64,000 bases of DNA from a virus, in the IMG/VR virus record IMGVR_UViG_3300036770_005214, positions 1-64,000 of that record. One strand, written 5' to 3'. Under the pieces are notes generated by a model. The model did no database searches and was not told where the DNA came from. It saw nothing but the letters and a program-made list of their open reading frames with translations. The position numbers and the translations under genes were made by a program. Of the stretch, positions 1 through 64,000 are shown one piece after another (positions within the stretch are counted from its first letter, which is position 1; each line of letters begins with the position of its first letter).

Positions 1-331
1 ACAGCCCCGAGTCCCCCATCCACCCGAAGTCGAGGCGTTTCGCGTCCGCGTTGGCCTCGAAGGCGACGATGGTGGTCGACCCCTCGCCCTCGCTCACGCC
101 CGCGCGGGAGGCTTCCAGCACACGGGACCACTCGTCGGCGACGATGCCGCAGCGCACCGCGTTCCACGCCGCCTGCTCCCCGTAGTCTTGTCCGCCGAGC
201 CCGTCTGCGACGATGCCCCGGATGCGGCGCTCGCCCTCCATCGGCCGGACGGCGATCGCGTCTTGGTTGTCGGGCCGCTCACCAGTGACGGAGGCCCAAC
301 CATAGAGGATGCGGGGGGAGAGTTTTGCCAT
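1..331 (-). CDS. PP2C/PPM-family Ser/Thr protein phosphatase (N-terminal part; runs off the window edge)
   Basis: Manual translation from ATG at 331: MAKLSPRILYGWASVTGERPDNQDAIA...GIVADGLGGQDYGEQAA...GSTTIV...FGWMGDSG. Carries the PPM motifs RxxNQD, ADGxGG, GxT and GDS. Absent from the ORF track because there is no stop inside the window. Confidence 0.85.
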   Translation of the reverse strand, partial: MAKLSPRILYGWASVTGERPDNQDAIAVRPMEGERRIRGIVADGLGGQDYGEQAAWNAVRCGIVADEWSRVLEASRAGVSEGEGSTTIVAFEANADAKRLDFGWMGDSGL

Positions 332-415
332 GCCGCCCTTGTAGCCCATAGGGCACAATGCGTCAACCCCGACGCGAATCTTTCCCTCGTGATAGGCTCC
401 CGAGGCGGAGAGAAC

Positions 416-652
416 ATGAGCGGGAAAGCTGGACAGGTGGCGGAGCGTGTGGGCGATGTGTTGGGCGATGTACCGGGGCCGATTGGCGATGTGATCGACT
501 TGTCGCCGGCGGTCGTGAAGCTGATCGACGAGATCAAGGATGCCGTGAGCGCAACAGGAGCGGGCGGGAAGAAGATCACCCGACAAGAAGCCCGCCGGAT
601 TGTTCGCGCCGCCCTCGCGCTGGTGCCGAAGCTCCTCGACGTGCTGCTGTGA
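416..652 (+). CDS. Small hypothetical protein (78 aa, amphipathic helical)
   Basis: GGAG RBS before ATG 416. Its stop overlaps the next gene's GTG (GTGA). Confidence 0.6.
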   Translation: MSGKAGQVAERVGDVLGDVPGPIGDVIDLSPAVVKLIDEIKDAVSATGAGGKKITRQEARRIVRAALALVPKLLDVLL

Positions 653-1119
653 GTTACCCCCGCTGGATCAACCAGGAACAGAACCTCCGCGAGGTCGCCC
701 CCGGTCTGTACGTCGGCAACGAGTTCGCCCCCGGGTCAGAACGCGTGCGGTTCGGCATCATCGTCGACCTATGCGGCTCGTCTGCGAGCCTGCCCGAGTT
801 GTACCCGTCTTACGCTTCGCTGGTGCGCATCCCCTTGATCGACGGGGAAGCCGTCCCAACGGAGGTGCTGGAGGAGGTGTACGATGCGGTGTGGAGCGGC
901 CAGCGCCGGCAGCTACCCGTGCTCATCCACTGCGTCATGGGGCTGTCGCGTTCGGCCTCGGTCGCCTACGGGATGCTCCGCACGATCTACGGGCTGAAGC
1001 ATCGCGAAGCCCTGCTACGGGTCGTCACCCCCGAGGGGCTTGCCGACGGCTACCCCTTGCGCGAGACGCTGCGGAGCGTCAGCCGGTGGGCCGATGCTCG
1101 CCAGCGCGACATGGCGTAG
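649..1119 (+). CDS. Dual-specificity protein phosphatase (HCX5R family)
   Basis: VLIHCVMGLSRSASV active-site loop, N-terminal EVAPGLYVGN and a PLID general-acid loop. GTG start at 649 is coupled to the upstream stop. Confidence 0.9.
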   Translation: MSYPRWINQEQNLREVAPGLYVGNEFAPGSERVRFGIIVDLCGSSASLPELYPSYASLVRIPLIDGEAVPTEVLEEVYDAVWSGQRRQLPVLIHCVMGLSRSASVAYGMLRTIYGLKHREALLRVVTPEGLADGYPLRETLRSVSRWADARQRDMA

Positions 1120-1123
1120 GCGG

Positions 1124-1468
1124 TCAGAGCGCCGAGGTCGTGATCAACTCATAGGCTGCGATGGAGCCGGTCCAGTTCGGGATAGTCGCGGCCGGGAGCG
1201 GCGTGGTGTCGATCCCGTTCTGCGTTGTGTAGTAGCACCAGTCGTTCAGGCCCGACGAGAAGACGCGCTGGTAGTAGTAGATGGTGGCGCCCCCGGCACG
1301 CGAGGGCCATAGGAAGGTCGGCGACTCGAAGTAGGTCGCCGCCAAGGGGTTCTGCTGCTGCCAGAAGAAGTCAGGAGATGCGAAGTAGGTGGCAGTCAGC
1401 GGGTTCTGCTGCTGCCACAGGAAGGCCGGTGACGAAAAGTACGTCGCGGCGTTGTCGACGCTCGGCAT
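1124..1468 (-). CDS. Small putative virion protein with three 18-aa repeats
   Basis: ATYFxSPxFxW(QQQNPL) x3. Last gene of the tightly packed minus-strand structural array. Confidence 0.65.
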   Translation of the reverse strand: MPSVDNAATYFSSPAFLWQQQNPLTATYFASPDFFWQQQNPLAATYFESPTFLWPSRAGGATIYYYQRVFSSGLNDWCYYTTQNGIDTTPLPAATIPNWTGSIAAYELITTSAL

Positions 1469-1471
1469 GGA

Positions 1472-2551
1472 TCACACCAGCGGTAGGACGTTCTGGAGCC
1501 AGGGGAAAGTGAGCCACTGCGGCAGGAGTCCCGGAAACGTATTGATCGCCTGCGTGACCACGATCCGCGCCGTGGTGGTCGTCAGGTCCAGCGTGTCGGT
1601 GGGATTGAACGGGCCGCTCACCATCATCACGTTGCTCGTGAAGCCCTTGGGGGGAGACCCTGCGACGTTGGAGGCGCCAACGAGGTATGGCGTCACCTGC
1701 GAGCGGTCGTTGTAGACGCTCAAGCCCGTGGCTGTGCCGGAGAGCGGCCAGATGTTCGAGAGGGCGCCTCCGCCGCTGTTGGTCGAGACGAAGGCCGTAA
1801 AGCCCGGTGCGTCGGTACGATACACGGCCGTCGTCGGCGAGGACCAGACCAGCGGATAGGCCTGCCAGTATTGGCAGCGATAGAAGACGGCCGCATCCAC
1901 CGCCCACCAGCCTGCGTTCAACCCGAGTTGCCGGTACGAGGGGTCGTAGTCGGTCGCGGGGGCAGTGCCGGACGCCACCGCATCGGTGTAGATGATAAAC
2001 TGGTTCAGCCCGGTGCCTTGGGTGTACGCGGTGGTCCACCAGCCGTAGACCCCATTCGTGGTCGTGTCCGACGCGACACACGAGACGTAGCCATTACCGG
2101 TGACAGACAGGGTGGCGCATTGAGCCGCACCAGTCGAGGCGAGGTCGTAGGTGTTGGTCCCGGTGCCCGTAGCCGAGAAGCCGACGGTCGACCCGAACCA
2201 CACCACGCCATCGCCGGACGCCCCGGTCGTTGGAGCGGCAGTGAGGGCGCCGCCGGTCCCGAAGCCCACCGACCGGGAATACTTGATCAGTACCGTCGTC
2301 GCCGTGCCCCGGTAGAAGACGTACTCCCGGCCGCCCACGCCCGACGGTTCGCGGATGCGGAGCCACGAGCCGTTCGACACGAAGTCACCGGTGTTGTCCA
2401 CCGAGGACGCGTTCGAGAAGGTGCTCGTTCCGTTCGATGATCCCTGGATGACCCAGCCGGCCGCGAGCAGCGCGGTCTTGATCGCGGTGAACGTAGGCGC
2501 GACAGCATCAGCAGTCGTGACGATGTTGTTGGTAGAGCCGACGAAGGCCAT
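1472..2551 (-). CDS. Putative virion structural protein, paralog of 2561-3556
   Basis: Gly/Thr/Ala-rich. Shares MA(F/Y)VGSxNN, IKTALLAAGW, REPxGxGGREY, IKYSR, GYVSCVASDT and NGVYGWW with its neighbour. Confidence 0.7.
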   Translation of the reverse strand: MAFVGSTNNIVTTADAVAPTFTAIKTALLAAGWVIQGSSNGTSTFSNASSVDNTGDFVSNGSWLRIREPSGVGGREYVFYRGTATTVLIKYSRSVGFGTGGALTAAPTTGASGDGVVWFGSTVGFSATGTGTNTYDLASTGAAQCATLSVTGNGYVSCVASDTTTNGVYGWWTTAYTQGTGLNQFIIYTDAVASGTAPATDYDPSYRQLGLNAGWWAVDAAVFYRCQYWQAYPLVWSSPTTAVYRTDAPGFTAFVSTNSGGGALSNIWPLSGTATGLSVYNDRSQVTPYLVGASNVAGSPPKGFTSNVMMVSGPFNPTDTLDLTTTTARIVVTQAINTFPGLLPQWLTFPWLQNVLPLV

Positions 2552-2560
2552 GGGTCACTC

Positions 2561-3556
2561 TCAGTAGATGGGGAGAACGCTGGTGATCCAAGGCATCGCG
2601 AAGCCATTGGTGGCTTGGATGATGACCTTGGGCTCTGCCGTCGCCAGATTGAGCGTGTCGCAGTTGTTCAACGTGACGTTGTAGCAGCAGAGACCCGTCG
2701 TCATGCCCTTGGGGTAGGTGGCGCCGTTGCCGACCATCACCGGGTAGGTCTGCACGCCGACACCGTAGGGGCCGAGGCCGACCGTGGTCCGGGGCGCAAG
2801 AAGCTGCCCGCTCAAACCCGAGAAGTAGATGTAATGGAGCCCGTAGGTCCCGTTGATCAGGTAGGACCGATACGGCGAGACGGGAGCCGTGAAGTCGTAG
2901 GCCTGCCAATACTGGGCGCTGGTCAGCGAGAAGAAGGTCGCGGTTGCACCGGAATAGCGGTAGCTCGGGTCCGCATCCTGGGACGGGTAGGTGTTCGCCT
3001 GCACCGCTTCGGTGTAGGTCAACTCTCCCGGGGTACTGCCGGACGCCCAACGGGTCATCCACCAGCCGTACACGCCATTGACCGCGGTGTCCGAGGCGAC
3101 GCACGAGACGTAGCCGCTGGTAGCTGCATAGGCGGCACCGGAAGCGGGGCCCGTGATGGCGGCCTCGTTGCCGAAGCCAATGCTGGCGCTCGCGACCCAC
3201 ACCACGCCGTCACCGCCAGCGCCCGTGGTCGGGAGCGTGGTCGCGCCGGGCGAGCCACCGATGAAGCCGGTCGCGCGAGAATACTTGATGATGGCCGTCG
3301 TCGCGGCCGAGCCGCGCATGAAGCAGTACTCGCGACCGCCCGCGCCACCCGGCTCGCGCAACCGGCACCACGCGCCGCTGGCGTTCCAGGCGGTCGCGTC
3401 GGGAAGCTGGTCGGGGGTCGAGCCCGCCGTGTAGGTCGTCCCGTTGGACGACGCCATGAGTTCCCAACCGGCTGCGAGCAGCGCGGTCTTGATGGCGTTG
3501 AAGTAGTCCGCCGTGCCGAGGGTCACGACGTTGTTGACGGAGCCGACGTAGGCCAT
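2561..3556 (-). CDS. Putative virion structural protein, paralog of 1472-2551
   Basis: Colinear shared motifs along the whole length indicate a tandem duplication. Confidence 0.7.
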   Translation of the reverse strand: MAYVGSVNNVVTLGTADYFNAIKTALLAAGWELMASSNGTTYTAGSTPDQLPDATAWNASGAWCRLREPGGAGGREYCFMRGSAATTAIIKYSRATGFIGGSPGATTLPTTGAGGDGVVWVASASIGFGNEAAITGPASGAAYAATSGYVSCVASDTAVNGVYGWWMTRWASGSTPGELTYTEAVQANTYPSQDADPSYRYSGATATFFSLTSAQYWQAYDFTAPVSPYRSYLINGTYGLHYIYFSGLSGQLLAPRTTVGLGPYGVGVQTYPVMVGNGATYPKGMTTGLCCYNVTLNNCDTLNLATAEPKVIIQATNGFAMPWITSVLPIY

Positions 3557-3559
3557 GTG

Positions 3560-5824
3560 TTACACCGTAGTCAGGTGCATACCTCGCGCGAAGACGGTTG
3601 TCCCCGCGGAGACAGCGGTGAGGGTGAGATTGTACCACCCGGCCGAGAAAGAGACCGGAGCAGCGAGCGTCACGTCGAAGAAGCCCGACGTGCCCGCAAC
3701 GTAAGTGAAGGTAGCAACCGTGACGTTGACGAGATCTTTCACGTCGACTTGGATGGTTCCGGCGGCGTTGATCCCGAGGTACATCCGGCTGTTGACCGTG
3801 TACGTAGCCGCTGCCGGCACATAGAAGCCGCCGACGAAGGTGGGAGCGCCGTTCGTCGCCGACCCGTTCAACGACACGCTCACCGTCGCCGAGACAACGG
3901 GCGTGGGCGGGGTCGAGTCGATCTTGTCGAGGATCGACCAGTTCGTGCCATCCGAGACGACCGTGATGGCGTCGTACTGGTAGGCGATGCTCTGCGTCCC
4001 GGCTCCGTCAATCAGAACGCCGACGCCACCCGTCACCGTCACCACGTTCGCCGTGGCGTCGGTCTTCTTGATGGTCAGCCACTTGTCCGTCCACGTCAGC
4101 GGGTTCGGAAGCGTGATGACGACGGCGCCGGCTGACGCGTCCACCAGCAGGACCGATACGGAGTCGTCGGCCACGATGGCGTTGCCGGACACCGTTCGCG
4201 TCTCGACCGTGCGCAGATTGAGCCAGCGGTAGAAGTTCTGCTCCGCCAACTGGTCGAGGGCGGCGGCCACCGACGTCGGCGCGGTCCCCGTGCCGGAAGG
4301 GGCTGGGGGAGTGACCGCGGTCCAGTCGCCCGCCGTCGTGGGCGTATAGGCGATGTTCGTGACGGTCAGCGTGCCCGACACGCCATCGAAGGTCATGGGG
4401 AGCGTCGTGCCGATGCTCACCGTCTCGGCGCCCGTGACCACCAGATTGACGGTGTTGGTCGCAGCGGCGTCGGAGAGGATGATGAAGCCGTCGGCGGCAC
4501 CCGAGCCGGCACCCGTGCGCAGGATGACGTCGCCGCCTGCCACGACGCCGCTCGTGGGGCTGCCCGCGTGCAGGATGAGGTCACCGCCGACGCCCGCGCC
4601 GGACTCGCCCTGGATCTCCGCGCCGGACGAGACGACGATGCTCGTGGGGCCCGTCGTGTTCCCGATGAGCAACGTGGCCGCGAGAGACCCCGCACCGCCT
4701 CCGCCGCCCGGCTGCCACGTCACGTTGCCGGCGCCGTCGGTCGTCAGGACCTCGCCGGCCGCCCCGTCGACCACGGGGAAGGTGAAGGCCCCTGCGAAGG
4801 TCACCGGCGCCGTCCCCGAGCCCAGCGTGACGCCAGTCGCGTTCACCGAGCCCACGTTGACGATGCTGGTCGAGTCGAGGTCGAGGGTGATTCCAGAGGA
4901 GAGGATGCCGCTCGGCGTGACCGCGAGCGTCTGGCCGGCGCCCGTGTTGGTTACATTCAGGAAGGACGAGCCGCCGGTCGCCCCGATGTTGATGCTGTAG
5001 CCGCCCGCGACGTCCGCGAAGGTCATCGTGTTGGTGGCGACCTGATACAGCGCCGTCTCGCCCGCGACCGTGCCAACCCACTGCGAGTCGCCGTAGAAGT
5101 TGCTGGTGCTGTTGGCGTTGAAGACGTTGAACGCGGTGACGACGTTGTTGAAGTCGAGCGTACCGTCGACCGTGACGACGGTCCCAGCCCCACCAATGGA
5201 GACGTTGGTCGCGGTGGTGCTGCCGATGTTGACCGCGCCGTCGCTGTCGATGAGCAGGCTACCGCCGGTCGCGCTGATGACAGCGCCCGCCGACGAGGAG
5301 ACGCCCACCGAGAAGGGTCCGGCGGGGTCAAGGAAGGTCATGCCCCCCGACGCGTCGGTGTAGATCGACTGTCCGCCCGCCGCCGTGACCTGGATGTTCC
5401 CGAGCACGTCCAGGGCTTCGGTCGGCGCTGCGACGTTGATGCCCGTGCTCCCGTTGATGACCACGAAGCCGGTCGCGTCCGGGGTCAGCGTCACGTCCGA
5501 GCCGGCGCCCGCCGCCGTCAGCGTCAGATCTCCCGCGTTCGCCGTGAGGTCGAGGCTGGTCTGACCGATGATGGTGTCCCCGGTCGAGACCTCGATGTCC
5601 GTCCCGCTGGTCGTGTTGCCGATGACCAGCGTGGCCGCCAACGACACGCCACCGCCGCCCCCGCCCACCGGAACCCATCCGAGCGTCGTGTAGACGTACA
5701 GGAGTTGATCGGCTTGGTTGAAGGCCGTATCGCCCACTTCGGTGTTCGGCGTGACAGGCAACGCCGCGAAGTTGGGATAGAAGCCCCAGAACGAGTGCGC
5801 GTTGGAAGGTGAGCGGAGGGCCAC
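3560..5824 (-). CDS. Tail/capsid fibre-like protein (754 aa) with MALRSP anchor
   Basis: N-terminus MALRSPSNAHSFWG...GDTAF, repeated SLAATLxIGNTT, GEVLTTDGAGNVTW-polyG hinge and a LLVDASAGAVVITLP...TIKKTD...SDGTNW fibre-type module. Confidence 0.7.
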   Translation of the reverse strand: MALRSPSNAHSFWGFYPNFAALPVTPNTEVGDTAFNQADQLLYVYTTLGWVPVGGGGGGVSLAATLVIGNTTSGTDIEVSTGDTIIGQTSLDLTANAGDLTLTAAGAGSDVTLTPDATGFVVINGSTGINVAAPTEALDVLGNIQVTAAGGQSIYTDASGGMTFLDPAGPFSVGVSSSAGAVISATGGSLLIDSDGAVNIGSTTATNVSIGGAGTVVTVDGTLDFNNVVTAFNVFNANSTSNFYGDSQWVGTVAGETALYQVATNTMTFADVAGGYSINIGATGGSSFLNVTNTGAGQTLAVTPSGILSSGITLDLDSTSIVNVGSVNATGVTLGSGTAPVTFAGAFTFPVVDGAAGEVLTTDGAGNVTWQPGGGGGAGSLAATLLIGNTTGPTSIVVSSGAEIQGESGAGVGGDLILHAGSPTSGVVAGGDVILRTGAGSGAADGFIILSDAAATNTVNLVVTGAETVSIGTTLPMTFDGVSGTLTVTNIAYTPTTAGDWTAVTPPAPSGTGTAPTSVAAALDQLAEQNFYRWLNLRTVETRTVSGNAIVADDSVSVLLVDASAGAVVITLPNPLTWTDKWLTIKKTDATANVVTVTGGVGVLIDGAGTQSIAYQYDAITVVSDGTNWSILDKIDSTPPTPVVSATVSVSLNGSATNGAPTFVGGFYVPAAATYTVNSRMYLGINAAGTIQVDVKDLVNVTVATFTYVAGTSGFFDVTLAAPVSFSAGWYNLTLTAVSAGTTVFARGMHLTTV

Positions 5825-5849
5825 AGGCTACCTCGGGAAAGGGGGCTGC

Positions 5850-8261
5850 TTACGGAGCGGCTTGGACTTGGACGGTGGTCGTCCAATCCCACAACGCAGG
5901 AACGGGGGTGGAGAGCGGCTGGTTCGGATCGGACCAGTTTGCCGTTTGCACTCCAAGTAGCGCATCGGTCGCGGGCACGCCGGAAGGATCGATCCCCGTG
6001 GCCCATCCCGTGATGAAGGCGGTCGCGCCCAGGGTGTTGTTGTTCGCGTAGTACGTCGTGGTCCCAGGGGAGATCGGGCCGCCCGAAACGCCGCCGATGG
6101 CGAGCGCACCCTTGCCGTGCGAGTTGGTCAAGGTGTTCCCCGCGAGCGTGATGCTCGCGCAACGGGTCAGGGGAGGCTGGGTCGAGGGGAGCACGAACCC
6201 GACGAACAAGCTCGTCTCCGCGGCGGTGCAGCCATCCACCACAAGCGTCAACGGGGTCGCCCCGATGCCGAAGTAGTCACAGTTGAAGAACTGGTGGACT
6301 GGGAAGGCGTTGCTGGGGGTGACGTTGCCGATGCGGAGGTAGCCGCCGAGCACTTCATCGGGGGGAGAGGCGCCCGTCGTGATGGCCACGACGCGGGTGC
6401 TCCCCGTGATGACGCCGTTCTGGCTAGAGTCATAGGTGGAGTTGGTGAACAACCCTTGACCGTCGCTGCGGTAGATTCCGATGAGCCGGCGGGTGCTGTT
6501 GTTCGGGCCGACGTAGGCCAGTTGGCAGTTGTTGATCTGCCAGCCGTCGCTCTTGATGACGACGCAGAACTCCATCCCTTCGACCCGAACGCCCTCGAAG
6601 TAGTGCCCGGACGAGCCCACCCCCGCGGTGATCGACACGGCCGCTTCGATGCTCGTGTTCGTCGTCCGACGATGCTTGATGGTCAGGTCGCGGATCGTGA
6701 CGTTGCTCGTGCTGATAGTGATGAAGACGACGGGCGCTGCGCCGTCCGCGGTCGTTTGCAGGACCGTGCCCGCGAGGCCCGCGCCCTGGATGGTCACCTG
6801 CTTGGAGACGGTGATGGCGCCAGTGGTGAAGGTCTCCGCCGACAGGAGCAAGCGGTCCCCGTTGACCACGCTCCCCGAGGCGAGCGCGGTGGCGAGGTCC
6901 GGGAAGTCTTCGCCGCCGAGCGTGCCGACCGTCCACGTCGAGCCGGAAGGGGCAGGAGGCGTCACGGGCTCAATCACAGCGGGACCAACGGGCGCCTGCC
7001 CGGTGACCTCCAACTGCACTGCACCTCCCGCGATCACGAAGTCTGCATTGAGCGCAGGATCGCTCTCATGCGACCACACCACGTTGGTCGTGCCCAACTG
7101 CGTCACCACGCCCGAGTCCTCGACGAAGGTGCCCGCGATGCGGTAGCTGGCGGCGTCCGTCGAGCCCTGCTTGCGGGCCGCGACCGTGGCCTCATAGACG
7201 GTGGTCGTCGAAGGCGCCGGCGCCAAGGTCAAGAGGGGGGTCGGCGTCGCGTTGGTCGTAGTGACCGACCCCGTGATCCCACCACCTCCGCCGCCGCCGG
7301 CCTGCCACGTCGGAGCCGCACCAGCCCCGTTGCTCGTGAGCACATAGCCCGCGGTCCCCGCGTCCCCGTTGACCTGAAGCTCCCCAACGACGACATTCAG
7401 CGCCACGGGCGTCGAGGTGCTGTCGAGGGCGCTCAAGGTCGCGACGCCGCTCGGGACCGAGAGGGCCGCCGTGTGGGTGGTCCCGTTGTCCGTCGCGCTC
7501 ACCTGCCCGGCGTACACGTTGCCCGACTGGCTTCCGTTGCCGATGCCAAGGTCCCCAGGGCCGAAGACACCCGCGCTCGTGGGATTGAGAGGGTCGGTGA
7601 GGGTGATGGTGTAGAGGGCCCCGTTCACCTCAAGAAACTGACCATCGAAGGGGCTCGTCACCGTCAACGGGAACAGAGACCCCGTGATGTTCAACGTGTT
7701 CCCATCCCAGGTCAGGTCCGCCGAGGCTCCGAAGGCGCCCGAGTTGTTAAACTGGATCTGGGTGTCAGCGCCGGCGGGAGAGCCCCCACCACCGCCCGCT
7801 TGCCACGTCGGTGCGAGGCCAGGGCCGTTGCTGGTCAGGACCTCGCCGGAAGCGCCCGACGTGCCACCAATGACCAGTTCAGCGATGTCAAGCTCCAGCG
7901 CCGCCGGGGAGCCCGACTGCGACGTCGACAGCTTCGGGCGCATCGTCGTGGCGGCAAGCTCCGCCGAGAAGCCCGACCCGGTATGCACGAGGCGCACGGA
8001 CGCGTCGCCGGTGCTCGTCTCGGAGGACAGCATCGCCGAGCCGTTGCTCGTCTGCGTGTTGACCGCGGGGCCGAGCACGGGGGCGTTTGCGATCTCCGCC
8101 GTGACGATGGCCCACGTCGTCCCATCGTACTGGTAGTCGTCCGCGATGACGATGGCGGTGTCCCCCGCGGACAGCGCAGGGTTGCCGAGGGTCGCGGCGT
8201 TGAGGGCTACCAAGCTCGGGTAGGCGCCCCAATGCTCGTTGTATGTCGGAGACTGGGCCAC
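5850..8261 (-). CDS. Fibre/tailspike-like protein (803 aa) with pectin-lyase-like beta-helix
   Basis: Anchor variant MAQSP...HWG...GDTA, IQFNNSGAFG repeat, two VLTSNG...PTWQAGGGG hinges, and a beta-helix cap (DLATALASG...GDRLLLS...VTIQGAG...NVTIRDLTI). Confidence 0.7.
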   Translation of the reverse strand: MAQSPTYNEHWGAYPSLVALNAATLGNPALSAGDTAIVIADDYQYDGTTWAIVTAEIANAPVLGPAVNTQTSNGSAMLSSETSTGDASVRLVHTGSGFSAELAATTMRPKLSTSQSGSPAALELDIAELVIGGTSGASGEVLTSNGPGLAPTWQAGGGGGSPAGADTQIQFNNSGAFGASADLTWDGNTLNITGSLFPLTVTSPFDGQFLEVNGALYTITLTDPLNPTSAGVFGPGDLGIGNGSQSGNVYAGQVSATDNGTTHTAALSVPSGVATLSALDSTSTPVALNVVVGELQVNGDAGTAGYVLTSNGAGAAPTWQAGGGGGGGITGSVTTTNATPTPLLTLAPAPSTTTVYEATVAARKQGSTDAASYRIAGTFVEDSGVVTQLGTTNVVWSHESDPALNADFVIAGGAVQLEVTGQAPVGPAVIEPVTPPAPSGSTWTVGTLGGEDFPDLATALASGSVVNGDRLLLSAETFTTGAITVSKQVTIQGAGLAGTVLQTTADGAAPVVFITISTSNVTIRDLTIKHRRTTNTSIEAAVSITAGVGSSGHYFEGVRVEGMEFCVVIKSDGWQINNCQLAYVGPNNSTRRLIGIYRSDGQGLFTNSTYDSSQNGVITGSTRVVAITTGASPPDEVLGGYLRIGNVTPSNAFPVHQFFNCDYFGIGATPLTLVVDGCTAAETSLFVGFVLPSTQPPLTRCASITLAGNTLTNSHGKGALAIGGVSGGPISPGTTTYYANNNTLGATAFITGWATGIDPSGVPATDALLGVQTANWSDPNQPLSTPVPALWDWTTTVQVQAAP

Positions 8262-8269
8262 AGGCTACC

Positions 8270-9751
8270 TCACGGAGACAAGGTGAAGGCTTGGGTGATG
8301 GGGAACGCGGTGATGATGTTCTTCACCTTCACGTTGTACGCCAGCGCCGCCGAGTTCGAGTAGGTGATGGGCCCGTAGAGGAAGATGGACCCCGCCACCC
8401 CATTGACGCAGTAGCCAGTACCCGTCGCGATCGCGAAGGTCGCATCCCCCATCCCGAAGGCGGCGCCCGCGTTGACGAGGTTGACGCCCGTCGAGTTCGC
8501 GGTCGCGTTGCGGATGGTCGAGTAGCCCAGGAAGACCGTCCCGCCGGTGATGCGGATGACCTCGTTCGCGAGGGAGCCCTCAATCTGGCTGTTGTAGACC
8601 TCCACCGTCCCGGCGGCGCACTGGATCTGATACTGGTAGTCCGCGACCTCGCAGCCGTTGCGGATGAGCGTGTAGCCCTGGACGTGGTTCACGCCGACGC
8701 CCGCCGTCCCTGCCCCTTGGATGGTGGTCCCGTCGAGGTAGCAGGACGAGCCGGCGCCCGAGTTGTTGACCACCACAGCGTCACCGCTGACGCCGGACAG
8801 GTTGTAGATGTAGCAGTTGACCATGCGCAGCCGAGCCGGCGCCGTCCCTGCGAAGTTCACGCCCTGCGCACCCGCGAAGCTCGCATTGATGAACAGGTTT
8901 TCGAGGTGGATCGTGTTTTCGAGGATGTTTAGGCCCGCGGCGGGCGCGAAGGTCACCTTGCCGATGTTCGGGGCGTAGCTGCGGGGAGAGGACAGCCCGA
9001 TGACGCTAAGGCGCTTCTGCGCCGGGAAGGTCACGTCGCCCCAGGACGTGATGGGCGACACGGCCCCGATGGGTCCGACGAAGATGGTGTCGTTCGCCGC
9101 CGCGGCGTTCACCGCGTCTTGAAGCGTGGCGTACTTCCCGCCCACGATGACGAAGTGAACCTTCGACGTGGAGCCGCCCATGCCCTGCACGGTGGCCGCC
9201 TGGGAGCCTGCACCCGGACCCGCGATGACGTCCTGGGTCAGTTCGGTGATGCCTCCGCCGCCCCCGCCTGCCTGCCACGTCGGCGCGAGGCCGGCACCGT
9301 TGCTGGTGAGTACTTCACCGGCCGCGCCTGCCGCACTGTTGACGAGGATGTTCGTCCCAATGAGGTCGACCGTTTCGCCCGCGGTGCCGAGGGTGAGCGT
9401 GCCGCCGATTCCGGTCTCCACGATCAGGCCTGGGTTGCCCGTGATGATGCCCTGGCCAATGTCGATGGCCGATCCGCCCGTGGCGACCGTCAGGTTCGTC
9501 GTGTCATAGGTGAAGTTCGGATCGCCGGCGAGCGCCCCGCCGCTGTTGTACTGCACCTCGTTGGGGTTGCCCGCGGGCGCGGTCGTCGTCGCAGGCGCCC
9601 ACGCGGCCCCATCGTAGGCATACAGCGAGTTCGCCGAGACGACGAAGGCCGTGTCCCCCGTCTCCAGGTTCGGGTTGCCGACCGGCAAAGCGGCGGGGTT
9701 CGCGAACGAGCCCCAGTAGGAGTGTGCAGAGGTGGGAGAGCGGAGGGCCAT
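8270..9751 (-). CDS. Fibre/tailspike-like protein (493 aa) with beta-helix C-terminus
   Basis: MALRSP anchor, VQYNSGGALAG, hinge module and YATLQDAVNAA...DTIFVGP beta-helix cap. Confidence 0.7.
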   Translation of the reverse strand: MALRSPTSAHSYWGSFANPAALPVGNPNLETGDTAFVVSANSLYAYDGAAWAPATTTAPAGNPNEVQYNSGGALAGDPNFTYDTTNLTVATGGSAIDIGQGIITGNPGLIVETGIGGTLTLGTAGETVDLIGTNILVNSAAGAAGEVLTSNGAGLAPTWQAGGGGGGITELTQDVIAGPGAGSQAATVQGMGGSTSKVHFVIVGGKYATLQDAVNAAAANDTIFVGPIGAVSPITSWGDVTFPAQKRLSVIGLSSPRSYAPNIGKVTFAPAAGLNILENTIHLENLFINASFAGAQGVNFAGTAPARLRMVNCYIYNLSGVSGDAVVVNNSGAGSSCYLDGTTIQGAGTAGVGVNHVQGYTLIRNGCEVADYQYQIQCAAGTVEVYNSQIEGSLANEVIRITGGTVFLGYSTIRNATANSTGVNLVNAGAAFGMGDATFAIATGTGYCVNGVAGSIFLYGPITYSNSAALAYNVKVKNIITAFPITQAFTLSP

Positions 9752-9759
9752 GAGCTACC

Positions 9760-11121
9760 TCAGGTGAGCGCGAGCCAGTCGATCGCGGCAAGATAGTTGG
9801 CGTTACCGCCGGAAAGGTTCGTCACGAGGAGCGAGATGGTGTCCGAGGTTCCGGCCACGTCTGCGCCCAGTGTGAGCGTCGTGTTGGTGAGTTCGAGGTT
9901 CGCGGGTGGCGTGGTGTTGGAGAACACGCCCGCTGCGATGACGGTCCCGGTCCCTGGCGTCACCGAGCCCGCGATGTCCACGTCACAGTAGCCCACCGAG
10001 CCCGCTGCCCACGTCGCCCCGGCGATGGTGCCGTTGTAGATCAGTTCCCACTTGCTCGTCCCGTTGCTGTCGGCGAGCGGGCCCACAGCCGTCGGGATGA
10101 TGGTCACGCGGGGGTAGGCGCCCATGTGACGGATCGAGAACATGGTGTAGTTCGCGCCGTTGCCAACGCCCGTGATCCGAGCCGGACACGCGAACCCAAA
10201 CTTGGTCCCGGTGCCCGTCAGGCCGCCCTCACTCATCACCGTCGAGCAGATGCACGCGATCGAGGCGGGCGCCGCGAGGCCCACATCGCCCGTCACCTCG
10301 TACCGGATGGGGAGGTTGGGGGTGGTCATGTAGACGGACGGATTCAGGTTCGCGTTGTCGAAGCGGTGCGCGTAGATGACCTGACCGTTGATCACGAAGC
10401 CGAGACGGGCCGAGCCCACGCCCAGCCACTCAAAGTCGATCACCAAGATCTGCGTCGCGGTGAAGTCGAGCGTCACGCCGCTCGGTCCCGAGCCATCCAT
10501 GGGGTCGAGGTTCCACGCCGCCTGCGCGACCGTCGTCGTGGGGACCAGCGAGGTCGAGCGCCGCACGAGGTACGCGGTCCCGCCCGACAGTTCCAAGAAG
10601 AAGCCGTTGCCCGAGTCGAAGTAGCCCGCCCGCTTGGTCGCGTTGGCCGTGATGCCGTTCAGGTTGAACGTGCAGAAGATCAGTTGGCTCTTGCCGGGCT
10701 GGTAGGTGAAGTACCGCCGCGACTGCCGCACCGAGGACTGCCCCGCCGCCACCGTCAGCGCCACGGTCGCATTGAGCGCCGACCACACGCCGGCCCCAGC
10801 CCCGCCCGACTGCGACTCGGCCCAGTAGAGCGGCTGCGCATCATAGACGAGCTTCGAGTCGAATACCGTCTGGGGGTTCGAGGTGCGCAGCCGCCCGAAG
10901 GCGTCGAAGTTGGCAGAGGTGAGAGCCATAGCCGTCCAGGTTGCTGCGCCCAAGGTGGCGTTGATGCAGAAGTAGAGCATGGCGTCGCTGGTGACGTAAG
11001 CCGTGTCCCCCGGTTGGAGGTTCGGGTTTTGCGTCGCGCTGCCGGTGATGTTCGGAAGATCTCCGTAGGTGGCGAAGATGCCCCAATAGCCATGGTAAGC
11101 GACTGGCGAGCGGAGAGCCAA
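9760..11121 (-). CDS. Virion protein with concanavalin/LamG-like domain
   Basis: MALRSP anchor (TTG start). DAFGRLRTSNP...YQPGKSQ...DFEWLGVG...PNLPIRYE resembles a widespread phage structural family. Confidence 0.7.
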   Translation of the reverse strand: MALRSPVAYHGYWGIFATYGDLPNITGSATQNPNLQPGDTAYVTSDAMLYFCINATLGAATWTAMALTSANFDAFGRLRTSNPQTVFDSKLVYDAQPLYWAESQSGGAGAGVWSALNATVALTVAAGQSSVRQSRRYFTYQPGKSQLIFCTFNLNGITANATKRAGYFDSGNGFFLELSGGTAYLVRRSTSLVPTTTVAQAAWNLDPMDGSGPSGVTLDFTATQILVIDFEWLGVGSARLGFVINGQVIYAHRFDNANLNPSVYMTTPNLPIRYEVTGDVGLAAPASIACICSTVMSEGGLTGTGTKFGFACPARITGVGNGANYTMFSIRHMGAYPRVTIIPTAVGPLADSNGTSKWELIYNGTIAGATWAAGSVGYCDVDIAGSVTPGTGTVIAAGVFSNTTPPANLELTNTTLTLGADVAGTSDTISLLVTNLSGGNANYLAAIDWLALT

Positions 11122-11129
11122 GGCTTACC

Positions 11130-12560
11130 TCAGAGCAGAATGTTGTGCGCGGCCTCGTCGCTTCCCGCAGTGACCAGTTGCGTCCCCGGCTGCGCCGTGA
11201 TGACGTTCGCGACGATGATGTCGTTGGAGCCCGCAGAGGAGTCGACACCCGTCTCCGCCGTGATGTCCGACCCGCCGATGCGGACCTGGGTGCCCGCGTT
11301 CACCACCACGCCGAAGGTGCCGGAAGCGGGGGCGGAGTCGAGCGCGATGGTCGAACCCTGCACCGATCCGGTCGCAGTAGAGCCCAGGTTCAGGAACAGC
11401 ACGCCGATGGTGCCCCCCGACGGGGAGGAGATGGTGCAGCCACCGTCGACCGCCAGCGAAGCGGAGCCGGTAGCCCCGTAGGACACCATACCGTAGCTGG
11501 TGAAGTTGGTGGCGGAGCACCCGTTGGCCGCGAGCCGGGTCGTGATGAACGCCCCGTTGGCGATCATGCCGCCGTCGCCGCCGTTCGCCGAGCAGCCCGA
11601 GAGCGTCATGGTCGACCCACGGCTCACGAAGCTCGCCAAGGCCTCATCGGGGTTCACCGGGCTGCGCGTGCCGCTCACGGTCGCCCGGCAGCCAACGCAG
11701 GTCATCGGCGTGAAGTTGCCGTAGAAGGCCCCGCGGATGTTGCTGGTCGCGGTGGCGTCGCGGGTGTACTCGACGGTGACGTTCTCGATGTAGACCGGAT
11801 CTCCACCGCTTCCTTCCACGATGCCGAGGCCGCCGCCGTTGCCGGTGTCCAAGGTCGTCTGGATCAGCAGGTCGCGAAGGGTGCCGCCGTTGCCGACCTC
11901 GAACACGGTCGTCTCGGCGGGCGCCGAGTTGTTGCCGAGGATGATGGTCCCAGCCCCGGCCCCGCTGACCACGACGCCAGGGACCTGGAACTGCACGCCG
12001 GGCGAGCCGGGCTGATTCAGGTCGTAGGTGCCGGCCCGGATGTGGATGTCGCCGGGAGCCCCACCGGCCGCGCTGCAAGCCGTGGCGATGCCCGAGCCGT
12101 CACCCGGATCGGGGATGTACACGAAGCCGCCGGCGCTGAAGGCGACCGCCGAGTCGCCGTTCGGGACGTTGCCGACGACGTAGCGGGGACCGAAGTAGGT
12201 CGAGCCGCCGCCACCGCCGCCGGGAGCGAGGATGTACTCCGCCCCGTCCCAGATGAAGGTGTCGCCGATGGCCGGCGCCGCAGAACTGACGGGATTGTTC
12301 TGGATGCCCGTGACGGGGGACTGGCCAGGGGCGCCGAAGCCCCCGGTCGACGTCCAGAGGGTGACCCAGACCGTCCCGCCGAGACAGAGGTACAGAGCGG
12401 TGGGCGGGCCTACGCCAGAGCCACCGCGCAGAGCCGCGAAGGATCCGCCACGGCGGTCGAGGATGCCGTTCGGATCGGCTTCCACAGACTCGACGTCCGG
12501 GTACTGGTTTCCGCCCAGGGACAGACGCCGGCTGTAGAGCCGGCCGATGGTATCGCCCAC
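11130..12560 (-). CDS. Beta-helix (pectin-lyase-like) virion protein
   Basis: GDIHIRAGTYDL...VVSGAGAGTIIL...GTLRDLLI pattern after a poly-Gly hinge. First gene of the array. Confidence 0.65.
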   Translation of the reverse strand: MGDTIGRLYSRRLSLGGNQYPDVESVEADPNGILDRRGGSFAALRGGSGVGPPTALYLCLGGTVWVTLWTSTGGFGAPGQSPVTGIQNNPVSSAAPAIGDTFIWDGAEYILAPGGGGGGSTYFGPRYVVGNVPNGDSAVAFSAGGFVYIPDPGDGSGIATACSAAGGAPGDIHIRAGTYDLNQPGSPGVQFQVPGVVVSGAGAGTIILGNNSAPAETTVFEVGNGGTLRDLLIQTTLDTGNGGGLGIVEGSGGDPVYIENVTVEYTRDATATSNIRGAFYGNFTPMTCVGCRATVSGTRSPVNPDEALASFVSRGSTMTLSGCSANGGDGGMIANGAFITTRLAANGCSATNFTSYGMVSYGATGSASLAVDGGCTISSPSGGTIGVLFLNLGSTATGSVQGSTIALDSAPASGTFGVVVNAGTQVRIGGSDITAETGVDSSAGSNDIIVANVITAQPGTQLVTAGSDEAAHNILL

Positions 12561-12602
12561 GAGACCCCCAAGGGGGGCGCACCCCCACGGGGAGTACCTA
12601 CC

Positions 12603-13076
12603 TCACTTCACGCCGACCGAGCAAGGGGTAACAGGGGTGGCAAGCCCCTTTGGAGGTCTACCAAAGCGCAGGCCCGTCGCGATGGCCACTTGAGCGACCA
12701 TGATGGTCAGCGGACCGACCACGAAGGGCCAGTACGGGTGGAGGATAACCCGGAGCGACAGCGGATCACAACCGAGCACGCTGCGGTAGAGCCGCTGCAT
12801 GGAGCGGGCCAAGATCTCGGTGTGGTCGTCGCCGTCCTCGGGCGCGAGGGCGTGGCCAGCCTCGTGGAGGGCCACCACGGTCCAGAGGGTGCCAGGGATG
12901 CGGGGATCGACCCAGATGGTCCGCCGAGTGAGGCGCTTGCCGCCGACCCGACAGCCGGCCGTGGCGCACAGGCCGCCGAAGCCTTCCGGGGGCGGGGCGT
13001 GGATGACCGCGATGCGAAGCCGCTGGATGGCAGCGGTGACCTCCGCCCGCGTCACAGGGTCACCACGCTGGGCCAT
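12603..13076 (-). CDS. HEXXH zinc metallopeptidase-like protein (ImmA/SprT-like)
   Basis: TIWVDPR...VALHEAGHAL...DH. The true start may be the GTG near 13055. Confidence 0.6.
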   Translation of the reverse strand: MAQRGDPVTRAEVTAAIQRLRIAVIHAPPPEGFGGLCATAGCRVGGKRLTRRTIWVDPRIPGTLWTVVALHEAGHALAPEDGDDHTEILARSMQRLYRSVLGCDPLSLRVILHPYWPFVVGPLTIMVAQVAIATGLRFGRPPKGLATPVTPCSVGVK

Positions 13077-13654
13077 GCGTGGCTGCTTAGGACGGCGTGC
13101 TCCAGGGCCGTGCGGTAGGCCAAGATCTCACCGGAGGTCGGGGGCCGGTCCAGGAACCGCCGAAGGGCCAGGAGGCCCCGGAACGGCACCGCGGGCGGAA
13201 GGTCCTCGGGGTCCGAGAGGAGACCCACCTCCAGGTGCCCCGAAGCCGTCAGCCGGGCCGCCATCGTCCGCCCGAAGGCGTCGAGGTGGCTCGCCAGGGT
13301 CAGCTTGACCGACCCCTCGGGCTGCTCGGGGAGAGGGTGCAGGCGAAGCTCGTAGGTCAGCGCCCCGATACCCGACCCCCAAAGGGCGCCCGTGGGGTGC
13401 TCCTGGGTGTCCTCCCGCTCCATGCCGTGCGCCTGGAGCAGGTCATCCACCACCGGCAGAACCTCGACCACACACGGCTGGTACCACGCCAGCAGGGTGC
13501 AGGGGAGCGGCCGATCGGGCTCGTGGGAGCGGCGGGCGCAGGGCCGGGCCTCGAAGCCGGGCAGGTCGCCTAGCGTCTCCCGGATGGCGTCCAGGGCGCC
13601 GCGGTACAGGGCGCTGCGCAGCGTCCGATGCGCGAGGTAGGGAAGGCCGCTCAC
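13052..13654 (-). CDS. Hypothetical protein
   Basis: Overlaps its neighbours in a coupled operon. No recognisable motif. Confidence 0.55.
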   Translation of the reverse strand: MSGLPYLAHRTLRSALYRGALDAIRETLGDLPGFEARPCARRSHEPDRPLPCTLLAWYQPCVVEVLPVVDDLLQAHGMEREDTQEHPTGALWGSGIGALTYELRLHPLPEQPEGSVKLTLASHLDAFGRTMAARLTASGHLEVGLLSDPEDLPPAVPFRGLLALRRFLDRPPTSGEILAYRTALEHAVLSSHAWPSVVTL

Positions 13655-13960
13655 AGGTCCCTCATGTCCCGCAAGGGGCCGGGAAGACGGGCGATCACCG
13701 ACCGGAGGTAGATGGCTCGGGGCACGCTGCCCCGCTGGCGGTCTAGCTCGGCTAGCTCGTCGTCCGAGAGCCGGACGTACTGCTCCTGGGGGACGTCTCG
13801 GACCTCGTTCTGGGACAGGATCAGCTTGCCGTCGCGGATGCCGCGGAGCATACGCCGGAAGTCGGTGATCCCGTTCAAGATCTTGGGGTCGGAGCGAAAC
13901 TTGACCGCGACCTTCGCGGTCCGGTCGGGGCTGTTCTTGACGTGGGGTGTTCTGGGCATG
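13651..13960 (-). CDS. Putative ribbon-helix-helix/CopG-like DNA-binding protein
   Basis: AGGAG RBS before ATG 13960. QYVRLSDDELAELDRQRGSVPRAIYLRSVI is RHH-like. Has its own promoter TTGCAC-17-TATACC. Confidence 0.55.
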
Positions 13961-13993
13961 GGGTCTCCTGGTGGGCTGGTATATGCCGGGGGG

Positions 13994-14494
13994 CTACGGG
14001 GTGCAAGGGGATAGGGCAAGCCAGTCCGGGGGCTCGCGACGCGTCCAGCGGGCTGCTGGGCCCCAGGCTTGATACTTGGCCGTGAGGCAGCGCCGGTAGG
14101 CGGCGTAGGGGTCGGGGCCGCGCAAGGCCTCGGGCATGGCCTGGGGGATCGGGGGAGCGGGATCGGCCGGGATCAGGGAGGCCGCCGCACGGGCGCCTAG
14201 CAGGGCCGCCAGGGAGCCGTGGACGCGGCCGTACCGGTGGGCGTACTCGGCGCAGAGGGCTTCGCCGTGGTCCGCTACCCAGAGGTAGGCGGCTCGCGAG
14301 GAGGCCGCCCAGCGGACGCAGGGATGACCCTGGTGGGTGGGCCGGTAGCCACCCGGGGGGACCTCGGAAGGGGCCGCAAGGTGCAGGGCGGTCCACACGA
14401 TCTGCGCCGACTCCAACGCCATCTTGACGACGTGGCGATCGGCCAGGGCGAGAGCCGCCCTAGCCGGATCGGGATCGGAGGCAAAGACGTTCAC
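13994..14494 (-). CDS. denV: Pyrimidine-dimer DNA glycosylase / T4 endonuclease V-like
   Basis: MNVF...DRHVVKMALESAQ...YRPTHQGHPCVRW...EYAHRYGRVH...PQAMP matches the family pattern. Confidence 0.85.
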   Translation of the reverse strand: MNVFASDPDPARAALALADRHVVKMALESAQIVWTALHLAAPSEVPPGGYRPTHQGHPCVRWAASSRAAYLWVADHGEALCAEYAHRYGRVHGSLAALLGARAAASLIPADPAPPIPQAMPEALRGPDPYAAYRRCLTAKYQAWGPAARWTRREPPDWLALSPCTP

Positions 14495-14497
14495 GGG

Positions 14498-14848
14498 TCA
14501 CCCGTTCCGGCGGGCTTCGGACATCGGGCAGGGCTTCCAGTAGAGGTCCCGCTCGATCAGGGGCAGGTTGCCGCCCCGCATGACGCGGACCGTCATCGCA
14601 AGATCGCCCACGTCGATGTACCCGTACTCCCCCATGCCCATGCCCATATCGGCCCAGCCGAAGGCCTCGCCCGTCTTGGGGTCGTACTCGGTCAGGAACC
14701 AAGTCGCGCCGCTGTACGGCGAGAACAGCTTGACGTGGGCGATGGGGTCGGGGTTCTTCTCCTGGCCGCGAAGGGGTGGGAGCTTCTTGGCTACCGAGTC
14801 GGGGAGCAGTTGGTGCTTGCGGGGGCCGTCAGTGGGGAAGCGGGGCAT
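14498..14848 (-). CDS. DUF2958-family protein
   Basis: VKLFSPYSGATWFLTEYDP...AFGWADMG.G..EYGYI...IERDLYW. GGAGA RBS before ATG 14848. Confidence 0.8.
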   Translation of the reverse strand: MPRFPTDGPRKHQLLPDSVAKKLPPLRGQEKNPDPIAHVKLFSPYSGATWFLTEYDPKTGEAFGWADMGMGMGEYGYIDVGDLAMTVRVMRGGNLPLIERDLYWKPCPMSEARRNG

Positions 14849-14922
14849 GGTCGTGTCTCCAGAGTGAAAGGGAAGGGAAGGGAAGGGGAGCCCAGCCGAA
14901 GCCGGGCCCCACCAGGGAAGGA

Positions 14923-15321
14923 TCACCGGATCTCGGCGAGGGTCTGGAGCATGGCCTCCGCGTGGGCCTTGCGGGCCTGCACGAGGGCCGTCTTGTGGAT
15001 GGGGCGGACGGGGGGATGGCCGTCCTCGGCAGTCCAGGCGCGAGCGATCATGTCCGCGTCTTGGCGGGTCCAGAGGAGCGTCCCACACACGTCACCGCGG
15101 ACGCCCTTGAGGGCGTAGCCCTTGCGGCCGTCGCGGCCGGCTACGGAGCCGATCGCCAGGGTGCAGTCCTCCAGGGCCACGGCCCACACATGAGCGACCA
15201 GGGCCACATGGCCCAGCCGGGCGGACTCGGCCTCACGAGCGAGGTACTCCTCGGCCTCGGCGATCGTCTGGGTGTAGAGGGCGACGTACTGGTCGCGGAT
15301 AGAGGAGCGGGCGGTCATCAT
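14923..15321 (-). CDS. Hypothetical early protein
   Basis: Preceded by the repeated CTGGAGACACGACC-ATG leader. Confidence 0.65.
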   Translation of the reverse strand: MMTARSSIRDQYVALYTQTIAEAEEYLAREAESARLGHVALVAHVWAVALEDCTLAIGSVAGRDGRKGYALKGVRGDVCGTLLWTRQDADMIARAWTAEDGHPPVRPIHKTALVQARKAHAEAMLQTLAEIR

Positions 15322-15358
15322 GGTCGTGTCTCCAGAGTGAAAGGGAAGGGAAGGGGGA

Positions 15359-15694
15359 TCAGGCTTGGGCGTCGATCAGCGCGTCGACCTGGGCGGGGAA
15401 GCTCGAATCGAAGGCCGCCCCGCTGTTGCGCAGGACTTGGAGCAGCGACCAGTCCGAGTAGGCAAACCCGAAGGGGCCGGCGCTACGGGGGCCCGCCGCC
15501 GCGAAGTCGTTGAAGAGGACCACCGTCCAGTGATCGAGGGCTTCCACCTTCCCGCCCTTGCGGCGGGCTCCGCGGCGGTCAGCGGCAGCGGCGTCGACCA
15601 GATAGGCCTTGGCGGCCGAGCGGTAGGCTCGGAGGACCTTGGAGGCGGCGGGGTGCTGCGCGAAGAACTTGGCAAGGGAGGTCTTGGTGGCCAT
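15359..15694 (-). CDS. Hypothetical early protein
   Basis: AGGAG RBS, ATG 15694, directly after promoter-repeat copy 1. Confidence 0.65.
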   Translation of the reverse strand: MATKTSLAKFFAQHPAASKVLRAYRSAAKAYLVDAAAADRRGARRKGGKVEALDHWTVVLFNDFAAAGPRSAGPFGFAYSDWSLLQVLRNSGAAFDSSFPAQVDALIDAQA

Positions 15695-15718
15695 GGTCGG
15701 GTCTCCTGTTTGCCGGGC

Positions 15719-15774
15719 GGGCACCGTTGCCGCCGGCACTGTCTCTGTATCCAGGGGCGGCCGTACCGTCAACC
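15719..15774 (-). promoter_or_regulatory. Early promoter plus leader hairpin, repeat copy 1
   Basis: Minus strand TTGACG (15772-15767), 17-bp spacer, TACAGA (15749-15744), then a GCCGGCGGCAACGGTGCC hairpin. Near-identical at 17416 and 26363; variant at 19068. Confidence 0.75.
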
Positions 15775-15917
15775 AAGAAGGTGCAGATTGCTAAAAAAGG
15801 GCCTTAGAACCGTCAATCTTTCTGATCGGTGGTTCGGGCGGTTCGCCCGCGGGAGGCCCGGCCAGAGGGCAAGGCCCCCAGAGGGGGAAGGGGCAAAGGG
15901 GGAAGGGGTAAGGGGGG

Positions 15918-16118
15918 TCAGGCCCACAAGCGCAGTAGGCGCTCGTCCTGCGCAGCCCGTACCCTTGCCCTGCGGGCCCGCTCCTCGGGATGCCTCCGCA
16001 TCTCGGCACGCAGCCGGATGATGGCTGCCTCGGCCGTCAGGGCCACGCAGGGGTCGTCCGAGAAGACGTCCCGGCGAGCGGCGTGCAGGTCCCGCTCGAT
16101 CTCCTCCAGGGCCCTCAC
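15918..16118 (-). CDS. Small hypothetical protein
   Basis: GTGA-coupled to the upstream gene. Followed by a C-rich tract in the mRNA. Confidence 0.5.
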   Translation of the reverse strand: MRALEEIERDLHAARRDVFSDDPCVALTAEAAIIRLRAEMRRHPEERARRARVRAAQDERLLRLWA

Positions 16119-16348
16119 GAGGCCACCTCGGCCATGAGGTCCATGGCGGCCCGCTGGCGCAGGTCAACGAGGTCCATCCCGGTCAGCCAGTCCGCACCCA
16201 CGCGGATCGCCTCGGCCTCGGCGTCGGCCAGCCACGCGAGCAAGCCCGGGAGGTCCAGGGTATCGAGGCCATGGGCGGAGACCAGTCCCCGGGGGGTCGA
16301 GGCTTCGCCGAGCACGGTGTTCCAGTAGGTCTCATGGGCGGTCGTCAT
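16115..16348 (-). CDS. Small hypothetical protein
   Basis: Repeated GGAGACACGACC leader before ATG 16348. Confidence 0.6.
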   Translation of the reverse strand: MTTAHETYWNTVLGEASTPRGLVSAHGLDTLDLPGLLAWLADAEAEAIRVGADWLTGMDLVDLRQRAAMDLMAEVAS

Positions 16349-16370
16349 GGTCGTGTCTCCAGGTGAAGGG

Positions 16371-16400
16371 GAAGGGGGGCAAGCCCCCCAGGGAAGGGCG
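16371..16400 (-). repeat. 30-bp intergenic repeat with G6-CUUG-C6 hairpin
   Basis: GAAGGGGGGCAAGCCCCCCAGGGAAGGGCG is identical at 16709-16738. Variants occur near 17386-17410 and 14885-14921 (UUCG loop). Confidence 0.85.
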
Positions 16401-16422
16401 ATTGTCGTTCGGGGCCTCGGGG

Positions 16423-16683
16423 CTACGCCCCCTGGGCGGCCATGGCCCCAGCCCAAGCGGTGAGCGCGTCGGCCGCCCCCGCGTAGTCCCGGGCCTTGAA
16501 CTTCTGGCCGGTGATCTGGGCCGCCGCCTTCATCATCGCGCTCGGGGTGTAGGCGCGGTTCACCTTCATACCGGTCCGGGCGTAGAAGCGCAGGGCCGAT
16601 GCGATGGCGCTGGCGCGGTAGATGCTGACGGCTGCGGGACCGCTGAAGGTGGTGGTCCCGCCCGGGGTGGTTTCGATCGGCAT
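16423..16683 (-). CDS. Small hypothetical protein
   Basis: AAGGAG RBS before ATG 16683 (MPIETTPGG...). Confidence 0.65.
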   Translation of the reverse strand: MPIETTPGGTTTFSGPAAVSIYRASAIASALRFYARTGMKVNRAYTPSAMMKAAAQITGQKFKARDYAGAADALTAWAGAMAAQGA

Positions 16684-16739
16684 GTGAGTCTCCTTGTGTT
16701 GAGTAGGTGAAGGGGGGCAAGCCCCCCAGGGAAGGGCGG

Positions 16740-17363
16740 TCAGGCGATCTCGGCGCCGAAGACCGTACAGGGGGCATGGGCGCCGTTCTGGGAGCGATAC
16801 CAGTCGGGGGGGCTCAGGGGGAGCACGAGCAGCCCGGTGTACCCGTGGACGAGCACCCGGCGGAGCACCAAGGCAGGGCCGATCCGGTTGATCGTCACGG
16901 TGACGTCCTCGCCCGCAGCGGGGATCGCACCGGAGCCCGACCACTGGCCCCCTTGCCAGCCTTCCTGGTCAGGCTGGACGGCTACGCCCAGGTAGGCGTA
17001 GCCGCCGCTCACCCGGGCATGGGCCTGCACGCCCATTCCAGAGAGGGCGAAGTCGCGATCTCCGGTCTTCTCGTGGTGGGCCTCTAGCTGGCTGACGTAG
17101 GCCGCGGTCAGCCCGGAGAGTGCCTCACGAGCAGCGGGGCTCAGGTGCCCGGGGGTGCGGCTACCGCAGCGATCCCCCAGGAGGGCGAAGCGGTAGCCCG
17201 AGATCGTCACGGGGCGGCGGTTGGCCACCTTGGGGCGCCCCGTGGGGGTCAGCACCGGACGGCTGACCGACTCCACGATGGCGCGGGCCCCGAAGGCGAT
17301 GGGGGACTCCGGGATGATATCGAGGCCGAAGGTGAAGGAAGGGGCAGGGGAGAGGGTAGACAT
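16740..17363 (-). CDS. Hypothetical early protein
   Basis: AGGAG RBS. First gene after promoter-repeat copy 2. Confidence 0.65.
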   Translation of the reverse strand: MSTLSPAPSFTFGLDIIPESPIAFGARAIVESVSRPVLTPTGRPKVANRRPVTISGYRFALLGDRCGSRTPGHLSPAAREALSGLTAAYVSQLEAHHEKTGDRDFALSGMGVQAHARVSGGYAYLGVAVQPDQEGWQGGQWSGSGAIPAAGEDVTVTINRIGPALVLRRVLVHGYTGLLVLPLSPPDWYRSQNGAHAPCTVFGAEIA

Positions 17364-17415
17364 TGGGGATCTCCTAGTAGGTGCAGGGGGACAAGCCCCC
17401 CAGGGGAAGGTCGGC

Positions 17416-17495
17416 GGGCACCGTTGCCGCCGGCACTGTCTCTGTATCCAGGGGCGGCCCTACCGTCAACCATAAAGGTGCAGATACCGTGAAAG
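17416..17495 (-). promoter_or_regulatory. Early promoter plus leader hairpin, repeat copy 2
   Basis: TTGACG (17469-17464), 17-bp spacer, TACAGA (17446-17441). Its upstream block of about 30 bp is shared with copy 3. Confidence 0.75.
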
Positions 17496-17633
17496 TGTAG
17501 TTTCTACCGTGATCCGGGGGCAGTCCTCCCGCTGCCTCCTGGGGGCAGTCCTCCCCCGCGGGTCGCGCGCACGAGGGCGGACCCCGAAGGGGTAAGGGGG
17601 AAGGGGGGAAGGGGTAAGGGGGGAAGGGCGGGA

Positions 17634-17684
17634 TCAGGGGTCTGCTGCCGACCCTGCCCGGGGCCCCATGGGGATGGGCGTCAT
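17634..17684 (-). CDS. Micro-ORF 4 (16 aa, MTPIPMGPRAGSAADP)
   Basis: ATGA overlap with micro-ORF 3 and a GAGGGG SD. Its stop lies just before the C-rich tract. Confidence 0.35.
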   Translation of the reverse strand: MTPIPMGPRAGSAADP

Positions 17685-17803
17685 ACGAGTCGTCCCCTCG
17701 CCCGCGAGCGATACCACGGCCAGCGAAGCGACCGCGACCGAGACCACGACAAGGGCCCCGATCGCGACTGCGGACGGACAGCACCGATGGTCAAGGGGGT
17801 CAC
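17681..17803 (-). CDS. Ser/Arg/Trp-repeat micro-ORF 3 (40 aa)
   Basis: GTGA overlap. MTPLTIGAVRPQSRSGPLSWSRSRSLRWPWYRSRARGRLV. Confidence 0.5.
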   Translation of the reverse strand: MTPLTIGAVRPQSRSGPLSWSRSRSLRWPWYRSRARGRLV

Positions 17804-17973
17804 AGCCGCCCCCTCGCCTGCGACCGCGACCGAGACCGCAACAACGATCGAGGGCCGACCCCGGACCGCGACTCGGAAACCGGCCACGGCCCCGACCCGG
17901 ACTCCGACCACGGCCATGGCCCTGACCCGGACTCCGACCCCAAGCTGCTCCGACCCCCGCGCAGCGCGATCAT
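17800..17973 (-). CDS. Ser-X repeat micro-ORF 2 (57 aa)
   Basis: AGGAGG SD and ATGA overlap. MIALRGGRSSLGSESGSGPWPWSESGSG...RSRSRSQARGRL. Confidence 0.55.
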   Translation of the reverse strand: MIALRGGRSSLGSESGSGPWPWSESGSGPWPVSESRSGVGPRSLLRSRSRSQARGRL

Positions 17974-18227
17974 GGCTGACCTCCTACGGGCTGCGACCGC
18001 GACCGCGACCACGACAACGACCACAACCGCGACCCTGGCCCTGACCACGACCCCGACCCCGACCACGACCCCGACCGCGACCGCGACCGCAACCGCAACC
18101 CCAACCACGACCGCGACCCCGACCGCGACCCCGACCACGACCACGACCACGGCCACGACCACGACCATGACCGCGGCCCCGACCACGACCGCGACCGCGG
18201 CGTCGCCCCCGCAAGTAGCGCCACCAC
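17970..18227 (-). CDS. Ser-X (SR/SW/SG) repeat micro-ORF 1 (85 aa)
   Basis: GTG overlaps the upstream TAG. Encoded by degenerate hexamer repeats (NCGACC on the plus strand). Confidence 0.55.
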   Translation of the reverse strand: MVALLAGATPRSRSWSGPRSWSWSWPWSWSWSGSRSGSRSWLGLRLRSRSRSGSWSGSGSWSGPGSRLWSLSWSRSRSQPVGGQP

Positions 18228-18496
18228 TAGCGCACGTCGCGAGGGAGCGGATGGGGCCACGGCGCGACGTCAACGATCGCAGCACGCGAGACGATGCACT
18301 GACCCGGGTAGGGCTCGACCTCGGCGAGACGGCCCGTGGAGAGGGCTTCCGACCAGCGCCCCGTATCCGCGATCCAGGCGGCCTCGGAGAGGACAAGCTC
18401 GCCCGGGAGCACTCGTTCGAGGCGTCCGGTGTAGTACATGGTCACGGTGCGGATTATGTAGGCTTGGCCTACGACGTAGGGATGATCTGCGGACAT
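18227..18496 (-). CDS. Small beta-rich protein, predicted Sm/LSm-like fold
   Basis: AAGGAG RBS. GQAYIIRTVTMYYTGRL...ELVLSEAAWI...GQCIVSRAAIVDV resembles the Sm1 and Sm2 motifs; the fold is an inference. Confidence 0.6.
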   Translation of the reverse strand: MSADHPYVVGQAYIIRTVTMYYTGRLERVLPGELVLSEAAWIADTGRWSEALSTGRLAEVEPYPGQCIVSRAAIVDVAPWPHPLPRDVR

Positions 18497-18538
18497 GGCT
18501 GGCTCCTTGTTGGTGAGAGTGATCATGGGGGTAGGGGG

Positions 18539-18754
18539 TTAGCGCGACAGGCCGTAGACGCGGTGGCCGTCTTGCCAGCGGATCTTGCTGGCCTCACGGT
18601 CCGTCAGCACGCGGACCGGCAGGGATCCGACCGCGGGGTGCTGGTCGCGGATCTCCTGGGATCGGGCGCTGGCCCACTCCTCCCCTTCCGTGCGAGTCTT
18701 GACGCGGCACCAGTCGTGATGGGTGGAGCCGTGGATACCGACGATGGCGAGCAT
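18539..18754 (-). CDS. Small hypothetical protein
   Basis: AGGAG RBS before ATG 18754. Confidence 0.55.
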   Translation of the reverse strand: MLAIVGIHGSTHHDWCRVKTRTEGEEWASARSQEIRDQHPAVGSLPVRVLTDREASKIRWQDGHRVYGLSR

Positions 18755-18789
18755 GAGATCTCCTGCGAGAGGTGTGTTGCGCTGACTGA

Positions 18790-19041
18790 CTAGTACGATT
18801 CGACGATGTTCTGGTGGCAAAGGCCCTTCCCGCCCCGCTGGATATAGGCCGTACCGAGGTTCGAGTATTGGGCGACGTAGATCCGGTGCGTCTTGCTCCC
18901 CACCCGCACCACCCAGGGGGTCGGGATCTTCCCGCCGTAGCCGGACGCGGTGTAGGAGAGGCCTTTTTCGTGCCACCACAAGGGACGGTAGGTGGCGGAG
19001 AGGGACTGCCCCTCGATCTGAACCTGACGGGTGGTGGACAC
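18790..19041 (-). CDS. Small phage protein (TASGYGxKIPT motif)
   Basis: AGGAGG RBS, GTG 19041. First gene after promoter-repeat copy 3. Confidence 0.65.
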   Translation of the reverse strand: MSTTRQVQIEGQSLSATYRPLWWHEKGLSYTASGYGGKIPTPWVVRVGSKTHRIYVAQYSNLGTAYIQRGGKGLCHQNIVESY

Positions 19042-19067
19042 GGGGACCTCCTGGGGGTTGCCGGCTC

Positions 19068-19147
19068 GGCATCTTCGCCGCCGGTGACTCACTGGTATCT
19101 CGGTCTCCCCGCACCGTCAACCATAAAGGGGCAGATACCGTGAAAGG
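19068..19147 (-). promoter_or_regulatory. Early promoter plus leader hairpin, repeat copy 3 (divergent)
   Basis: TTGACG (19120-19115), 17-bp spacer, TACCAG (19097-19092). The hairpin is kept with a different loop. Confidence 0.7.
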
Positions 19148-19513
19148 CTAGGTTTGACCGTCAATCCCCCTGGCCGGCTCGGCGCCTTGGGGGACGCTGG
19201 GCGGGGGTCCTCCAGGGGGCGCCCTCACGGGGGCGGGGCCAGCCTTGAAGGGGGCATGGGGGGTAAGGGTCGCCAGGGCTTCCAGGATGGGAAGGTGGCA
19301 GCGGGTACAAGCCCCGACCCCCTTGGGGGCTCCGACGGCGGAGATCATCCGAATCTCCCCCACCTCGACCCCTTGGGCCTCGCCGCACCGAACACACCGC
19401 GGGGCTCCCAAGCGGGTGCGCCACTGGTGAGGCGTGGTCCCCTGCGCGAGCGCGTAGGCGAGGCGTTGGTCCCACATGGGCAGGGGAGTTCGCCGGACGT
19501 AACGGACGGACAC
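19148..19513 (-). CDS. Hypothetical Zn-finger-like protein
   Basis: CVRC and CTRC pairs, AGGAGG RBS and its own promoter TTGCGC-17-TACCGG. Confidence 0.5.
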   Translation of the reverse strand: MSVRYVRRTPLPMWDQRLAYALAQGTTPHQWRTRLGAPRCVRCGEAQGVEVGEIRMISAVGAPKGVGACTRCHLPILEALATLTPHAPFKAGPAPVRAPPGGPPPSVPQGAEPARGIDGQT

Positions 19514-19573
19514 GGGGGCACCTCCTGCCTACCGGTAGCCCGGTGGGCTCTAGTGCGCAACCCCCTGGCCCCC

Positions 19574-19602
19574 TTGACACGCGAGGGCCGCTCGACTACA
19601 AC
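19574..19602 (+). promoter_or_regulatory. Sigma70-like promoter of the candidate ncRNA
   Basis: TTGACA (19574-79), 17-bp spacer, TACAAC (19597-602). No RBS-led ORF follows. Confidence 0.7.
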
Positions 19603-19608
19603 AGGGAG

Positions 19609-20198
19609 GTCGGAGGGCCCGGAAGGCCCCGAGACGAGACCGGGCTAGGTAGCCGCATCGGGTGAACCCGCTGAAAGGCGCCTAGCAGGCTTTGACATTC
19701 AGGAGCACTTGTCCGCTAGAAGTAAGCCGTCAGTATCTGTTGTCAGACGGATGCCAGTCTGCAATCGGCTCTGGGGCCGTAGGCATCACCAACGAACACG
19801 ACTACGAACACAACTACAAACTAGGTCAGAGAAGGCGGAAGAAACTGGAATCCAAGTGCTCGGGATGAAAGGGGAAGGCTAGAGAGTCAATCTGCAACTC
19901 AACGTGAAAGCAGCGCGCAGAGTCGCCACAAGACCGAGGCCAAGGTCGACCACCAACACACGAACATCACTACACCAAGAACCAGACCGCGGCCGAAAAA
20001 CACGACTACGAACACGACTACGAACACAACCAAGACGAAGCGCAACGTCGACACGAAGCTCCCACGGCAGGGCCGGTGGATGTGAGCAACGAGAAGCAGT
20101 ATCCGAGGATAGTACCCGATTAGTTCCAAACTGAAGGTCAGGGGAGGCGCATACCTAGACGCGGCCCAAACAGGGTCTAGGGGCTCTCACATTTTTTT
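19609..20198 (+). ncRNA. Candidate large structured non-coding RNA (about 590 nt), family unknown
   Basis: Own promoter, pairing between the 5' and 3' ends, nested internal stems, A/C-rich repeat loops and a terminal T7 run. Lower GC than the flanking genes and no credible ORF. Confidence 0.6.
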
Positions 20199-20390
20199 GC
20201 CTCACCGGAAAACCGATGGGGACGCTGCGGCGGCGACGTCGTTAGCGCGGGGAAACTCGCGAGCGTTCTACGGGGGTCCTGGGGCGGATCGAATCGGAAG
20301 CGTTCAGGGGCGTTTCTTGGGGTGTAAAGCTCTGTCTCGAAATGTGCAACTTTCTGCATACTCGACGTGGGGCTCCATAACCCAACGCCA

Positions 20391-20490
20391 ACTAACATAA
20401 AGAGAAGAAATATATGCTTATTCCTTATACTATTACTTGCAGCTTAGAAGTGACCTTAAGAAAGTGACCTACTTGGTTTGCTTCCTAGCG
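20391..20490. other. AT-rich island, putative replication origin
   Basis: Most AT-rich stretch in the window. AAGTGACCT direct repeat at 20448 and 20462. Lies at the strand switch upstream of the replication genes. Confidence 0.45.
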
Positions 20491-20636
20491 CCCGCGCGCG
20501 ACTATTAGGTCGACCTCCGGGGCGCAAGTAAATGTAACAACTTTCCCTAGCTGCGATCGCACGGTCTTTACATCTCCTTGACACTTGGGAACGCGCTTGA
20601 CCCCCAGGGCTACATGCGCTAAATACGCTGCGGAAG

Positions 20637-22829
20637 GTGAACCGGATGCTTCGCGACTTCTCCCGCGACGTCACTACAGGACTGCCGCGTGCAGCGCGTC
20701 AGTTCTACCAAGCGGTGAGTTCCGCCACGCGCGGTTTCGACCTTGAACAACTGCTCGGCGTGCGTTGGTCTGACATTCGGCTCCTGGGGCTGTCTCACTT
20801 TGCGGACGTCAGAGGCATCCGCGGCCCGGTGAAGCTCCTCCCCGAGTGCGCCACGGACCTGGAGCGGTGGTCGCGGGTCGCGTTGGACCCTCTCGGTCGC
20901 CTCGTCCCGGTCGAGCGGCCTCCACGCGCCTACGTCTTCGGGCTCCCGGGCACAGAGGAGCCCATGCCCCGCTGGTTGCTCAACTGGCTGCTCCACGAGG
21001 TCCGGTTCCCAGGCGTCATCGACCACCGGCGCATCCTCAGCGCCCTGTCCTCGACGCTCATGTGGCATCCGACGGTCACCGCCGCGGGGCTCCAGTACGA
21101 GGCCTTCGTGGGCGCCTACGGGGGCACGACGCCCGTGCCTCCCGCCTTCGAGGAGTACCTACGCGAGATGCCCTTCCTGGCGCCGAAGGACCGGATCCGC
21201 GTCTACCGCATCCGCTCGTGGGCCCGGGAGTTCGGCCCGGTCGCGCTGCCGCCCACCGACCCGATTGTCTACTCGTGGTCGTTCGGGCGCAGCCACCAGG
21301 AGTCCCAGGTCATCGCGCTGCGGGAGATCTGGACGGGCTGGCGAGCCTACATGCAGCGCCGGTACAACATCGCCATCCCCGCGCTGCCCGGCTGGCCCTC
21401 CAACGTGATCGAGGCGTACCGGACCCTCGGGCAGCCCGACAAGTGGACCGAGAAGCTGCTATTCGACCCCTCGCCGGCCGCGGAGACGCTGCGGGGCTGG
21501 GCGAGCGCCGACGGGCGGGTGACCCTGCGCATGGGCATGACCACACTCCCCCGCTACGCCGGCTGCGCCAGTCGGGCGGTCAACTTCCGGGAGCGGATGG
21601 TCCTGCTGGAGCACCCCTGGGACTGCCAGGAGCCCTCCCGCCTCTCCGAAGGCCCGAACGGCTGGCTCGCCCTGCGCGAGCTTCCGCACTACCCCCGCGA
21701 GGCCTTGGAGTCGCGCCGCGGCCCCCTGCGCATGAGCGCCGAAGAGCCGCCGCTCCCCGTGATGGAGGACATCGAGACCGAGCCGGCCCTCGCGCCGGAC
21801 GAGTTCGAGGCGCTGCTGGAGAAGCACTGGAACCAGAACCGGCCGCCCACGCCGAAGCACCTGCCCCCGAGCGGCCTCACCGAAGAGCCCGCCGAGACCG
21901 AACACGTCGAGATCCGAGTCCCCCAGGTCATCGGCAAAGAGGTCCTGGCTTACGCCCGCGCCTGCCTCTCCGCCTACGGCACCCGCTACTACCCGCCGCC
22001 CTTCGAGGCTCCGCCCGGAAGCATCCCGGCCAACTCCAAGGCACCCCGCATCCAGCCCGACCCCCCCAAGGTCGACCGCGTGGCCCCCGACCCGTTCCAC
22101 GGGATTCGCGCAAAACAGCCCCAGGAAGACGTCGCGCAGCCCTACCCCTGGTCCGACCAGCCCCCCGCTACTCGGAAGCCTAAGAAAGGCAAACAGGGGC
22201 CTTCCGCGAAGCCTCCGAATAACCAAGCTACAAAGCCTACCGAACCGATCAAGCTCAAGCAGCCCCCCGGAAAACCCTCGATCGAACTCGACACCATCGA
22301 ACCCGACCACACACCCGCACCCGAGCCCGCACCCGAGCCTCCCCCCGAGCCCGAGACCACCCCCGAGACCACCCCCGATCCCGAAGCCAAGTCGGGCGTT
22401 TCCCACCTGCTACCGGAAGTGTTCGACTCCGAGGAACGCGAAGACGTCCGCGGTGTTGCTCTCGATCCGGTCGCGGACCCCGACAGCTACAAGTCGACAG
22501 AATGGCCAGAAGCTCCCAAGGTCAGTGCTCGCGATGCGGTGCGCGATCGCTGGGTTCGGGAGTCCTGGCTGTGGGCGTTCGGTCGGAAGCCCGGCGTCCC
22601 CAACCCCTATGACCTTGAAGCCGAAGAGTGGCCGGAGACCTATCCGCGCTTCCGCAACGGCTTCCGCGTCCCGCCGGACTGGCTGGGGCGGCTCTCCCTT
22701 CGCTGGCGTCAGTTTGGCCTGTTCACGGAGGAGGACGAGGAGATCCCCGGCCTCCGTGAGTACGCCATGCTGATCGATCCATGGCGAAAAGAGGCGGTCG
22801 AGGAGTGGGATCGCGAGTCCGACCGCTGA
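20637..22829 (+). CDS. Large hypothetical protein (730 aa) with Pro/Glu-rich linker
   Basis: Long ORF with promoter TTGACC-17-TAAATA (20597-20625). No recognisable catalytic motif. Confidence 0.7.
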   Translation: MNRMLRDFSRDVTTGLPRAARQFYQAVSSATRGFDLEQLLGVRWSDIRLLGLSHFADVRGIRGPVKLLPECATDLERWSRVALDPLGRLVPVERPPRAYVFGLPGTEEPMPRWLLNWLLHEVRFPGVIDHRRILSALSSTLMWHPTVTAAGLQYEAFVGAYGGTTPVPPAFEEYLREMPFLAPKDRIRVYRIRSWAREFGPVALPPTDPIVYSWSFGRSHQESQVIALREIWTGWRAYMQRRYNIAIPALPGWPSNVIEAYRTLGQPDKWTEKLLFDPSPAAETLRGWASADGRVTLRMGMTTLPRYAGCASRAVNFRERMVLLEHPWDCQEPSRLSEGPNGWLALRELPHYPREALESRRGPLRMSAEEPPLPVMEDIETEPALAPDEFEALLEKHWNQNRPPTPKHLPPSGLTEEPAETEHVEIRVPQVIGKEVLAYARACLSAYGTRYYPPPFEAPPGSIPANSKAPRIQPDPPKVDRVAPDPFHGIRAKQPQEDVAQPYPWSDQPPATRKPKKGKQGPSAKPPNNQATKPTEPIKLKQPPGKPSIELDTIEPDHTPAPEPAPEPPPEPETTPETTPDPEAKSGVSHLLPEVFDSEEREDVRGVALDPVADPDSYKSTEWPEAPKVSARDAVRDRWVRESWLWAFGRKPGVPNPYDLEAEEWPETYPRFRNGFRVPPDWLGRLSLRWRQFGLFTEEDEEIPGLREYAMLIDPWRKEAVEEWDRESDR

Positions 22830-22902
22830 CCCCATGGACGGCTTGTAGCCCTTACGTTACCCTCCTGCCACAACCCCTAGCGCCGCCTGAGCTTGGGAAC
22901 CC

Positions 22903-24384
22903 ATGACTGACTCCTTCTCCCCTGACGGGGTAGTATACCGTCGGGACGACCCCTATCGCCCCAACCCCACCTCGATGCTGTGGAACATCGTCCCTCCCGA
23001 GGGCGTGCTTTCACCCCCTGACGTAGAGCCTGCCGTCCGAGATATGCTGCCCTCTTCGGGCTCCATGAGAGGCTTTGTCGAGTGGTCGCACATGACCTCC
23101 GATGCGCCCTCGATCTACGCCCTGGCCGGCTGGCTGACCGCTGTCAGCACGGCGCTGCCCCTCGACGTGAAGGTGATGGGCCCCGGTGGCGTCCCGGTCC
23201 GGCCCAACCTGTTCACGATGATCACTGGCCCTGCGGGTAACGGGCGCAAGACGTTCACGATCAACCGTCTTCGCTCCTACATGCACGCCAAGTTCGCCGG
23301 CCGCATCCTCCCCAACCCCGGATCGACGGCGGGTCTGGCGCTGGCGCTCGTCGAGCTTGAGTCGCTGTTCCCCGGCATCATCATCGACTCCGACCTCTCC
23401 CGCTTCCTGCAAGCCTCGCAGGGGTTCGGCTACCTCGCCAACCTCAAGCAAGCCTTGAACACGGCCTTCGACGCGGAGCCCATCTCCGATAAGATCCGCA
23501 AAGAGGACGTCCGGGTCACCACCTACAGCCTCTCCTTCCTCGCCGGCGTCAACCGCGAGCAGCTTGAGCAGTTCGCTGACCCGCTCGACTTCACCGGCGG
23601 CTTCCTGTCCCGCTGGCTGATGATCGACGCGACCCGCGCCCGCTACCTGCCGCCGACCGGAACCGGTCTGTCCAACGACACCATCGCCCGCGGTGAAGCC
23701 TACTTCACCGAAGAGCTTGGGAAGCGTCAGATGGTCCCGCCGGGGATCTACACGTTCTCGCGAGACGCCGGCAAGCTGGCTGACCTGTGGTCGCAGCGGA
23801 CGGAGGCGTATCAGACGCACCTCGTGACCCAGTACGGGCGCCTCGCCGAGCGGTATCGGTCGCTGTACGGTCGCGTGCCGATGCTGCTCGTGCGCCTCGC
23901 CACCCTGTATGCGGTCGACCGTTGGACGGACGCCCCGATGGTCCGCCGCATGATCGAGGTCGAGGACGTCACGCGAGCCATCTCGCTGCTCTCCTACCAC
24001 CTCTACTCCGCCCACGGCATCTACGACTTTGTGGAGCCGAACCGCGACATGCGCGACCGCCGGAAGATTCTGGAGGTCATCCCGTTCTGGGCTCCGACCG
24101 CTCCGGGCGTGACCGAGGGCGAGATCTGCCGGGTCGCTCGGATGCTGCGCCGTCAGACCGCCCCCATCCTGGAGACCCTGGTGCTGGAAGGCACGGTGTT
24201 GAAGAACGTCGGCACCGGCAACGGCTACCTGTACGCCCGCACGACCACCACCAAGGCGATCCACGCCCCGAAGCGCGACGAGATGATCGGCCCCGTGGTC
24301 CGCCCGAGCAAGATGGTCAAGAAGCCCTCCGTCTGGGAGCTTCACATGGATGGCACCGTCACCGACGGACCGGATGGCGACTGA
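22903..24384 (+). CDS. DUF3987/YfjI-like ATPase (primase-associated helicase-like)
   Basis: RPNLFTMITGPAGNGRKT, PGSTAGL, GGFLSRWL and a winged-helix-like C-terminus. Confidence 0.7.
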   Translation: MTDSFSPDGVVYRRDDPYRPNPTSMLWNIVPPEGVLSPPDVEPAVRDMLPSSGSMRGFVEWSHMTSDAPSIYALAGWLTAVSTALPLDVKVMGPGGVPVRPNLFTMITGPAGNGRKTFTINRLRSYMHAKFAGRILPNPGSTAGLALALVELESLFPGIIIDSDLSRFLQASQGFGYLANLKQALNTAFDAEPISDKIRKEDVRVTTYSLSFLAGVNREQLEQFADPLDFTGGFLSRWLMIDATRARYLPPTGTGLSNDTIARGEAYFTEELGKRQMVPPGIYTFSRDAGKLADLWSQRTEAYQTHLVTQYGRLAERYRSLYGRVPMLLVRLATLYAVDRWTDAPMVRRMIEVEDVTRAISLLSYHLYSAHGIYDFVEPNRDMRDRRKILEVIPFWAPTAPGVTEGEICRVARMLRRQTAPILETLVLEGTVLKNVGTGNGYLYARTTTTKAIHAPKRDEMIGPVVRPSKMVKKPSVWELHMDGTVTDGPDGD

Positions 24385-24454
24385 AGGGGGAAAGGGGTAG
24401 GGGGGTGACGAGGCGATCCGTTTCGGGTTAGCCTCCCGCCCAAGGGGGTCCAGC

Positions 24455-24811
24455 GTGGCGCTCGTGCGTATCGGGAACATCTACGGCGGGCGCCGCGTCC
24501 TCTCGGCGCCGGAAGCGGAGTATACGCACGACTTGGACGCCCTAGAGGCTCGGGACGCGCAGACCGGCGAGGTCATCCAGGGGGCCATCATCGGCCACCG
24601 CCAGCAGGTGCAGGCCCACACGGGCGCGCTCCAGATGACCCACACGATCGATAGCAAGTCGCTGAACCAACTGACGGGCATCCTTCAGAACATGCGCGCC
24701 GAGCGGACCCGGACCATCCTCATGGTGGCGGCCATCGCGGCGGCGCTGATCTGGTGGTGGGGCCAGCAGAAGAAGGCCCCTGCCCGCCGCCGCGCCAAGG
24801 CCAAAAAGTAG
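24455..24811 (+). CDS. Hypothetical protein with C-terminal TM helix and basic tail
   Basis: ILMVAAIAAALIWWWG followed by QQKKAPARRRAKAKK. Confidence 0.6.
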   Translation: MALVRIGNIYGGRRVLSAPEAEYTHDLDALEARDAQTGEVIQGAIIGHRQQVQAHTGALQMTHTIDSKSLNQLTGILQNMRAERTRTILMVAAIAAALIWWWGQQKKAPARRRAKAKK

Positions 24812-24849
24812 AAGGGCTCGGACGGGTGCCTGTTCCCGCCGAGCCCTTC
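24811..24849. terminator. Hairpin between convergent operons
   Basis: GAAGGGCTCGG / CCGAGCCCTTC 11-bp inverted repeat right after the stop. No clear U tract. Confidence 0.5.
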
Positions 24850-25037
24850 GCGCCGGATCGTGTTGCGCACCCACACCGTAGCATGGGTGTCGCAGGGGTG
24901 CAAGTGTCCCCGATACGACTTCCTGCTACCGACTCCCCCTCGGGGGCATCACGCCCCCACCACACGCCCCCGAAGGATGCGCAGGCTAGCCCGGTAGCCG
25001 AGCCACGACGCCGCTAGCAGCGCCACCACCCCGGCGG

Positions 25038-25334
25038 TCACTTGCCACCCCCCAGGCCCAAGATGGCCCGCACACACTCGTCCTGCGCCCGCTCCGCCCG
25101 CGTCAACACCTGACCCGCCAAGGCTACCGAGTCGGCGATCGCCCCCTCCGACGTCGTAGCCCGCAGGTCCACCACGGCCTCTCCCCCGCGGTGCGCCACC
25201 GTCAGGTGGCCGAGCAGCCTACGCAGGACGATCCGGCAGTCCGAGTTCGCGTCGTGCAAGGCTTCCATCGTCCGCTTCACCCGCTGCGGGTCTTCCTCGA
25301 TCCCCCTGGGGACGCACGAGATAGGCTCACTCAC
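25038..25334 (-). CDS. Hypothetical protein
   Basis: GTGA-coupled to the upstream gene. Confidence 0.55.
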   Translation of the reverse strand: MSEPISCVPRGIEEDPQRVKRTMEALHDANSDCRIVLRRLLGHLTVAHRGGEAVVDLRATTSEGAIADSVALAGQVLTRAERAQDECVRAILGLGGGK

Positions 25335-25834
25335 TGGACACCCCCTTCCAAGCAGTCGAGTTCATCATCGTAGGCGAGCCGGGTATCCCCGGTCTCTGTC
25401 TCTTTGACCACCACGAATGGCCAATCTCCGCTCACGCCGACGTTGTACCCGAGCACAACCCCGAAGCCCGAAAACCTATCGTCGTGATCCTTCACCGCGC
25501 CCGCACGGCTCCCCTTCACCAAGCTCCCGACCGGCAGCCGCCGGCTGACATCCTTCAGCCATGCGGCCTTCTTCGCGGGCGACTCCTGTAGGCAAGAGTC
25601 ATCCTCCCCTGGCGGTAGTGCCGACGCCATCGCACCGATCAGCGCGTCCGCTTGCCGCAGGTCGGCGGCGTACTGCCGTTCGCCCTGCACCTGGGCCCGT
25701 CCGTGCTCTACCCCCAGGGAGTAGGCGCGCTCAAAGAGGGCGTCTAGCCCCAGCCTCTCGATCACAAGGGGCGTCAGCCACGCGGGCACGCCGATCGCTT
25801 GCAACAACTGCTCCGAGTCATGGATGATGGACAC
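25331..25834 (-). CDS. Hypothetical protein (possible C-terminal SH3/KOW-like barrel)
   Basis: AAGGAGG RBS before the GTG start. Confidence 0.6.
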   Translation of the reverse strand: MSIIHDSEQLLQAIGVPAWLTPLVIERLGLDALFERAYSLGVEHGRAQVQGERQYAADLRQADALIGAMASALPPGEDDSCLQESPAKKAAWLKDVSRRLPVGSLVKGSRAGAVKDHDDRFSGFGVVLGYNVGVSGDWPFVVVKETETGDTRLAYDDELDCLEGGVQ

Positions 25835-25884
25835 TGGGAACCTCCTTTCCGCCAGCTTCCGCCGGCGGGCTAGTCGAGTGTGAA

Positions 25885-26343
25885 TCAGGCCACGGTCAGG
25901 CGGGCGGTGGCGCAGCGATACCGCTTGCCCGCGGCGTCAGCGATCAGCCATTGGGTCGCGCTATGGCGACCCTCCACCGTGTAGACAGCCCGCGAGCCGT
26001 CGACCCTGACCTGAGACCCGGGAGCGAAAACCGCCTTCTTCGCGGCCTTAGCCGCCAGGACCTTGGACCGCCATTCGGCGTTAGGGGCGCCCGTTGCCGC
26101 CTTCAAGATCTTGTCCGGCACGTCGTAGTAGCAAGGGCCCATATCCTCGGAGATCGCCTTGCGGCTCCATTCGCCGCCCCGACCCTCGATCAGCACGAGG
26201 ACGGCCATCGACCCCACAGACGTCTCGATCACGCCCCACAGGTGGTTGCCCACCAGGGAGTGTGCGGTGAGCTTGTACTCCCGGATCGACGCGTCCACCA
26301 CATCCGCCTTGCTACGCCAGTCCAAGCAGCTATCCCAACCCAT
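25885..26343 (-). CDS. DUF6927-like mobile-element protein
   Basis: MGW...KAISEDMGPCYYDVPDKIL...AEWRSKV resembles that family. GAGGAGG RBS; follows promoter-repeat copy 4. Confidence 0.6.
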   Translation of the reverse strand: MGWDSCLDWRSKADVVDASIREYKLTAHSLVGNHLWGVIETSVGSMAVLVLIEGRGGEWSRKAISEDMGPCYYDVPDKILKAATGAPNAEWRSKVLAAKAAKKAVFAPGSQVRVDGSRAVYTVEGRHSATQWLIADAAGKRYRCATARLTVA

Positions 26344-26362
26344 GTGAACCTCCTCGCCGGCC

Positions 26363-26419
26363 GGGCACCGTTGCCGCCGGCACTGTCTCTGTATCTCGGG
26401 GGGGCCGGACCGTCAACCA
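26363..26419 (-). promoter_or_regulatory. Early promoter plus leader hairpin, repeat copy 4
   Basis: TTGACG (26416-26411), 17-bp spacer, TACAGA (26393-26388). Same leader as copies 1 and 2. Confidence 0.75.
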
Positions 26420-26491
26420 ACAGTTTCCACTATTTCCTAAAAGGTAGGTTAGACCGTACTTTCCGCCTACCTCTCCCGGCCCCTCCTGCCT

Positions 26492-26532
26492 GCCCAGCCG
26501 ACCGCCCAGCCGACCGCCCAGCCGACCGCCCA
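26492..26532. repeat. 12-bp tandem repeat GCCCAGCCGACC x3.4
   Basis: Exact tandem copies in intergenic DNA. Confidence 0.9.
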
Positions 26533-26561
26533 AGTCCGAAGGGGGTAAGGGGTAAGGGGGG

Positions 26562-26975
26562 TCACCACTCCCGGCTCACGGGGGCGTAGTCCCGCACGCA
26601 GGCAAGCCCCCGCAGGGAGACCTCAAAGGCGGGGGCCTGGAAGTCCGAGACCTCGAAGTACAAGGAGGCCTCGGTCGGGGTGCTCTCGCTCCCGTAGGCG
26701 TAGGGGTTGCCGGGGCAGGCCCCCACGGCGGCCAGGGAGCGGGCGAAGTCCTCCCGCGTGTGCAGGTCGACCCGGTAGTGGACCCGGCATAGCTGGTCCT
26801 CGGGCGAGGCGAACCGGACCCGGCTAGTCCCGCCCCAGCGGACGGTGTGTCGACCCAGGCCGCAGCGAGCACAGACCTCCATCTCGTGAAGGACGGGCCA
26901 CAAGAGGGCCGGTCTGCACCGGGGATACCAGATGTGCGGGGCGCCGGCGCAGGAAGACTCGTGATGCTGGGCCAT
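26562..26975 (-). CDS. Hypothetical protein (Cys/His-rich N-terminus)
   Basis: AGGAG RBS and the spacer-palindrome promoter upstream. Confidence 0.55.
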   Translation of the reverse strand: MAQHHESSCAGAPHIWYPRCRPALLWPVLHEMEVCARCGLGRHTVRWGGTSRVRFASPEDQLCRVHYRVDLHTREDFARSLAAVGACPGNPYAYGSESTPTEASLYFEVSDFQAPAFEVSLRGLACVRDYAPVSREW

Positions 26976-27085
26976 TCTCTCTCCTGCCCAAAGGATAGCC
27001 CGTCGGGCTCTGTCCGCCTACCACTCGGCGGGTCAATCTTTCCGATCGACTTGCGTACTGTGTGCCGCTGGGCTACGACGTGGCC

Positions 27086-29437
27086 ATGCCTGATCTGCTT
27101 CCGCCGTTCGTCCGAGTCCGTGGGGCTCGGTGCCACGTCTTCGTCCGCCCGTGCCTTCCGCCCGATGTGACCTCCGTTCTGGAGACCATGCCCGGCGTCG
27201 ACTGCATCACGGGGCCGGGCGAGACCTCGATCGCCATCCCGGTTCACGCCTACGAAACGGTGTGGCCCTTCCTGTCGAGCGCCATCCAGCGGTACATGGC
27301 GCAGGGTTGGACCGCCAACGTGCTCTGGGGCTGGCGAAAGGACTACAAAGGCCGCCCGGCGCCCTACCAGCCCTTTCCGATCCAGGTCGACCCGGAGCGG
27401 GTGCCCGGCTTGGCGCCGGCGACCTACGAGCTTCAGCTACCGCATCAGGTCGCGGCTTGGCGTCGGTTCTTCACGCGGGGCTGCTCGCTTGAGGAGGTTC
27501 CGACGGGCGGCGGGAAGACGCTGATCGCGCTCGGGGCGGCGGCGGGCTGCCGGGCGATGGGCTGGCGCGTGCTGCTCGTCTGCCGGCCCGGCTCCGAGGG
27601 GCACTGGGAAGCGGAGATCGAGAAGTGGCTCGATCCTGCCATCGTGGGTGGAATCACCATCCTGCGGGGCGAGAACGGCTGCGCGGTCCGCATCTACCAG
27701 GAGAAGCGCAAGGAGGTGCTGATCCCTCTCCTGCCGTGGGAGAAGGTGCGCGAACTCGGGAAGGCGAACGGGGTCAAGGGGCTCGGGCCGAAGCTGGCGG
27801 GCGCCTGGGTCGTGGGCGAGCCGCTGCCGGCGACGCTCGTCTCCAAGGCGGTGCGGGAGTCGGTCATCGCGTTCGGGTTCGCTCGGGCGGAGATCGTGGT
27901 CAGCGAGCCCCGGCGCTACGTCATCTATGACGAGGACGTTGGCAAGGCGGTGCGCACCTACACGGATGCGGACGGGCGCGAACTGGCCCAGCAGGACGGC
28001 TCCTTCCGGTTCGTCCCGGCCCTGGAGCAAGCGGAGACGGCGGCCCGGCTGCTCAATGACACCCTGCGAACGGAAGCGCAGATCGTGATCGTTTCGTCGT
28101 CGGTGCTCTCGAACCGGCGCAAGTCGCTGCGGGCCTGGGAGCCCCAGGTGGTGATCCTCGACGAGTCGCACGAGTACGCGGACTGGAGTCGGTGGACGCG
28201 CATCCCCCCGAAGGAGGTCGGACACCGCCCGACCTACGTCCTGAAAGAGTCGCAGGCGGCGAGCGGCTGGTACGTCAGCGAGCGGGCGTCGGCGCTCCTG
28301 CTCCTCTCGGCGACGCCCGACCCGGACCGGCGCCGGCAACTGTGGGCGCAGTATGACCTGCTCGATCCGAAGGGCTGGGGCTCGTTCCGTCAGTGGACGC
28401 AGCGGTATTGCGGCGCCCGTGAGCAAGAGGTCGGCGCGGGCCGCGTCATCTGGAACAGCAGCGGCGAGCTTCGCAAGGGCGTACCCATCCCCGTGCCGCC
28501 CGAGCTAGAGGCCGAGCTACGCGCTCGCGGGCAGTGGCTCCACGCGATCACGCCCCGGTCGGAGTCCCATCGGGCCATCCCGCCTATCAACCGGCAACTG
28601 ATCTGGCTCGGTCGTGACAAGCTCGCGACGCCGGCGAAAGACCCCGAGTTTCGACTTCCCACGCGGACGATGCACGACAAGCTCAATCGGCTGCTTGACC
28701 TCGCAGCGGAGATGAAGCGGACCGAGGCGGTCAAGCGGGCTTGGGGCCGGATGCAGGAAGGCACGCGGGGCGTGATCTTGACGGGCTCGCACGCGTCCGC
28801 GAACCGCATCGCCGAGTCGCTGCGCAAGAAGGTGGGGGACAAGCTCTTCACCGACGAGAAGACCGGGAGCGTGGTGCAGTACAAAGTGGTGCTGTCGCAC
28901 GGTGGAACGGACGACCAAGAGGACCGCCGGCCGGTCCTGCTCGACTTCATGCGCTGCCAGCAGTGCGGGAAGATCAACACCTCCACCTGCGGCCACAAGT
29001 CCCCGGGGGCCTTGATCGGAACCACGGATGCCTGGGGCCAGGGCTGGGATGGGATGCAGTTCGTTCACTGGGCGAGCATCGTCCGGCTCCCGTGGAACCA
29101 CGGCCGGCTGCTCCAACTGGAGGGGCGCTTCGAGCGGTTGGGGGGTCTGTGGAGCGTCGAGGTTGAGTACCTGTTGGCGCTCCACACGATCGACGAGCGG
29201 TTGCTTCGCACGGTGCTCGGCAAGGGGGAGGCGAGCCTGCGCCTCTTCGGCCGGGATGACCTGGAGCGGCTGACGCGAGGGCTTCGCGAAGAAGAGAGCG
29301 AGGCGGACATTCTGGGTGCGATGCTCGCCGGCCTGATCGGCGAGGACGAGGAAGGCGACGAGGACGAAGAGCCGTTCGATGTGCGGTCCACGGTGGAGCG
29401 TGCAGTCGAGCGGGGAACAGACCGAGAAGAGTTCTAG
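27086..29437 (+). CDS. Superfamily 2 (SNF2-like) helicase
   Basis: PTGGGKT, ILDESH, LSATP and QLEGRFER motifs, plus a CQQC Zn insert. Confidence 0.85.
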   Translation: MPDLLPPFVRVRGARCHVFVRPCLPPDVTSVLETMPGVDCITGPGETSIAIPVHAYETVWPFLSSAIQRYMAQGWTANVLWGWRKDYKGRPAPYQPFPIQVDPERVPGLAPATYELQLPHQVAAWRRFFTRGCSLEEVPTGGGKTLIALGAAAGCRAMGWRVLLVCRPGSEGHWEAEIEKWLDPAIVGGITILRGENGCAVRIYQEKRKEVLIPLLPWEKVRELGKANGVKGLGPKLAGAWVVGEPLPATLVSKAVRESVIAFGFARAEIVVSEPRRYVIYDEDVGKAVRTYTDADGRELAQQDGSFRFVPALEQAETAARLLNDTLRTEAQIVIVSSSVLSNRRKSLRAWEPQVVILDESHEYADWSRWTRIPPKEVGHRPTYVLKESQAASGWYVSERASALLLLSATPDPDRRRQLWAQYDLLDPKGWGSFRQWTQRYCGAREQEVGAGRVIWNSSGELRKGVPIPVPPELEAELRARGQWLHAITPRSESHRAIPPINRQLIWLGRDKLATPAKDPEFRLPTRTMHDKLNRLLDLAAEMKRTEAVKRAWGRMQEGTRGVILTGSHASANRIAESLRKKVGDKLFTDEKTGSVVQYKVVLSHGGTDDQEDRRPVLLDFMRCQQCGKINTSTCGHKSPGALIGTTDAWGQGWDGMQFVHWASIVRLPWNHGRLLQLEGRFERLGGLWSVEVEYLLALHTIDERLLRTVLGKGEASLRLFGRDDLERLTRGLREEESEADILGAMLAGLIGEDEEGDEDEEPFDVRSTVERAVERGTDREEF

Positions 29438-29446
29438 GAGGGAAGG

Positions 29447-31978
29447 ATGGGACCGGAGATCGTGAAGTTTGCGACCCGAAACTACTCGGGCGAGAAAGTG
29501 GACTGCTATCTGGTCGAGGAGCGCGACCCGCCCAAGGCAGAGCCGAAGGCCGAGGTCGGTCACTTGGTCCTGGTCCTCGACCGGTCGGGCTCCATGTACG
29601 GGGACCGGATCGAAGAGGCGAAGTGGGCCATTCAGCGGGTCATCACGCTGCAAGGGTTCCTGCACGAGCAGACCCGCATCTCCTTCTATGGCTACTCTTC
29701 GGACGGAGACGTGACGGAGTATTGGCACGACTGGCCGGCGAACGACATCCTCCTGCCGCACGCGTCGACCATCCAGAGCATCCAGGCCGGCGGCCTGACC
29801 TGCGTAACGCAGGTGCTCGACGAGGTGATGCAGGGGGTTGGCGACGAGACGACGGCCATCGTGCTGCACTCCGATGGGTGGTTCAACGACCCGAGCCCGA
29901 CTGCGGAGCGCAGGGGGATTCGCAACTGGATCGAGTCGGTTCGTCCGCGCAAGAACGTCATGGTCAACACCATCGCCTACGGAGACGCCGACTTCGGCAT
30001 CCTCTCCGAGATGGCCAACGCCCTGTCGGGCCGGTGCGTCCAGACGACGGATAGCAAGGTGCTGTACGAGGTGATGCACGACACCGCGAAGCTCATTAGC
30101 GGTCGGGTGTGCCCGGTCATCGAACTGACCGACGAGGACGACTACAAGACCGCGGTCAACATCACGCAGCGCCGGGTCAACGGCTCGGCGACGGCCCTGT
30201 TCATCCGGGGCGTGGCGCCCGATGACTCCCTGCGCACCTACCACTACCGGAAGGTGACGGCGGAGGAGTACGACGCGTCCGAGGCGCATGAGGTGTTCGG
30301 GCATCCGGCCGTCTACGCGTTCGCGCGGGCGAAGCTGGCGGAGGGCTCGCTGAACGCGGCCAAGTATGCGTTGATCGCCACCCGCGACCGGGCGTTGATT
30401 GAGGCGCACGCGAAGGCGCTGACCTCGACGCAACTCCTGGCGCTGGCGCAAGACCTGGAGGGCCGTCTGTATGACGTGCAGGCGAGCGACTTCCAAGACC
30501 GGTATGGCGTGCTCGACTCTCGCATGGCGATTACGGAGATCGCAGCCCTTCTCCAGGCGAACAAGAACGCGTACCGCGTCCACCTGCACCGGTTCCTTCC
30601 GACCTACAAGCGGCGTGGTCTGCGCCGGCTGCAAGGCCACTGGGGGATGGATGGGTTCGTCCCGGCCCCGTACATCGCGACGGCGCGCCACATCCACGAC
30701 GCGTTGGAAGCGACCTTCGAGTACAACAACGAGAACGCGACCTTGAACATGACGGTGAGCATCCCCGCGGTGCTTATGGACCGCGAGACGGAAGAGGAGA
30801 TTGATTCCGTCGCCGGTCACAGCCTCGACCGCTTCTCGCTGTACCGCTCCTACACCCTGGTCGGGGACGGCAACGTGAACGTGGACGTGCTTCCGATCAC
30901 GATCAACGACAAGCGGCTGCACGCAGCCCTGGTCGCGGGCGGCGCCTTGCCCGACGAGCCCTATAACCACAAGCAACTGTACGAGATCAAGCTCCACAGC
31001 CATCCCCTTGTCCCCTTCCGGCCCATCGCAGCCCCGAGCAGCGCCGACATTGTTCGGCTGGCTTACCTGCGGGCGATCCGGTCGGTCTTCGAGGCGCTTG
31101 TGGACGACAAGGCCGTCGCATCGGTCGCGTGGACGGACGAGCAACTGGCCGAACTCAAGGCGCACCACCTGACGCGAACGCTCGGGTTCAACCCGCCGAC
31201 GGTGCTCCCGTATCAGCAGATGGCCGATGCGCTGGCGACTGGGCTTGCTGACTCGCGGGTCAGTTATGAGGTCATCGTCGGCTTGGGCGACAAGGAGGAC
31301 CCCACGAGGGCCCTGCCGGTGCTGTCGGATATGCCGAGCGCGAACGAGGTCTTCGGCCGGTACTTCACCGCCACCCGGGAGCGCCCGGACACCGCGCCTG
31401 TGGAAGGCGTCGAGTTTGACGCCGCTGGCAAGGTGAAGAAGGCGAAGCTGTCGCTGCTCCGCAAGGGGTTCGCGGGAGAGTCCAAGGCCCCGAAGGCGCT
31501 GGCCCGTCTGAAGCGGCAGCCGTTTGACGACATCTTCAACGACGTGCTGACCTTGTTCGTCGAGAACCGGGCCCCGTCGCCGGCGTGGCAGCGGCAGCTT
31601 GCGGTCGGCGAGGCCCTGGAAGCGGCTGGCGTGACCGTGACGCGGGACCTCTTCGACCTGAAAGCGCCTGACTTCGACGTGCGGCTCGCGGAGGCCACGG
31701 CGGCCGTCGAGCGGGAGATCGAACGCATGTACGACGAGAAGATCCGTCCCCTGGTGTTCTTCATCGGCTCGTCGGGCCTCGTGCCGGACGAGTGGAAGGG
31801 GGCGACCATGCTCACCGAAGAGGAGGTGTCGTCGGTGGCGCCGGGCGTCTCGGGGGGCAACTTTGTGTGGTTTGAGGACCGGGGCTTGCTCGTGACCATC
31901 CGCACGAAGGTCGCCTACTACAGCACCGAGGAAGGCCTCGCGGCGGCGAAGGCTCTCCAGGCGCCGGAGTACGTCTGA
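29447..31978 (+). CDS. Large vWA-domain protein (843 aa)
   Basis: N-terminal MIDAS LVLDRSGSM...GGLT...HSDG. Confidence 0.85.
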   Translation: MGPEIVKFATRNYSGEKVDCYLVEERDPPKAEPKAEVGHLVLVLDRSGSMYGDRIEEAKWAIQRVITLQGFLHEQTRISFYGYSSDGDVTEYWHDWPANDILLPHASTIQSIQAGGLTCVTQVLDEVMQGVGDETTAIVLHSDGWFNDPSPTAERRGIRNWIESVRPRKNVMVNTIAYGDADFGILSEMANALSGRCVQTTDSKVLYEVMHDTAKLISGRVCPVIELTDEDDYKTAVNITQRRVNGSATALFIRGVAPDDSLRTYHYRKVTAEEYDASEAHEVFGHPAVYAFARAKLAEGSLNAAKYALIATRDRALIEAHAKALTSTQLLALAQDLEGRLYDVQASDFQDRYGVLDSRMAITEIAALLQANKNAYRVHLHRFLPTYKRRGLRRLQGHWGMDGFVPAPYIATARHIHDALEATFEYNNENATLNMTVSIPAVLMDRETEEEIDSVAGHSLDRFSLYRSYTLVGDGNVNVDVLPITINDKRLHAALVAGGALPDEPYNHKQLYEIKLHSHPLVPFRPIAAPSSADIVRLAYLRAIRSVFEALVDDKAVASVAWTDEQLAELKAHHLTRTLGFNPPTVLPYQQMADALATGLADSRVSYEVIVGLGDKEDPTRALPVLSDMPSANEVFGRYFTATRERPDTAPVEGVEFDAAGKVKKAKLSLLRKGFAGESKAPKALARLKRQPFDDIFNDVLTLFVENRAPSPAWQRQLAVGEALEAAGVTVTRDLFDLKAPDFDVRLAEATAAVEREIERMYDEKIRPLVFFIGSSGLVPDEWKGATMLTEEEVSSVAPGVSGGNFVWFEDRGLLVTIRTKVAYYSTEEGLAAAKALQAPEYV

Positions 31979-32733
31979 TGCCTCGCCGCTCCTCTTGGAT
32001 TCGGGAGTCGACCCGCTTCGCGATCTACCTGCGAGACGAGTTGACGTGTGTCTGGTGTGGGCGGACCCACGACGAAGGGATCACGCTCACCCTCGACCAC
32101 ATCGAGAACCGAAGCGAGGGGGGCGGCAACGAGTGGGACAACATCGTGACCGCGTGTTGGCGCTGCAACAGCCAGCACGTCGGTCAGAAGGGTACGCGGA
32201 CGAAAGAGGTGCGGAGGCGGCTGGAACGCTCCCGCGCCCGCAACGCGCAGGCGGACGCCTACCGGGTCGCGGCCCGCATCGTGACGTCACAAGCGGTCGG
32301 GTGGGTATCGGAGATCAAGCGACGCTCGCTCATGGCGAGAGGGGAGGAAGGCGTGACGTGGCAGCAGGTCGTGAACATCACGAAGGGTGCGAAGTACGAC
32401 GTGTACGTCGGAAGGCCCGGCAAGGGGCAAGACGGGTACTTCGGGAACCCAGTCGAGCTACGCAAGCCCTGCCCCGTGTGCGGCGGTACGCACTGGACGC
32501 GGAGCGACACAATCGGGTGCTTCGAGGTCCACGCCCGCGCCCGTGGCGAGCGCGACCCCGAGTACCGCGCCCGGGTCGCCGACCTGCACGACAAGGTGCT
32601 CGGGTGTTTCTGCTCCCCGGCGCCCTGCCACGGCGAGGTGCTGCTACGTCTCGCGCAAGAGTGGGAGGGCGAGCGGCAGACGGCCCGTGCGGAAGCGGCG
32701 GGCATCTACTACGACGAGACAATCCCCTTCTAG
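31978..32733 (+). CDS. HNH endonuclease fused to a DUF4326-like domain
   Basis: RD..TCVWC...LTLDHI...NIVTACWRCN, then YDVYVGRP...FGNP...LGCFCSPAPCHGEVL. Confidence 0.85.
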   Translation: MPRRSSWIRESTRFAIYLRDELTCVWCGRTHDEGITLTLDHIENRSEGGGNEWDNIVTACWRCNSQHVGQKGTRTKEVRRRLERSRARNAQADAYRVAARIVTSQAVGWVSEIKRRSLMARGEEGVTWQQVVNITKGAKYDVYVGRPGKGQDGYFGNPVELRKPCPVCGGTHWTRSDTIGCFEVHARARGERDPEYRARVADLHDKVLGCFCSPAPCHGEVLLRLAQEWEGERQTARAEAAGIYYDETIPF

Positions 32734-32786
32734 GGGTTGCGCAGGCGTGCCCCCTGGGCTACGAGGCGAGCAGATGAGGTGGTCCG

Positions 32787-33827
32787 ATGGCACGGCGAAA
32801 GAAACCAGTGGAGGGGCAGGTTGCGCTTCCATTCAGCAGCCCGCCCGTCCCGGCGCCGCCCGCGGTAGAGGCTGTGAGTGAGTCGGGGGGCACACTCATG
32901 GGGCAACGGGACGAGAGCGGCACGACGCCGTTTGTGGACTCCCCCTCTACACCGCGGACGCCCCCACGGCCATTGATCAAGTGGATCGGCGGCAAGGTCG
33001 CGCTCGCATCGCCCATCGTCGACTGGTACGCGGCCCGCTCGGACGGTACGCCGATCACCTGGGTCGAGCCGTTCTTCGGCGCCGGCTCGGTGTACGCGGA
33101 AGCGTGGGCCCGGCTCCCCATCGTCGCGGCCAGTGTCAGCGACGGCTCGCCCGAGTTGGCGAACCTGTGGACCTATGTCAAGAACGCCCCGCTGACGCTC
33201 GCGGCCGAGTACGAGGGCTGGCGGCTGCGTCAGGAGGCAGCAGACCCGGCGACGCTGGGCGAGGCGGTGTTCTATGAGGCCCGCGATCGGGCGCAGGGCG
33301 ACACGGTAGAGGCCGCGGGCGCGTTCCTGTTCGTGAACCGCACCAGCTTCAACGGGCTGTGGCGCGTCAACAAGAAAGGCAAGGCCAACCCGTCCTGGGG
33401 GAAGCGGTACGCCCCGAAGATCGTGGCGCTGGCCGACTGGATTCCCCTGTTCTCCGGGTTCACTCTGGTCGGGAACCAGACTTGGAGGCCGCTCCCGCCG
33501 GCGGCGATGAAGCCGCTACCGGGACGGGGGCAGACCTTTGTGTACTGCGACCCGCCTTACCCGGGCACCTATGACCTGTATGTGCCCGAGCGCCTGGACC
33601 ACGCCGCCCTGGCGCGATGGGTGGCGGAGCTTGGCACCCATCGGGGCATCGTCGCCGCCATCTCGGGCACCGACTCGGAAGCCGAGCACGCCATCTATGG
33701 GGCCGCGGGCCTCGTGCCAGAGCCCATCGGCGAGTATCACCGCCGCTGCGGGCGCACGGCGCAGAGCCGCATCCGAGTCGTCGAGACGTTGTGGACACTA
33801 CCGCGGAGGGAAGGATGGTCGAGCTAA
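32787..33827 (+). CDS. dam: Dam-like N6-adenine DNA methyltransferase (D12 class)
   Basis: KWIGGK, EPFFGAGSV, FNGLWRVNKKG and YCDPPY. Confidence 0.9.
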   Translation: MARRKKPVEGQVALPFSSPPVPAPPAVEAVSESGGTLMGQRDESGTTPFVDSPSTPRTPPRPLIKWIGGKVALASPIVDWYAARSDGTPITWVEPFFGAGSVYAEAWARLPIVAASVSDGSPELANLWTYVKNAPLTLAAEYEGWRLRQEAADPATLGEAVFYEARDRAQGDTVEAAGAFLFVNRTSFNGLWRVNKKGKANPSWGKRYAPKIVALADWIPLFSGFTLVGNQTWRPLPPAAMKPLPGRGQTFVYCDPPYPGTYDLYVPERLDHAALARWVAELGTHRGIVAAISGTDSEAEHAIYGAAGLVPEPIGEYHRRCGRTAQSRIRVVETLWTLPRREGWSS

Positions 33828-35173
33828 CGGAGGAGCAAGAGGCAGCAGTGGTGGAGATCATGTCCTGGGAAGGGGACGACTTCATCCTGGCGGGCGCAGC
33901 AGGGACCGGAAAGACGACCATCATGCGCGAGGTCGCCGACCGTATGTCAGCGGGCCGGTCGGGGGCGGTTCATCTTCTCGCCCCGACCAACCAAGCGGCC
34001 CGCCGGCTGGCGAAGCTGACGGGGTATGAGACGCTGACGATCCACAAGCTCATCTATGGCAAGCCCGAGGAGCTTCCGAACGGCTCGCTCGTGTTCCCTC
34101 CGCCTCGCCTGACGGAGGACTACGACCCGGCGGCGACCTACATCGTGGACGAGGCGTCGATGGTCGGGAAGCGGCTCGGCGAAGACTTGCGCTCCATCGT
34201 GTCGGGCTTGATCGTGTGGGTCGGCGACCAGGAGCAGTTGAAGCCGGTAGAGGAGACGCCCTACGTCGACCTGCTACGGGCGAACTTCACGCTCGGCACG
34301 GTCCACCGGCAGGCGAAGGGGTCGAAGACGTTGGCCATCGCGACGGAAGTGCGCGCCTTCTCGGCGAACACGCCGCCGGTCCCCCGGCAAGCCTCCCTGT
34401 GGGCGCTGACGCAGCGGCATGGCGTGTCGATGATGGCGTCGGGGAGCGTGACGGCGGCGGCGCAGCGGCTCTTGCACCTGCACCAGAACCCCGACTCGCA
34501 AAGCTCGGTCATCCTCGCGTGGCGCAACGCGGTCCGGCGGGCGACCAACGCGGAGTATCGGCGCATCTGCGCGGCCTCGACGCCGCTGCACCCGGGTGAG
34601 CGGCTGGTGGTGCAGAACAACCACTACAGCGAGGGCTACCTGAATGGGGACGTGCTCCGCGTCCGGCAGGTGGAGTGGCGCGACACGCCGGCATGGCTCG
34701 CGGACTTGCTGGGCCGCCGCATGGCCACCTTCTATGTCGAGGGCGACGACAAGCCGCTCTACACGACGGACTGGCTCTTGCACGGTACGCCGGGCTCGCT
34801 CGAAGAGAAGGACAAGATCGCGGGCGTCGTCTACCCGCCGGGCCTGTCGCGGCGCGACTATATGCAGGCCATCGCGATGGCCCGGGACCGCGCCAAGACG
34901 ATGTATGGCAGCGAGCAGGCGACCCAGGAACAGCTAGACAACCTGGAGAAGATCAATCGCGGCCTGTCGCGGATGCTGTACGTTGACTACGCCTACTGTA
35001 TGACCGTCCACCGCTTCCAGGGTAGCCAAGCGCACACGGTCGTGCTCGTGTGGGAGCAGGAGTGGATGTGGACGGGGAAGAAGGCGCCGCCCGACCGCCG
35101 AGACGACACGCGGCGGTGGCTCTACACCGCCCTGACGCGCGCCGAGAAAGACGTGTTCGTCGTGCAGTTGTGA
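33815..35173 (+). CDS. SF1B Dda/RecD-like helicase
   Basis: GAAGTGKT, APTNQAA, TIHK, VDEASM, GDQEQL, TVHRFQGSQ and YTALTRA. Start reassigned to ATG 33815. Confidence 0.9.
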   Translation: MVELTEEQEAAVVEIMSWEGDDFILAGAAGTGKTTIMREVADRMSAGRSGAVHLLAPTNQAARRLAKLTGYETLTIHKLIYGKPEELPNGSLVFPPPRLTEDYDPAATYIVDEASMVGKRLGEDLRSIVSGLIVWVGDQEQLKPVEETPYVDLLRANFTLGTVHRQAKGSKTLAIATEVRAFSANTPPVPRQASLWALTQRHGVSMMASGSVTAAAQRLLHLHQNPDSQSSVILAWRNAVRRATNAEYRRICAASTPLHPGERLVVQNNHYSEGYLNGDVLRVRQVEWRDTPAWLADLLGRRMATFYVEGDDKPLYTTDWLLHGTPGSLEEKDKIAGVVYPPGLSRRDYMQAIAMARDRAKTMYGSEQATQEQLDNLEKINRGLSRMLYVDYAYCMTVHRFQGSQAHTVVLVWEQEWMWTGKKAPPDRRDDTRRWLYTALTRAEKDVFVVQL

Positions 35174-35470
35174 GGTGGCCCAATGGCATCCGAGCAACCT
35201 GTGTTCTGTGCGGAACCCCAGTCTGCTACACCGGACGCGAGCCCGGTGGCATGGTCGTGCTGGTGCCTCGCTGCGGTTCGTGCCGTTCCTTCCGTCCGCT
35301 ACTTCACGGTGGTGAGCGAACCGGGGTCGAGGAGGCTTCACGCCGTCGCGACGCCTGGGTGCGCCTCCACGCTGCCATCGAGTACACCGCCCCCTGATCT
35401 CTCCCACCCGGTACAACCTCGCTCGCCCTTGTGAGCCCTCCGGGTTACACGGTGGCCGGAGGATGGACCG

Positions 35471-36976
35471 ATGCCGGACTTTCAAGTCAAGCTGGTGGCG
35501 CCGAACGACAACCACATGCGCCAGTTGCGTTTCGCGATCAGCGGCAGCACGGGCAACGTGAAGGAAGGGGACAGCGGCGGCTACCAGACCGCGGCGAATG
35601 ACGCCAACGCGCAACAGAAGCTAGAACTGGCGTTGCTCCAGTTTCATAGCCAGTTGGCCCGGCTCACCGTCTGGCGCTCCTTCGGAACAGGCAACGGGGA
35701 ACTGCTCGATCTGGACGAGATGATTCGGACCTCCGCCCCCGGCACCTTGCCTCCCGTCCAAGTCCCCGTGCAGACCGCACCGAAGCTGGTCCCGACGCCG
35801 GGCCTGACGCCGGGCGAGATGATTCCACGGTACAACCCGGACGGGGGCATCTTCGCCTATGAGGGCGTGGACGAGGACGGCAAGACGTTCGCGTACCAAG
35901 TCAAGCAACTCAAGCCCGCGAACATCCGCATCGTGGAGTGGCCGGCGAAGCCCATCCCATTCCGCGAACAGCCCGGCAACGCCTACGATCTCATCCGGCT
36001 GCGCAAGACGAGCAACGACGAGCGCCTGAGGATCGACCTGCGCAAGCCCGGCCCGCATCGCGTCGTCGTGCGCATGGGGGATATGACCGCCGGAACGGGC
36101 CGGCACTACCGCGTCCAGTACGACCCGACGCAGCCGGCGGACCAGCGGTACGGGACCATGACGACGGACGCCTCGGGGGGTCTGACGGTGGTCGCCCGGT
36201 CCTCCAACTATGAGGCGGCGGTGTGGGCCATCGGCGTGTACGAGCGGGCGCAGCGCACCGGCTGGGAGCAGTGGGTCGAGAAGCAGTACGGGGCGGCGAT
36301 CAACCCGAACGGCCCGACGACCAGCGTCGCGACCGACCCCCAGACCCTTCAACCGGTCGGAATCCCCTCTCCTCTTCAGCCCCTTCACTCGGTCCCGCAG
36401 ATCTCCGCATCGGACGTAAACCCCGGTGACCCGACGCACGAGCCCAGCATCCGCCCGCCGATCGAAACGGGTGACCCATCCAACAAGCCCGACCTGCTCA
36501 CGCCCGAGATCGCCCTACTCAAGGGAAGGAACAGGGCCCTAGAGCAGCAGATCGAACAGATGGCAAAGCAGGTGGAGATCCCTGGCCCCGGCGTGGCGGC
36601 GGAGCTTGCTCGGGCTCGGTCTGACCTCAAGCTCCTTCGGTCGGGGCTGGAGGGTCTGGTGGGCGCGTCGCCGACGGCGAGCATCCATGACCTCGCCTCG
36701 CAGGTGTTCTTCCGGCTGCGCGAGCAGACGAACGAGTTGGCGGCATGGCGGCAGATCCGGGAGACCTTCCCGGCAGACCTCACCGATGCGGAGGTTATCG
36801 AGGCGGCCGTGTGGGCGGTCGACGCGGCCCGCAAGGCAAAGGAAGCGCAGCCGGCGGAAGGGAAGCGCACGGGCAGCCGTCGGAAGCGGGCCGAGCCGCA
36901 GACGCTCCCCGACCCGCTCCCCTTGCCGGTGGCGGAGGAGGAGGTGGGCGTTCTGCCCTCCGTGGAGGGGGCGTGA
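35471..36976 (+). CDS. Hypothetical protein with C-terminal coiled coil
   Basis: GGAGG RBS, long ORF, first gene of its operon. Confidence 0.7.
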   Translation: MPDFQVKLVAPNDNHMRQLRFAISGSTGNVKEGDSGGYQTAANDANAQQKLELALLQFHSQLARLTVWRSFGTGNGELLDLDEMIRTSAPGTLPPVQVPVQTAPKLVPTPGLTPGEMIPRYNPDGGIFAYEGVDEDGKTFAYQVKQLKPANIRIVEWPAKPIPFREQPGNAYDLIRLRKTSNDERLRIDLRKPGPHRVVVRMGDMTAGTGRHYRVQYDPTQPADQRYGTMTTDASGGLTVVARSSNYEAAVWAIGVYERAQRTGWEQWVEKQYGAAINPNGPTTSVATDPQTLQPVGIPSPLQPLHSVPQISASDVNPGDPTHEPSIRPPIETGDPSNKPDLLTPEIALLKGRNRALEQQIEQMAKQVEIPGPGVAAELARARSDLKLLRSGLEGLVGASPTASIHDLASQVFFRLREQTNELAAWRQIRETFPADLTDAEVIEAAVWAVDAARKAKEAQPAEGKRTGSRRKRAEPQTLPDPLPLPVAEEEVGVLPSVEGA

Positions 36977-37914
36977 TCTTCAACGCCGAGGCGCTTCAGA
37001 CTGCGCGGTCGGCGGAGGACGACACGCGGGCCCGGCCTGTCGAGCCGTCCTTCGAGCCGCGGGGCTTGTTGCTCATCGACACGGGTCCGTCCCGCGCCGG
37101 TGCGCACCAGATGGAGACGTTTGAGATCTGCCCCCGCATGTTCCGCCTCATTCAAGAGGCGCGTTCGGAGGTGCAGGTCGCGGGGCAGTTGCCGGCCACC
37201 TTCTACCTCGACCGGGGCTCGCTGGTTCACATCGGGCTCGCGCACTACCACGCCCAGCGGGCCATCCGGGAGCAAGGGGTTGTCCGGGTGGGCGACGATC
37301 AGGTGCGCGACCCGGCAGCGATGTACGACCCCCTGGAAGCGGTCCACGTCGCGGCGCACGCGAGCACCGAGCGCAAGGCCACGCTCCGCGAGAGCGAGAT
37401 GCTGGTGCGGCGGTATATCGAGTGGTCGGAAGGGGCTGGGCCTATCCCGTGGCAGGTGCTCGGCATCGAGGTGGAGCTAGGCATCATGCTGACGCCGAGC
37501 GAGCTATACACGGCGCGGGTCGATATGCTGGTCCGCGACCGCACAACGGGGCGAATCCTGGTGGTTGACCACAAGACCGCCTACAACCCCGCGGACGCGC
37601 CAACGATGTACGGGCACTCGTGGCAGATGCTCGGCATCCAGGAGATCGGGCGGGAGCGGTTCGGCGACAAGTGGGGCGGGGTCGTGCTCAACTGCATCGC
37701 GTCGTCTCGCGAGCCGAAGAAGCTGGTCGTGCGGGCGCCGCCCTCGGTGGCCCCGGTCCTCGCAGGTCGGTGGCGCGAGATGGCCATCGCCCGGCGTGCA
37801 GAGTTGCGGGCCGCGCAAGCGGCGGACCTCGCGGACGTCCCCTTTCGCCTGTCGTCGTGTTGGCGGCCTCGCGAGGGTCTGTGTCCTGTCTACAAGGCAT
37901 GTGGTGTGCGATGA
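36973..37914 (+). CDS. PD-(D/E)XK Cas4/RecB-like nuclease
   Basis: CPR, GSLVH, E...ARVDML...VVDHKT and C-terminal C...CPVYKAC Fe-S-type cysteines. GTG start is coupled. Confidence 0.85.
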   Translation: MIFNAEALQTARSAEDDTRARPVEPSFEPRGLLLIDTGPSRAGAHQMETFEICPRMFRLIQEARSEVQVAGQLPATFYLDRGSLVHIGLAHYHAQRAIREQGVVRVGDDQVRDPAAMYDPLEAVHVAAHASTERKATLRESEMLVRRYIEWSEGAGPIPWQVLGIEVELGIMLTPSELYTARVDMLVRDRTTGRILVVDHKTAYNPADAPTMYGHSWQMLGIQEIGRERFGDKWGGVVLNCIASSREPKKLVVRAPPSVAPVLAGRWREMAIARRAELRAAQAADLADVPFRLSSCWRPREGLCPVYKACGVR

Positions 37915-39095
37915 CGTGGCAGCGCGGACTGGTCAGTATCTCCCGAGCCGTCGAGGAGTTGAACCTCGGGCTGATCGAGCGCAAGCGCGAGGTCTACCTG
38001 TCGATGGTGGCCTTGGTCGCACGCCAACACCTCTTCCTGCTCGGCCCTCCGGGTACGGGCAAGAGCTTTGTGGCACGGAAGGTCGGGCAGGCGACCGGCG
38101 GGCCCTTCTATGAGATCTTGCTTACCAAGTTCACCACGCCGGATGAAGTCTTCGGACCCATCAGCGTGAAGGGGCTTATCGAGCGCGAGACCTATGAGCG
38201 GAAGGTGGACGGCTACCTGCCGACGGCGCGGGTCGCGTTCACCGACGAGATCTGGAAGGCCTCGTCTGCCATCTTGAACAACCTGCTCACCATCATCAAC
38301 GAACGGGTATTCGACAACGGCGGCCGGCGCATCGCGGTCCCGCTCGACACGGTGATCGCAGCCTCGAACGAGCTACCCGAGGATGACACGCTGTCGGCGC
38401 TCTATGACCGCTTCCTGCTCCGCCACGAGGTAGCGCCCGTATCGAACCCCATCCAACTCCTCTCCCCCCTTCCCGAGGTCGCCCCGAAGATCGACCACCT
38501 GGGCGACGTGCAGGAAGCGGCCCGGCACGTCACGCTCCCGAGCAACGTCCAGGGGGCGATGGTCGCGCTGAAAGGGGTGCTGGCGAAGAAGGGGATTGAG
38601 ATCGGCGACCGGCGGTTTCAGCAGTCCGCCCGGCTCGTGCAGGCGACCGCGTTGCTCGACGGGGGCAAGATGGTCGCGGGGCCCGAGCACCTGCGCATCC
38701 TGACGGCCTGCTACTGGGAGACGCCCGACCAGATACCGGCCGTCGAGACGGAAGTGCTGCGGGCGATCGGCCCCGGCATCCCCTTGGCGAGCGGGCAGCG
38801 GGCAGCGCCGGCCCAGAACCGCGCACCGGCGGGCCCTTCGGCGCTCGCGCAGGTCATCGCAGGCGAGCCGATGGCGACCACCATCGCCATGGCCATGCGG
38901 GGCATGAATCAGGGCGCCATTGACCTGTTGCGCGACCACGCCCTGCACCTGCGGATCGACAAGATGCTGACGCAGCCCCAGGTGACCGAAGCGGCGACGC
39001 CGGTCAAGAACATCGTCGACCAAGCGCAGAACTGGAAGACGAGCATCCAGGGCCACATCGCCAACACACCGGGGGCGTCGTGGGGCCCGCCCTAA
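37911..39095 (+). CDS. ravA: MoxR-type AAA+ ATPase, RavA-like
   Basis: GPPGTGKS, LLTKFTTPDEVFGP, DEIWKASSAILNNLL, ASNELP and LYDRF. Confidence 0.9.
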   Translation: MTWQRGLVSISRAVEELNLGLIERKREVYLSMVALVARQHLFLLGPPGTGKSFVARKVGQATGGPFYEILLTKFTTPDEVFGPISVKGLIERETYERKVDGYLPTARVAFTDEIWKASSAILNNLLTIINERVFDNGGRRIAVPLDTVIAASNELPEDDTLSALYDRFLLRHEVAPVSNPIQLLSPLPEVAPKIDHLGDVQEAARHVTLPSNVQGAMVALKGVLAKKGIEIGDRRFQQSARLVQATALLDGGKMVAGPEHLRILTACYWETPDQIPAVETEVLRAIGPGIPLASGQRAAPAQNRAPAGPSALAQVIAGEPMATTIAMAMRGMNQGAIDLLRDHALHLRIDKMLTQPQVTEAATPVKNIVDQAQNWKTSIQGHIANTPGASWGPP

Positions 39096-40519
39096 CGCCG
39101 CTGCGTGTCCCTTACCGGCTCCCGCTCCCCGACCGGCCCATCCTGGCGGCGGAGGGGCCGGCTGTCGACGACCTCTACGTCCCACCGCTCGACGTGCCCC
39201 CGAACCTGCCCGAGCCGTTGGTGCGGCAGGTCGAGCGCGACCTCTTGCACATCGTCTATCGGGACGGCGGCGGTCACCCGGGCTGGGCCATCCCCGACGA
39301 GGTAGAGCAGCTATGCGAGGGCTTCGCGGGCCGCTGGGAAGAGGCGTGCTCGGAGGGCGGCAAGCTCGAAGACCTCTTGAGCCGCTTGTGGCTTCAACCC
39401 GCCGAACCAACCTGGAATGGACTCCCCTATGACCCACGAGACGACCTTCGAGATCTGGCTGCGCATCTGTTGGGCATGGACGGTGGTGGCGGGGGCGGCG
39501 GCGGCGCTGGCGCTGGTGGCGGGGGCGAAGGGTCTGACGCGGAGGGGGAGGACCAAGAAGCGGAAGGGATGGCGCCTCTTGGCACGGGCGAGGAGACGGA
39601 TGGAGATCCGAAGGATGCGGAGCGGCGCGAAACGCTAGCGAAGCTGCTCCCGGACCTGCGACACCTGGGCTCGTCTGCGCTCGACGCGACGATGGACGAG
39701 GCCCAGCTACGGAAGCTGGCGGATGACCTCGACCGCGATCCGCACCTGCGGCGGATGCTCGACCTCATCGGCCGCGTCTCGTCGTCGGCGTGGATGCCGG
39801 CGAAGCGTCAGCCGTCCGGGGCGCGGGAGGATGTGCGGGACCTGGAGCAAGGGGCGGACCTCTCCCGGCTCATCCCGATCGAGTACGCACGCTTCGCGAC
39901 CCCTCTTGCCCCCTTCGCCTACGTCGACTTTGTGGAGCGCCGGCTGCTTCAGCTTCGGGTGGACGGCTCGGAGCCGAAGGGGCGCGGACCCATCGTGGCG
40001 GCGATTGACCTCTCGGGCTCTATGTCGATGGACGTGTTGAACCTCTCGGGCATGACGAAGCCGATTGACGTGGCGAAGGTGCTGGCGGTGGCGCTCGTGA
40101 AGATCGCGAGCGTGCAGCGAAGGGGCATCCACATCATCGGGTTCGATACGCGGGTGCTGTGGGAGACGGGGGCGCGGAAAGGGACGGGCAACTATCTGAA
40201 GGTCATCGAGCAGATCATGGGCGCCCGGGTGGTCGGCGGGACCGACTTCACCGCGCCTGTCTTGCGGATGCTCTCGCAGGTGCGGGGGGACATGCGCGAG
40301 GCCGACTTGCTGATGATCACCGACGGGGACGCGCACCTCGCCGACCACGCGCAGTCGGAGCTACGCCACGAGCAGCGTCGGAAGGGCACGCGATTGTTCT
40401 CCCTGTTGATTGGCAACGGGGCGCAGGGGAGCGTGCTGACCACCTTGTCCGACGCCGCGATCCCGTTGCGATCGTTTGACGACTTGGAGCGTATCGGGCG
40501 GGAAATCGCGAAGCGATAG
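39080..40519 (+). CDS. viaA: ViaA-like vWA protein
   Basis: DLSRLIPIE...LLQ...GPIVAAIDLSGSM...GGTDF...DLLMITDG. Directly follows the RavA-like gene. Confidence 0.85.
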   Translation: MGPALTPLRVPYRLPLPDRPILAAEGPAVDDLYVPPLDVPPNLPEPLVRQVERDLLHIVYRDGGGHPGWAIPDEVEQLCEGFAGRWEEACSEGGKLEDLLSRLWLQPAEPTWNGLPYDPRDDLRDLAAHLLGMDGGGGGGGGAGAGGGGEGSDAEGEDQEAEGMAPLGTGEETDGDPKDAERRETLAKLLPDLRHLGSSALDATMDEAQLRKLADDLDRDPHLRRMLDLIGRVSSSAWMPAKRQPSGAREDVRDLEQGADLSRLIPIEYARFATPLAPFAYVDFVERRLLQLRVDGSEPKGRGPIVAAIDLSGSMSMDVLNLSGMTKPIDVAKVLAVALVKIASVQRRGIHIIGFDTRVLWETGARKGTGNYLKVIEQIMGARVVGGTDFTAPVLRMLSQVRGDMREADLLMITDGDAHLADHAQSELRHEQRRKGTRLFSLLIGNGAQGSVLTTLSDAAIPLRSFDDLERIGREIAKR

Positions 40520-40617
40520 CGGCTTGGTATTCCCCGACTTGATCTTTCTTCCTTGCAGGCCTGTGCCCCCTGGGCTACACAAAGGCCACCAACACGTTCC
40601 TTGCCTGGGGAACACGA

Positions 40618-41667
40618 ATGACGACGACCGCTGACTTGCGGGTAGCCCGTGTGCTGTCCGCGGCTGGTATCTGGGGTGTCTATGGACCTCCCGGTGCCGG
40701 CAAAACGATTGATGGGATCCGCGCCTTCCCCGAAGGGGGATGGGTCGGAGACGAGTTGGATATGCGGTCTGCCGCAGCCCACCTCGGCTGGCTTCCAAAG
40801 GAGATCAAGACGGGGGAGTACACCTTCGTCGACCTCTTCAAGATCATGGATGAGTGGTTTCCGGGGGAGAAGAACCCGAAGGGGCTGACCGCGTTCTGCG
40901 TGGACGAGTTGAACAGCATGGTCACCCGTGCGCTCAATCGCTTCACCTTGAACGGCAAGCCCGTGAAGGACATCCGCCTCGCCCACCTGCACCTGGGCCC
41001 GAAGCTGGTTGAACTGTTTGACCGCTTCCGGCGCTTGAACCACGCGGGCATCCACGTCTACTGGAACGGGCATCTCCTCCGCCCGGTCTATGAGCAGGTC
41101 AAGCAAGGCGACGGCAGCTTTGTCGACGGCGAGCTAGACCGCGAGGGCGGCGCCGACTTCCCCGCCTCCATGCTCAAGACGGTGAGCAAGCGCAGCGATG
41201 GCTTGCTCCGCATCGACACGGACCCCACGCGGGCCATGCAGAAGCACCGTCCGTTCTCCTACTACGGCAACCATTCGCCCGAACTGGTGAACTCGACGGA
41301 CTACTACCAGAAGGATCGCCTCGGCGTCGTGGCGGTTCCGGCTCCGGTCAACCTCGCGGAGGTGCTGCGCAGCCGGGGCATCCGGGTGCCTCGCCCTCGC
41401 GTGCCGGTCTCGGGCATGGAAGGGGCGCCGACCGTCGAAGAGTACCTGGAGCCTCGGATCGCGCACTTCGCGCAGCGTGGGGCCTCCGAGTTTGATGGGA
41501 AGGGAGTCGAGACGGAGTTTGTGCGTCTCCTCCTCTCCGAGCAGCAGCAGTACGGCATCGCAGACGCCGTGGTGCTGTGGGGTATCGAGGACTTCCGAGC
41601 ACGAGTCGAGTTGGCGAAGTCGCAGACCCTCGCCGCACGTCTCGCCTCCATGGGTATCCACGTTTGA
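40618..41667 (+). CDS. AAA_24/Sak4-like P-loop ATPase
   Basis: YGPPGAGKT, CVDEL and KDR motif. Sits next to the SSB-like gene. Confidence 0.7.
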   Translation: MTTTADLRVARVLSAAGIWGVYGPPGAGKTIDGIRAFPEGGWVGDELDMRSAAAHLGWLPKEIKTGEYTFVDLFKIMDEWFPGEKNPKGLTAFCVDELNSMVTRALNRFTLNGKPVKDIRLAHLHLGPKLVELFDRFRRLNHAGIHVYWNGHLLRPVYEQVKQGDGSFVDGELDREGGADFPASMLKTVSKRSDGLLRIDTDPTRAMQKHRPFSYYGNHSPELVNSTDYYQKDRLGVVAVPAPVNLAEVLRSRGIRVPRPRVPVSGMEGAPTVEEYLEPRIAHFAQRGASEFDGKGVETEFVRLLLSEQQQYGIADAVVLWGIEDFRARVELAKSQTLAARLASMGIHV

Positions 41668-41737
41668 TCTACCGCCCGAGTGGCCCGCGCGTGCCGGTTG
41701 CACGTTTGCCTGAAAACACCAACGGAAGAGAACAACC

Positions 41738-42502
41738 ATGATCCACAACTTCGCAGAACTCGCAAAGGCCAACTCCAGCCGCGACACCTCCTACTCGCCT
41801 CCGCAGAAGGGCTACTACATGGCCCGCATCGTGAAGCAGGGTGAGGACGTCACGGAGCCGGACGGAACCATCTCGCGGTTCAAGGCCTTCTTCGAGATCG
41901 ATGCGGCTCACCGCTACGCCGGTGACCCCTCTGCCTCCATCACCAAGTCGGTGCCTTACCACGTCGAGGAAGGGCGCTCCTCCATCCTCAAGAAGATGTT
42001 TCAGATCAAGCACCGCATCTCCGAAGAGGAGTTGAACGCCCGCCTCGCGGCTGGTCAGTTTAGCAGCGTCGACCCCTGCCTCTACTTCGTCGGCGACGTG
42101 TTCCCGATCTACTGGGGCCCCGGTGAGGGCGGCACCTCGGTCGGGGCGGACGGCAAGGAGCGGAAGTGGGACGACTTCCGCATCATCGACGTCAACTCGT
42201 GGATGGCGCAGCGTGACGAGTTTCTGAAGCAGAACCCGAAGCTCCGCGAGAAGCTGCCGAACGGCGGCGTCCTCCAGGGGATGCCGATGCCGGCCGCTCC
42301 CGTCCAGCAGCAGGCGGCCCCGGCCCAGCAGGGCGGGTTCCAGCAGCAGGGTGGGTTCCAGGCCCAGGGCGGCTTCCCGACCCAGCAGGGCGGTTTCCCC
42401 CAGCAGGGTGGGTTCCCGGCCCAGCAGCAGGGCGGTTTCCCCCAGGGTGGTTTCCCGCAGCAGGGCGGATTCCCCCAGGGCGGCGGCTTCCCCCAGGGCT
42501 GA
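41738..42502 (+). CDS. Putative single-stranded DNA-binding protein with QQGGFP-repeat tail
   Basis: PPQKGYYMARIV OB-like start, position between the Sak4-like gene and the polymerase, and a disordered Q/G/F/P tail. Confidence 0.6.
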   Translation: MIHNFAELAKANSSRDTSYSPPQKGYYMARIVKQGEDVTEPDGTISRFKAFFEIDAAHRYAGDPSASITKSVPYHVEEGRSSILKKMFQIKHRISEEELNARLAAGQFSSVDPCLYFVGDVFPIYWGPGEGGTSVGADGKERKWDDFRIIDVNSWMAQRDEFLKQNPKLREKLPNGGVLQGMPMPAAPVQQQAAPAQQGGFQQQGGFQAQGGFPTQQGGFPQQGGFPAQQQGGFPQGGFPQQGGFPQGGGFPQG

Positions 42503-42509
42503 TGTGACC

Positions 42510-42538
42510 GACGCCCCCGGCGCGTAGTCGGGGGCGTC
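42510..42538 (+). terminator. Hairpin after the SSB-like gene
   Basis: GACGCCCCCGGC / GTCGGGGGCGTC stem followed by a pyrimidine-rich tail. Confidence 0.55.
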
Positions 42539-42628
42539 CTCTCGCACCTTTCCGGTGCGGGCTCTACTCTGGCGGGCGCGGTAGCCGAACTGGTTGCAGG
42601 GCCCGCACTTTGCGTTTCGGAGGGCGGC

Positions 42629-45532
42629 TTGGGCTACGCGGATGACTACCCAGACGACAACGAGGTCGTTCTGGAGCGGCCGACGCAAGGACAAGCCTTT
42701 GACCCCCGGACGCTCGGATGCCGATGCGACGCTTGCCCCCTCGGGCAGCGGCTTCGGCGTGACTTCACCTGGGTTCCGGTCCCCCCGGAGCGGCGCACGC
42801 GGACGGGGCGCCTCGGGCGGATGACGGCCGTCTCCACCTTCCCCGGCGGCGGCGAGACGATGCTACTGCGCCCGTTGATTGGGCCCGCCGGCCAGCGGTG
42901 GATGCAGGCGATGGGGGCCCAGCGGGTGCCCCGCGAGGAGGTCACGATCACGAACCTCCTCCTCTGCCGGCCGCCCGGCGACGACCTGCGGGCCTTCACG
43001 GCGCAGACCCGGCGGGACTGGAAGCGGGACGTCAAGCGGTGGAAGCGGGCCGGCAGCATAGGCGACGCGCCCCCCGAACCCCTCGACCCCATCGAAGCCT
43101 GCGCCCCGCACCTGTGGGGCATCCTGTGGACGGACACCGACCACCTGCTCCCGATGGGGAGCGAGGCGGCGAACGTCATGCTCAATGCGAACAAGTCGAT
43201 CGACAAGCTACGCGGCGGATTCTATGAGGTCATCCTCGTCCGCGATCCGTCGGGCAAAGTGGCGAGCTTCCGGCGGGGGGAGGCGACCGAACATCTGCTC
43301 ACGAGCGGCTATGAGGCGCGGGTGGTCAAGGTGGCGCCCACCATCTCTCCCGCCCAGCCGATCCACGACCCGACCTACAACCGGGTGCTGTGGCGGGACA
43401 TTGACCGGGCGGCGCGGTGGTGGACCGATTCGCTCCGCTGGCCGATCGAGAACCGCCTGCTCTCCACCTACCCGCCGGCGGCCCTCGTGGCGGACTTTCT
43501 CTCCCGCCCCGGCCCCTTCGCCTTCGACATCGAGACGACCAAGCATGGGCCCCTGCACTCGACGCTCCGGTGCATCGGGATCTACGATATGGCGAACAGC
43601 GAAGGGCTTGTCATCCCCTGGGAGTCGCTGGATGGCAAGGTCGGGCTCTACACGGGCGAGCGCCGCTACGGCTGGCGCCTCATGGAGCACGGCGACGGCG
43701 AGTACATGGAGGGGCACTACAGCCCCGCGGACGCCGCCACCATCATTCACAGCCTGCGGAACTGGCTGACCGGTCGGATGTGGGGGCGGCCGGTGGAACT
43801 GGTCGGCCACAACGCCATCCTCTTCGACCTCTCCATCTTGGAGCGGGTGCTCGGGTTGCTCCGCGAGCCGTCCTACCTCGCGCACCCTGACCCCATCTTC
43901 GTCTACGACGGCATCTTCCTGGCCCGGTGCGAGGACTCGGAACTCGACCGCTCGCTGTACCTGCGGGGCACGCTGGAGGTCGACGTGCCGGACTGGAAGG
44001 GGGGCGGCGAAGAAGACGAGGACATTCGCGTCTCGCCCCGCACCTACGAGCAACTGGCGACCTACAACCATACGGACAACCTTGTCACCGCCGAGACCGC
44101 GAAACGGCTGTGGCCTCGCGTGGTGAACCGGCGTCAGGCGGAGGTCTTCGACTTCGACCGGCGGGCGGCCCGCGTGGCCCGCGAGATGACGCATCTGGGG
44201 CTTCGGGTCAACCAGAGCGTGCGGGAGCGGTTGGAGCGGGAGTACGTCGAGAAGATCAAGGCGAGCCGGGAGAAGATTGCAAAGCTCGTTGGGCGGGCGG
44301 ACTTCAACCCCGCGTCGACCTTGCAACTCGGCGAACTCCTCTATGAGGAGATGGGTCTACCCATCGTGCGCTACACCGATACGCACGCCCCGAGCACCGA
44401 CGACGACACGCTACGCGACCTGATGCAGCACACGTCCGGCGACCAGCGCGAGCTACTGGCGGCCATCCGACACGACCGCCAACTGAACAAGATGCTGGGC
44501 ACGAGCATCCTGCCCCTGCGCCCCTGGAATGACCTGCGCGAGGGGAGCAGCGGCAAAGCGGTCGGGGGGCTCGTTGGCCCTGATGGCCGCGTCCACCCCC
44601 AGTACCCCATCTTCGTTCCGGCGACGGGCCGCTTCTCCAGTAAGAACCCGAACTCGCAGAACTACCCCGCATCGCTCCGCGTCATGTTCGAGCCGGAAGA
44701 CGGGCACGTCTACCTGATGGCGGACTTCGACCAGATCGAACTGCGCCTGTTCGCAGCCCTGGCCGGGGTCCGCGGCTACCTCGACGTGTTCGACCAGGGC
44801 GGCGACCCGCACGCCATCACGGCGATCCTCATCTACCAGGAAGCGTTCCGAAAGGAACTCATCGCCGGTATGTCGCCCGAGCAGCGGGAGCGGTACGAGC
44901 GCACCAAGGTCCCCGACAAGGTGAAGGGGAGCAAGAAGTACAACCTCCTGCGGACCTTCGCCAAGACGTTCGTCTACTGCGTCATCTATGGCGGGACCGA
45001 CGACACGGTGTACCTCTCGGTCTCGTCGGCGACCGACCCCGAGACGGGGGCGCTGTTGTTCCCCGATATGACCCGCCGCGAGGTGACGGCCGCTTACAAC
45101 GCGTTCCTGCGCAACGCCCCGGAGATCACTGGTTACTGGCGCAAGCTAGAGCAGTTTGGGCAGGAAAACCGCTTCATCTCCGAGCCCGTCATGGGTCGGC
45201 GGCGGGACTTCCCCGAGTACGACCGCAACGGCATCTTGAACCATCCGATCCAGGGCGCCGCCGCCGTCATCGCGACCCGCGGCCTCTTGTCGCTGCGCGA
45301 ATACTTCATCCCCGACTTCGACCGGCGCACGGGCATCGTGAACCAGATGCACGACGCGTACACCATCGAGGTCCCGGAGAGCATCGCCCTGGAAGCGAAG
45401 GCGGCGATGGAAGAGCGGGTCAATATGCGCTTCGAGCAGGTTCCGGGGATGCTGTTCTCGGCGGAAGCGGATGTGTGCGTGAACTGGAGAGCGAAGGAGA
45501 AATCGGACTTCTGGAAGCCTCCGGTGGGGTGA
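42629..45532 (+). CDS. polA: Family A DNA polymerase with N-terminal UDG-like domain and 3'-5' exonuclease
   Basis: UDG-like CDACPL...IGPAG...TNLLLCRPP. Exonuclease FDIETT, GHNAILFD and YNHTD. Polymerase motifs A (DFDQIELR), B (RTFAKTFVYCVIYG) and C (MHDA). Start codon uncertain. Confidence 0.92.
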   Translation: MGYADDYPDDNEVVLERPTQGQAFDPRTLGCRCDACPLGQRLRRDFTWVPVPPERRTRTGRLGRMTAVSTFPGGGETMLLRPLIGPAGQRWMQAMGAQRVPREEVTITNLLLCRPPGDDLRAFTAQTRRDWKRDVKRWKRAGSIGDAPPEPLDPIEACAPHLWGILWTDTDHLLPMGSEAANVMLNANKSIDKLRGGFYEVILVRDPSGKVASFRRGEATEHLLTSGYEARVVKVAPTISPAQPIHDPTYNRVLWRDIDRAARWWTDSLRWPIENRLLSTYPPAALVADFLSRPGPFAFDIETTKHGPLHSTLRCIGIYDMANSEGLVIPWESLDGKVGLYTGERRYGWRLMEHGDGEYMEGHYSPADAATIIHSLRNWLTGRMWGRPVELVGHNAILFDLSILERVLGLLREPSYLAHPDPIFVYDGIFLARCEDSELDRSLYLRGTLEVDVPDWKGGGEEDEDIRVSPRTYEQLATYNHTDNLVTAETAKRLWPRVVNRRQAEVFDFDRRAARVAREMTHLGLRVNQSVRERLEREYVEKIKASREKIAKLVGRADFNPASTLQLGELLYEEMGLPIVRYTDTHAPSTDDDTLRDLMQHTSGDQRELLAAIRHDRQLNKMLGTSILPLRPWNDLREGSSGKAVGGLVGPDGRVHPQYPIFVPATGRFSSKNPNSQNYPASLRVMFEPEDGHVYLMADFDQIELRLFAALAGVRGYLDVFDQGGDPHAITAILIYQEAFRKELIAGMSPEQRERYERTKVPDKVKGSKKYNLLRTFAKTFVYCVIYGGTDDTVYLSVSSATDPETGALLFPDMTRREVTAAYNAFLRNAPEITGYWRKLEQFGQENRFISEPVMGRRRDFPEYDRNGILNHPIQGAAAVIATRGLLSLREYFIPDFDRRTGIVNQMHDAYTIEVPESIALEAKAAMEERVNMRFEQVPGMLFSAEADVCVNWRAKEKSDFWKPPVG

Positions 45533-45584
45533 GTGGCGGCCGGTAGCCCATCGGGTTACACTCGCGACAAGTGGAGGAACGATC

Positions 45585-45920
45585 ATGGAAGCCACGACCC
45601 GCACCCCGGAGGCCTCTCCGCCTGTCGGCGTTCGTATGTCAGCCCGTGACCGGTCGACAATCTTGGAAGCGGCAAAGCACTCCTTCCAGCCCGTGTCGGA
45701 TTGGGCGGTGGATGCGATCGACTATGTGCTGCGCAACGGCTTCCCGAGCATCGCCGAGCGCCCAGACGAGAAGAACCTGACGGACCGGGTGGCGGTGCGC
45801 CTGCCCGACGAGTTGGAGACGCGTATCGAGTCTGCTCGCGGGCCGGCGACTGCACGGTCTTGGATCCGCATGGCGCTTGTGCTCCGGGCCCACCAAATCC
45901 TGCAAGCCCGCGTCGCCTGA
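45585..45920 (+). CDS. Tandem ribbon-helix-helix regulator
   Basis: Two RHH-like units (VGVRMSARDRSTILEAA and VAVRLPDELETRIESAR...SWIRMAL). GGAGG RBS. Confidence 0.65.
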   Translation: MEATTRTPEASPPVGVRMSARDRSTILEAAKHSFQPVSDWAVDAIDYVLRNGFPSIAERPDEKNLTDRVAVRLPDELETRIESARGPATARSWIRMALVLRAHQILQARVA

Positions 45921-45978
45921 TAGACAGGGGTCCCCACCCCTGATACCCCTTCCGGGAGACTTACGGGAAGGTGCCTCC

Positions 45979-48549
45979 ATGGCCCGACAAGGGACGCTCA
46001 CTCCGGCGGAGATCGCGCCTGCGATCCGCTACATGAAAGACCTCGGCGTGTCGGAGGTGGCGCGGAGTCGGCGGGGGTTCCTGCACCGCTTCATGGCGAT
46101 GGATGGAGACTGGGAGTCGCTTGGCACCGACCGGCACTCGGGCCAGGACTGGCAGGACCGGCAGCGGAACTTTGTGGCGCGTCACTGGACGCAGATCCGC
46201 GAACGCAAAGAGCCCCTGTGGACGACGCACAAGGGCGAGCGCATCCCGACGCGCCATCATCTCGCCTTGATCGCCTGGGCCTGGACGCCGGACATTGAGG
46301 CGTACCGCAAGTGGCTGAAGGGCTTGGAGGCGCAACCGAGCAAGGCGGAGCGCCTGATGGCTCCCGGCTACCGCTCGTGGGCCTGGACGCAACAAGACTG
46401 GCGCTCGGTCGTGAAGGGTCCGGGGGGCCGGCTCGACTGGTCGCGGCAGTGTGGCGCAGAGGGGACGCGGGACGCCTCGGGCAAGCCCGCCCTGTGCCTG
46501 CCGGTCGCGGTCATCGAAGAGTTGGTGAGCGAGGGCGAGTCGGGCCGGCGCATCCTCCGCCAGCAGGTCGAGAAGAAGGCCGCCGCCAAGAAGGGGCAAC
46601 GCGTCCCCTGGCATCCCCGCATCGCCGAACTGTGGAACCGCGTCGAGGCCGACACGGAGCCCGACCGGCTGGCCGCCAAGAAGCAGCCCGGCCTCCGGGT
46701 GCAGTCGCTCCTCTTCGACCGCGACGTGTTCACCAAGACGGACGCTCGCAAGTGGGTCAAGAGCCACGGGTTTGTGGACCTCGGCGTGGACGAGAAGCCG
46801 AACACATGGCGCTTTCGCCAGCATGAGCCCACCGAACACGAACGAGACAGCTTCCGCACCATCTACTTCCGCCCTGGAGTGCAAGCCGTGGTCGCTCGAC
46901 CTGATGTGGAACGGATGCAGACCTACCGCGACGTGGAAGGGATGACGGAGGAGTCGTCCCCGTACTGGGAGATGGGCTACGCGGCCCAGATGCCGACGGC
47001 AGAGCAGTCCGACTACATGGAAGCGCACCCAGCACTGTGGGATGCCTACATGGAGGGGCTGTCTGCCGGTCCGCAGATCTCGGTCATGCCCGAGCGCCCC
47101 ATCGGCTCCTACCCAGACGAGGACCGCATCATCACCGTGTTCGTCGAGCAGGATGCCGACGGCCGGTGGAGCGTCGTCGAGCAAGGCAACAAGGGCACCT
47201 CGCGCCTTCCGGTCCCGGTGCTGTGGGGCTACCAGAGCGAAGAAGAAGCCACCCGCGGGGGCCGTGACCACCTCGCCCAGATGGGCCAGCCCACCGAAGA
47301 GCGGTGCATGTGCGGGCGGACGCTCCACACCCCCCTGGCGCCTGTCGAGCGGCTAGACCGGGTGCGGCGCTCGCAGGTCGCCAAGCGGCGCGAGCAAGCC
47401 CAGGTGTTCTTCCTGATGGAGCCCAGCGCCCACACCCAATGGCTCGCGGGGCGTTCGGGCCTCTCGCCCGATGCGGTGCGGGAGTACGACGCCGCCCTCG
47501 TCCGCAGCGCCAAGACGGCGCAGACCTACACGGTCGGGATGCTCCAGGCCATGTTCACCGGCGGGGCGCTCCGCGTGACCCGGAGCGGGACCTCCCTCGT
47601 GCTGGACGGCAAGGTGCTGATGGCGCACGAGCAGGCTCGCGACGCGTTGGTGAGCCCCTTCGGTGCGCGGCCCAGCATCTTCACGCAGACCACCAAGATG
47701 AGTTGCCCTTCCTTCTCGCTCCCCGCAGGGCCCCCCAGCATCGGCGGCACCTGTGCGCTCGCGAACCACGCCCCCAACGGTCCGGGCGCTGAGGAGCTAC
47801 GAATCTGCTCCAACTGCTACGCGCTCAAGGGGAACTACATGCAGGCCGAAGTGATGGTCGGCCAACTGTTCCGCTTGGCGTGGGTCCACCGGCTCGTCAA
47901 GGGCGATCCCTCGGGGGCGATGTTCGCTCGCGAGATGACCACCGCCATGAACCTGCTCGCGGACCAGGGACCGTCCGAATCGAGCCTGCGGGCCCGTCCC
48001 AATCTGGAGTACGGCGTCATCCGTGCGGGCAAGCTCACCTACAACGCCGGGCGCAGTGCTCGCGTGCTGCCGGCCCATCCGCTCCTCTCCGGTGCGTCGA
48101 GCCAGGAAGGCTTCGACGAGCTTCCCGATGGGACCGTGGCGGGCTACTTCCGCGGGCACGACTCCGGGGACTTCTCGGTGCTCACGGGCGATGACTCGCT
48201 CGGCTACGTCCGAGGCTGGCAGCAGGTCATCGCGGCCTTCCCGCATGTCCACTTCTGGTTTCCAACGCGGCTGTGGAGGATGAAGGGGGGAGCGACGCGG
48301 AACGCGCTCGACAACTTGGCGACCGAGCCGAACCTCGCCCTTCGCCCGAGCGCCCTGTACGTCAACGACCCGCCGCCCATACAGAACGGGTGGGCGGTTG
48401 GCACCACGGCGAACACGCCGAACGCGGACGTCCCCGAGGAGGTTTGGCGTTGCCCGGTGCAAGACGAGGACAAGTCGTCGTGCGCCTCGACTCGGTGTAG
48501 GACGTGCTGGCTGCGCAAGTCGGTCGGCGTGACCTACGGAAAGCACTAG
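45979..48549 (+). CDS. Multidomain protein with C-terminal GP88-like Fe-S domain
   Basis: TKMSCPSFSLPAG...C...ICSNCYALKGNY...YFRGHDSGDF...FWFPTR...CP...CRTCW. Start reassigned to ATG 45979. Confidence 0.75.
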   Translation: MARQGTLTPAEIAPAIRYMKDLGVSEVARSRRGFLHRFMAMDGDWESLGTDRHSGQDWQDRQRNFVARHWTQIRERKEPLWTTHKGERIPTRHHLALIAWAWTPDIEAYRKWLKGLEAQPSKAERLMAPGYRSWAWTQQDWRSVVKGPGGRLDWSRQCGAEGTRDASGKPALCLPVAVIEELVSEGESGRRILRQQVEKKAAAKKGQRVPWHPRIAELWNRVEADTEPDRLAAKKQPGLRVQSLLFDRDVFTKTDARKWVKSHGFVDLGVDEKPNTWRFRQHEPTEHERDSFRTIYFRPGVQAVVARPDVERMQTYRDVEGMTEESSPYWEMGYAAQMPTAEQSDYMEAHPALWDAYMEGLSAGPQISVMPERPIGSYPDEDRIITVFVEQDADGRWSVVEQGNKGTSRLPVPVLWGYQSEEEATRGGRDHLAQMGQPTEERCMCGRTLHTPLAPVERLDRVRRSQVAKRREQAQVFFLMEPSAHTQWLAGRSGLSPDAVREYDAALVRSAKTAQTYTVGMLQAMFTGGALRVTRSGTSLVLDGKVLMAHEQARDALVSPFGARPSIFTQTTKMSCPSFSLPAGPPSIGGTCALANHAPNGPGAEELRICSNCYALKGNYMQAEVMVGQLFRLAWVHRLVKGDPSGAMFAREMTTAMNLLADQGPSESSLRARPNLEYGVIRAGKLTYNAGRSARVLPAHPLLSGASSQEGFDELPDGTVAGYFRGHDSGDFSVLTGDDSLGYVRGWQQVIAAFPHVHFWFPTRLWRMKGGATRNALDNLATEPNLALRPSALYVNDPPPIQNGWAVGTTANTPNADVPEEVWRCPVQDEDKSSCASTRCRTCWLRKSVGVTYGKH

Positions 48550-48565
48550 CAGCAGGAAGGATGGC

Positions 48566-49012
48566 ATGACGACGAAAGAGATTGAGTACGAGAAGACCGA
48601 AGACGGGTTCGACGTGTTGGACCGGGCTGAAGTCTACGCGAGCCGCCCGTATGCGGGGGACAGCTACACCCAGTTCCGGGTGCCGCTGACTCACCAGCCG
48701 GTGCGCGTCGAGGTCAAGTATGAGGGCGAGACGGGCGTTGGCATCCGTAGCGCCTGGAGCATCGGCAACGACCGCAACGTCCTGATGAACGGGCGCCCGG
48801 TCGTCGTGCCCGACGACGCGACCAAGCGCGACTACCCGCTGCTCACGCCCACCCATTCCTGGTGGTGCAAGGATGCGGGAGCGGTCAACGTGCGCTATCT
48901 CGGCGTCGAGACCGACCTGCCCCCCGGCTTGCTCCCCGCGCCCGTCGGAAAGGGCTACATCGACCAGTATTGCAAGATGACCGTCCTGCTGGTTGGTCAG
49001 CGGCGCAGTTGA
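48566..49012 (+). CDS. Hypothetical protein
   Basis: GGAAGG RBS, compact beta-rich ORF. Confidence 0.6.
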   Translation: MTTKEIEYEKTEDGFDVLDRAEVYASRPYAGDSYTQFRVPLTHQPVRVEVKYEGETGVGIRSAWSIGNDRNVLMNGRPVVVPDDATKRDYPLLTPTHSWWCKDAGAVNVRYLGVETDLPPGLLPAPVGKGYIDQYCKMTVLLVGQRRS

Positions 49013-49057
49013 CCGCGTGAACCCTCGGGGCTACCATGCGTGCCCTGGGGGTTTGGG

Positions 49058-49156
49058 ATGAGGAGCGGGGAGTTCTGGATTATGGCGATCGCCTCGATGC
49101 TCGGGGCGGGCCTCGGCGTGTACGTCTCGACGGCGCTGACGCAGGTGGCCCGATGA
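49058..49156 (+). CDS. 32-aa single-TM peptide
   Basis: MRSGEFWIMAIASMLGAGLGVYVSTALTQVAR. Lies after promoter TTGACC-17-TACCAT and is ATGA-coupled to the next gene. Confidence 0.5.
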   Translation: MRSGEFWIMAIASMLGAGLGVYVSTALTQVAR

Positions 49157-49344
49157 CGTGGGACACCGTTCACGACATTCTGGTCGAGGCCGAGTTGCGG
49201 CGTCAGGCACAAGAGGCGCGGGCTCGGGGCGACGTCTGCCCGGTGTGTCGCGGTGCGAGTCGCGCCGGCTTGCTTTGCGGTGAATGTGCAGCCGCGAAGC
49301 GCGCTCCGTACCGGCCGGTCGACTACGACGAGGATCGGGTGTAG
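49153..49344 (+). CDS. Small Zn-finger protein
   Basis: CPVC...LCGEC. Confidence 0.55.
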   Translation: MTWDTVHDILVEAELRRQAQEARARGDVCPVCRGASRAGLLCGECAAAKRAPYRPVDYDEDRV

Positions 49345-49401
49345 CCACGCCCTTGCGCTCCGGTGCCCTCCGGGCTACGACGGACGAGGAAGGATGGAAC
49401 C

Positions 49402-49809
49402 ATGAACGAAGCACCGGAGCCGGCCGGATCGGTCGTGCTCGACCTGCACATACCACCGAGTACGCGGGATGACATTCGCGAGCGGCTGACCGAGATTGTT
49501 GGTCCGCTCACGTTTCCCTCCTTGTCGGTCCGCGAGCGCATCCGGGAGGTCCTGCACGCCGAGCGGGTCATCGTCCCCGTGTTCGCGCAGAGCCAGCACA
49601 CCATCGGGTTCTCGATCCCGTCCTACGACTACCACGCCCTCACGGCGCGGCTGATCTCGGACTACCGGCGTGACCCGCTGGGGGGATCGAACCCGCAGGT
49701 AGTGTCGGTAGATGGTCAGGGGTCTTGGACCATCTACCAGACCTTCCAATCGGCTCCCGATGAGGAGGGCCGGCAAATGTACTCCCTTTACGCTGAACGA
49801 GGTGCCTGA
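49402..49809 (+). CDS. Hypothetical protein
   Basis: Promoter and RBS upstream; coupled to the Rad50-like gene. Confidence 0.6.
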   Translation: MNEAPEPAGSVVLDLHIPPSTRDDIRERLTEIVGPLTFPSLSVRERIREVLHAERVIVPVFAQSQHTIGFSIPSYDYHALTARLISDYRRDPLGGSNPQVVSVDGQGSWTIYQTFQSAPDEEGRQMYSLYAERGA

Positions 49810-51743
49810 TGCTTCACTTCACAGAGTTGTCGACGACGGTTGGATGGAAGCCGGGGCGGTGGCAGGCCGTTCCGCTGGGTCCGCGGGTGGTGGTGATCGG
49901 CAAGAACACGGCCGGCAAGTCTCGGCTGATCACTGCCCTCTCGCTGCTCGTCTCGGGCAAGGCACCGGGTGAGGTGTTCGGAAAGGAGGCCGAGGTCGCG
50001 CTGAGCAGTGACCTCGCCATGCTCTACCCGACCGACGACACCGAGACCTGGGGCCGCACGAGCGACGGGCGCCGCTTGCAGCCGACCAAGGGAGGCTCCC
50101 CCTGGGTGCATCCCATCCGCCACATCACGGGCTCGCTGCGCAAGCCGAGCATCGCGGACACGTTCCTGGGCCAGTTTATCATCGACCCGAAGGCGGACGT
50201 CAGCGCGTTGATCCCGTCCTTCTATGCGGACGAGGCGAAGGCGAACAGCAGCCGCCCGAAGGTGCCGAGCACGGTCAACGAACTTCTCTCCGCCCTCTCT
50301 TCCGCGTCCGAGCACATCCGGGGGCTGAATCAGGCGGTGAAGCAGGCCGAAGACGGCCTCTCCAACAACAACGCCATCGCGGACGTATCAAACGACCAGA
50401 TCTCCGCCGCCGCAGCCCTCGTGCAAGCCCTGGAGCACGACCTAAGCACGGTGCAGCAGCGGACCGCCCTCGCGTCGACCCGCGAGCAGGCGATGCAGGC
50501 GAAGCAGCAGCGGGACAACCGCCTCGCCGAGATCGCCGAGCAGACCGCCCAGATGGAGCCGATGCTCGCGCAGTACGACGCGGAGATCGGTCGCGTCGAG
50601 GCGATGCGCCCGAGCTACGTCGATGCCGTCCGTCAGGCGGAGGTCGGGGCCAACGGCGACCTGTGGCGGGCCATGGCGGCGCTCGACGCGAACAACCCGC
50701 ACTCGCAAGGGTGCCCGGCCTGCGCGAGCAAGATCGATCGAAACGCGTGGCGGAACTGGGTCCAGTACAACGCCGAGCAGGCCGAGAACGCCGTCGTCAA
50801 CGCCCGCCGGGCGCTCTCCGACCTCGACGCCTACCTCGCCCAAGGCAAGACGGGCCGCAGCACGATTGGCGCCAAGTATGACGGGCTGAAGCGAGAGGAG
50901 ACCTGGATCGCCGGGCAGCCCCCGATTGTCATCCCCGAGGTCGGCAACGTGCCCGAGCGTGCGGAGGACGTGGAGAAGCTGCGGGCCGACCTCGCGCAGG
51001 CGAAGCGGGTCCACGCTGACCTCCTCAAGCAGAAGGGAGCGGCCGATCAGGTCGCGACACTCCGCGCTCGCTTGGTCCGCGCCGAGACGGACAGCGTGTG
51101 GTGGAAGGCGTGGCGGGACGCGCTCAACAGCGCCCATGGCATCCTCTTGTCGCGGGGCGTGGCCTCCTTCGAGCAACACGTCCAGCGGTACATGCCGACG
51201 CAGTACACCTTTCGCCTCATCTTGGAGAAGCCGCAGGGCGCTGCGACCTTCCGCTTCGGGCTCGAAACGGACGGCGATAAGCACATCATCGTGTCGGGTG
51301 CGCAGCGGGCGTTGATCTTGTTCGCCCTCGCGGCCACCTGCCTCGACCGCTTGCCCCCCGAGGACCGCCCGCAGATGCCCGTGCTGATGCTCGACGAAGA
51401 GCGGGCGATCGACGGCGAGCACCTGACCATGCTCATGCAGGCGCTCTCCGCCGCCCCCTATCAGGTGGTCGTGACGAGCATCGTGGGCCCGGTCAAGGCG
51501 GTGGACGGCTGGCAGGTGCTCGACCTGTCGACCGTCTCTCCCACGGGCGACGTGGCGCTCACCAGCGAGGTCAAGAAGACCCGCAAGCCGAGCACGCGGA
51601 AGAAGGCCGATGCCCTCGTGACCGCGGACCCGTACTTCGACGCCGGGCTCCCGCTCGCCTCCGGGGGCGTAGCCGCGCCATCCGACACCGTTCCGGCCGT
51701 CTCCGATGGCGAGTTGGACTCACTGATGCCGCGGCTTGTGTAG
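49809..51743 (+). CDS. Rad50/SbcC-like ABC ATPase
   Basis: IGKNTAGKS, coiled coil with CPAC zinc hook, VSGAQ signature and MLDEE Walker B. Confidence 0.85.
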   Translation: MLHFTELSTTVGWKPGRWQAVPLGPRVVVIGKNTAGKSRLITALSLLVSGKAPGEVFGKEAEVALSSDLAMLYPTDDTETWGRTSDGRRLQPTKGGSPWVHPIRHITGSLRKPSIADTFLGQFIIDPKADVSALIPSFYADEAKANSSRPKVPSTVNELLSALSSASEHIRGLNQAVKQAEDGLSNNNAIADVSNDQISAAAALVQALEHDLSTVQQRTALASTREQAMQAKQQRDNRLAEIAEQTAQMEPMLAQYDAEIGRVEAMRPSYVDAVRQAEVGANGDLWRAMAALDANNPHSQGCPACASKIDRNAWRNWVQYNAEQAENAVVNARRALSDLDAYLAQGKTGRSTIGAKYDGLKREETWIAGQPPIVIPEVGNVPERAEDVEKLRADLAQAKRVHADLLKQKGAADQVATLRARLVRAETDSVWWKAWRDALNSAHGILLSRGVASFEQHVQRYMPTQYTFRLILEKPQGAATFRFGLETDGDKHIIVSGAQRALILFALAATCLDRLPPEDRPQMPVLMLDEERAIDGEHLTMLMQALSAAPYQVVVTSIVGPVKAVDGWQVLDLSTVSPTGDVALTSEVKKTRKPSTRKKADALVTADPYFDAGLPLASGGVAAPSDTVPAVSDGELDSLMPRLV

Positions 51744-51803
51744 CGGTCGGGTGGACACACGCCGCCGCTCCCGGTAGGAAGGAAGGGGTATAAGGGGTCG
51801 AAA

Positions 51804-54800
51804 ATGAGCTACGCGGACGCACAACGCCGGAAGCACGCCTACCTGTCGTGGATGCTCCGCACAGGTCCCACCCAAGACCCCAAGCGGATGCCGAATCCGA
51901 AGTCCCTCTCTGCACCCTCCAGTCTCATCTGGACTGTCTTGAAGCGGGATGGGAAGTACCTCCCCTATGTGTCCAATGGGCATGTGCTCTTTCCCGGGAT
52001 CTACGACAAGGTGAAGGACGGTGCAAGTAAGCACTTGCACTACCCGAACGAGCAAGACCTCTACCGCCAACTGCACGAGATGGGTGAGGCGCGAAAACTG
52101 CCAGAATGGGCAGGGGAAGACTGGCACTACGTCTCTTCGGGAACAGTGGAGAGCTTGATCCGCGCCGCCGGGGAGGACGCAAACGTCCTTTCCAACCCGA
52201 ACATGGAAGCCCTGTTTCCGGTCCGACTTCGGGACACCGCGAACGGCAAGGAGATGGAGTTCGTTTGGCCGGTCGAGGTCTACGGAAGCCGGCCGGTGTC
52301 TGCTCTTCTGCGCCCCTACGCCGAGATGGTCACCCCCGTTCTGGGGAAGGTCACCAAAGCCTACCTCCCGCGCGGGGGCAGGTCCCCCTTCCGCTTCGAG
52401 AACGATGATGGCGAGGTGTTCCTTGTCATGCCCGCCAACCTTCCCATGACAGAAGAGGAGAGGGAAGCCAAGCGGCAAGTAGAGGAAGAAGAGAACCGCA
52501 AGCGCATGGAGCGTGCTGCCGAGGAGAAGCGGCAAGAAAAGGAGAGGAAGCGGCAGGAAGAGGAGAAGAAGGCCAAGCTCGAAGACACGGACGGCTACGC
52601 GGACCAGTTCGGCAAGCTACGCCGTGGGACCATCGTGAAGTCCCTGCTGGGAAAGATCCGAACCAACACCTTCGGGATCCTCTCTCTCCGAGATCTCATC
52701 CGCAAGCTGGTCAAGGAAGGCTACAGGGTCAAGGTCATCTCGGGAGATCGGGTCATCTCCAACGGTGAGGGTTTCTGGTGGGAGAAGGACCTGGGCAAGA
52801 TTTCCCTCGACTACGCCGAATGGTTGATCGAGAAAGGATACGGTCCTGCGCAGTCCGAACCCGAGCCCACCCCGAGCGACCTCCCTTCGCTGTCTCCCGA
52901 AGAAGAGGCACACTTGTTTGGCGAGGCCCCTGTTGAACCCGCACCAGCGGTCCCGCTCCCGGTGCAGTCGATCTCCCCGGTGACAAAGCACGTCAACGGC
53001 TTTCTCGCCTTCCTGGCGGCGCAGGGCATCTCCTACCCCTATGCGGCGTCCCTGTTGGCGGCGTCCAGTTGGTACAGCACGCACCGCGACCATCACCACC
53101 TTCCGATCGGCCCTTTCGATCCGCTCCCGCCCTTCAACCCCGAGATTGCCGAGCACCGCAAGCTGTCCCAGAAAGGGGTGGAGTATCAGATCGGGAAGTC
53201 CCCGATGTTGTTCCAGGGCTTCGACGGTCAACGCAAGGTCGCGCTCCTCCGAGAGCTAGGCGACCTCGCGCAAGTGGTCGCCTACGGAATCAACCTAAAG
53301 GTCCCTCTGACCGGCGCCTGCCTCGTCGTGGGGCTTGTGCCTCTCCTAGAGGACCGTTGGGCTGCGGCCGGCTATTCGGAGGGCGACGTCGAGTTGTCCG
53401 AGGCCGCCGTCCGCGAGTACCCCTGGCTCTGGAAGCACCTCAAGAAGCGCCTCACCACAGCACCCGTCACCGAGCCCAGCGTGGGCCCGATCGATATGCC
53501 CGATATGCCGGCGGGCACCACGGCCCCCGAAGAGCCCATGGGGCAACTCTACGAACCCGAGCCCTACTACACGGACACGCCCGAGCCCGAACCGGAGCCC
53601 GAACCGGAGCCCGAGCCGGAACCGGAGCCCGAGCCGGAGCCCGGGCCTCCCCGCATCTCCAATGAAGCAGTGTACCACGCCGGAGTTAAGCCGCTGACTC
53701 CGACCCAGCAGCCGGGTGTAGCACTTGCGTCGGACGGAAGCGTCGTCACGCTCACAAACGAGTACGTCAGGCAGCAGCGGGCGACCATGCAGCCGCCTCC
53801 TGGGGAAGCGAACGTACTGAAGCAGCACATCCGCTACAATCCTCCTTACGATGACCCGCAGGTCATCGACAACGCCAGGGTGACGGGCAAAGCCCAGGTC
53901 TCTGACCACGCCACGATCTCCGGGAACGCCCAAGTGTGGGACATCGCGAGCGTGCGAGGTCGGGCGACGGTGACCGACAACGCCAAGGTCTTTGGGGGCG
54001 CCAAGGTGTTCGGCAAAGCCACCATCTCTGGCAACGCTGTCGTCACCGACAGCGCCGAGGTCTGGGACAACGCCGTCGTGACCGAGGATGCCCACATCAT
54101 CGGCAACGCCAAGGTGTTCGGGGACGCGCATATCAGTGGAAAGGCCACGCTGGTCGGCGGTCGGGTGACCGGTAACGCTCGGATCGGCGGGGATGCGCAA
54201 ATCCTCGGGGGCCTTTGGGATGGCTCGGAAGGGGAGATCACCACGGGGATGTGGCACTCGCCGCCCAAGCCCGCCTCTGATGCGCCTCGCAGCGTCGCCC
54301 AACAAGCGGTGGAAGACCTGATCGAAGGCGTCCGCCGAATCGTCGGCGACTACCAGACGACCGGTAAAAGGGAGATTGGGCGGTTCAACAATGAGCTAGT
54401 CCGCCTCGAATGGCGGCGTCTCCGCCCGGGGCAGAAGGCGCGTAGCTACGATCCGCCTGTACCCTATGTCACCTTTGTTATCGGCTGTGACTCCAAGCCG
54501 ATGACGCGGAATGGGGCGTTTCCGAGTTGGAAGCAAGGGGAGGAGCCGGTTGGCAAGCTCTCGGTCGGCGCCAGTGCTCCTTCCGGCTCGTGGGGTCTTC
54601 TGGGGCCGCCCTCACAGATGTCGCCTTACGTCACCCCGGACGGCGGGATGGCGGGACTAAAGCAAGCGATCGACCACATCTTCAAGTGGTTTGAGAGGAA
54701 CAAGAAGGCACTCATCGGTGACTCGCCTCTGCCTGCCCCTTCGGCCCCCGCCGACCCCAACCGCAGCGTTGCTCGGCAGGCGGCTGACGACCTGATCGAA

Positions 54801-55664
54801 GGCATCCGGGGGACCGTCGGCGACTACCGGCTGACCGCAAAGCCGGTGACGTTGATCGGAAGCGAATCCATCCTGCTCGACTGGTATCGCCTGCGCCCAG
54901 GGGAGATCCCTGCGCAGAACATCGTCGAGAACGCGCCTGGGTTCCGCATCCGTGTCTCCCTCGCCGACGACGGCATGTGGAGCCCGGGTCAGGCGCCGAA
55001 GGGGAAGATCAAGGTCCAGATGGTCGCCGTTCACGGCTCGCGAGAGGGCTGGGGGCCCAACGGCACGCCCAACATGCGGGCCTACACCACCACCCGCGTT
55101 GGCGTCGAGGGTCTGGAGCAAGCGGTCGCTTACATCCTCAAGTGGTTCCACGGCAACACGAAAGTCCTCGTCGAGGGGCCGCCCGGAGGCTACGCGCCGA
55201 AGCCGAAGCCGACGGAAGGGGCGCCTCCCGTGGTGCGCGAGGTCCAGCGGGTGCGATACTCGACCGGCGGGCCGAAGGTCTACATCGTCGAGAACCCCGC
55301 CCTTGGGATGGAAGACTCCCTCGACTTCGCCACGATCGGCGAGGCGGAGGAGTTTCTGTCCCGCGCGCACAAGGGCGACAAGAACGTGCGGGTGTACGTC
55401 CGCCTGACGTGGCCGGACGGCGCCAACTATGCCGACGAGGTGGAGTGGCCCCGCCAGCAGATCTCCCCCGCCCTCCGCGGCCATCTGGAGCGCAACCTGA
55501 AGGACGACCCGCGCACCGCAGCGGCACGTCAGATGAAGGCTGCCGCACGCCGGATGACCGTGGAAGAACTGGACGCCGAAGCCCGTGGTTTCTTGGACCG
55601 CGATTGGGGGGTGTCCACGGAGTCCATGCGGGCGTATCGTCGGCAGTGGAAGGGGGGAAGGTGA
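51804..55664 (+). CDS. Large mosaic protein (1286 aa)
   Basis: Coiled coil, (PE)n linker, hexapeptide left-handed beta-helix repeats and a duplicated domain of about 140 aa. Confidence 0.75.
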   Translation: MSYADAQRRKHAYLSWMLRTGPTQDPKRMPNPKSLSAPSSLIWTVLKRDGKYLPYVSNGHVLFPGIYDKVKDGASKHLHYPNEQDLYRQLHEMGEARKLPEWAGEDWHYVSSGTVESLIRAAGEDANVLSNPNMEALFPVRLRDTANGKEMEFVWPVEVYGSRPVSALLRPYAEMVTPVLGKVTKAYLPRGGRSPFRFENDDGEVFLVMPANLPMTEEEREAKRQVEEEENRKRMERAAEEKRQEKERKRQEEEKKAKLEDTDGYADQFGKLRRGTIVKSLLGKIRTNTFGILSLRDLIRKLVKEGYRVKVISGDRVISNGEGFWWEKDLGKISLDYAEWLIEKGYGPAQSEPEPTPSDLPSLSPEEEAHLFGEAPVEPAPAVPLPVQSISPVTKHVNGFLAFLAAQGISYPYAASLLAASSWYSTHRDHHHLPIGPFDPLPPFNPEIAEHRKLSQKGVEYQIGKSPMLFQGFDGQRKVALLRELGDLAQVVAYGINLKVPLTGACLVVGLVPLLEDRWAAAGYSEGDVELSEAAVREYPWLWKHLKKRLTTAPVTEPSVGPIDMPDMPAGTTAPEEPMGQLYEPEPYYTDTPEPEPEPEPEPEPEPEPEPEPGPPRISNEAVYHAGVKPLTPTQQPGVALASDGSVVTLTNEYVRQQRATMQPPPGEANVLKQHIRYNPPYDDPQVIDNARVTGKAQVSDHATISGNAQVWDIASVRGRATVTDNAKVFGGAKVFGKATISGNAVVTDSAEVWDNAVVTEDAHIIGNAKVFGDAHISGKATLVGGRVTGNARIGGDAQILGGLWDGSEGEITTGMWHSPPKPASDAPRSVAQQAVEDLIEGVRRIVGDYQTTGKREIGRFNNELVRLEWRRLRPGQKARSYDPPVPYVTFVIGCDSKPMTRNGAFPSWKQGEEPVGKLSVGASAPSGSWGLLGPPSQMSPYVTPDGGMAGLKQAIDHIFKWFERNKKALIGDSPLPAPSAPADPNRSVARQAADDLIEGIRGTVGDYRLTAKPVTLIGSESILLDWYRLRPGEIPAQNIVENAPGFRIRVSLADDGMWSPGQAPKGKIKVQMVAVHGSREGWGPNGTPNMRAYTTTRVGVEGLEQAVAYILKWFHGNTKVLVEGPPGGYAPKPKPTEGAPPVVREVQRVRYSTGGPKVYIVENPALGMEDSLDFATIGEAEEFLSRAHKGDKNVRVYVRLTWPDGANYADEVEWPRQQISPALRGHLERNLKDDPRTAAARQMKAAARRMTVEELDAEARGFLDRDWGVSTESMRAYRRQWKGGR

Positions 55665-56083
55665 CAGCAGGTGAGTGCTATCAAATCGATCTCGGGAGGC
55701 AACGGATTGACTCGAAAGGCTGGGGGGTGAGCCTTTCGATGCAGCCGGGTACGACGCTGGAGGGCGTGTACCTCATCGTCTCCAAGAGCAAGGGCAAGAC
55801 CCGAGCGATGATCAAGGCGGACGGGCGTGTCCAGGTCTGCCGGACCTACACGCTGGAAGCGCAGAACCAGCACGCCATCCCCCGGTTCGATGGCAAGCCG
55901 TCGAGCATCTACCAGTACGGCCTCGACTGCACAGACGAGAGCGGCCGGCACATCTTCCGGGGGTCGACGCTCGCCATCGCCCTGGAGCAGCCCGACGGGC
56001 CGCCTGCGGAGGCGCTGGTGCTCGTGCGATGGCTCGGGCGTCCAGGTGCGGTCCGCGTTCTTTGCATGAGCGACGAGAACTAG
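55661..56083 (+). CDS. Hypothetical protein
   Basis: GTGA-coupled start at 55661. Confidence 0.55.
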   Translation: MTAGECYQIDLGRQRIDSKGWGVSLSMQPGTTLEGVYLIVSKSKGKTRAMIKADGRVQVCRTYTLEAQNQHAIPRFDGKPSSIYQYGLDCTDESGRHIFRGSTLAIALEQPDGPPAEALVLVRWLGRPGAVRVLCMSDEN

Positions 56084-58809
56084 CGGACCCGGACGAAATC
56101 CAGACCTCCAAGTCCTTTATTCCCTTCGATGATGGCGCGGGCTTCCCGCATCGTCCGGGCAGCATCGGGCTGGATGGGCTCGGGCATCGGGCGGGTGCTC
56201 GCGAGCATGACCTCGATAGCCACCTGGGGGTTGGTGCGGAGCATCTGCACCATCTGGCCCCAGCCTGTCTCGGTGACGCCCGCGGGCCAGTTTGCCGGGC
56301 CCAGCTTGGCGAGCCAATCCGCGAACCGCTGTGCGGCCTCGTGCTGGTCAAGGCGTTGCAGGAGGGTGTGAATGGCCCCCTCGTCCCGCTTGAACCAGTC
56401 GCGGTAGTGGAGCACATCGCGATTCAGCTTCTCGACCTTCGCCCGGTACTCCTCAAGCTCCTTCCGGGTCTGGGCCAACTCCGCCGCCGTCTTGGTGTCG
56501 ACGGTCGACTTCGGCGCCTTCAGCTTGTAGACCTTGCTCACCATCTTGATGATCAGGGGCAGGGCCGGCGCCGCGTTGAAGCCCAGGTCCTCGCGGGCGC
56601 GGGAGAAGTCGTCGTTATGGCCCCTGCCGAGTCGAGGGACGTGTGCGATCTCGTGGGCGGCGATGTTGAACAGGTACGACGCCCAGAGGTCCGGCCGGTT
56701 CGGGTAGAGCTTCTGGTAGTCGTCGAACATGAGGGGGTTCACGCAGACATACGTCCGCATCCCCTTGTCCGTCTTGACCGCGAGCGCCATCCCCCGCGTT
56801 CCATCCTCCAGCACGAACCCGGGCTGGAAGTTCTGTGGCATACGAGCGCCATGGGTCAGCAGGCGCAGCGTCGAGTCCCAGCACGCGAGCAGCGGGACGT
56901 ACCGCTTGATGTTCTTCTTGAACGCCTTGACCTTCTCGGGAGCCATCTTCCGGGAGATTCGGATGAACGCTCGATTGCCGAACGGGTTGATCTTGTCGCG
57001 GGCCTTCTTGACCTCGGCCTGCCCGGCGGGCTCGGTGACGCGAACCACCGCATCGGCGAGCGCGCTCACCGCGGCGGCCTGGGTCATCCCCGTGGGTCCG
57101 CCCCCCAAGCCCCCTTGCACGAGAGCGGTGTCAATGTCTTTGATGAGGCCCAGGATGACCTTCGTATCGCCGGCGGTCGGCGTGTCCCCGTGCGAGAGGT
57201 TGCTCAGGATGGTCTGCACCTCGGTCGGGGGCGCGGCGGTCCCGGTGGCGTCGAGCAACGCGTTCAACACCCGTGCAATATCGGCGGGGTCCGTGGTGGT
57301 GCTGGCGATCTCCGTCGCCTTGTCAAACACCGTCTCGGGCTTCGGAGGCGGCTCCGCGCCCTCCTCTTCGGGTGCATACTGCGCCGGGTCGTTGGTGTAG
57401 CGGGCCATATCGGCCATCACCTCGCGCATATCCGGGGAGAGGCCGCTCACCGCCTCTTGGATCGCATCGTCCACGGCCGCCGCGCCCTTGCGCTCGGACT
57501 CGTCTGCGGCGTCGGGCAGAATGTCCTCCCACTCCGCCTTCTCTTTCTTCTCCTTGGCGAGCGCCTGCTTCTGCCCCTCTTCGCTGGCGAGGGTCGAGCG
57601 GACGGTGCTGTAGCTCTCCATCGCGTTCGGATCGACGAACGAGTCTCGCGAGACGCGAAGGGGGTAGCCGGGGCTGTCGGGAGCCACGCCACGGGCCAGC
57701 GCAATATCGAAGAAGATGTCGCGATTGAGGGTGTTGTAGTCCTTGTCCGCGTGCTGGACGAGGTAGCAGGTTCCCCAAGGGGTCGTCTTGCGAAGGCGCA
57801 AGATCATGCGGTTGAAGTTGCTGGCGTACCCTTCCCGCTTGGCATCGAACATGCGAATGTCGACCGTCGCCGAAGGCGGGTCCGTCGCCGACCAGGACAG
57901 CGACTCCCACTCCGAGGTCGACGACGAACGCTGGCCTTCGTACAGAAACTCGACGGGGGCGCCGTTCAACGTGATGCTGACCCCCGGGATCTTGTTCAAC
58001 GCAAGCATCCCCCGGATGCGCTCATCGACCCAACTGGAAGTAAGGGTGTAGGGGGTCGACAGGTATGTGTTGGGGACGCCGTAAGCCACCACCTCGACGC
58101 CTTGGATGAAGGTGTCCGAGGTGAAGACGTCATACTGCTGCTTCGGGTTGGTGCTCGGGGACCGGATCTCCACATACCCCGTGCGGACACGCCAGCCCTC
58201 TTTGCCCGCGCCAAGGATGACGGCCTTGGCGGCGCCGAAGCCCCCAAACGCATCCCCTTCCTTCTGCGACCCGCCAAGGGTCAGGAACTTGCGGAGGCGC
58301 GGCGTAAGGGGCGCTGCCTTCGAGGGGCGGAAGGAGCGGTCGGCCATGCCGATCCCGTTGTCCGTCATCGTCAGCGTGCCCTTTTCGTAGCTATCGTCCG
58401 GCTCCCACTTGACCGCGAAGCTGGGCGAGAACCCAGACTCGGGCTCTTTCCGATGCCGCTCGGCGAGCCCGTCCAGGCTGTTCTGGAGGGCTTCGCGGAC
58501 CGCGAGCACGGGGAGGTCGCCGCCGGCGTAGAACTTCTCGGTCAGCAGCGCCCACATGCGGGGCGCGTCCACTTCGAGCACGCCGCCGCCCACGGCCTCC
58601 ATGCGGTCGATCGCGGCCATCGCCCCCCGGTGGTGGCTTCCGCACGAGCAGCCGCCCCGAGCGTAGCTGCGAAGCGCCTGCGCGATCGGAGCGTGCATCC
58701 CGAGACGCCCCGCGGCGACGGGCCCATCTCCCACAGACAAGCGGTCCACGGTCCGAGCGGGGAGGGCAAAGTCGAACGTGAACTGACGGGTCGCAGACAT
58801 CGCTTCCAC
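56080..58809 (-). CDS. GHKL (Hsp90/MORC-like) ATPase fused to an HEXXH metallopeptidase-like domain
   Basis: REALQNSLD, DNGIGM and GGSQK...GGFGAAK. C-terminal AAHEIAH...GHNDDF and a coiled coil. Confidence 0.8.
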   Translation of the reverse strand: MEAMSATRQFTFDFALPARTVDRLSVGDGPVAAGRLGMHAPIAQALRSYARGGCSCGSHHRGAMAAIDRMEAVGGGVLEVDAPRMWALLTEKFYAGGDLPVLAVREALQNSLDGLAERHRKEPESGFSPSFAVKWEPDDSYEKGTLTMTDNGIGMADRSFRPSKAAPLTPRLRKFLTLGGSQKEGDAFGGFGAAKAVILGAGKEGWRVRTGYVEIRSPSTNPKQQYDVFTSDTFIQGVEVVAYGVPNTYLSTPYTLTSSWVDERIRGMLALNKIPGVSITLNGAPVEFLYEGQRSSSTSEWESLSWSATDPPSATVDIRMFDAKREGYASNFNRMILRLRKTTPWGTCYLVQHADKDYNTLNRDIFFDIALARGVAPDSPGYPLRVSRDSFVDPNAMESYSTVRSTLASEEGQKQALAKEKKEKAEWEDILPDAADESERKGAAAVDDAIQEAVSGLSPDMREVMADMARYTNDPAQYAPEEEGAEPPPKPETVFDKATEIASTTTDPADIARVLNALLDATGTAAPPTEVQTILSNLSHGDTPTAGDTKVILGLIKDIDTALVQGGLGGGPTGMTQAAAVSALADAVVRVTEPAGQAEVKKARDKINPFGNRAFIRISRKMAPEKVKAFKKNIKRYVPLLACWDSTLRLLTHGARMPQNFQPGFVLEDGTRGMALAVKTDKGMRTYVCVNPLMFDDYQKLYPNRPDLWASYLFNIAAHEIAHVPRLGRGHNDDFSRAREDLGFNAAPALPLIIKMVSKVYKLKAPKSTVDTKTAAELAQTRKELEEYRAKVEKLNRDVLHYRDWFKRDEGAIHTLLQRLDQHEAAQRFADWLAKLGPANWPAGVTETGWGQMVQMLRTNPQVAIEVMLASTRPMPEPIQPDAARTMREARAIIEGNKGLGGLDFVRVR

Positions 58810-58853
58810 CTCGGCACAGGTCTACCCCATGCGACCCTTCCGATCCAGCCTTC

Positions 58854-59300
58854 CTATCGGCGGAGGCGAGGCCGCATCGCGGGGAACACCTTGGGAGGCA
58901 CGATGACCTCGCGCACGCCGAGGCCCGGATCGCGGTGCTGGTCGGTCGTCTCGACGCGGCTACGCCATGCGGAGAGGCGCTGGTCCTCTTCGATGACGCG
59001 CAGCCACGAGTAGTTTCGATTGTCGAGAAGGAGCCCCAGGACCTCCGACTGCTCGGTCTCTGGCACGTCGTAGTACCGGAAGAGGTAGTACAAGGTGTGC
59101 TGGCTCGGCGTGCGGGCGCCGCCCTCGTAGGACTTGATCGTGATGGTGGCGACGCCCATCGCCCGCGCGGCCTTGACCTGCCGGACCCCTTTGCGGGCCC
59201 GCCACTCGCGCAGTAGCTCCGCGAGACGCAGATAGCGCACGTTCTGTTGTTCGATCTCCGCTAACGCTTCCGCGACCACCGGATCGAGCGCCGTCTCCAT
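58854..59300 (-). CDS. XRE-family HTH regulator
   Basis: LREWRARKGVRQVKAARAMGVATITIKSYEGGARTPS. Start reassigned to ATG 59300 with GGAGG RBS. Confidence 0.85.
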   Translation of the reverse strand: METALDPVVAEALAEIEQQNVRYLRLAELLREWRARKGVRQVKAARAMGVATITIKSYEGGARTPSQHTLYYLFRYYDVPETEQSEVLGLLLDNRNYSWLRVIEEDQRLSAWRSRVETTDQHRDPGLGVREVIVPPKVFPAMRPRLRR

Positions 59301-59308
59301 CCTTCCTC

Positions 59309-62300
59309 CTACGCAGGCAACGCTGGCCCAACCTTTTCCTGCACCCACTCGACAGTGGTCCCGAGAGTCGACTCCGAGACGACCGAGAACCAGCCCGAGG
59401 ACGTCAGCGCCGCGAGGTTGAAGCCCGAGTAGACCGTCGTCCGAGAGCCCCCTTCGGTCAGCGCCGAGGCGTGCAGGTAGTCTCCCAACGAGTAGATCTT
59501 CAACTCGCTGCCAAACTTGGTGGTCTTGATGGTCGGAGGCACACCGTAGGGGTGCGCCATATCGAGCGTCAGGTTTCCGGGCGCCCCCTTGAACGTCAGT
59601 GCTTTCCCGAGCCCAGCCCCCCACAAGAGCAGGTCGCGCACGCCGATGCCGGGCGTGTCCAGGAAGTCGAGCACGAGGTCATCGGTCTGCTGTGCCGCGA
59701 AGGCCGTCAGGTCCATCGCCGGGAGCATGGAGAGGCTGTTCGTCCCGGGCGGGATCTCAAGCGTCATCATGGGGTGCAGAACGCCCGCGAAGCCGTCGCC
59801 GGCAGACACGGTGTAGATCTCCAACGCCGAGCCCGTGTCGTAGGTCAGCGTCGACCCTTCGAGCATGTAGTAGGACCGAACCTTCTCGCCGCTCCGGGGC
59901 TCCAGGGACAGCGTGAAGTTGCCGACGTAGGTCCCGCCCGGCGAGATGATGTGCAGGAGGTAGTTGAAGGCCCCCGTAGCGGAGTCTTCGATCCCGCGGC
60001 GCTTGGGTAGCTCCACCCGCACCAGCTTGCGGATGCGGCGAACCCGAGCGACCGGCGTCGGCACTTCCCCGAACGCGATCGGCGTACCGAGGTTGTTCAG
60101 CGGGACGGATTGAGCGGTCAAGATCTCCGCGGCGGTCTCGCCCACCTGCTCCAGGGGCCGATCGAGCATCGGGCGCTCTTCGGGCTGGTCCAGGTTGATG
60201 GCGCTCCCGGGGCGCTCGCGCTGCTCGGGCACCAGCGTCCCGTACACCGAACGGGCGTCGAGAAGGGCCAGCGAGTCGTCGGCGAACAGAGAGCCGTACC
60301 GGACATTGACCTGTTCGCGGGGGATGACCTCGACCGTGTACTCGTTGAAGGGGGCCCGAAGCTCCATGTACCCGTGGAACACCATCTGTGGCGACCGGAC
60401 CAGATAGCCGATCGTGCGGTCCCCGAAGCGGATGCGCAGCGTGTCTCCCGAGACGTCGGGGAACAGGTCGCCGAGACGGCGCCAGCCGAGCCGTTCGGTG
60501 GACAGGTCGTCGGCGATGATGGCGCTGACGAGTTGCCGGTATGCGGGGTGGACCTGGACGCGAAGGGCGACCTCGGGCGCGTTCTGGTTCAGCCACAGGA
60601 TGAAGGTGTCCACCCGATCGGCCATCGGCCGGGGCGCCTCTTCGTGGGGCACCAAGTAGGCCTCGATGGCCTCCTCGGAGGTGGGCCAGGAGGAGACGAT
60701 CAGCCCATCGACTGTGATGGCGTAGCGGCGCCCCTCCTTGAAGATCTCATACCCTGACGGGCCTTCGATGACCTCGATCTCCCGCAGGCGGGCGGCACGC
60801 TGGGCCTCCTCACGCTGCCGCAGTTGGAGGGCGGTGATCTTTCGGATGGCCCGCGTGGCGAGACCCGACGCCCCCTCCTTCCCGCAAACCATATACACGA
60901 CGTTCTCGGCACGGGTCACCGCGACGTAGAAGAGCCGGACCTGTTCCTCACGCTCGGAACGTGTGCTCTTCTTCCGAGGCCACTCGCGGTCCGCGAGCAC
61001 AAACACCGTCGGCCACTCAAGCCCCTTGCTGGAGTGCGCCGTCGTCAGCGACACAGCGTCCTTGGGCTTCTCTTCCTGGCTGTCATCCGGGTTTTTATTC
61101 TTCCCCTCTCGCCCACCCTTGATGTACTCCATGAAGCTCTTGAAGTCTTGGAACTGCTCCGCCAAGTCTTTCATGGTGGTGTAGATCTCGACGGCGGAAG
61201 AGTTGCTGCCTCCGCCTTCCTCGCTCGTCTCCTCTTCCCCTTCCTCTTCCTCCCCATCTCCCATGGGGAGTTCTTCCCACTCCCTTAGGAGATTCATGGC
61301 GATTATCGGTGCGTCCTCCCACTTTGCATCACACAACTCCTCCAACTCGTCCGCTACCGTGAGAAAGTCGTCGAAGGCGGCATCGCGCTTGCTGGTCACG
61401 AGCTTGTGAAGGCCGCCACGCAGCATGGGGACAATACCGGACTCTCCGCCCCTCCACCTGTCGCGAAATACTTTGTTCACGGACCCGCTGGGCAGGTACT
61501 TGAACCGTCCTCCAAAGAACTTGCTCTCGTCGTTCTTGAGGATCCCCATGAGGGCTTCTTTCGCGGCTTCCGGGTCTTCGATGCTCTTCGCTGCGAGGGC
61601 CAGGAGCATGAAGTACCGGGTGGCGGCTTTCCCCTCCAGCACCCCTTGCGTCTCCCGTGCATACATCGCCTTCAGGCCGCGACGGGTCAGCGCCCGCTCC
61701 ACGAGCGCCAACGGTGCGTTGGTTCGGCTCACCACCGCAAAGTCGGTCAAGGGGCGGCCGTTGCGGACCACCTCATCGTAGATCTTCTCTGCGATAAACT
61801 TGGAAATGCCTATATCGGAAGCAGACGGCTTGAACTTGCGCCGGCCCGCAAGGCTTTCCTTCTCCGCTTCCTTCTCCACGCGCTCCAGGGCGGCCTTCTC
61901 CACCTCCTCTCGCTGCGCTTCGCTCAACGGGAGACCCTTCGAGTCGACCATCGTCAGGGTCACTTGCCCCTGGAACTTCTCGCCGAGCGTGCCACCGTAG
62001 CTGACCTCGTTCGGGCCGGTGATGCGCATGGAGACCGCGGGGGTTCCGCTGGCCCACTCATACCGCTCCGTCTTTACCTTGACACCTTCGTCATTGGCGA
62101 CGTAAGTCTCGTAAGTCGCGGTGATATTCCCCGCCTCGACGATCCAGTGCCCGGAGCGGTAGTTAGACGAGATCTCATACTTCTGCGTCTCGGGGCGCTG
62201 GGTGATCAACTCAAACATGCTGGGGTCGGCGCCGCGGAAGCTGTAGACGGCCTGTCGGGAGTCGCCGATCAGCAGGCAAGTCCCCTCGCTCATGCGGGCG

Positions 62301-63463
62301 ACTTCGGCCGCGATATTCACCTGGATCCAGGTGTTGTCCTGGGCCTCATCCACGATGAACAGCTTGGCTTTCTTCGATACCTTCACGTTCCGGTAGTACG
62401 CGATCAGCAGGTCATCGGCGGTAAGGCGATACCGCCGCCTCTTGAGTTCGTTCGATTGCCTCCACAACTGGATGGCAAGCTCCGCGCCACTGGGGGACAC
62501 TCCTGGCTCGGTCAGGCCATCGACCAACTCTTCCCAATACCGCTTGACATCTTGATACCGAGTATAGTCCGGGTCACCTTTACTCGGAGGCTTGGCCTCA
62601 TAGGCCTCCATATAGGCCTTCAACTCCTTGTAGGAGTTGATGTTGCGGCTTTGTAGCTGACCCTGTACGATGGACTCAAACTTCCGAGCGATGGTCTTCG
62701 GGGCGTCCTTGAACGCGTCAAAGACCGTCTTTCCGGTCTGGGAAGTCTCGCGTCCAAATGAATCGGTCGTGGTCACCGTAAACCGGTAGGCGCGCATATC
62801 TGCCTGCCCGTAAACCTCGACATCGCTGAATGGCCTTCCGGGATCAACCTGTCTGTGTTCGGAGCGCGCCGTTACATGCGGGTTCAGCAGGGAGTTTACA
62901 TGCTCACGCACAAGAGCCTTCCCAAACTTGAAATCCCGGGGGGGAAGCACGGACGGAGGTAGGCTCTTGAAGGGCATCGAGTGATAGGTGCCGACCCGCA
63001 TCCCCCAGATGACACCCTTGGGGATGTACTTTGCCAGCTTGCGGGTGAGGTCTGCGGCTGCCTTGCGGGTGAAGGTCGTGAGGACCATCTCGTTCGGGCT
63101 CATGCCGCCCGGCTCTCGCCGAAGAAACCGGTGATAGGCCTTGGCGGCGCCGAGGGTCACGCACCGGGTCTTGCCCGAGCCCGCGCAGGCGGAAGCCCGA
63201 AGGATGCGGTAGCCCTGCGAACCCGACTCCGCGATGGCGTCCACGAGCAGCCGTTGTTGGGGGTCGCAGCTTTCGTAGTCCCGCAGGAAGTTCTCGTAGC
63301 CCTTCGCATTGGTGATGTCCTCAATGCTGGCAAACAGCTTCTCTTTCTCGGCATCACTTGATTCTTTCTCTGCCTCGTAGGCAGCGTCCCGATCTGCCTG
63401 CGAAACGATCGAGGTCACGCCTGGGATCAGCGGAATGTCTCTGGGGTTCGGGCAGAAGCTCAT
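59309..63463 (-). CDS. uvrD: UvrD/Rep/PcrA SF1A helicase with about 500-aa C-terminal extension
   Basis: ACAGSGKT, TFTRKAA, VDEAQD, GDSRQAVYSFRGA, NYRS, TAHSSKGLEW and RLFYVAVTRA. Confidence 0.92.
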   Translation of the reverse strand: MSFCPNPRDIPLIPGVTSIVSQADRDAAYEAEKESSDAEKEKLFASIEDITNAKGYENFLRDYESCDPQQRLLVDAIAESGSQGYRILRASACAGSGKTRCVTLGAAKAYHRFLRREPGGMSPNEMVLTTFTRKAAADLTRKLAKYIPKGVIWGMRVGTYHSMPFKSLPPSVLPPRDFKFGKALVREHVNSLLNPHVTARSEHRQVDPGRPFSDVEVYGQADMRAYRFTVTTTDSFGRETSQTGKTVFDAFKDAPKTIARKFESIVQGQLQSRNINSYKELKAYMEAYEAKPPSKGDPDYTRYQDVKRYWEELVDGLTEPGVSPSGAELAIQLWRQSNELKRRRYRLTADDLLIAYYRNVKVSKKAKLFIVDEAQDNTWIQVNIAAEVARMSEGTCLLIGDSRQAVYSFRGADPSMFELITQRPETQKYEISSNYRSGHWIVEAGNITATYETYVANDEGVKVKTERYEWASGTPAVSMRITGPNEVSYGGTLGEKFQGQVTLTMVDSKGLPLSEAQREEVEKAALERVEKEAEKESLAGRRKFKPSASDIGISKFIAEKIYDEVVRNGRPLTDFAVVSRTNAPLALVERALTRRGLKAMYARETQGVLEGKAATRYFMLLALAAKSIEDPEAAKEALMGILKNDESKFFGGRFKYLPSGSVNKVFRDRWRGGESGIVPMLRGGLHKLVTSKRDAAFDDFLTVADELEELCDAKWEDAPIIAMNLLREWEELPMGDGEEEEGEEETSEEGGGSNSSAVEIYTTMKDLAEQFQDFKSFMEYIKGGREGKNKNPDDSQEEKPKDAVSLTTAHSSKGLEWPTVFVLADREWPRKKSTRSEREEQVRLFYVAVTRAENVVYMVCGKEGASGLATRAIRKITALQLRQREEAQRAARLREIEVIEGPSGYEIFKEGRRYAITVDGLIVSSWPTSEEAIEAYLVPHEEAPRPMADRVDTFILWLNQNAPEVALRVQVHPAYRQLVSAIIADDLSTERLGWRRLGDLFPDVSGDTLRIRFGDRTIGYLVRSPQMVFHGYMELRAPFNEYTVEVIPREQVNVRYGSLFADDSLALLDARSVYGTLVPEQRERPGSAINLDQPEERPMLDRPLEQVGETAAEILTAQSVPLNNLGTPIAFGEVPTPVARVRRIRKLVRVELPKRRGIEDSATGAFNYLLHIISPGGTYVGNFTLSLEPRSGEKVRSYYMLEGSTLTYDTGSALEIYTVSAGDGFAGVLHPMMTLEIPPGTNSLSMLPAMDLTAFAAQQTDDLVLDFLDTPGIGVRDLLLWGAGLGKALTFKGAPGNLTLDMAHPYGVPPTIKTTKFGSELKIYSLGDYLHASALTEGGSRTTVYSGFNLAALTSSGWFSVVSESTLGTTVEWVQEKVGPALPA

Positions 63464-63548
63464 GGTGACCTCGGCAAGTGGATCGGGTGGGAGCAGAAAC
63501 CTACGCCCACCGTGTAGCCCTAAGGGCTCTACTTGGCAACCTAGTAGA

Positions 63549-63851
63549 TCAGCCCTTCAGTTCGCTGCTCGGGCGGAACACAAACTTCTTCTTGGCCTTC
63601 ACGCGGACCGTCTTGCCAAACGCTTTCATGGTCCGAGCCTTGGTCGCCCGCACGCGGAACGTCCCGAAGCCCTTGATGCGCACCGGATGGCCGCCCTTCA
63701 CATGCGCCACGATCTGCTCAAACAGGAAGCCAACGGCATCCTTCGCCGCCGTCTTCGAGCAGCGCATACCCGCACCGGTCATGTGCTCCGCAAGCTCACG
63801 AGCCAGCGTCACCGTCGTCGCACTCTTCGTCTTCGCCTTCGCCTTTGCCAT
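63549..63851 (-). CDS. hup: HU/IHF-family DNA-binding protein
   Basis: SKTAAKDAV...VRIKGFGTF...KAKKKFVFRPSSELK. GGAGG RBS before ATG 63851. Confidence 0.9.
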   Translation of the reverse strand: MAKAKAKTKSATTVTLARELAEHMTGAGMRCSKTAAKDAVGFLFEQIVAHVKGGHPVRIKGFGTFRVRATKARTMKAFGKTVRVKAKKKFVFRPSSELKG

Positions 63852-63908
63852 AGAAACCTCCGCCGAGAGGCTAACATACGCCACCAGCGGAGCAAACACC
63901 GCTGCTTC

Positions 63909-63986
63909 CGCGACGTATACCCCCTTTGGGCATCCCCCGTCCCGGATACACCGCTTCGTATACCACGAAAGGCGGAATACGTCACG
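63909..63986 (-). promoter_or_regulatory. Multibranch RNA structure upstream of the HU gene
   Basis: 10-bp closing stem (63909-18 with 63977-86) enclosing two to three hairpins. Confidence 0.45.
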
Positions 63987-64000
63987 GCATGGTCCGCGAA

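Follow-up and report, generated by a model that had tools for sequence, protein, structure and literature searches.

A widespread phage gene pair encoding a predicted Sm-fold protein and strongly basic Ser-X repeat peptides

The 64,000-nucleotide stretch of viral DNA analysed here (positions 1 to 64,000 of IMG/VR record IMGVR_UViG_3300036770_005214, the window) carries one instance of a gene pair that is widespread among phages, in which a gene for a slightly acidic protein of predicted Sm fold is followed, start on stop, by at least one gene for short, strongly basic peptides with a serine at every second position (Ser-X). The pair occurs in many hundreds of contigs from uncultured phages and lacks both a name and a Pfam or PHROG family, and a literature search found no paper describing such an Sm-like/Ser-X module. 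Its peptide half is often missed or given a wrong start by gene callers.

Results

Layout of the operon

The operon is read from the minus strand, and its features are given here from the upstream to the downstream side.

19113 to 19146, minus strand: first copy of a 34-bp element, upstream of the operon; a possible promoter or operator, with TTGACG in its sequence
18790 to 19092, minus strand: first gene of the operon, 100 aa, matching phrog_3436 (unknown function) at E 2.6e-20; GC3 0.86
18539 to 18754, minus strand: 71-aa ORF
18227 to 18496, minus strand: gene of the predicted Sm-fold protein (family A), 89 aa, pI 5.5, stop codon TAG at 18229-18227
17970 to 18227, minus strand: Ser-X gene 1 (ORF1), 85 aa, from GTG at 18227 to TGA ending at 17970
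17994 to 18196, no strand assigned: about 34 tandem (GGTCGN) hexamers, which form the coding body of gene 1
17800 to 17973, minus strand: Ser-X gene 2 (ORF2), 57 aa, from ATG at 17973 to TGA ending at 17800
17681 to 17803, minus strand: Ser-X gene 3 (ORF3), a degenerate unit, 40 aa, from GTG at 17803 to TGA ending at 17681
17634 to 17684, minus strand: ORF4, a leader-only remnant, 16 aa, from ATG at 17684 to TGA ending at 17634
17462 to 17495, minus strand: second copy of the 34-bp element, on the downstream side of the operon and upstream of a 207-aa gene

The preliminary description of this region had reported an unbroken chain of overlaps (TAGTG, ATGA, GTGA and ATGA) running from the 89-aa gene through ORF4, and all its coordinates check out. 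It had also placed Shine-Dalgarno-like sequences within the preceding reading frames, which is correct for ORF2 (AGGAGG, 6 nt spacer), ORF3 (GAGGGGG) and ORF4 (GAGGGGA) but not for ORF1, where none is visible and the start has the 1-nt stop/start overlap alone. The ATG of the Sm-like gene is preceded by AAGGAG at a spacing of 6 nt. The 34-bp element occurs only twice in the 108-kb genome, the copies being identical at 33 of 34 positions and differing at the one base that was left free in the search pattern; a scan for the sigma-70 consensus gave no match at the upstream copy. The 71-aa ORF has no match in Pfam, PHROGs, PADLOC or NCBIfam, Rfam gave none over positions 15000-22000, and a tRNA search across the window found none.

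The Ser-X peptides of this phage

The three peptides have a pI of 12 and net charges of +12 (ORF1), +6 (ORF2) and +9 (ORF3). ORF1 is composed largely of four residues (27 Ser, 12 Arg, 12 Trp and 12 Gly out of 85), and its AlphaFold2 model, which is devoid of secondary structure and of low confidence (pLDDT 52), is consistent with disorder without proving it. Its body is unique within the genome and is resolved by Tandem Repeats Finder as a period of 6 in 33.8 copies; a change in copy number by whole hexamers would leave the reading frame intact. Logan contigs of the probable source run break off on either side of the array, at 17984 and 18213, and so reveal neither its copy number nor any length variants; the exact copy number is that of the present record only. 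None of the sequencing runs listed as carrying this DNA is an RNA run. ORF2 uses mixed serine codons (TCG, TCC, TCA, TCT and AGC), and its junction CCATGATCGCNCTNCGCG together with the leader MIALR is common to the related locus L002.

ORF2 and ORF3 end in SQARGRL and SRARGRLV, respectively, and the earlier suggestion that the shared ARGRL tail marks duplicated units holds: the three Ser-X genes and the remnant arose through duplication of whole units. To judge from its sequence, ORF4 is what remains of the leader of one more unit, as its MTPIPMG resembles the leader of ORF3 (VTPLTIG) and no repeat body stands behind it.

Conservation of the Ser-X frame

All three sense frames of the (GGTCGN) array are open, so openness within the window proves nothing and the proof has to come from other genomes. 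We compared loci which had been retrieved via the Sm-like gene alone and which belong to genomes of 33-73% GC. Throughout this range the Ser-X frame is the only one that is conserved, which bears out the preliminary view that the micro-ORFs are not a mere microsatellite. The peptide body is coded as a six-base stutter, a serine codon followed by NGG, in which the serine is written in different ways: the repeat cores contain 819 TCG, 505 TCT, 167 TCA, 159 AGC, 14 TCC and 6 AGT codons, and the dominant codon is TCG at 38 loci, TCT at 8, and AGC and TCA at 6 each. Because the serine codon family itself switches from TCN to AGC/AGT, we regard the microsatellite as a selected protein-coding body, and the module as a clean natural case of one.

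The other frames change with the serine codon, yielding Gly-Arg, Gly-Leu, Gly-His/Gln or Gly-Ala, or they gain stops (GTC TAG; in antisense TGA CCN). Several of them were considered and rejected. Read-through of the Sm-like TAG into the Gly-Arg frame, which would give the protein an SmD-like tail, conflicts with the finding that the homologs all stop at one C-terminus; in this Gly-X frame the residue varies with the serine codon, locus L002 has a TGA two codons on, and low-GC loci have several stops. The Val-Ala frame is interrupted by TAG in GGTCTA arrays, and the antisense Arg-Pro frame meets TGA in TCA-type arrays and becomes Ala-Pro in AGC-type arrays.

Further evidence comes from the leader that precedes the repeats, in frame with Ser-X, and that is conserved approximately as MNxAxLRxGx[DE][RW] (also given as MNxAxLRxGxDW). 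Among 31 aligned leaders the variation is clearly concentrated in third codon positions: the mean entropy is 1.05, 0.90 and 1.69 bits at codon positions 1, 2 and 3, and the corresponding values for the codon of Gly9 are 0.21, 0.35 and 1.80. In the clade of the window, represented by L002 and L003, the leader is a shorter version, [VM][VI][AT]LRxG, which is kept by ORF2 (MIALRGG) and only in part by ORF1 (VVALLAG) and ORF3; the leader of ORF1 lacks both the conserved Arg and the conserved acidic residue. From these sequence comparisons we conclude that the Ser-X repeat ORFs are very probably real, translated genes.

The X position is occupied by Arg (622), Trp (508) and Gly (392), and its codon is almost invariably NGG: GGG accounts for 377 of about 392 Gly codons, and CGG and AGG together for 572 of the 622 Arg codons. 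This uniformity exceeds what selection on the protein alone requires. It may result from fast slippage turnover combined with the one-step interconversion of Arg, Trp and Gly codons, or from a constraint on the DNA or RNA. In an alternative reading, the repeat would work as nucleic acid with GG every six bases, wrapped by an Sm-like oligomer in the way in which TRAP wraps triplet repeats, and its translation would be incidental. The near-constant NGG codon and the predicted RNA-binding fold of the partner speak for such an arrangement. Across array types, however, the shared nucleotides shrink to GG whereas the serine stays constant through the change from TCN to AGC/AGT, the leader lies in the Ser-X frame and varies in the manner of a protein, and start codons, Shine-Dalgarno sequences and stop overlaps recur before every unit, all of which makes a purely nucleic acid function very improbable.

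Fold and family of the Sm-like protein

The 89-aa protein had been proposed to be Sm-like, and structure prediction together with Foldseek searches agrees with this. Its AlphaFold2 model is confident (pLDDT 93.4, pTM 0.84), the top Foldseek matches are Sm/LSm throughout, and so are all 50 matches listed by VIA (Z 9.8 to 8.7), the best of which has an rmsd of 2.1 over 68 residues at Z 9.8. On the strength of the model we assign the protein with high confidence to the Sm/LSm fold, a small and strongly bent antiparallel barrel that is built from five beta strands and comprises about 70 residues.

At the sequence level this relationship is not apparent. The protein of the window has no Pfam match at E values up to 1, LSM and Hfq models included, and LSM (PF01423) is matched by only one of 51 family-A members, at an E value of 0.07 that is not significant; neither the protein nor the peptides match anything in Pfam, PHROGs, PADLOC or NCBIfam. 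The ESM Atlas offered DUF6948 as a weak lead only (rank 26, score 0.86, with DUF6948 on 14% of that cluster). The corresponding Pfam model (PF22253, threshold 27 bits) gave no match among the 51 family-A members (E up to 1), among 10 family-B proteins (E up to 0.01) or in a search of the entire genome (E up to 10).

Family A is large, with 280 homologs at E values down to 5e-45 and at least 559 relatives in JGI metagenome contigs. All 280 homologs share the C-terminal end PLPRxx[RK], and R16, V18, T23, G24, W41, G46, R47, G55, E59, E61, P62, L84 and P85 are invariant. A second family, B, is homologous to family A (hhalign probability 95.9%, E 5e-9) and has Ser-[R/W/G] partners too, with a leader type that differs from that of family A.

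Linkage of the two genes

If the Sm-like gene and the micro-ORFs belong together, as had been suggested from the window, their association should recur in relatives, and it does, as a conserved, translationally coupled unit. A survey of homolog neighbourhoods found 53 of 81 unique loci to pass a strict automatic test, and inspection adds at least 16 whose S-X ORFs are interrupted or short, so that the same type of array stands directly behind the Sm-like gene at about 85% of related loci. The association also holds in the reverse direction, when arrays are chosen solely by the DNA pattern (TCNNGG)x7: an Sm-like gene adjoins 41 of 45 mixed R/W/G arrays (24 of family A, 17 of family B) but none of 16 pure SR, SG or SW arrays. 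At most loci the Sm-like stop and the Ser-X start form an ATGA overlap, and the starts, Shine-Dalgarno sequences and stop overlaps ahead of each unit recur in relatives. L002 and L003 have the layout of the window down to the GTG of ORF1 on the Sm-like TAG.

The phage collection contained no match at the DNA level and, at the protein level, a single record (MW202573), whose Ser-X ORF bears the annotation of a hypothetical protein. From 1.84 billion proteins a profile of the peptides retrieved only about 60 small members; the profile also matched long proteins, over the repeat part only, and the two that were inspected carry SR/KS-type runs. A search of longer proteins for Sm-like/Ser-X fusions found none, yielding only the fusion created by the deletion in L016 and one N-terminally extended form.

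Among the neighbours of the module at about 100 loci, none other than the Sm-like gene is conserved, and the locus sets examined show no kinase, phosphatase or peptide-modifying enzyme that accompanies the module. This bears on two functions that had been put forward for the peptides. The first is that of phospho-acceptor decoys or, more broadly, of sponges whose many serines would tie up an enzyme of host defence, for instance a Ser/Thr kinase, protease or transferase. Serine makes up about half of the repeat body, which follows by construction from the alternation, and the arrays turn over fast; both points count in favour of decoys. The genomic context gives the idea no support, since the neighbours vary by phage and no enzyme is linked to the module; nor is there a match in PADLOC, and both the Sm-like partner and the strict choice of Arg, Trp and Gly would be left unexplained. 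We regard decoys as very improbable. The second function is that of ribosomally made precursors, in which a leader precedes a core that is modified after translation. Leader, repetitive core and tandem paralogs do fit this class; the context, however, is again silent, as none of the locus sets ties a modifying enzyme to the module and none lies near it in the window, the cores vary from about 12 to more than 100 residues, and the constant partner is a small barrel rather than an enzyme. Modified precursors are accordingly the least probable of the explanations weighed here.

Array turnover and loss

Array length and unit number change quickly between related phages. Such rapid change would suit an arms race, and it is one of several points in favour of the peptides being effectors, which would be Arg/Trp-rich and antimicrobial-like, would serve host takeover or the exclusion of other phages by condensing the nucleic acid or ribosomes of the host or by disturbing the membrane, and would have the acidic Sm-like protein as their chaperone or neutraliser. 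The two products are oppositely charged (pI 12 against 5.5), and coupled translation would provide them in matched amounts. Moreover, antimicrobial peptides include a known class rich in Arg and Trp, and condensation of nucleic acids or ribosomes by disordered cationic peptides has been described (PMC6017362, PMC10630377, PMC13720017). On the other hand, no signal peptide or membrane segment is evident on reading the sequences, serine makes up half of each peptide, unlike in typical R/W antimicrobial peptides, and the constancy of an Sm-fold partner would not be explained. We consider an effector function unlikely.

L016, a metagenome contig of 96-98% identity, lacks the whole array region owing to a 1.2-kb deletion, so the peptides appear to be dispensable, at least in that genome. 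This raises the question of whether the peptide genes of the present phage are decaying leftovers that are no longer important, a reading also suggested by the degenerate leaders, the shortness of ORF3 and the stump that is ORF4. Yet ORF1 and ORF2 are intact, the overlaps are clean and ORF2 has a strong Shine-Dalgarno sequence. In addition, three of the four differences that relatives in other sequencing runs show in ORF2 and ORF3 are synonymous in these frames; of the three differing sites in ORF3, two are synonymous in the Ser-X frame and one changes L to R. L016 itself is a short contig whose deletion junction lies inside a 5-bp microhomology, and could represent a rare variant or a chimeric assembly. 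Decay in this phage seems unlikely to us.

Discussion

Because translation of the pair is coupled, the Sm-like protein and the Ser-X peptides are probably made together, and we suggest that they also work together. As our best guess, the leader of the peptide would dock on an Sm-like oligomer, and the Ser-[R/W/G] chain would be a flexible multivalent tail provided in trans. The Arg residues of this tail would contribute charge and its Trp residues stacking, and the tail would thus hold RNA or single-stranded DNA, so that the whole assembly would act as an RNA/ssDNA chaperone or condensing scaffold of the phage. That the protein and the peptides act together physically is probable. The docked tail in trans as the overall explanation is more tentative, somewhat short of an even chance, and that the tail binds nucleic acid in trans is more doubtful again, at roughly one chance in three.

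The same proposal can be taken further, to a split design of Sm core and low-complexity tail in which a ring with six or seven docking sites for the separately encoded chains forms a multivalent hub that condenses RNA or ssDNA into a phage-made, membrane-less compartment, slippage of the hexamer-coded arrays quickly tunes valency and stickiness, and the principle is common to at least two, perhaps three Sm-like families. We offer this extension as a speculation that is unlikely to hold in full. Should the proposed pairing prove right, bacterial viruses would have a counterpart of the eukaryotic design of RNA particles from Sm proteins with basic tails, and the cooperation of disordered chains with a folded ring could be studied in a simple two-protein system.

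The eukaryotic Sm/LSm proteins SmD1, SmD3, SmB and LSm4 carry basic low-complexity tails. The phage pair is like them in combining an Sm-fold core with a disordered, arginine-rich dipeptide-repeat chain, both of which are predicted on the phage side; this combination recurs among RNA-binding particles. It differs in that the chain is a separate polypeptide from its own coupled gene or genes, in that the repeat is Ser-[R/W/G] rather than Arg-Gly, and in that the phage protein has no sequence-level membership in the LSM family. A resemblance to RS domains had been noted before. In SR proteins these domains are Arg-Ser runs that are joined to an RNA-recognition motif and controlled through phosphorylation; the likeness stands as far as composition is concerned but does not extend beyond it, as the phage peptides lack an RRM, their X position is also taken by Trp and Gly, and no linked kinase was found.

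Structures of LSm domains in complex with a short peptide of a partner are among the top fold matches and set a precedent, but no more than that, for docking in trans: LSM14 with the 4E-T peptide (6f9w) and Edc3 in the decapping complex (6am0), in both of which the LSm barrel grips a short linear motif. These proteins are eukaryotic and without sequence relation to family A, and docking of the phage leader is a hypothesis modelled on them. [quoted passage not shown] They are thus also small phage-encoded proteins with a predicted LSm-like fold, though of families other than family A, and that abstract describes no repeat-peptide partner. Finally, in bacterial Hfq an Sm-type barrel is tuned by a disordered C-terminal domain, as PMC5606850 and PMC6561178 describe. 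The phage pair likewise associates a small barrel of predicted Sm type with a presumably disordered low-complexity chain; whereas the tails of Hfq are described there as acidic or variable and fused to the core, the chain of the phage is basic and separate.

Genomic organization of the Sm-like gene and its micro-ORFs

The virus record comprises 108,122 bp (GC 66.7%, completeness 92% by CheckV), and the window covers its first 64 kb. A subsurface metagenome is the probable source, and parts of the window recur in freshwater sequencing runs. One such locus only is present in the genome, in a region where gene direction is that of the minus strand, and all genes were found at the positions and with the overlaps assigned to them in the preliminary description.

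Genes of the module
18496..18227, minus strand: Sm-like gene, 89 aa, with AAGGAG 6 nt 5' of the ATG
18227..17970, minus strand: ORF1, 85 aa
17973..17800, minus strand: ORF2, 57 aa
17803..17681, minus strand: ORF3, 40 aa
17684..17634, minus strand: ORF4, 16 aa

From the Sm-like gene to ORF4 the successive junctions read TAGTG, ATGA, GTGA and ATGA. The SD-like sequences that had been proposed for the micro-ORFs are present for ORF2, ORF3 and ORF4 but not for ORF1, the body of which consists of roughly 34 (GGTCGN) units in tandem.

A 34-bp direct repeat, CTTTCACGGTATCTGCNCCTTTATGGTTGACGGT (minus strand, 19113-19146 and 17462-17495, 33/34 positions matching), occurs in two copies only in the 108-kb genome. 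The copies flank an operon of a 100-aa gene, a 71-aa ORF, the Sm-like gene and the peptide genes, and may represent a promoter, an operator or a cassette boundary. ORF4 is directly followed by a C/T-rich tract (17586-17633; GAAGGGG-type, period 7-15) and, beyond it, by two copies of GGGAGGACTGCCCCC (17541-17555 and 17516-17530); no sign of an intrinsic terminator was seen at 17516-17633. The low-GC region 19650-20640, which lies between divergent gene blocks and in which no gene was called, gave no Rfam match and no tRNA; GTTCGT AGTCGT hexamer runs at about 20001-20030 and 19789-19821 (minus strand) resemble the peptide array. A poly-serine run (genome 101609-101740, plus strand) and a (Ser-Gly)10 run (window 53579-53638, minus strand) are unrelated to the module.

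The Sm-like protein

A near-length search returned 280 homologs of the 89-aa protein; at least 559 relatives are encoded on JGI metagenome contigs, and 26 MAG contigs, from bins of many phyla, carry the gene as well. Cultured isolates are not represented among the fetched loci. All homologs end in ...PLPRxx[RK] and differ in length at the N-terminus, and TAG is therefore the true stop of the gene. Searches of Pfam, PHROG, NCBIfam and PADLOC gave no family match. The AlphaFold2 model (pLDDT 93.4, 51-sequence alignment) supports the Sm fold that had been suspected from sequence, as the best Foldseek matches are all Sm/LSm (LSM14 LSm domain, archaeal Sm proteins, Lsm1-7) and all 50 entries listed by VIA-align are Sm/LSm too (Z 9.8, rmsd 2.1 over 68 residues). 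Its assignment to the LSM or Hfq sequence families is not supported.

The Ser-X frame is the conserved frame

All three sense frames of the window array (Ser-X, Gly-Arg and Val-Ala) are open, and thus the window alone cannot tell which of them, if any, is read. Loci for comparison were chosen solely for their Sm-like gene (12 viral, 80 metagenomic and 26 MAG contigs, locus GC 33 to 73%), and in nearly all of them a hexamer array lies directly 3' of this gene. The repeat unit varies by phage (GGTCGN, GGTCTN, GGTCAN or GGAGCN), and the sole frame constant across the four unit types is that of Ser (TCG, TCT, TCA or AGC/AGT) followed by NGG. Repeat cores contain TCG 819, TCT 505, TCA 167, AGC 159, TCC 14 and AGT 6 times, with R (622), W (508) and G (392) as X residues. 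Such a switch from one family of serine codons to the other is difficult to account for other than by protein-level selection, and the rival view that the repeat acts purely as nucleic acid has to be weighed against it. On the other side, the X codon is almost exclusively NGG. We read this bias as a result of rapid unit turnover by slippage, NGG also being the sole codon set in which one base change interconverts Arg, Trp and Gly; it may instead reflect a constraint on RNA or DNA.

The remaining frames were rejected. The meaning of the Gly-X frame shifts with the Ser codon (Gly-Arg, Gly-Leu, Gly-His/Gln or Gly-Ala), the Val frame is interrupted by TAG in GGTCTA arrays, and the antisense Arg-Pro frame by TGA in TCA-type arrays. 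In the window the Gly-Arg frame (17984-18226, minus strand) continues the phase of the Sm-like gene and stays open for about 80 codons past its TAG, an openness that follows from hexamer geometry; its product would resemble an SmD-type RG tail, but the frame is not conserved, and in the related locus L002 a TGA occurs two codons on.

The Ser-X frame, in turn, bears a start codon, usually in an ATGA across the Sm-like stop, and a conserved leader (approximately MNxAxLRxGx[DE][RW]). The nucleotide entropy of 31 leaders (1.05, 0.90 and 1.69 bits at codon positions 1, 2 and 3) has the signature of coding sequence, and in low-GC phages, L010 and L011 among them, every one of the many tandem units is furnished with a stop, AGGAG and ATG of its own. 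The proposal that the micro-ORFs are genes is thus borne out by comparison across phages, and we regard them as genuine genes belonging to a widespread pair.

Linkage of array and Sm-like gene

In the forward direction, a strict automatic criterion was applied to the 81 unique loci whose downstream sequence spans 300 bp or more, and 53 passed; at least 16 of those that fail have interrupted or short Ser-X ORFs. Strict and inspected loci together place a Ser-X ORF behind the Sm-like gene in about 85%. In the reverse direction, IMG/VR was scanned with the bare DNA pattern (TCNNGG)x7, and mixed R/W/G arrays with enough upstream DNA adjoin an Sm-like gene in 41 of 45 cases. Pure SR, SG or SW arrays have such a neighbour in 0 of 16; pure (Ser-Trp)n arrays, found in L133, L145, L158, L178 and L200, two of them giant-virus bins, are distinct from the mixed ones. 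Other neighbouring genes are not conserved across loci; read by eye, the next gene resembles SSB in L002 and L003 and a RecA/Sak4-type ATPase in L009.

A further subfamily of Sm-like proteins, family B (about 85-90 aa), provides 17 of the 41 Sm-like genes of the reverse test and is likewise followed by Ser-[R/W/G] peptide genes (L122, L125, L146, L151, L154, L161, L162, L163, L169, L187, L195 and L201). Its consensus reads ...GEGLEALLG..V.LFC..YIYTGKL.GVN...VKLEDAAIVYETG...IESFG; the subfamily has no Pfam match, and profile comparison (hhalign probability 95.9%, E 5e-9) indicates homology with the family of the window. The leader of the family B peptides differs from that of the window's family and is basic (M..RK..YRS...), and therefore leader type follows the partner subfamily, a match that shared descent could explain as well as docking.

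Variation and loss of the peptide genes

The window shares with L002 and L003 the TAGTG junction, a CCATGATCGCNCTNCGCG unit junction and a shortened leader, [VM][VI][AT]LRxG. ORF2 (MIALRGG...) matches this leader, ORF1 (VVALLAG...) and ORF3 (VTPLTIG...) match it more poorly, and ORF4 (MTPIPMG...) consists of a leader only. One may thus ask whether the peptide genes are decaying in this lineage. Against this rival stand the contigs of relatives from two freshwater runs, which partly span ORF2 and ORF3 and show four differences, three synonymous in the Ser-X frames and one Leu to Arg. ORF2 contains five different kinds of Ser codon.

Unit number and length vary among close relatives (five units in L010 versus nine in L011; one to three in the clade of the window). 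Metagenome contig L016 shares 96-98% DNA identity with the window and lacks window 18231..17032. This 1.2-kb deletion, at a 5-bp microhomology (L016:3261-3265), joins the Sm-like gene in frame with the C-terminal half of a 207-aa protein, giving a fusion of 183 aa (P0212). The array region being missing, the peptides would be dispensable at least in that variant, unless the contig is chimeric. A second gap of about 280 bp in L016 corresponds to window 19044..18766.

Some family members possess extra C-terminal parts past the Ser-X body (P0126, P0137, P0157 and P0165), among them a Cys4 zinc-ribbon-like end in P0126 and an acidic tail in P0137.

A core and a separate tail?

Our literature search found no description of this widespread pair of Sm-like and Ser-[R/W/G] genes, nor any mention of 'DUF6948'. 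The nearest published phage item found concerns T4 GoF, MotB.1 and Frd.2, for which an LSm-like fold is predicted (PMC12152347).

Taken together, the pair consists of co-inherited, translationally coupled genes, one encoding an Sm-fold barrel and the other a basic Ser-[R/W/G] chain that has a conserved head and no confident predicted structure (ORF1, pLDDT 52 in AlphaFold2). The window peptides have a pI of 12 and net charges of +12, +6 and +9, and the Sm-like protein has a pI of 5.5. These values would also suit free-standing toxins with the acidic Sm-like protein as their chaperone; an enzyme decoy or precursors of modified peptides are further rivals. We favour a model in which the leader head docks on the Sm-like barrel, or an oligomer of it, and the chain, acting as a multivalent tail, would hold RNA or ssDNA, Arg providing charge and Trp stacking. 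SmD1, SmD3, SmB and LSm4 follow the same core-plus-tail design; different from the proposed phage tail, which would be a separate chain, their tails are fused to the core. A possible precedent for binding in trans is given by LSm domains with short bound peptides (6f9w, 6am0), which are among the top fold matches of the window protein.

Follow-up and report, generated by a model that had tools for sequence, protein, structure and literature searches.

Our analysis of a 64,000-nt stretch of phage DNA identifies a candidate noncoding RNA gene of ~590 nt, with a predicted start that coincides with the left boundary of a conserved block of intergenic sequence. We consider it quite probable that this is a real, selected, noncoding transcription unit. 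With rather less assurance, at somewhat better than even confidence, we read it as a discrete phage ncRNA gene that works by displaying A/C-rich tracts and binding G/U-rich RNA. This function is one that we infer, and pairing with G/U-rich RNA stands only slightly ahead of the capture of a protein by the same tracts.

The candidate transcription unit and its surroundings

The window (the whole stretch of DNA that was analyzed) comprises the first 64 kb of an IMG/VR virus record of 108,122 bp that is ~92% complete and has a GC content of ~68%. The RNA region sits within a 1,123-bp intergenic gap (19514-20636) with divergent gene blocks on either side. The leftward block consists of tail-fiber and small accessory genes, and the rightward block contains a 730-aa ORFan (P0001), helicases, and a Pol I-type polymerase. 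The GC content of the gap is ~0.55, versus ~0.70 around it, and A greatly exceeds T on the plus strand, with an AT skew of up to 0.62. The features of the region, several of them predicted, are as follows.

17985-18214, minus strand: strain-specific (GGTCGN)n hexamer repeat; its minus-strand RNA would be the genome's best partner for the A/C tracts
19148-19513, minus strand: left neighbor, 121 aa, with a GGAGG ribosome-binding site, pointing away from the RNA gene
19574-19602, plus strand: host-type promoter, TTGACA-17-TACAAC, alternatively TTGACAC-14-ACTACAAC
19609-20198, plus strand: candidate ncRNA, ~590 nt (A 30%, G 29%, C 27%, U 14%)
19609-19732, plus strand: most conserved 5' domain, with 1 difference in 124 nt versus 9-14% in the flanks; contains the hairpin 19644-19686
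19703-19861, plus strand: domain closed by a predicted 9-bp helix (pair probability 1.0); holds A/C tract 1
19786-19821, plus strand: A/C tract 1, with 2.5 copies of the 12-mer ACGAACACGACT and 10 consecutive A-N-N triplets
19949-19978, plus strand: A/C tract 2, degenerate (unpaired probability 0.98)
19996-20040, plus strand: A/C tract 3, with 2.4 exact copies of the 12-mer and 15 consecutive A-N-N triplets
20141-20198, plus strand: 3' end, an imperfect hairpin or the 3' strand of a closing helix (20173-88), then ACA and U7 (20192-98)
20637-22829, plus strand: right neighbor P0001, the 730-aa ORFan, GC3 ~0.95
22903-24384, plus strand: DUF3987 helicase, the next gene after P0001

An earlier note on this DNA, made from the sequence alone, had described a near-consensus promoter and a terminal run of seven T residues, and both are present where it placed them: TTGACA at 19574-79, a 17-nt spacer, and TACAAC at 19597-602, with the T7 run at 20192-98. 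The promoter is the sole site of the form TTGAC.-N15-19-TA.A[AT][CT] in the 108-kb record; a consensus promoter scan left it unlisted because that scan demands T as the last base of the -10 element. The predicted start at 19609 lies 7 nt past the -10 hexamer, and the terminator-like hairpin at the other end is weak, with 6 pairs in the consensus scan. Two features, the promoter and the U7 run, provide the whole of the putative assignment to the plus strand. In its alternative reading, TTGACAC-14-ACTACAAC, the promoter fits the Caulobacter RpoD consensus TTGaCgS / GCtANAWC (PMC8144410). The fit is only a lead towards a possible alphaproteobacterial host, and tblastn searches of cultured phages with P0001, the helicase, and PolA returned no close relative, and hence none close enough to confirm such a host.

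The DNA that follows the promoter does not resemble coding sequence. GC3 periodicity, which marks every neighboring gene, is gone between 19600 and 20600, and each of the six frames contains 9-20 stops with all three stop codons represented, so that every frame would stay closed if a stop codon were reassigned. The public protein collection contains none of the small ORFs of the RNA stretch, whereas it does contain the neighboring 121-aa gene, in a cluster with 4 public members. Every candidate frame would be shifted by the indels seen in relatives (1 nt lost at 19818, 4 nt gained after 19957). Coding readings of the stretch were rejected on the basis of the periodicity, the stops, and the public proteins, and these observations, together with the indels, agree with the earlier note, which had seen no RBS-led ORF here.

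Comparison with relatives outlines the element most clearly on its left side. The stretch was found in sequencing runs from 13 studies, mostly lake and freshwater. A contig from run X18 is 86% alike over 19353-19450, is unalignable over 19451-19608 (of the same length but diverged), and from 19609 on shows the single difference across 19609-19732; in a contig from run X19 the fit begins exactly at 19609, and TACAAC is retained in the otherwise diverged sequence upstream. Divergence inside the RNA is 0.8% over 19609-19732, ~3.5-4% centrally, and 3.5-6% towards the 3' end, while outside it the same relatives differ by 7.8% and 12.8% in intergenic DNA beyond 20269 and by 9-14% in the flanking genes. 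These sequence comparisons show the predicted RNA to be under much stronger constraint than its flanks, with conservation extending to about 20250-20340, past the U7 run. The sole readable homolog is L002, a 4,917-bp JGI contig from a 97% strain and the one locus returned by the metagenome-contig scan; the diverged relatives were seen as difference counts only. Over 19239-20342, L002 differs from the window only by a 4-nt insertion and a C>T change at 19975, both in the middle A/C tract, and it is identical to the window in all predicted helices. All five known variable sites have an unpaired probability of 0.74-1.0, versus a mean of 0.49, and their position is weak evidence in favor of the predicted loops.

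Wider searches returned little. No match to the RNA stretch was found by blastn among phages and plasmids, three exact 20-21-mers were absent from viral contigs, and scans of viral contigs with the helicase and PolA proteins gave nothing, or relatives at just 21-23% identity. Among genome contigs, the sole hit was a 20-mer, attributable to chance, on a Paenibacillus contig. As judged from sequence, the putative element is known from one phage lineage.

Contigs matching the element were also found in an RNA library. In the freshwater metatranscriptome X20, three contigs from a relative 94-96% alike tile 19623-20141, and no contigs fall on 18500-19600 or 20200-21499, which serve as silent controls over 2.4 kb of flanking sequence (1.1 kb left, 1.3 kb right). 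As these data come from one study, with contigs at a depth of 3-7 that carry no strand, ends, or level, they count as a hint, short of proof, that the RNA is probably present in nature. The small word shares in the RNA-labeled runs X18 and X19 are probably DNA, and uncovered parts in these two runs were not counted as evidence. The self-contained noncoding unit of ~590 nt on the plus strand that the earlier note had envisaged is thus upheld by the conservation boundary at the start site, the RNA contigs, the frameshifting indels, and an empty Rfam search (described below). The properties found here are those of an independent ncRNA gene: a promoter, a weak terminator, noncoding sequence, a conserved unit, and RNA-library contigs.

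Several features of the surrounding DNA were recorded alongside. P0001 belongs to no recognizable family and has no Pfam or PDB match, and a homologous-protein search returned a single public relative, 97% identical. At its N terminus is a stretch reminiscent of the first catalytic-Arg motif in tyrosine recombinases, and its tail is long and Pro-rich. A reading of the neighborhood as a tyrosine recombinase with attP was rejected, given the weak language-model lead for P0001 (0.90), the lack of a Pfam or PDB match, and a fold model with a pLDDT of 34. A true tyrosine integrase is encoded elsewhere, beyond the window at 75494-76501 (Phage_integrase, E 8.6e-12), and the phage is therefore probably temperate; the attachment site of this integrase could point to the host. 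Just 5' of the 730-aa gene, TTGACC-16-TAAATA at 20597-20624 resembles a host-type promoter but is weaker than the first; with this second site, the gene would have a start of its own. To the left of the gap, a 288-bp segment (18755-19043) with an ORF at 18790-19092 is absent from L002 and from a contig of run X2, and reads as an accessory-gene indel between strains. A hypervariable patch at 20343-20405 sets the window apart from L002 by 19 differences over 63 nt; ~1.1 kb to its left is nearly identical (two differences) and the right side is moderately diverged. The run X18 relative also diverges at this patch. In an AT-rich (~41% GC) part of the gap, two exact copies of AAGTGACCT lie 14 bp apart (20448-20470); the pair may be an operator or an origin-related site, and the count of this motif is not significant alone (10 matches versus 7.3 expected at 1 mismatch).

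Folding and the A/C-rich tracts

The earlier note had pictured a highly structured RNA, with its two ends paired in nested order and further nested stems inside. The predicted minimum free energy does not agree with this picture, as -178.5 kcal/mol is indistinguishable from the -178.2 +/- 7.4 kcal/mol of dinucleotide shuffles (z -0.04), an outcome that the earlier note itself had listed as refuting its proposal; the minus strand folds with a z of +0.47 against its shuffles. Windows of 120 nt inside the RNA range from z -1.7 to +1.8, and those at the center (+1.2 to +1.8) are less foldable than shuffles. Most of the named helices have a near-zero ensemble probability, and the nested set is not supported; only the 9-bp stem is predicted with certainty. 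This stem, formed by GAGCACTTG and CAAGTGCTC at 19703-11/19853-61, is present as described, but a perfect 9-bp inverted repeat is expected ~0.7 times per 590 nt by plain arithmetic and is not significant alone. At the ends, the complementary segments are indeed present, but the pairings 19625-35/20175-85 and 19642-45/20164-67 have an ensemble probability of ~0. The segments CTAGGTA and TACCTAG are likewise found, but their pairing is not favored (probability 0.24) and loses to a local hairpin, 19644-50/19680-86, with a probability of 0.75. The helices of the 5' domain hairpin (19644-19686) are predicted with p 0.68-0.85. A shifted closing helix, composed of 19613-20/20181-88 and 19624-29/20173-78 and thus joining 19613-29 to 20173-88, has a predicted p of ~0.7; among controls, 6% of shuffles and 14% of random windows from this G/C-rich genome form duplexes at least as strong as its -26.5.

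The repeat loops of the earlier note fared better. The analysis confirmed two arrays of the 12-mer (19792-19821 and 19999-20031) and, near 19958, a degenerate copy; the 12-mer gives 18 matches at up to 2 mismatches versus 4.6 expected. The three tracts are 83-90% A+C with 2-3 U each, tract 3 being composed of 23 A, 13 C, 7 G, and 2 T. As A and C do not pair, the tracts cannot fold on themselves, and the unpaired A/C loops, which are also where relatives vary, can be regarded as real. Tract 1 has an unpaired probability of 0.80 and carries the 1-nt deletion at 19818 in one relative; in tract 2, the 4 extra bases of relatives after 19957 restore an A-N-N run of 10 triplets. The 12-mer itself is four A-N-N triplets, and the runs number 10 and 15 triplets in the window and 10, 10, and 15 in L002. 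Shuffles reach at least 10 A-N-N triplets in 0.2% of cases, and (ANN)x6 occurs 15 times versus 0.4 expected. The poor predicted folding of the central windows fits selection for open tracts. Elsewhere in the record, beyond the window, A-N-N triplets of the ACG-AAG type form runs of 24 and 13 at the 3' end of a gene for 614 aa (101607-101738, minus strand); this low-complexity coding sequence is unrelated to the RNA.

Candidate partners and competing explanations

In the mechanism that we propose, the housekeeping host RNA polymerase would transcribe 19609-20198 from the genome's only near-consensus host-type promoter, and transcription would stop where a G/C-rich helix gives way to U7. Three tracts of 30-45 nt, ~85% A+C and U-poor, would be held by the conserved 5' domain and a few helices and would act as accessible antisense platforms for G/U-rich RNAs with complementarity to ACGAACACGACU. 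The obvious partner here would be a (GGUCGN)n mRNA of this strain, transcribed leftward 1.5 kb away, and in strains that lack the hexamer repeat it would be a host RNA or another phage RNA.

Partners were sought by an ungapped pairing scan with a 24-nt tract across both strands of the 108 kb. The sole non-self signal is the minus-strand repeat RNA at 18028-18172, which forms 20-21 of 24 pairs versus at most 18 elsewhere. Predicted tract-repeat duplexes have energies of -38.6 and -50.7 kcal/mol, versus backgrounds of -17.5 +/- 5.6 and -20.9 +/- 7.2 kcal/mol, respectively. The hexamer repeat is absent from L002, where quite different genes are in place, and because L002 keeps the RNA almost unchanged the repeat cannot be its conserved target. 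The likeness between repeat and tract may reflect a shared low-complexity unit of the ACGAMY type. The repeat also has a coding aspect: an 89-aa gene (18496-18227, minus strand) ends at TAG, and 12 bases on, in the same frame, a 76-codon GGT-CGN run begins that reads poly(Gly-Arg), with the variable base of the hexamer at the third position of the Arg codon. The L002 ortholog of this gene continues into an unrelated C-terminal domain of ~110 aa. The 89-aa product, a supposed "Sm-like" neighbor, has no Pfam match and no detectable Hfq/Sm family membership, and its fold model is all-beta and poor (pLDDT 52).

Sequestration of a protein by the A/C tracts is an unlikely alternative to RNA pairing, but one with observations in its favor. 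The tracts would then be decoys for a triplet-reading single-strand RNA-binding protein, such as an Hfq-like ring, Rho, or a phage protein. The recurrence of A in every third position across 10-15 triplets recalls the distal-face motif of Hfq and would suit such a protein, as would the presence of three separate tracts on one scaffold and their retention in L002, the strain that lacks the complementary repeat. However, known signatures of protein sponges are missing from the RNA. Neither (ARN)x4 nor AANAANAA, which would mark a CrcZ-type sponge of the Hfq distal face, occurs even once, the canonical (ARN)n motif being absent because the triplets mostly have C in second place. For a CsrA/RsmA sponge, GGA occurs 11 times versus 14.6 expected and ANGGA once versus 4.4 expected; YC is not enriched, and the 89-aa neighbor has no detected Hfq/Sm family membership and a poor fold model.

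The remaining explanations concern the unit as a whole. It is improbable, in our estimation, that the 19574 promoter drives the rightward early or replication operon, with 19609-20198 as a cis-acting regulatory leader and U7 as an attenuator. The orientation shared with the 730-aa gene and the helicase, the weak terminator, and the run of conservation to about 20250-20340 would be consistent with a leader, but the RNA-library contigs end at 20141 with none downstream, and ~440 nt of poorly conserved, partly hypervariable DNA, with its own promoter-like site at 20597-20624, precede the 730-aa gene. More improbable still is a DNA element in which the 12-mers are iterons or protein-binding sites of an origin or control region and the transcript is incidental. 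The region does lie at the switch in transcription direction and at the cumulative GC-skew maximum, its direct repeats are clustered, and the AT-rich 20380-20460 stretch with the two AAGTGACCT copies is followed by a helicase module. Against this, the repeats lie outside the most conserved part (19609-19732), the left edge of conservation is precisely the predicted start site, the contigs from the RNA library correspond to the unit, and the repeats tolerate indels of 1 and 4 nt; a 12-bp period without spacers is also unusual for iterons. Compared with an iteron-type origin, an RNA better accounts for the pattern of conservation and the RNA contigs. Finally, we give very little credence to the region being a functionless, recently exchanged mosaic segment, in which low divergence reflects recent transfer and the repeats arose by slippage. 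Phage genomes are mosaic, and the near-identity of the window and L002 over 19239-20342 reaches past the RNA on both sides, but three further relatives from different studies show a conserved core, diverged flanks, and a left boundary at 19609. The preferred reading remains an RNA gene that displays its A/C tracts to G/U-rich RNA.

Relation to known RNA families

A comparison of the candidate with known RNAs shows some likenesses and no family match. In line with the novelty that the earlier note had suspected, Rfam 15 gave 0 matches in the window at gathering thresholds, and none to 19609-20198 even at E up to 10; the families covered include ROOL, GOLLD, OLE, HEARO, tmRNA, RNase P, 6S, group I/II introns, CsrB/RsmZ, and CrcZ. 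ARAGORN found no tRNA or tmRNA genes in the 64 kb. A search of the 108-kb record for reverse transcriptase (RVT_1) gave no match while its positive controls were detected, which weakens a reading as template RNA of the retron, DRT, or DGR type, template being one of the roles, with guide and protein sponge, that the earlier note had put forward. ToxI-like antitoxins consist of tandem repeats, each about 34-45 nt, that lie upstream of a toxin gene; a type III antitoxin was rejected here, as each array has only 2.4-2.5 copies of a 12-nt unit and no toxin family is present in the neighbors.

The earlier note had likened the RNA to the ROOL/OLE class, a comparison that holds for size but not for an ornate fold or a family match. 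Like ROOL, GOLLD, and OLE, the candidate is ~600 nt, phage-borne, and noncoding; unlike them, it has no covariance-model match or thermodynamic support for an ornate fold, is not beside tRNA genes, and is known from one narrow lineage. A second parallel is with AgvB, which we take to be a C/A-rich target mimic among the phage- and prophage-encoded anti-sRNA or sponge RNAs. Sponges of this type are also phage-encoded, with an exposed C/A-rich single strand able to pair with G/U-rich RNA, but the candidate is about ten times longer and carries three repeated tracts on a conserved scaffold. With CrcZ- and CsrB-type sponges it shares a length of several hundred nt and multiple copies of a short single-stranded motif, and differs in its lack of AANAANAA, its under-representation of GGA, and the empty Rfam result. 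ColE1 RNA II is similar in length (about 550-600 nt) and in being transcribed towards an AT-rich region beside replication genes, and the phage of the candidate encodes a Pol I-type polymerase. In contrast to RNA II, the candidate ends at U7, ~200 nt short of the AT-rich patch. With no known RNA family matched, the candidate is a new family within the phage-borne large ncRNAs.

To our knowledge, few large phage ncRNAs are known, and none has a settled function. The present candidate offers an unusually clean gene boundary, strong purifying selection, and a first hint of expression in nature. Its design is simple and testable, consisting of three A/C tracts that are unable to self-fold, and as the phage was found in 13 studies, enough natural variants for an analysis of covariation should exist. 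If the tracts turned out to be neither a decoy nor an antisense platform, the case would still be a useful warning that G/C-rich sequence yields nested complementary segments by chance. We suggest only tentatively, and with some doubt, that the RNA could be the first of a new class of large regulatory RNAs in phages, a conserved scaffold with three self-inert A/C tracts of three-base period that would be made from a single host-type promoter and would capture G/U-rich host or phage RNAs, or a triplet-reading protein, early in infection. If the tracts do act as a decoy or an antisense platform, they would represent a new way for a phage to reprogram the RNA metabolism of its host.
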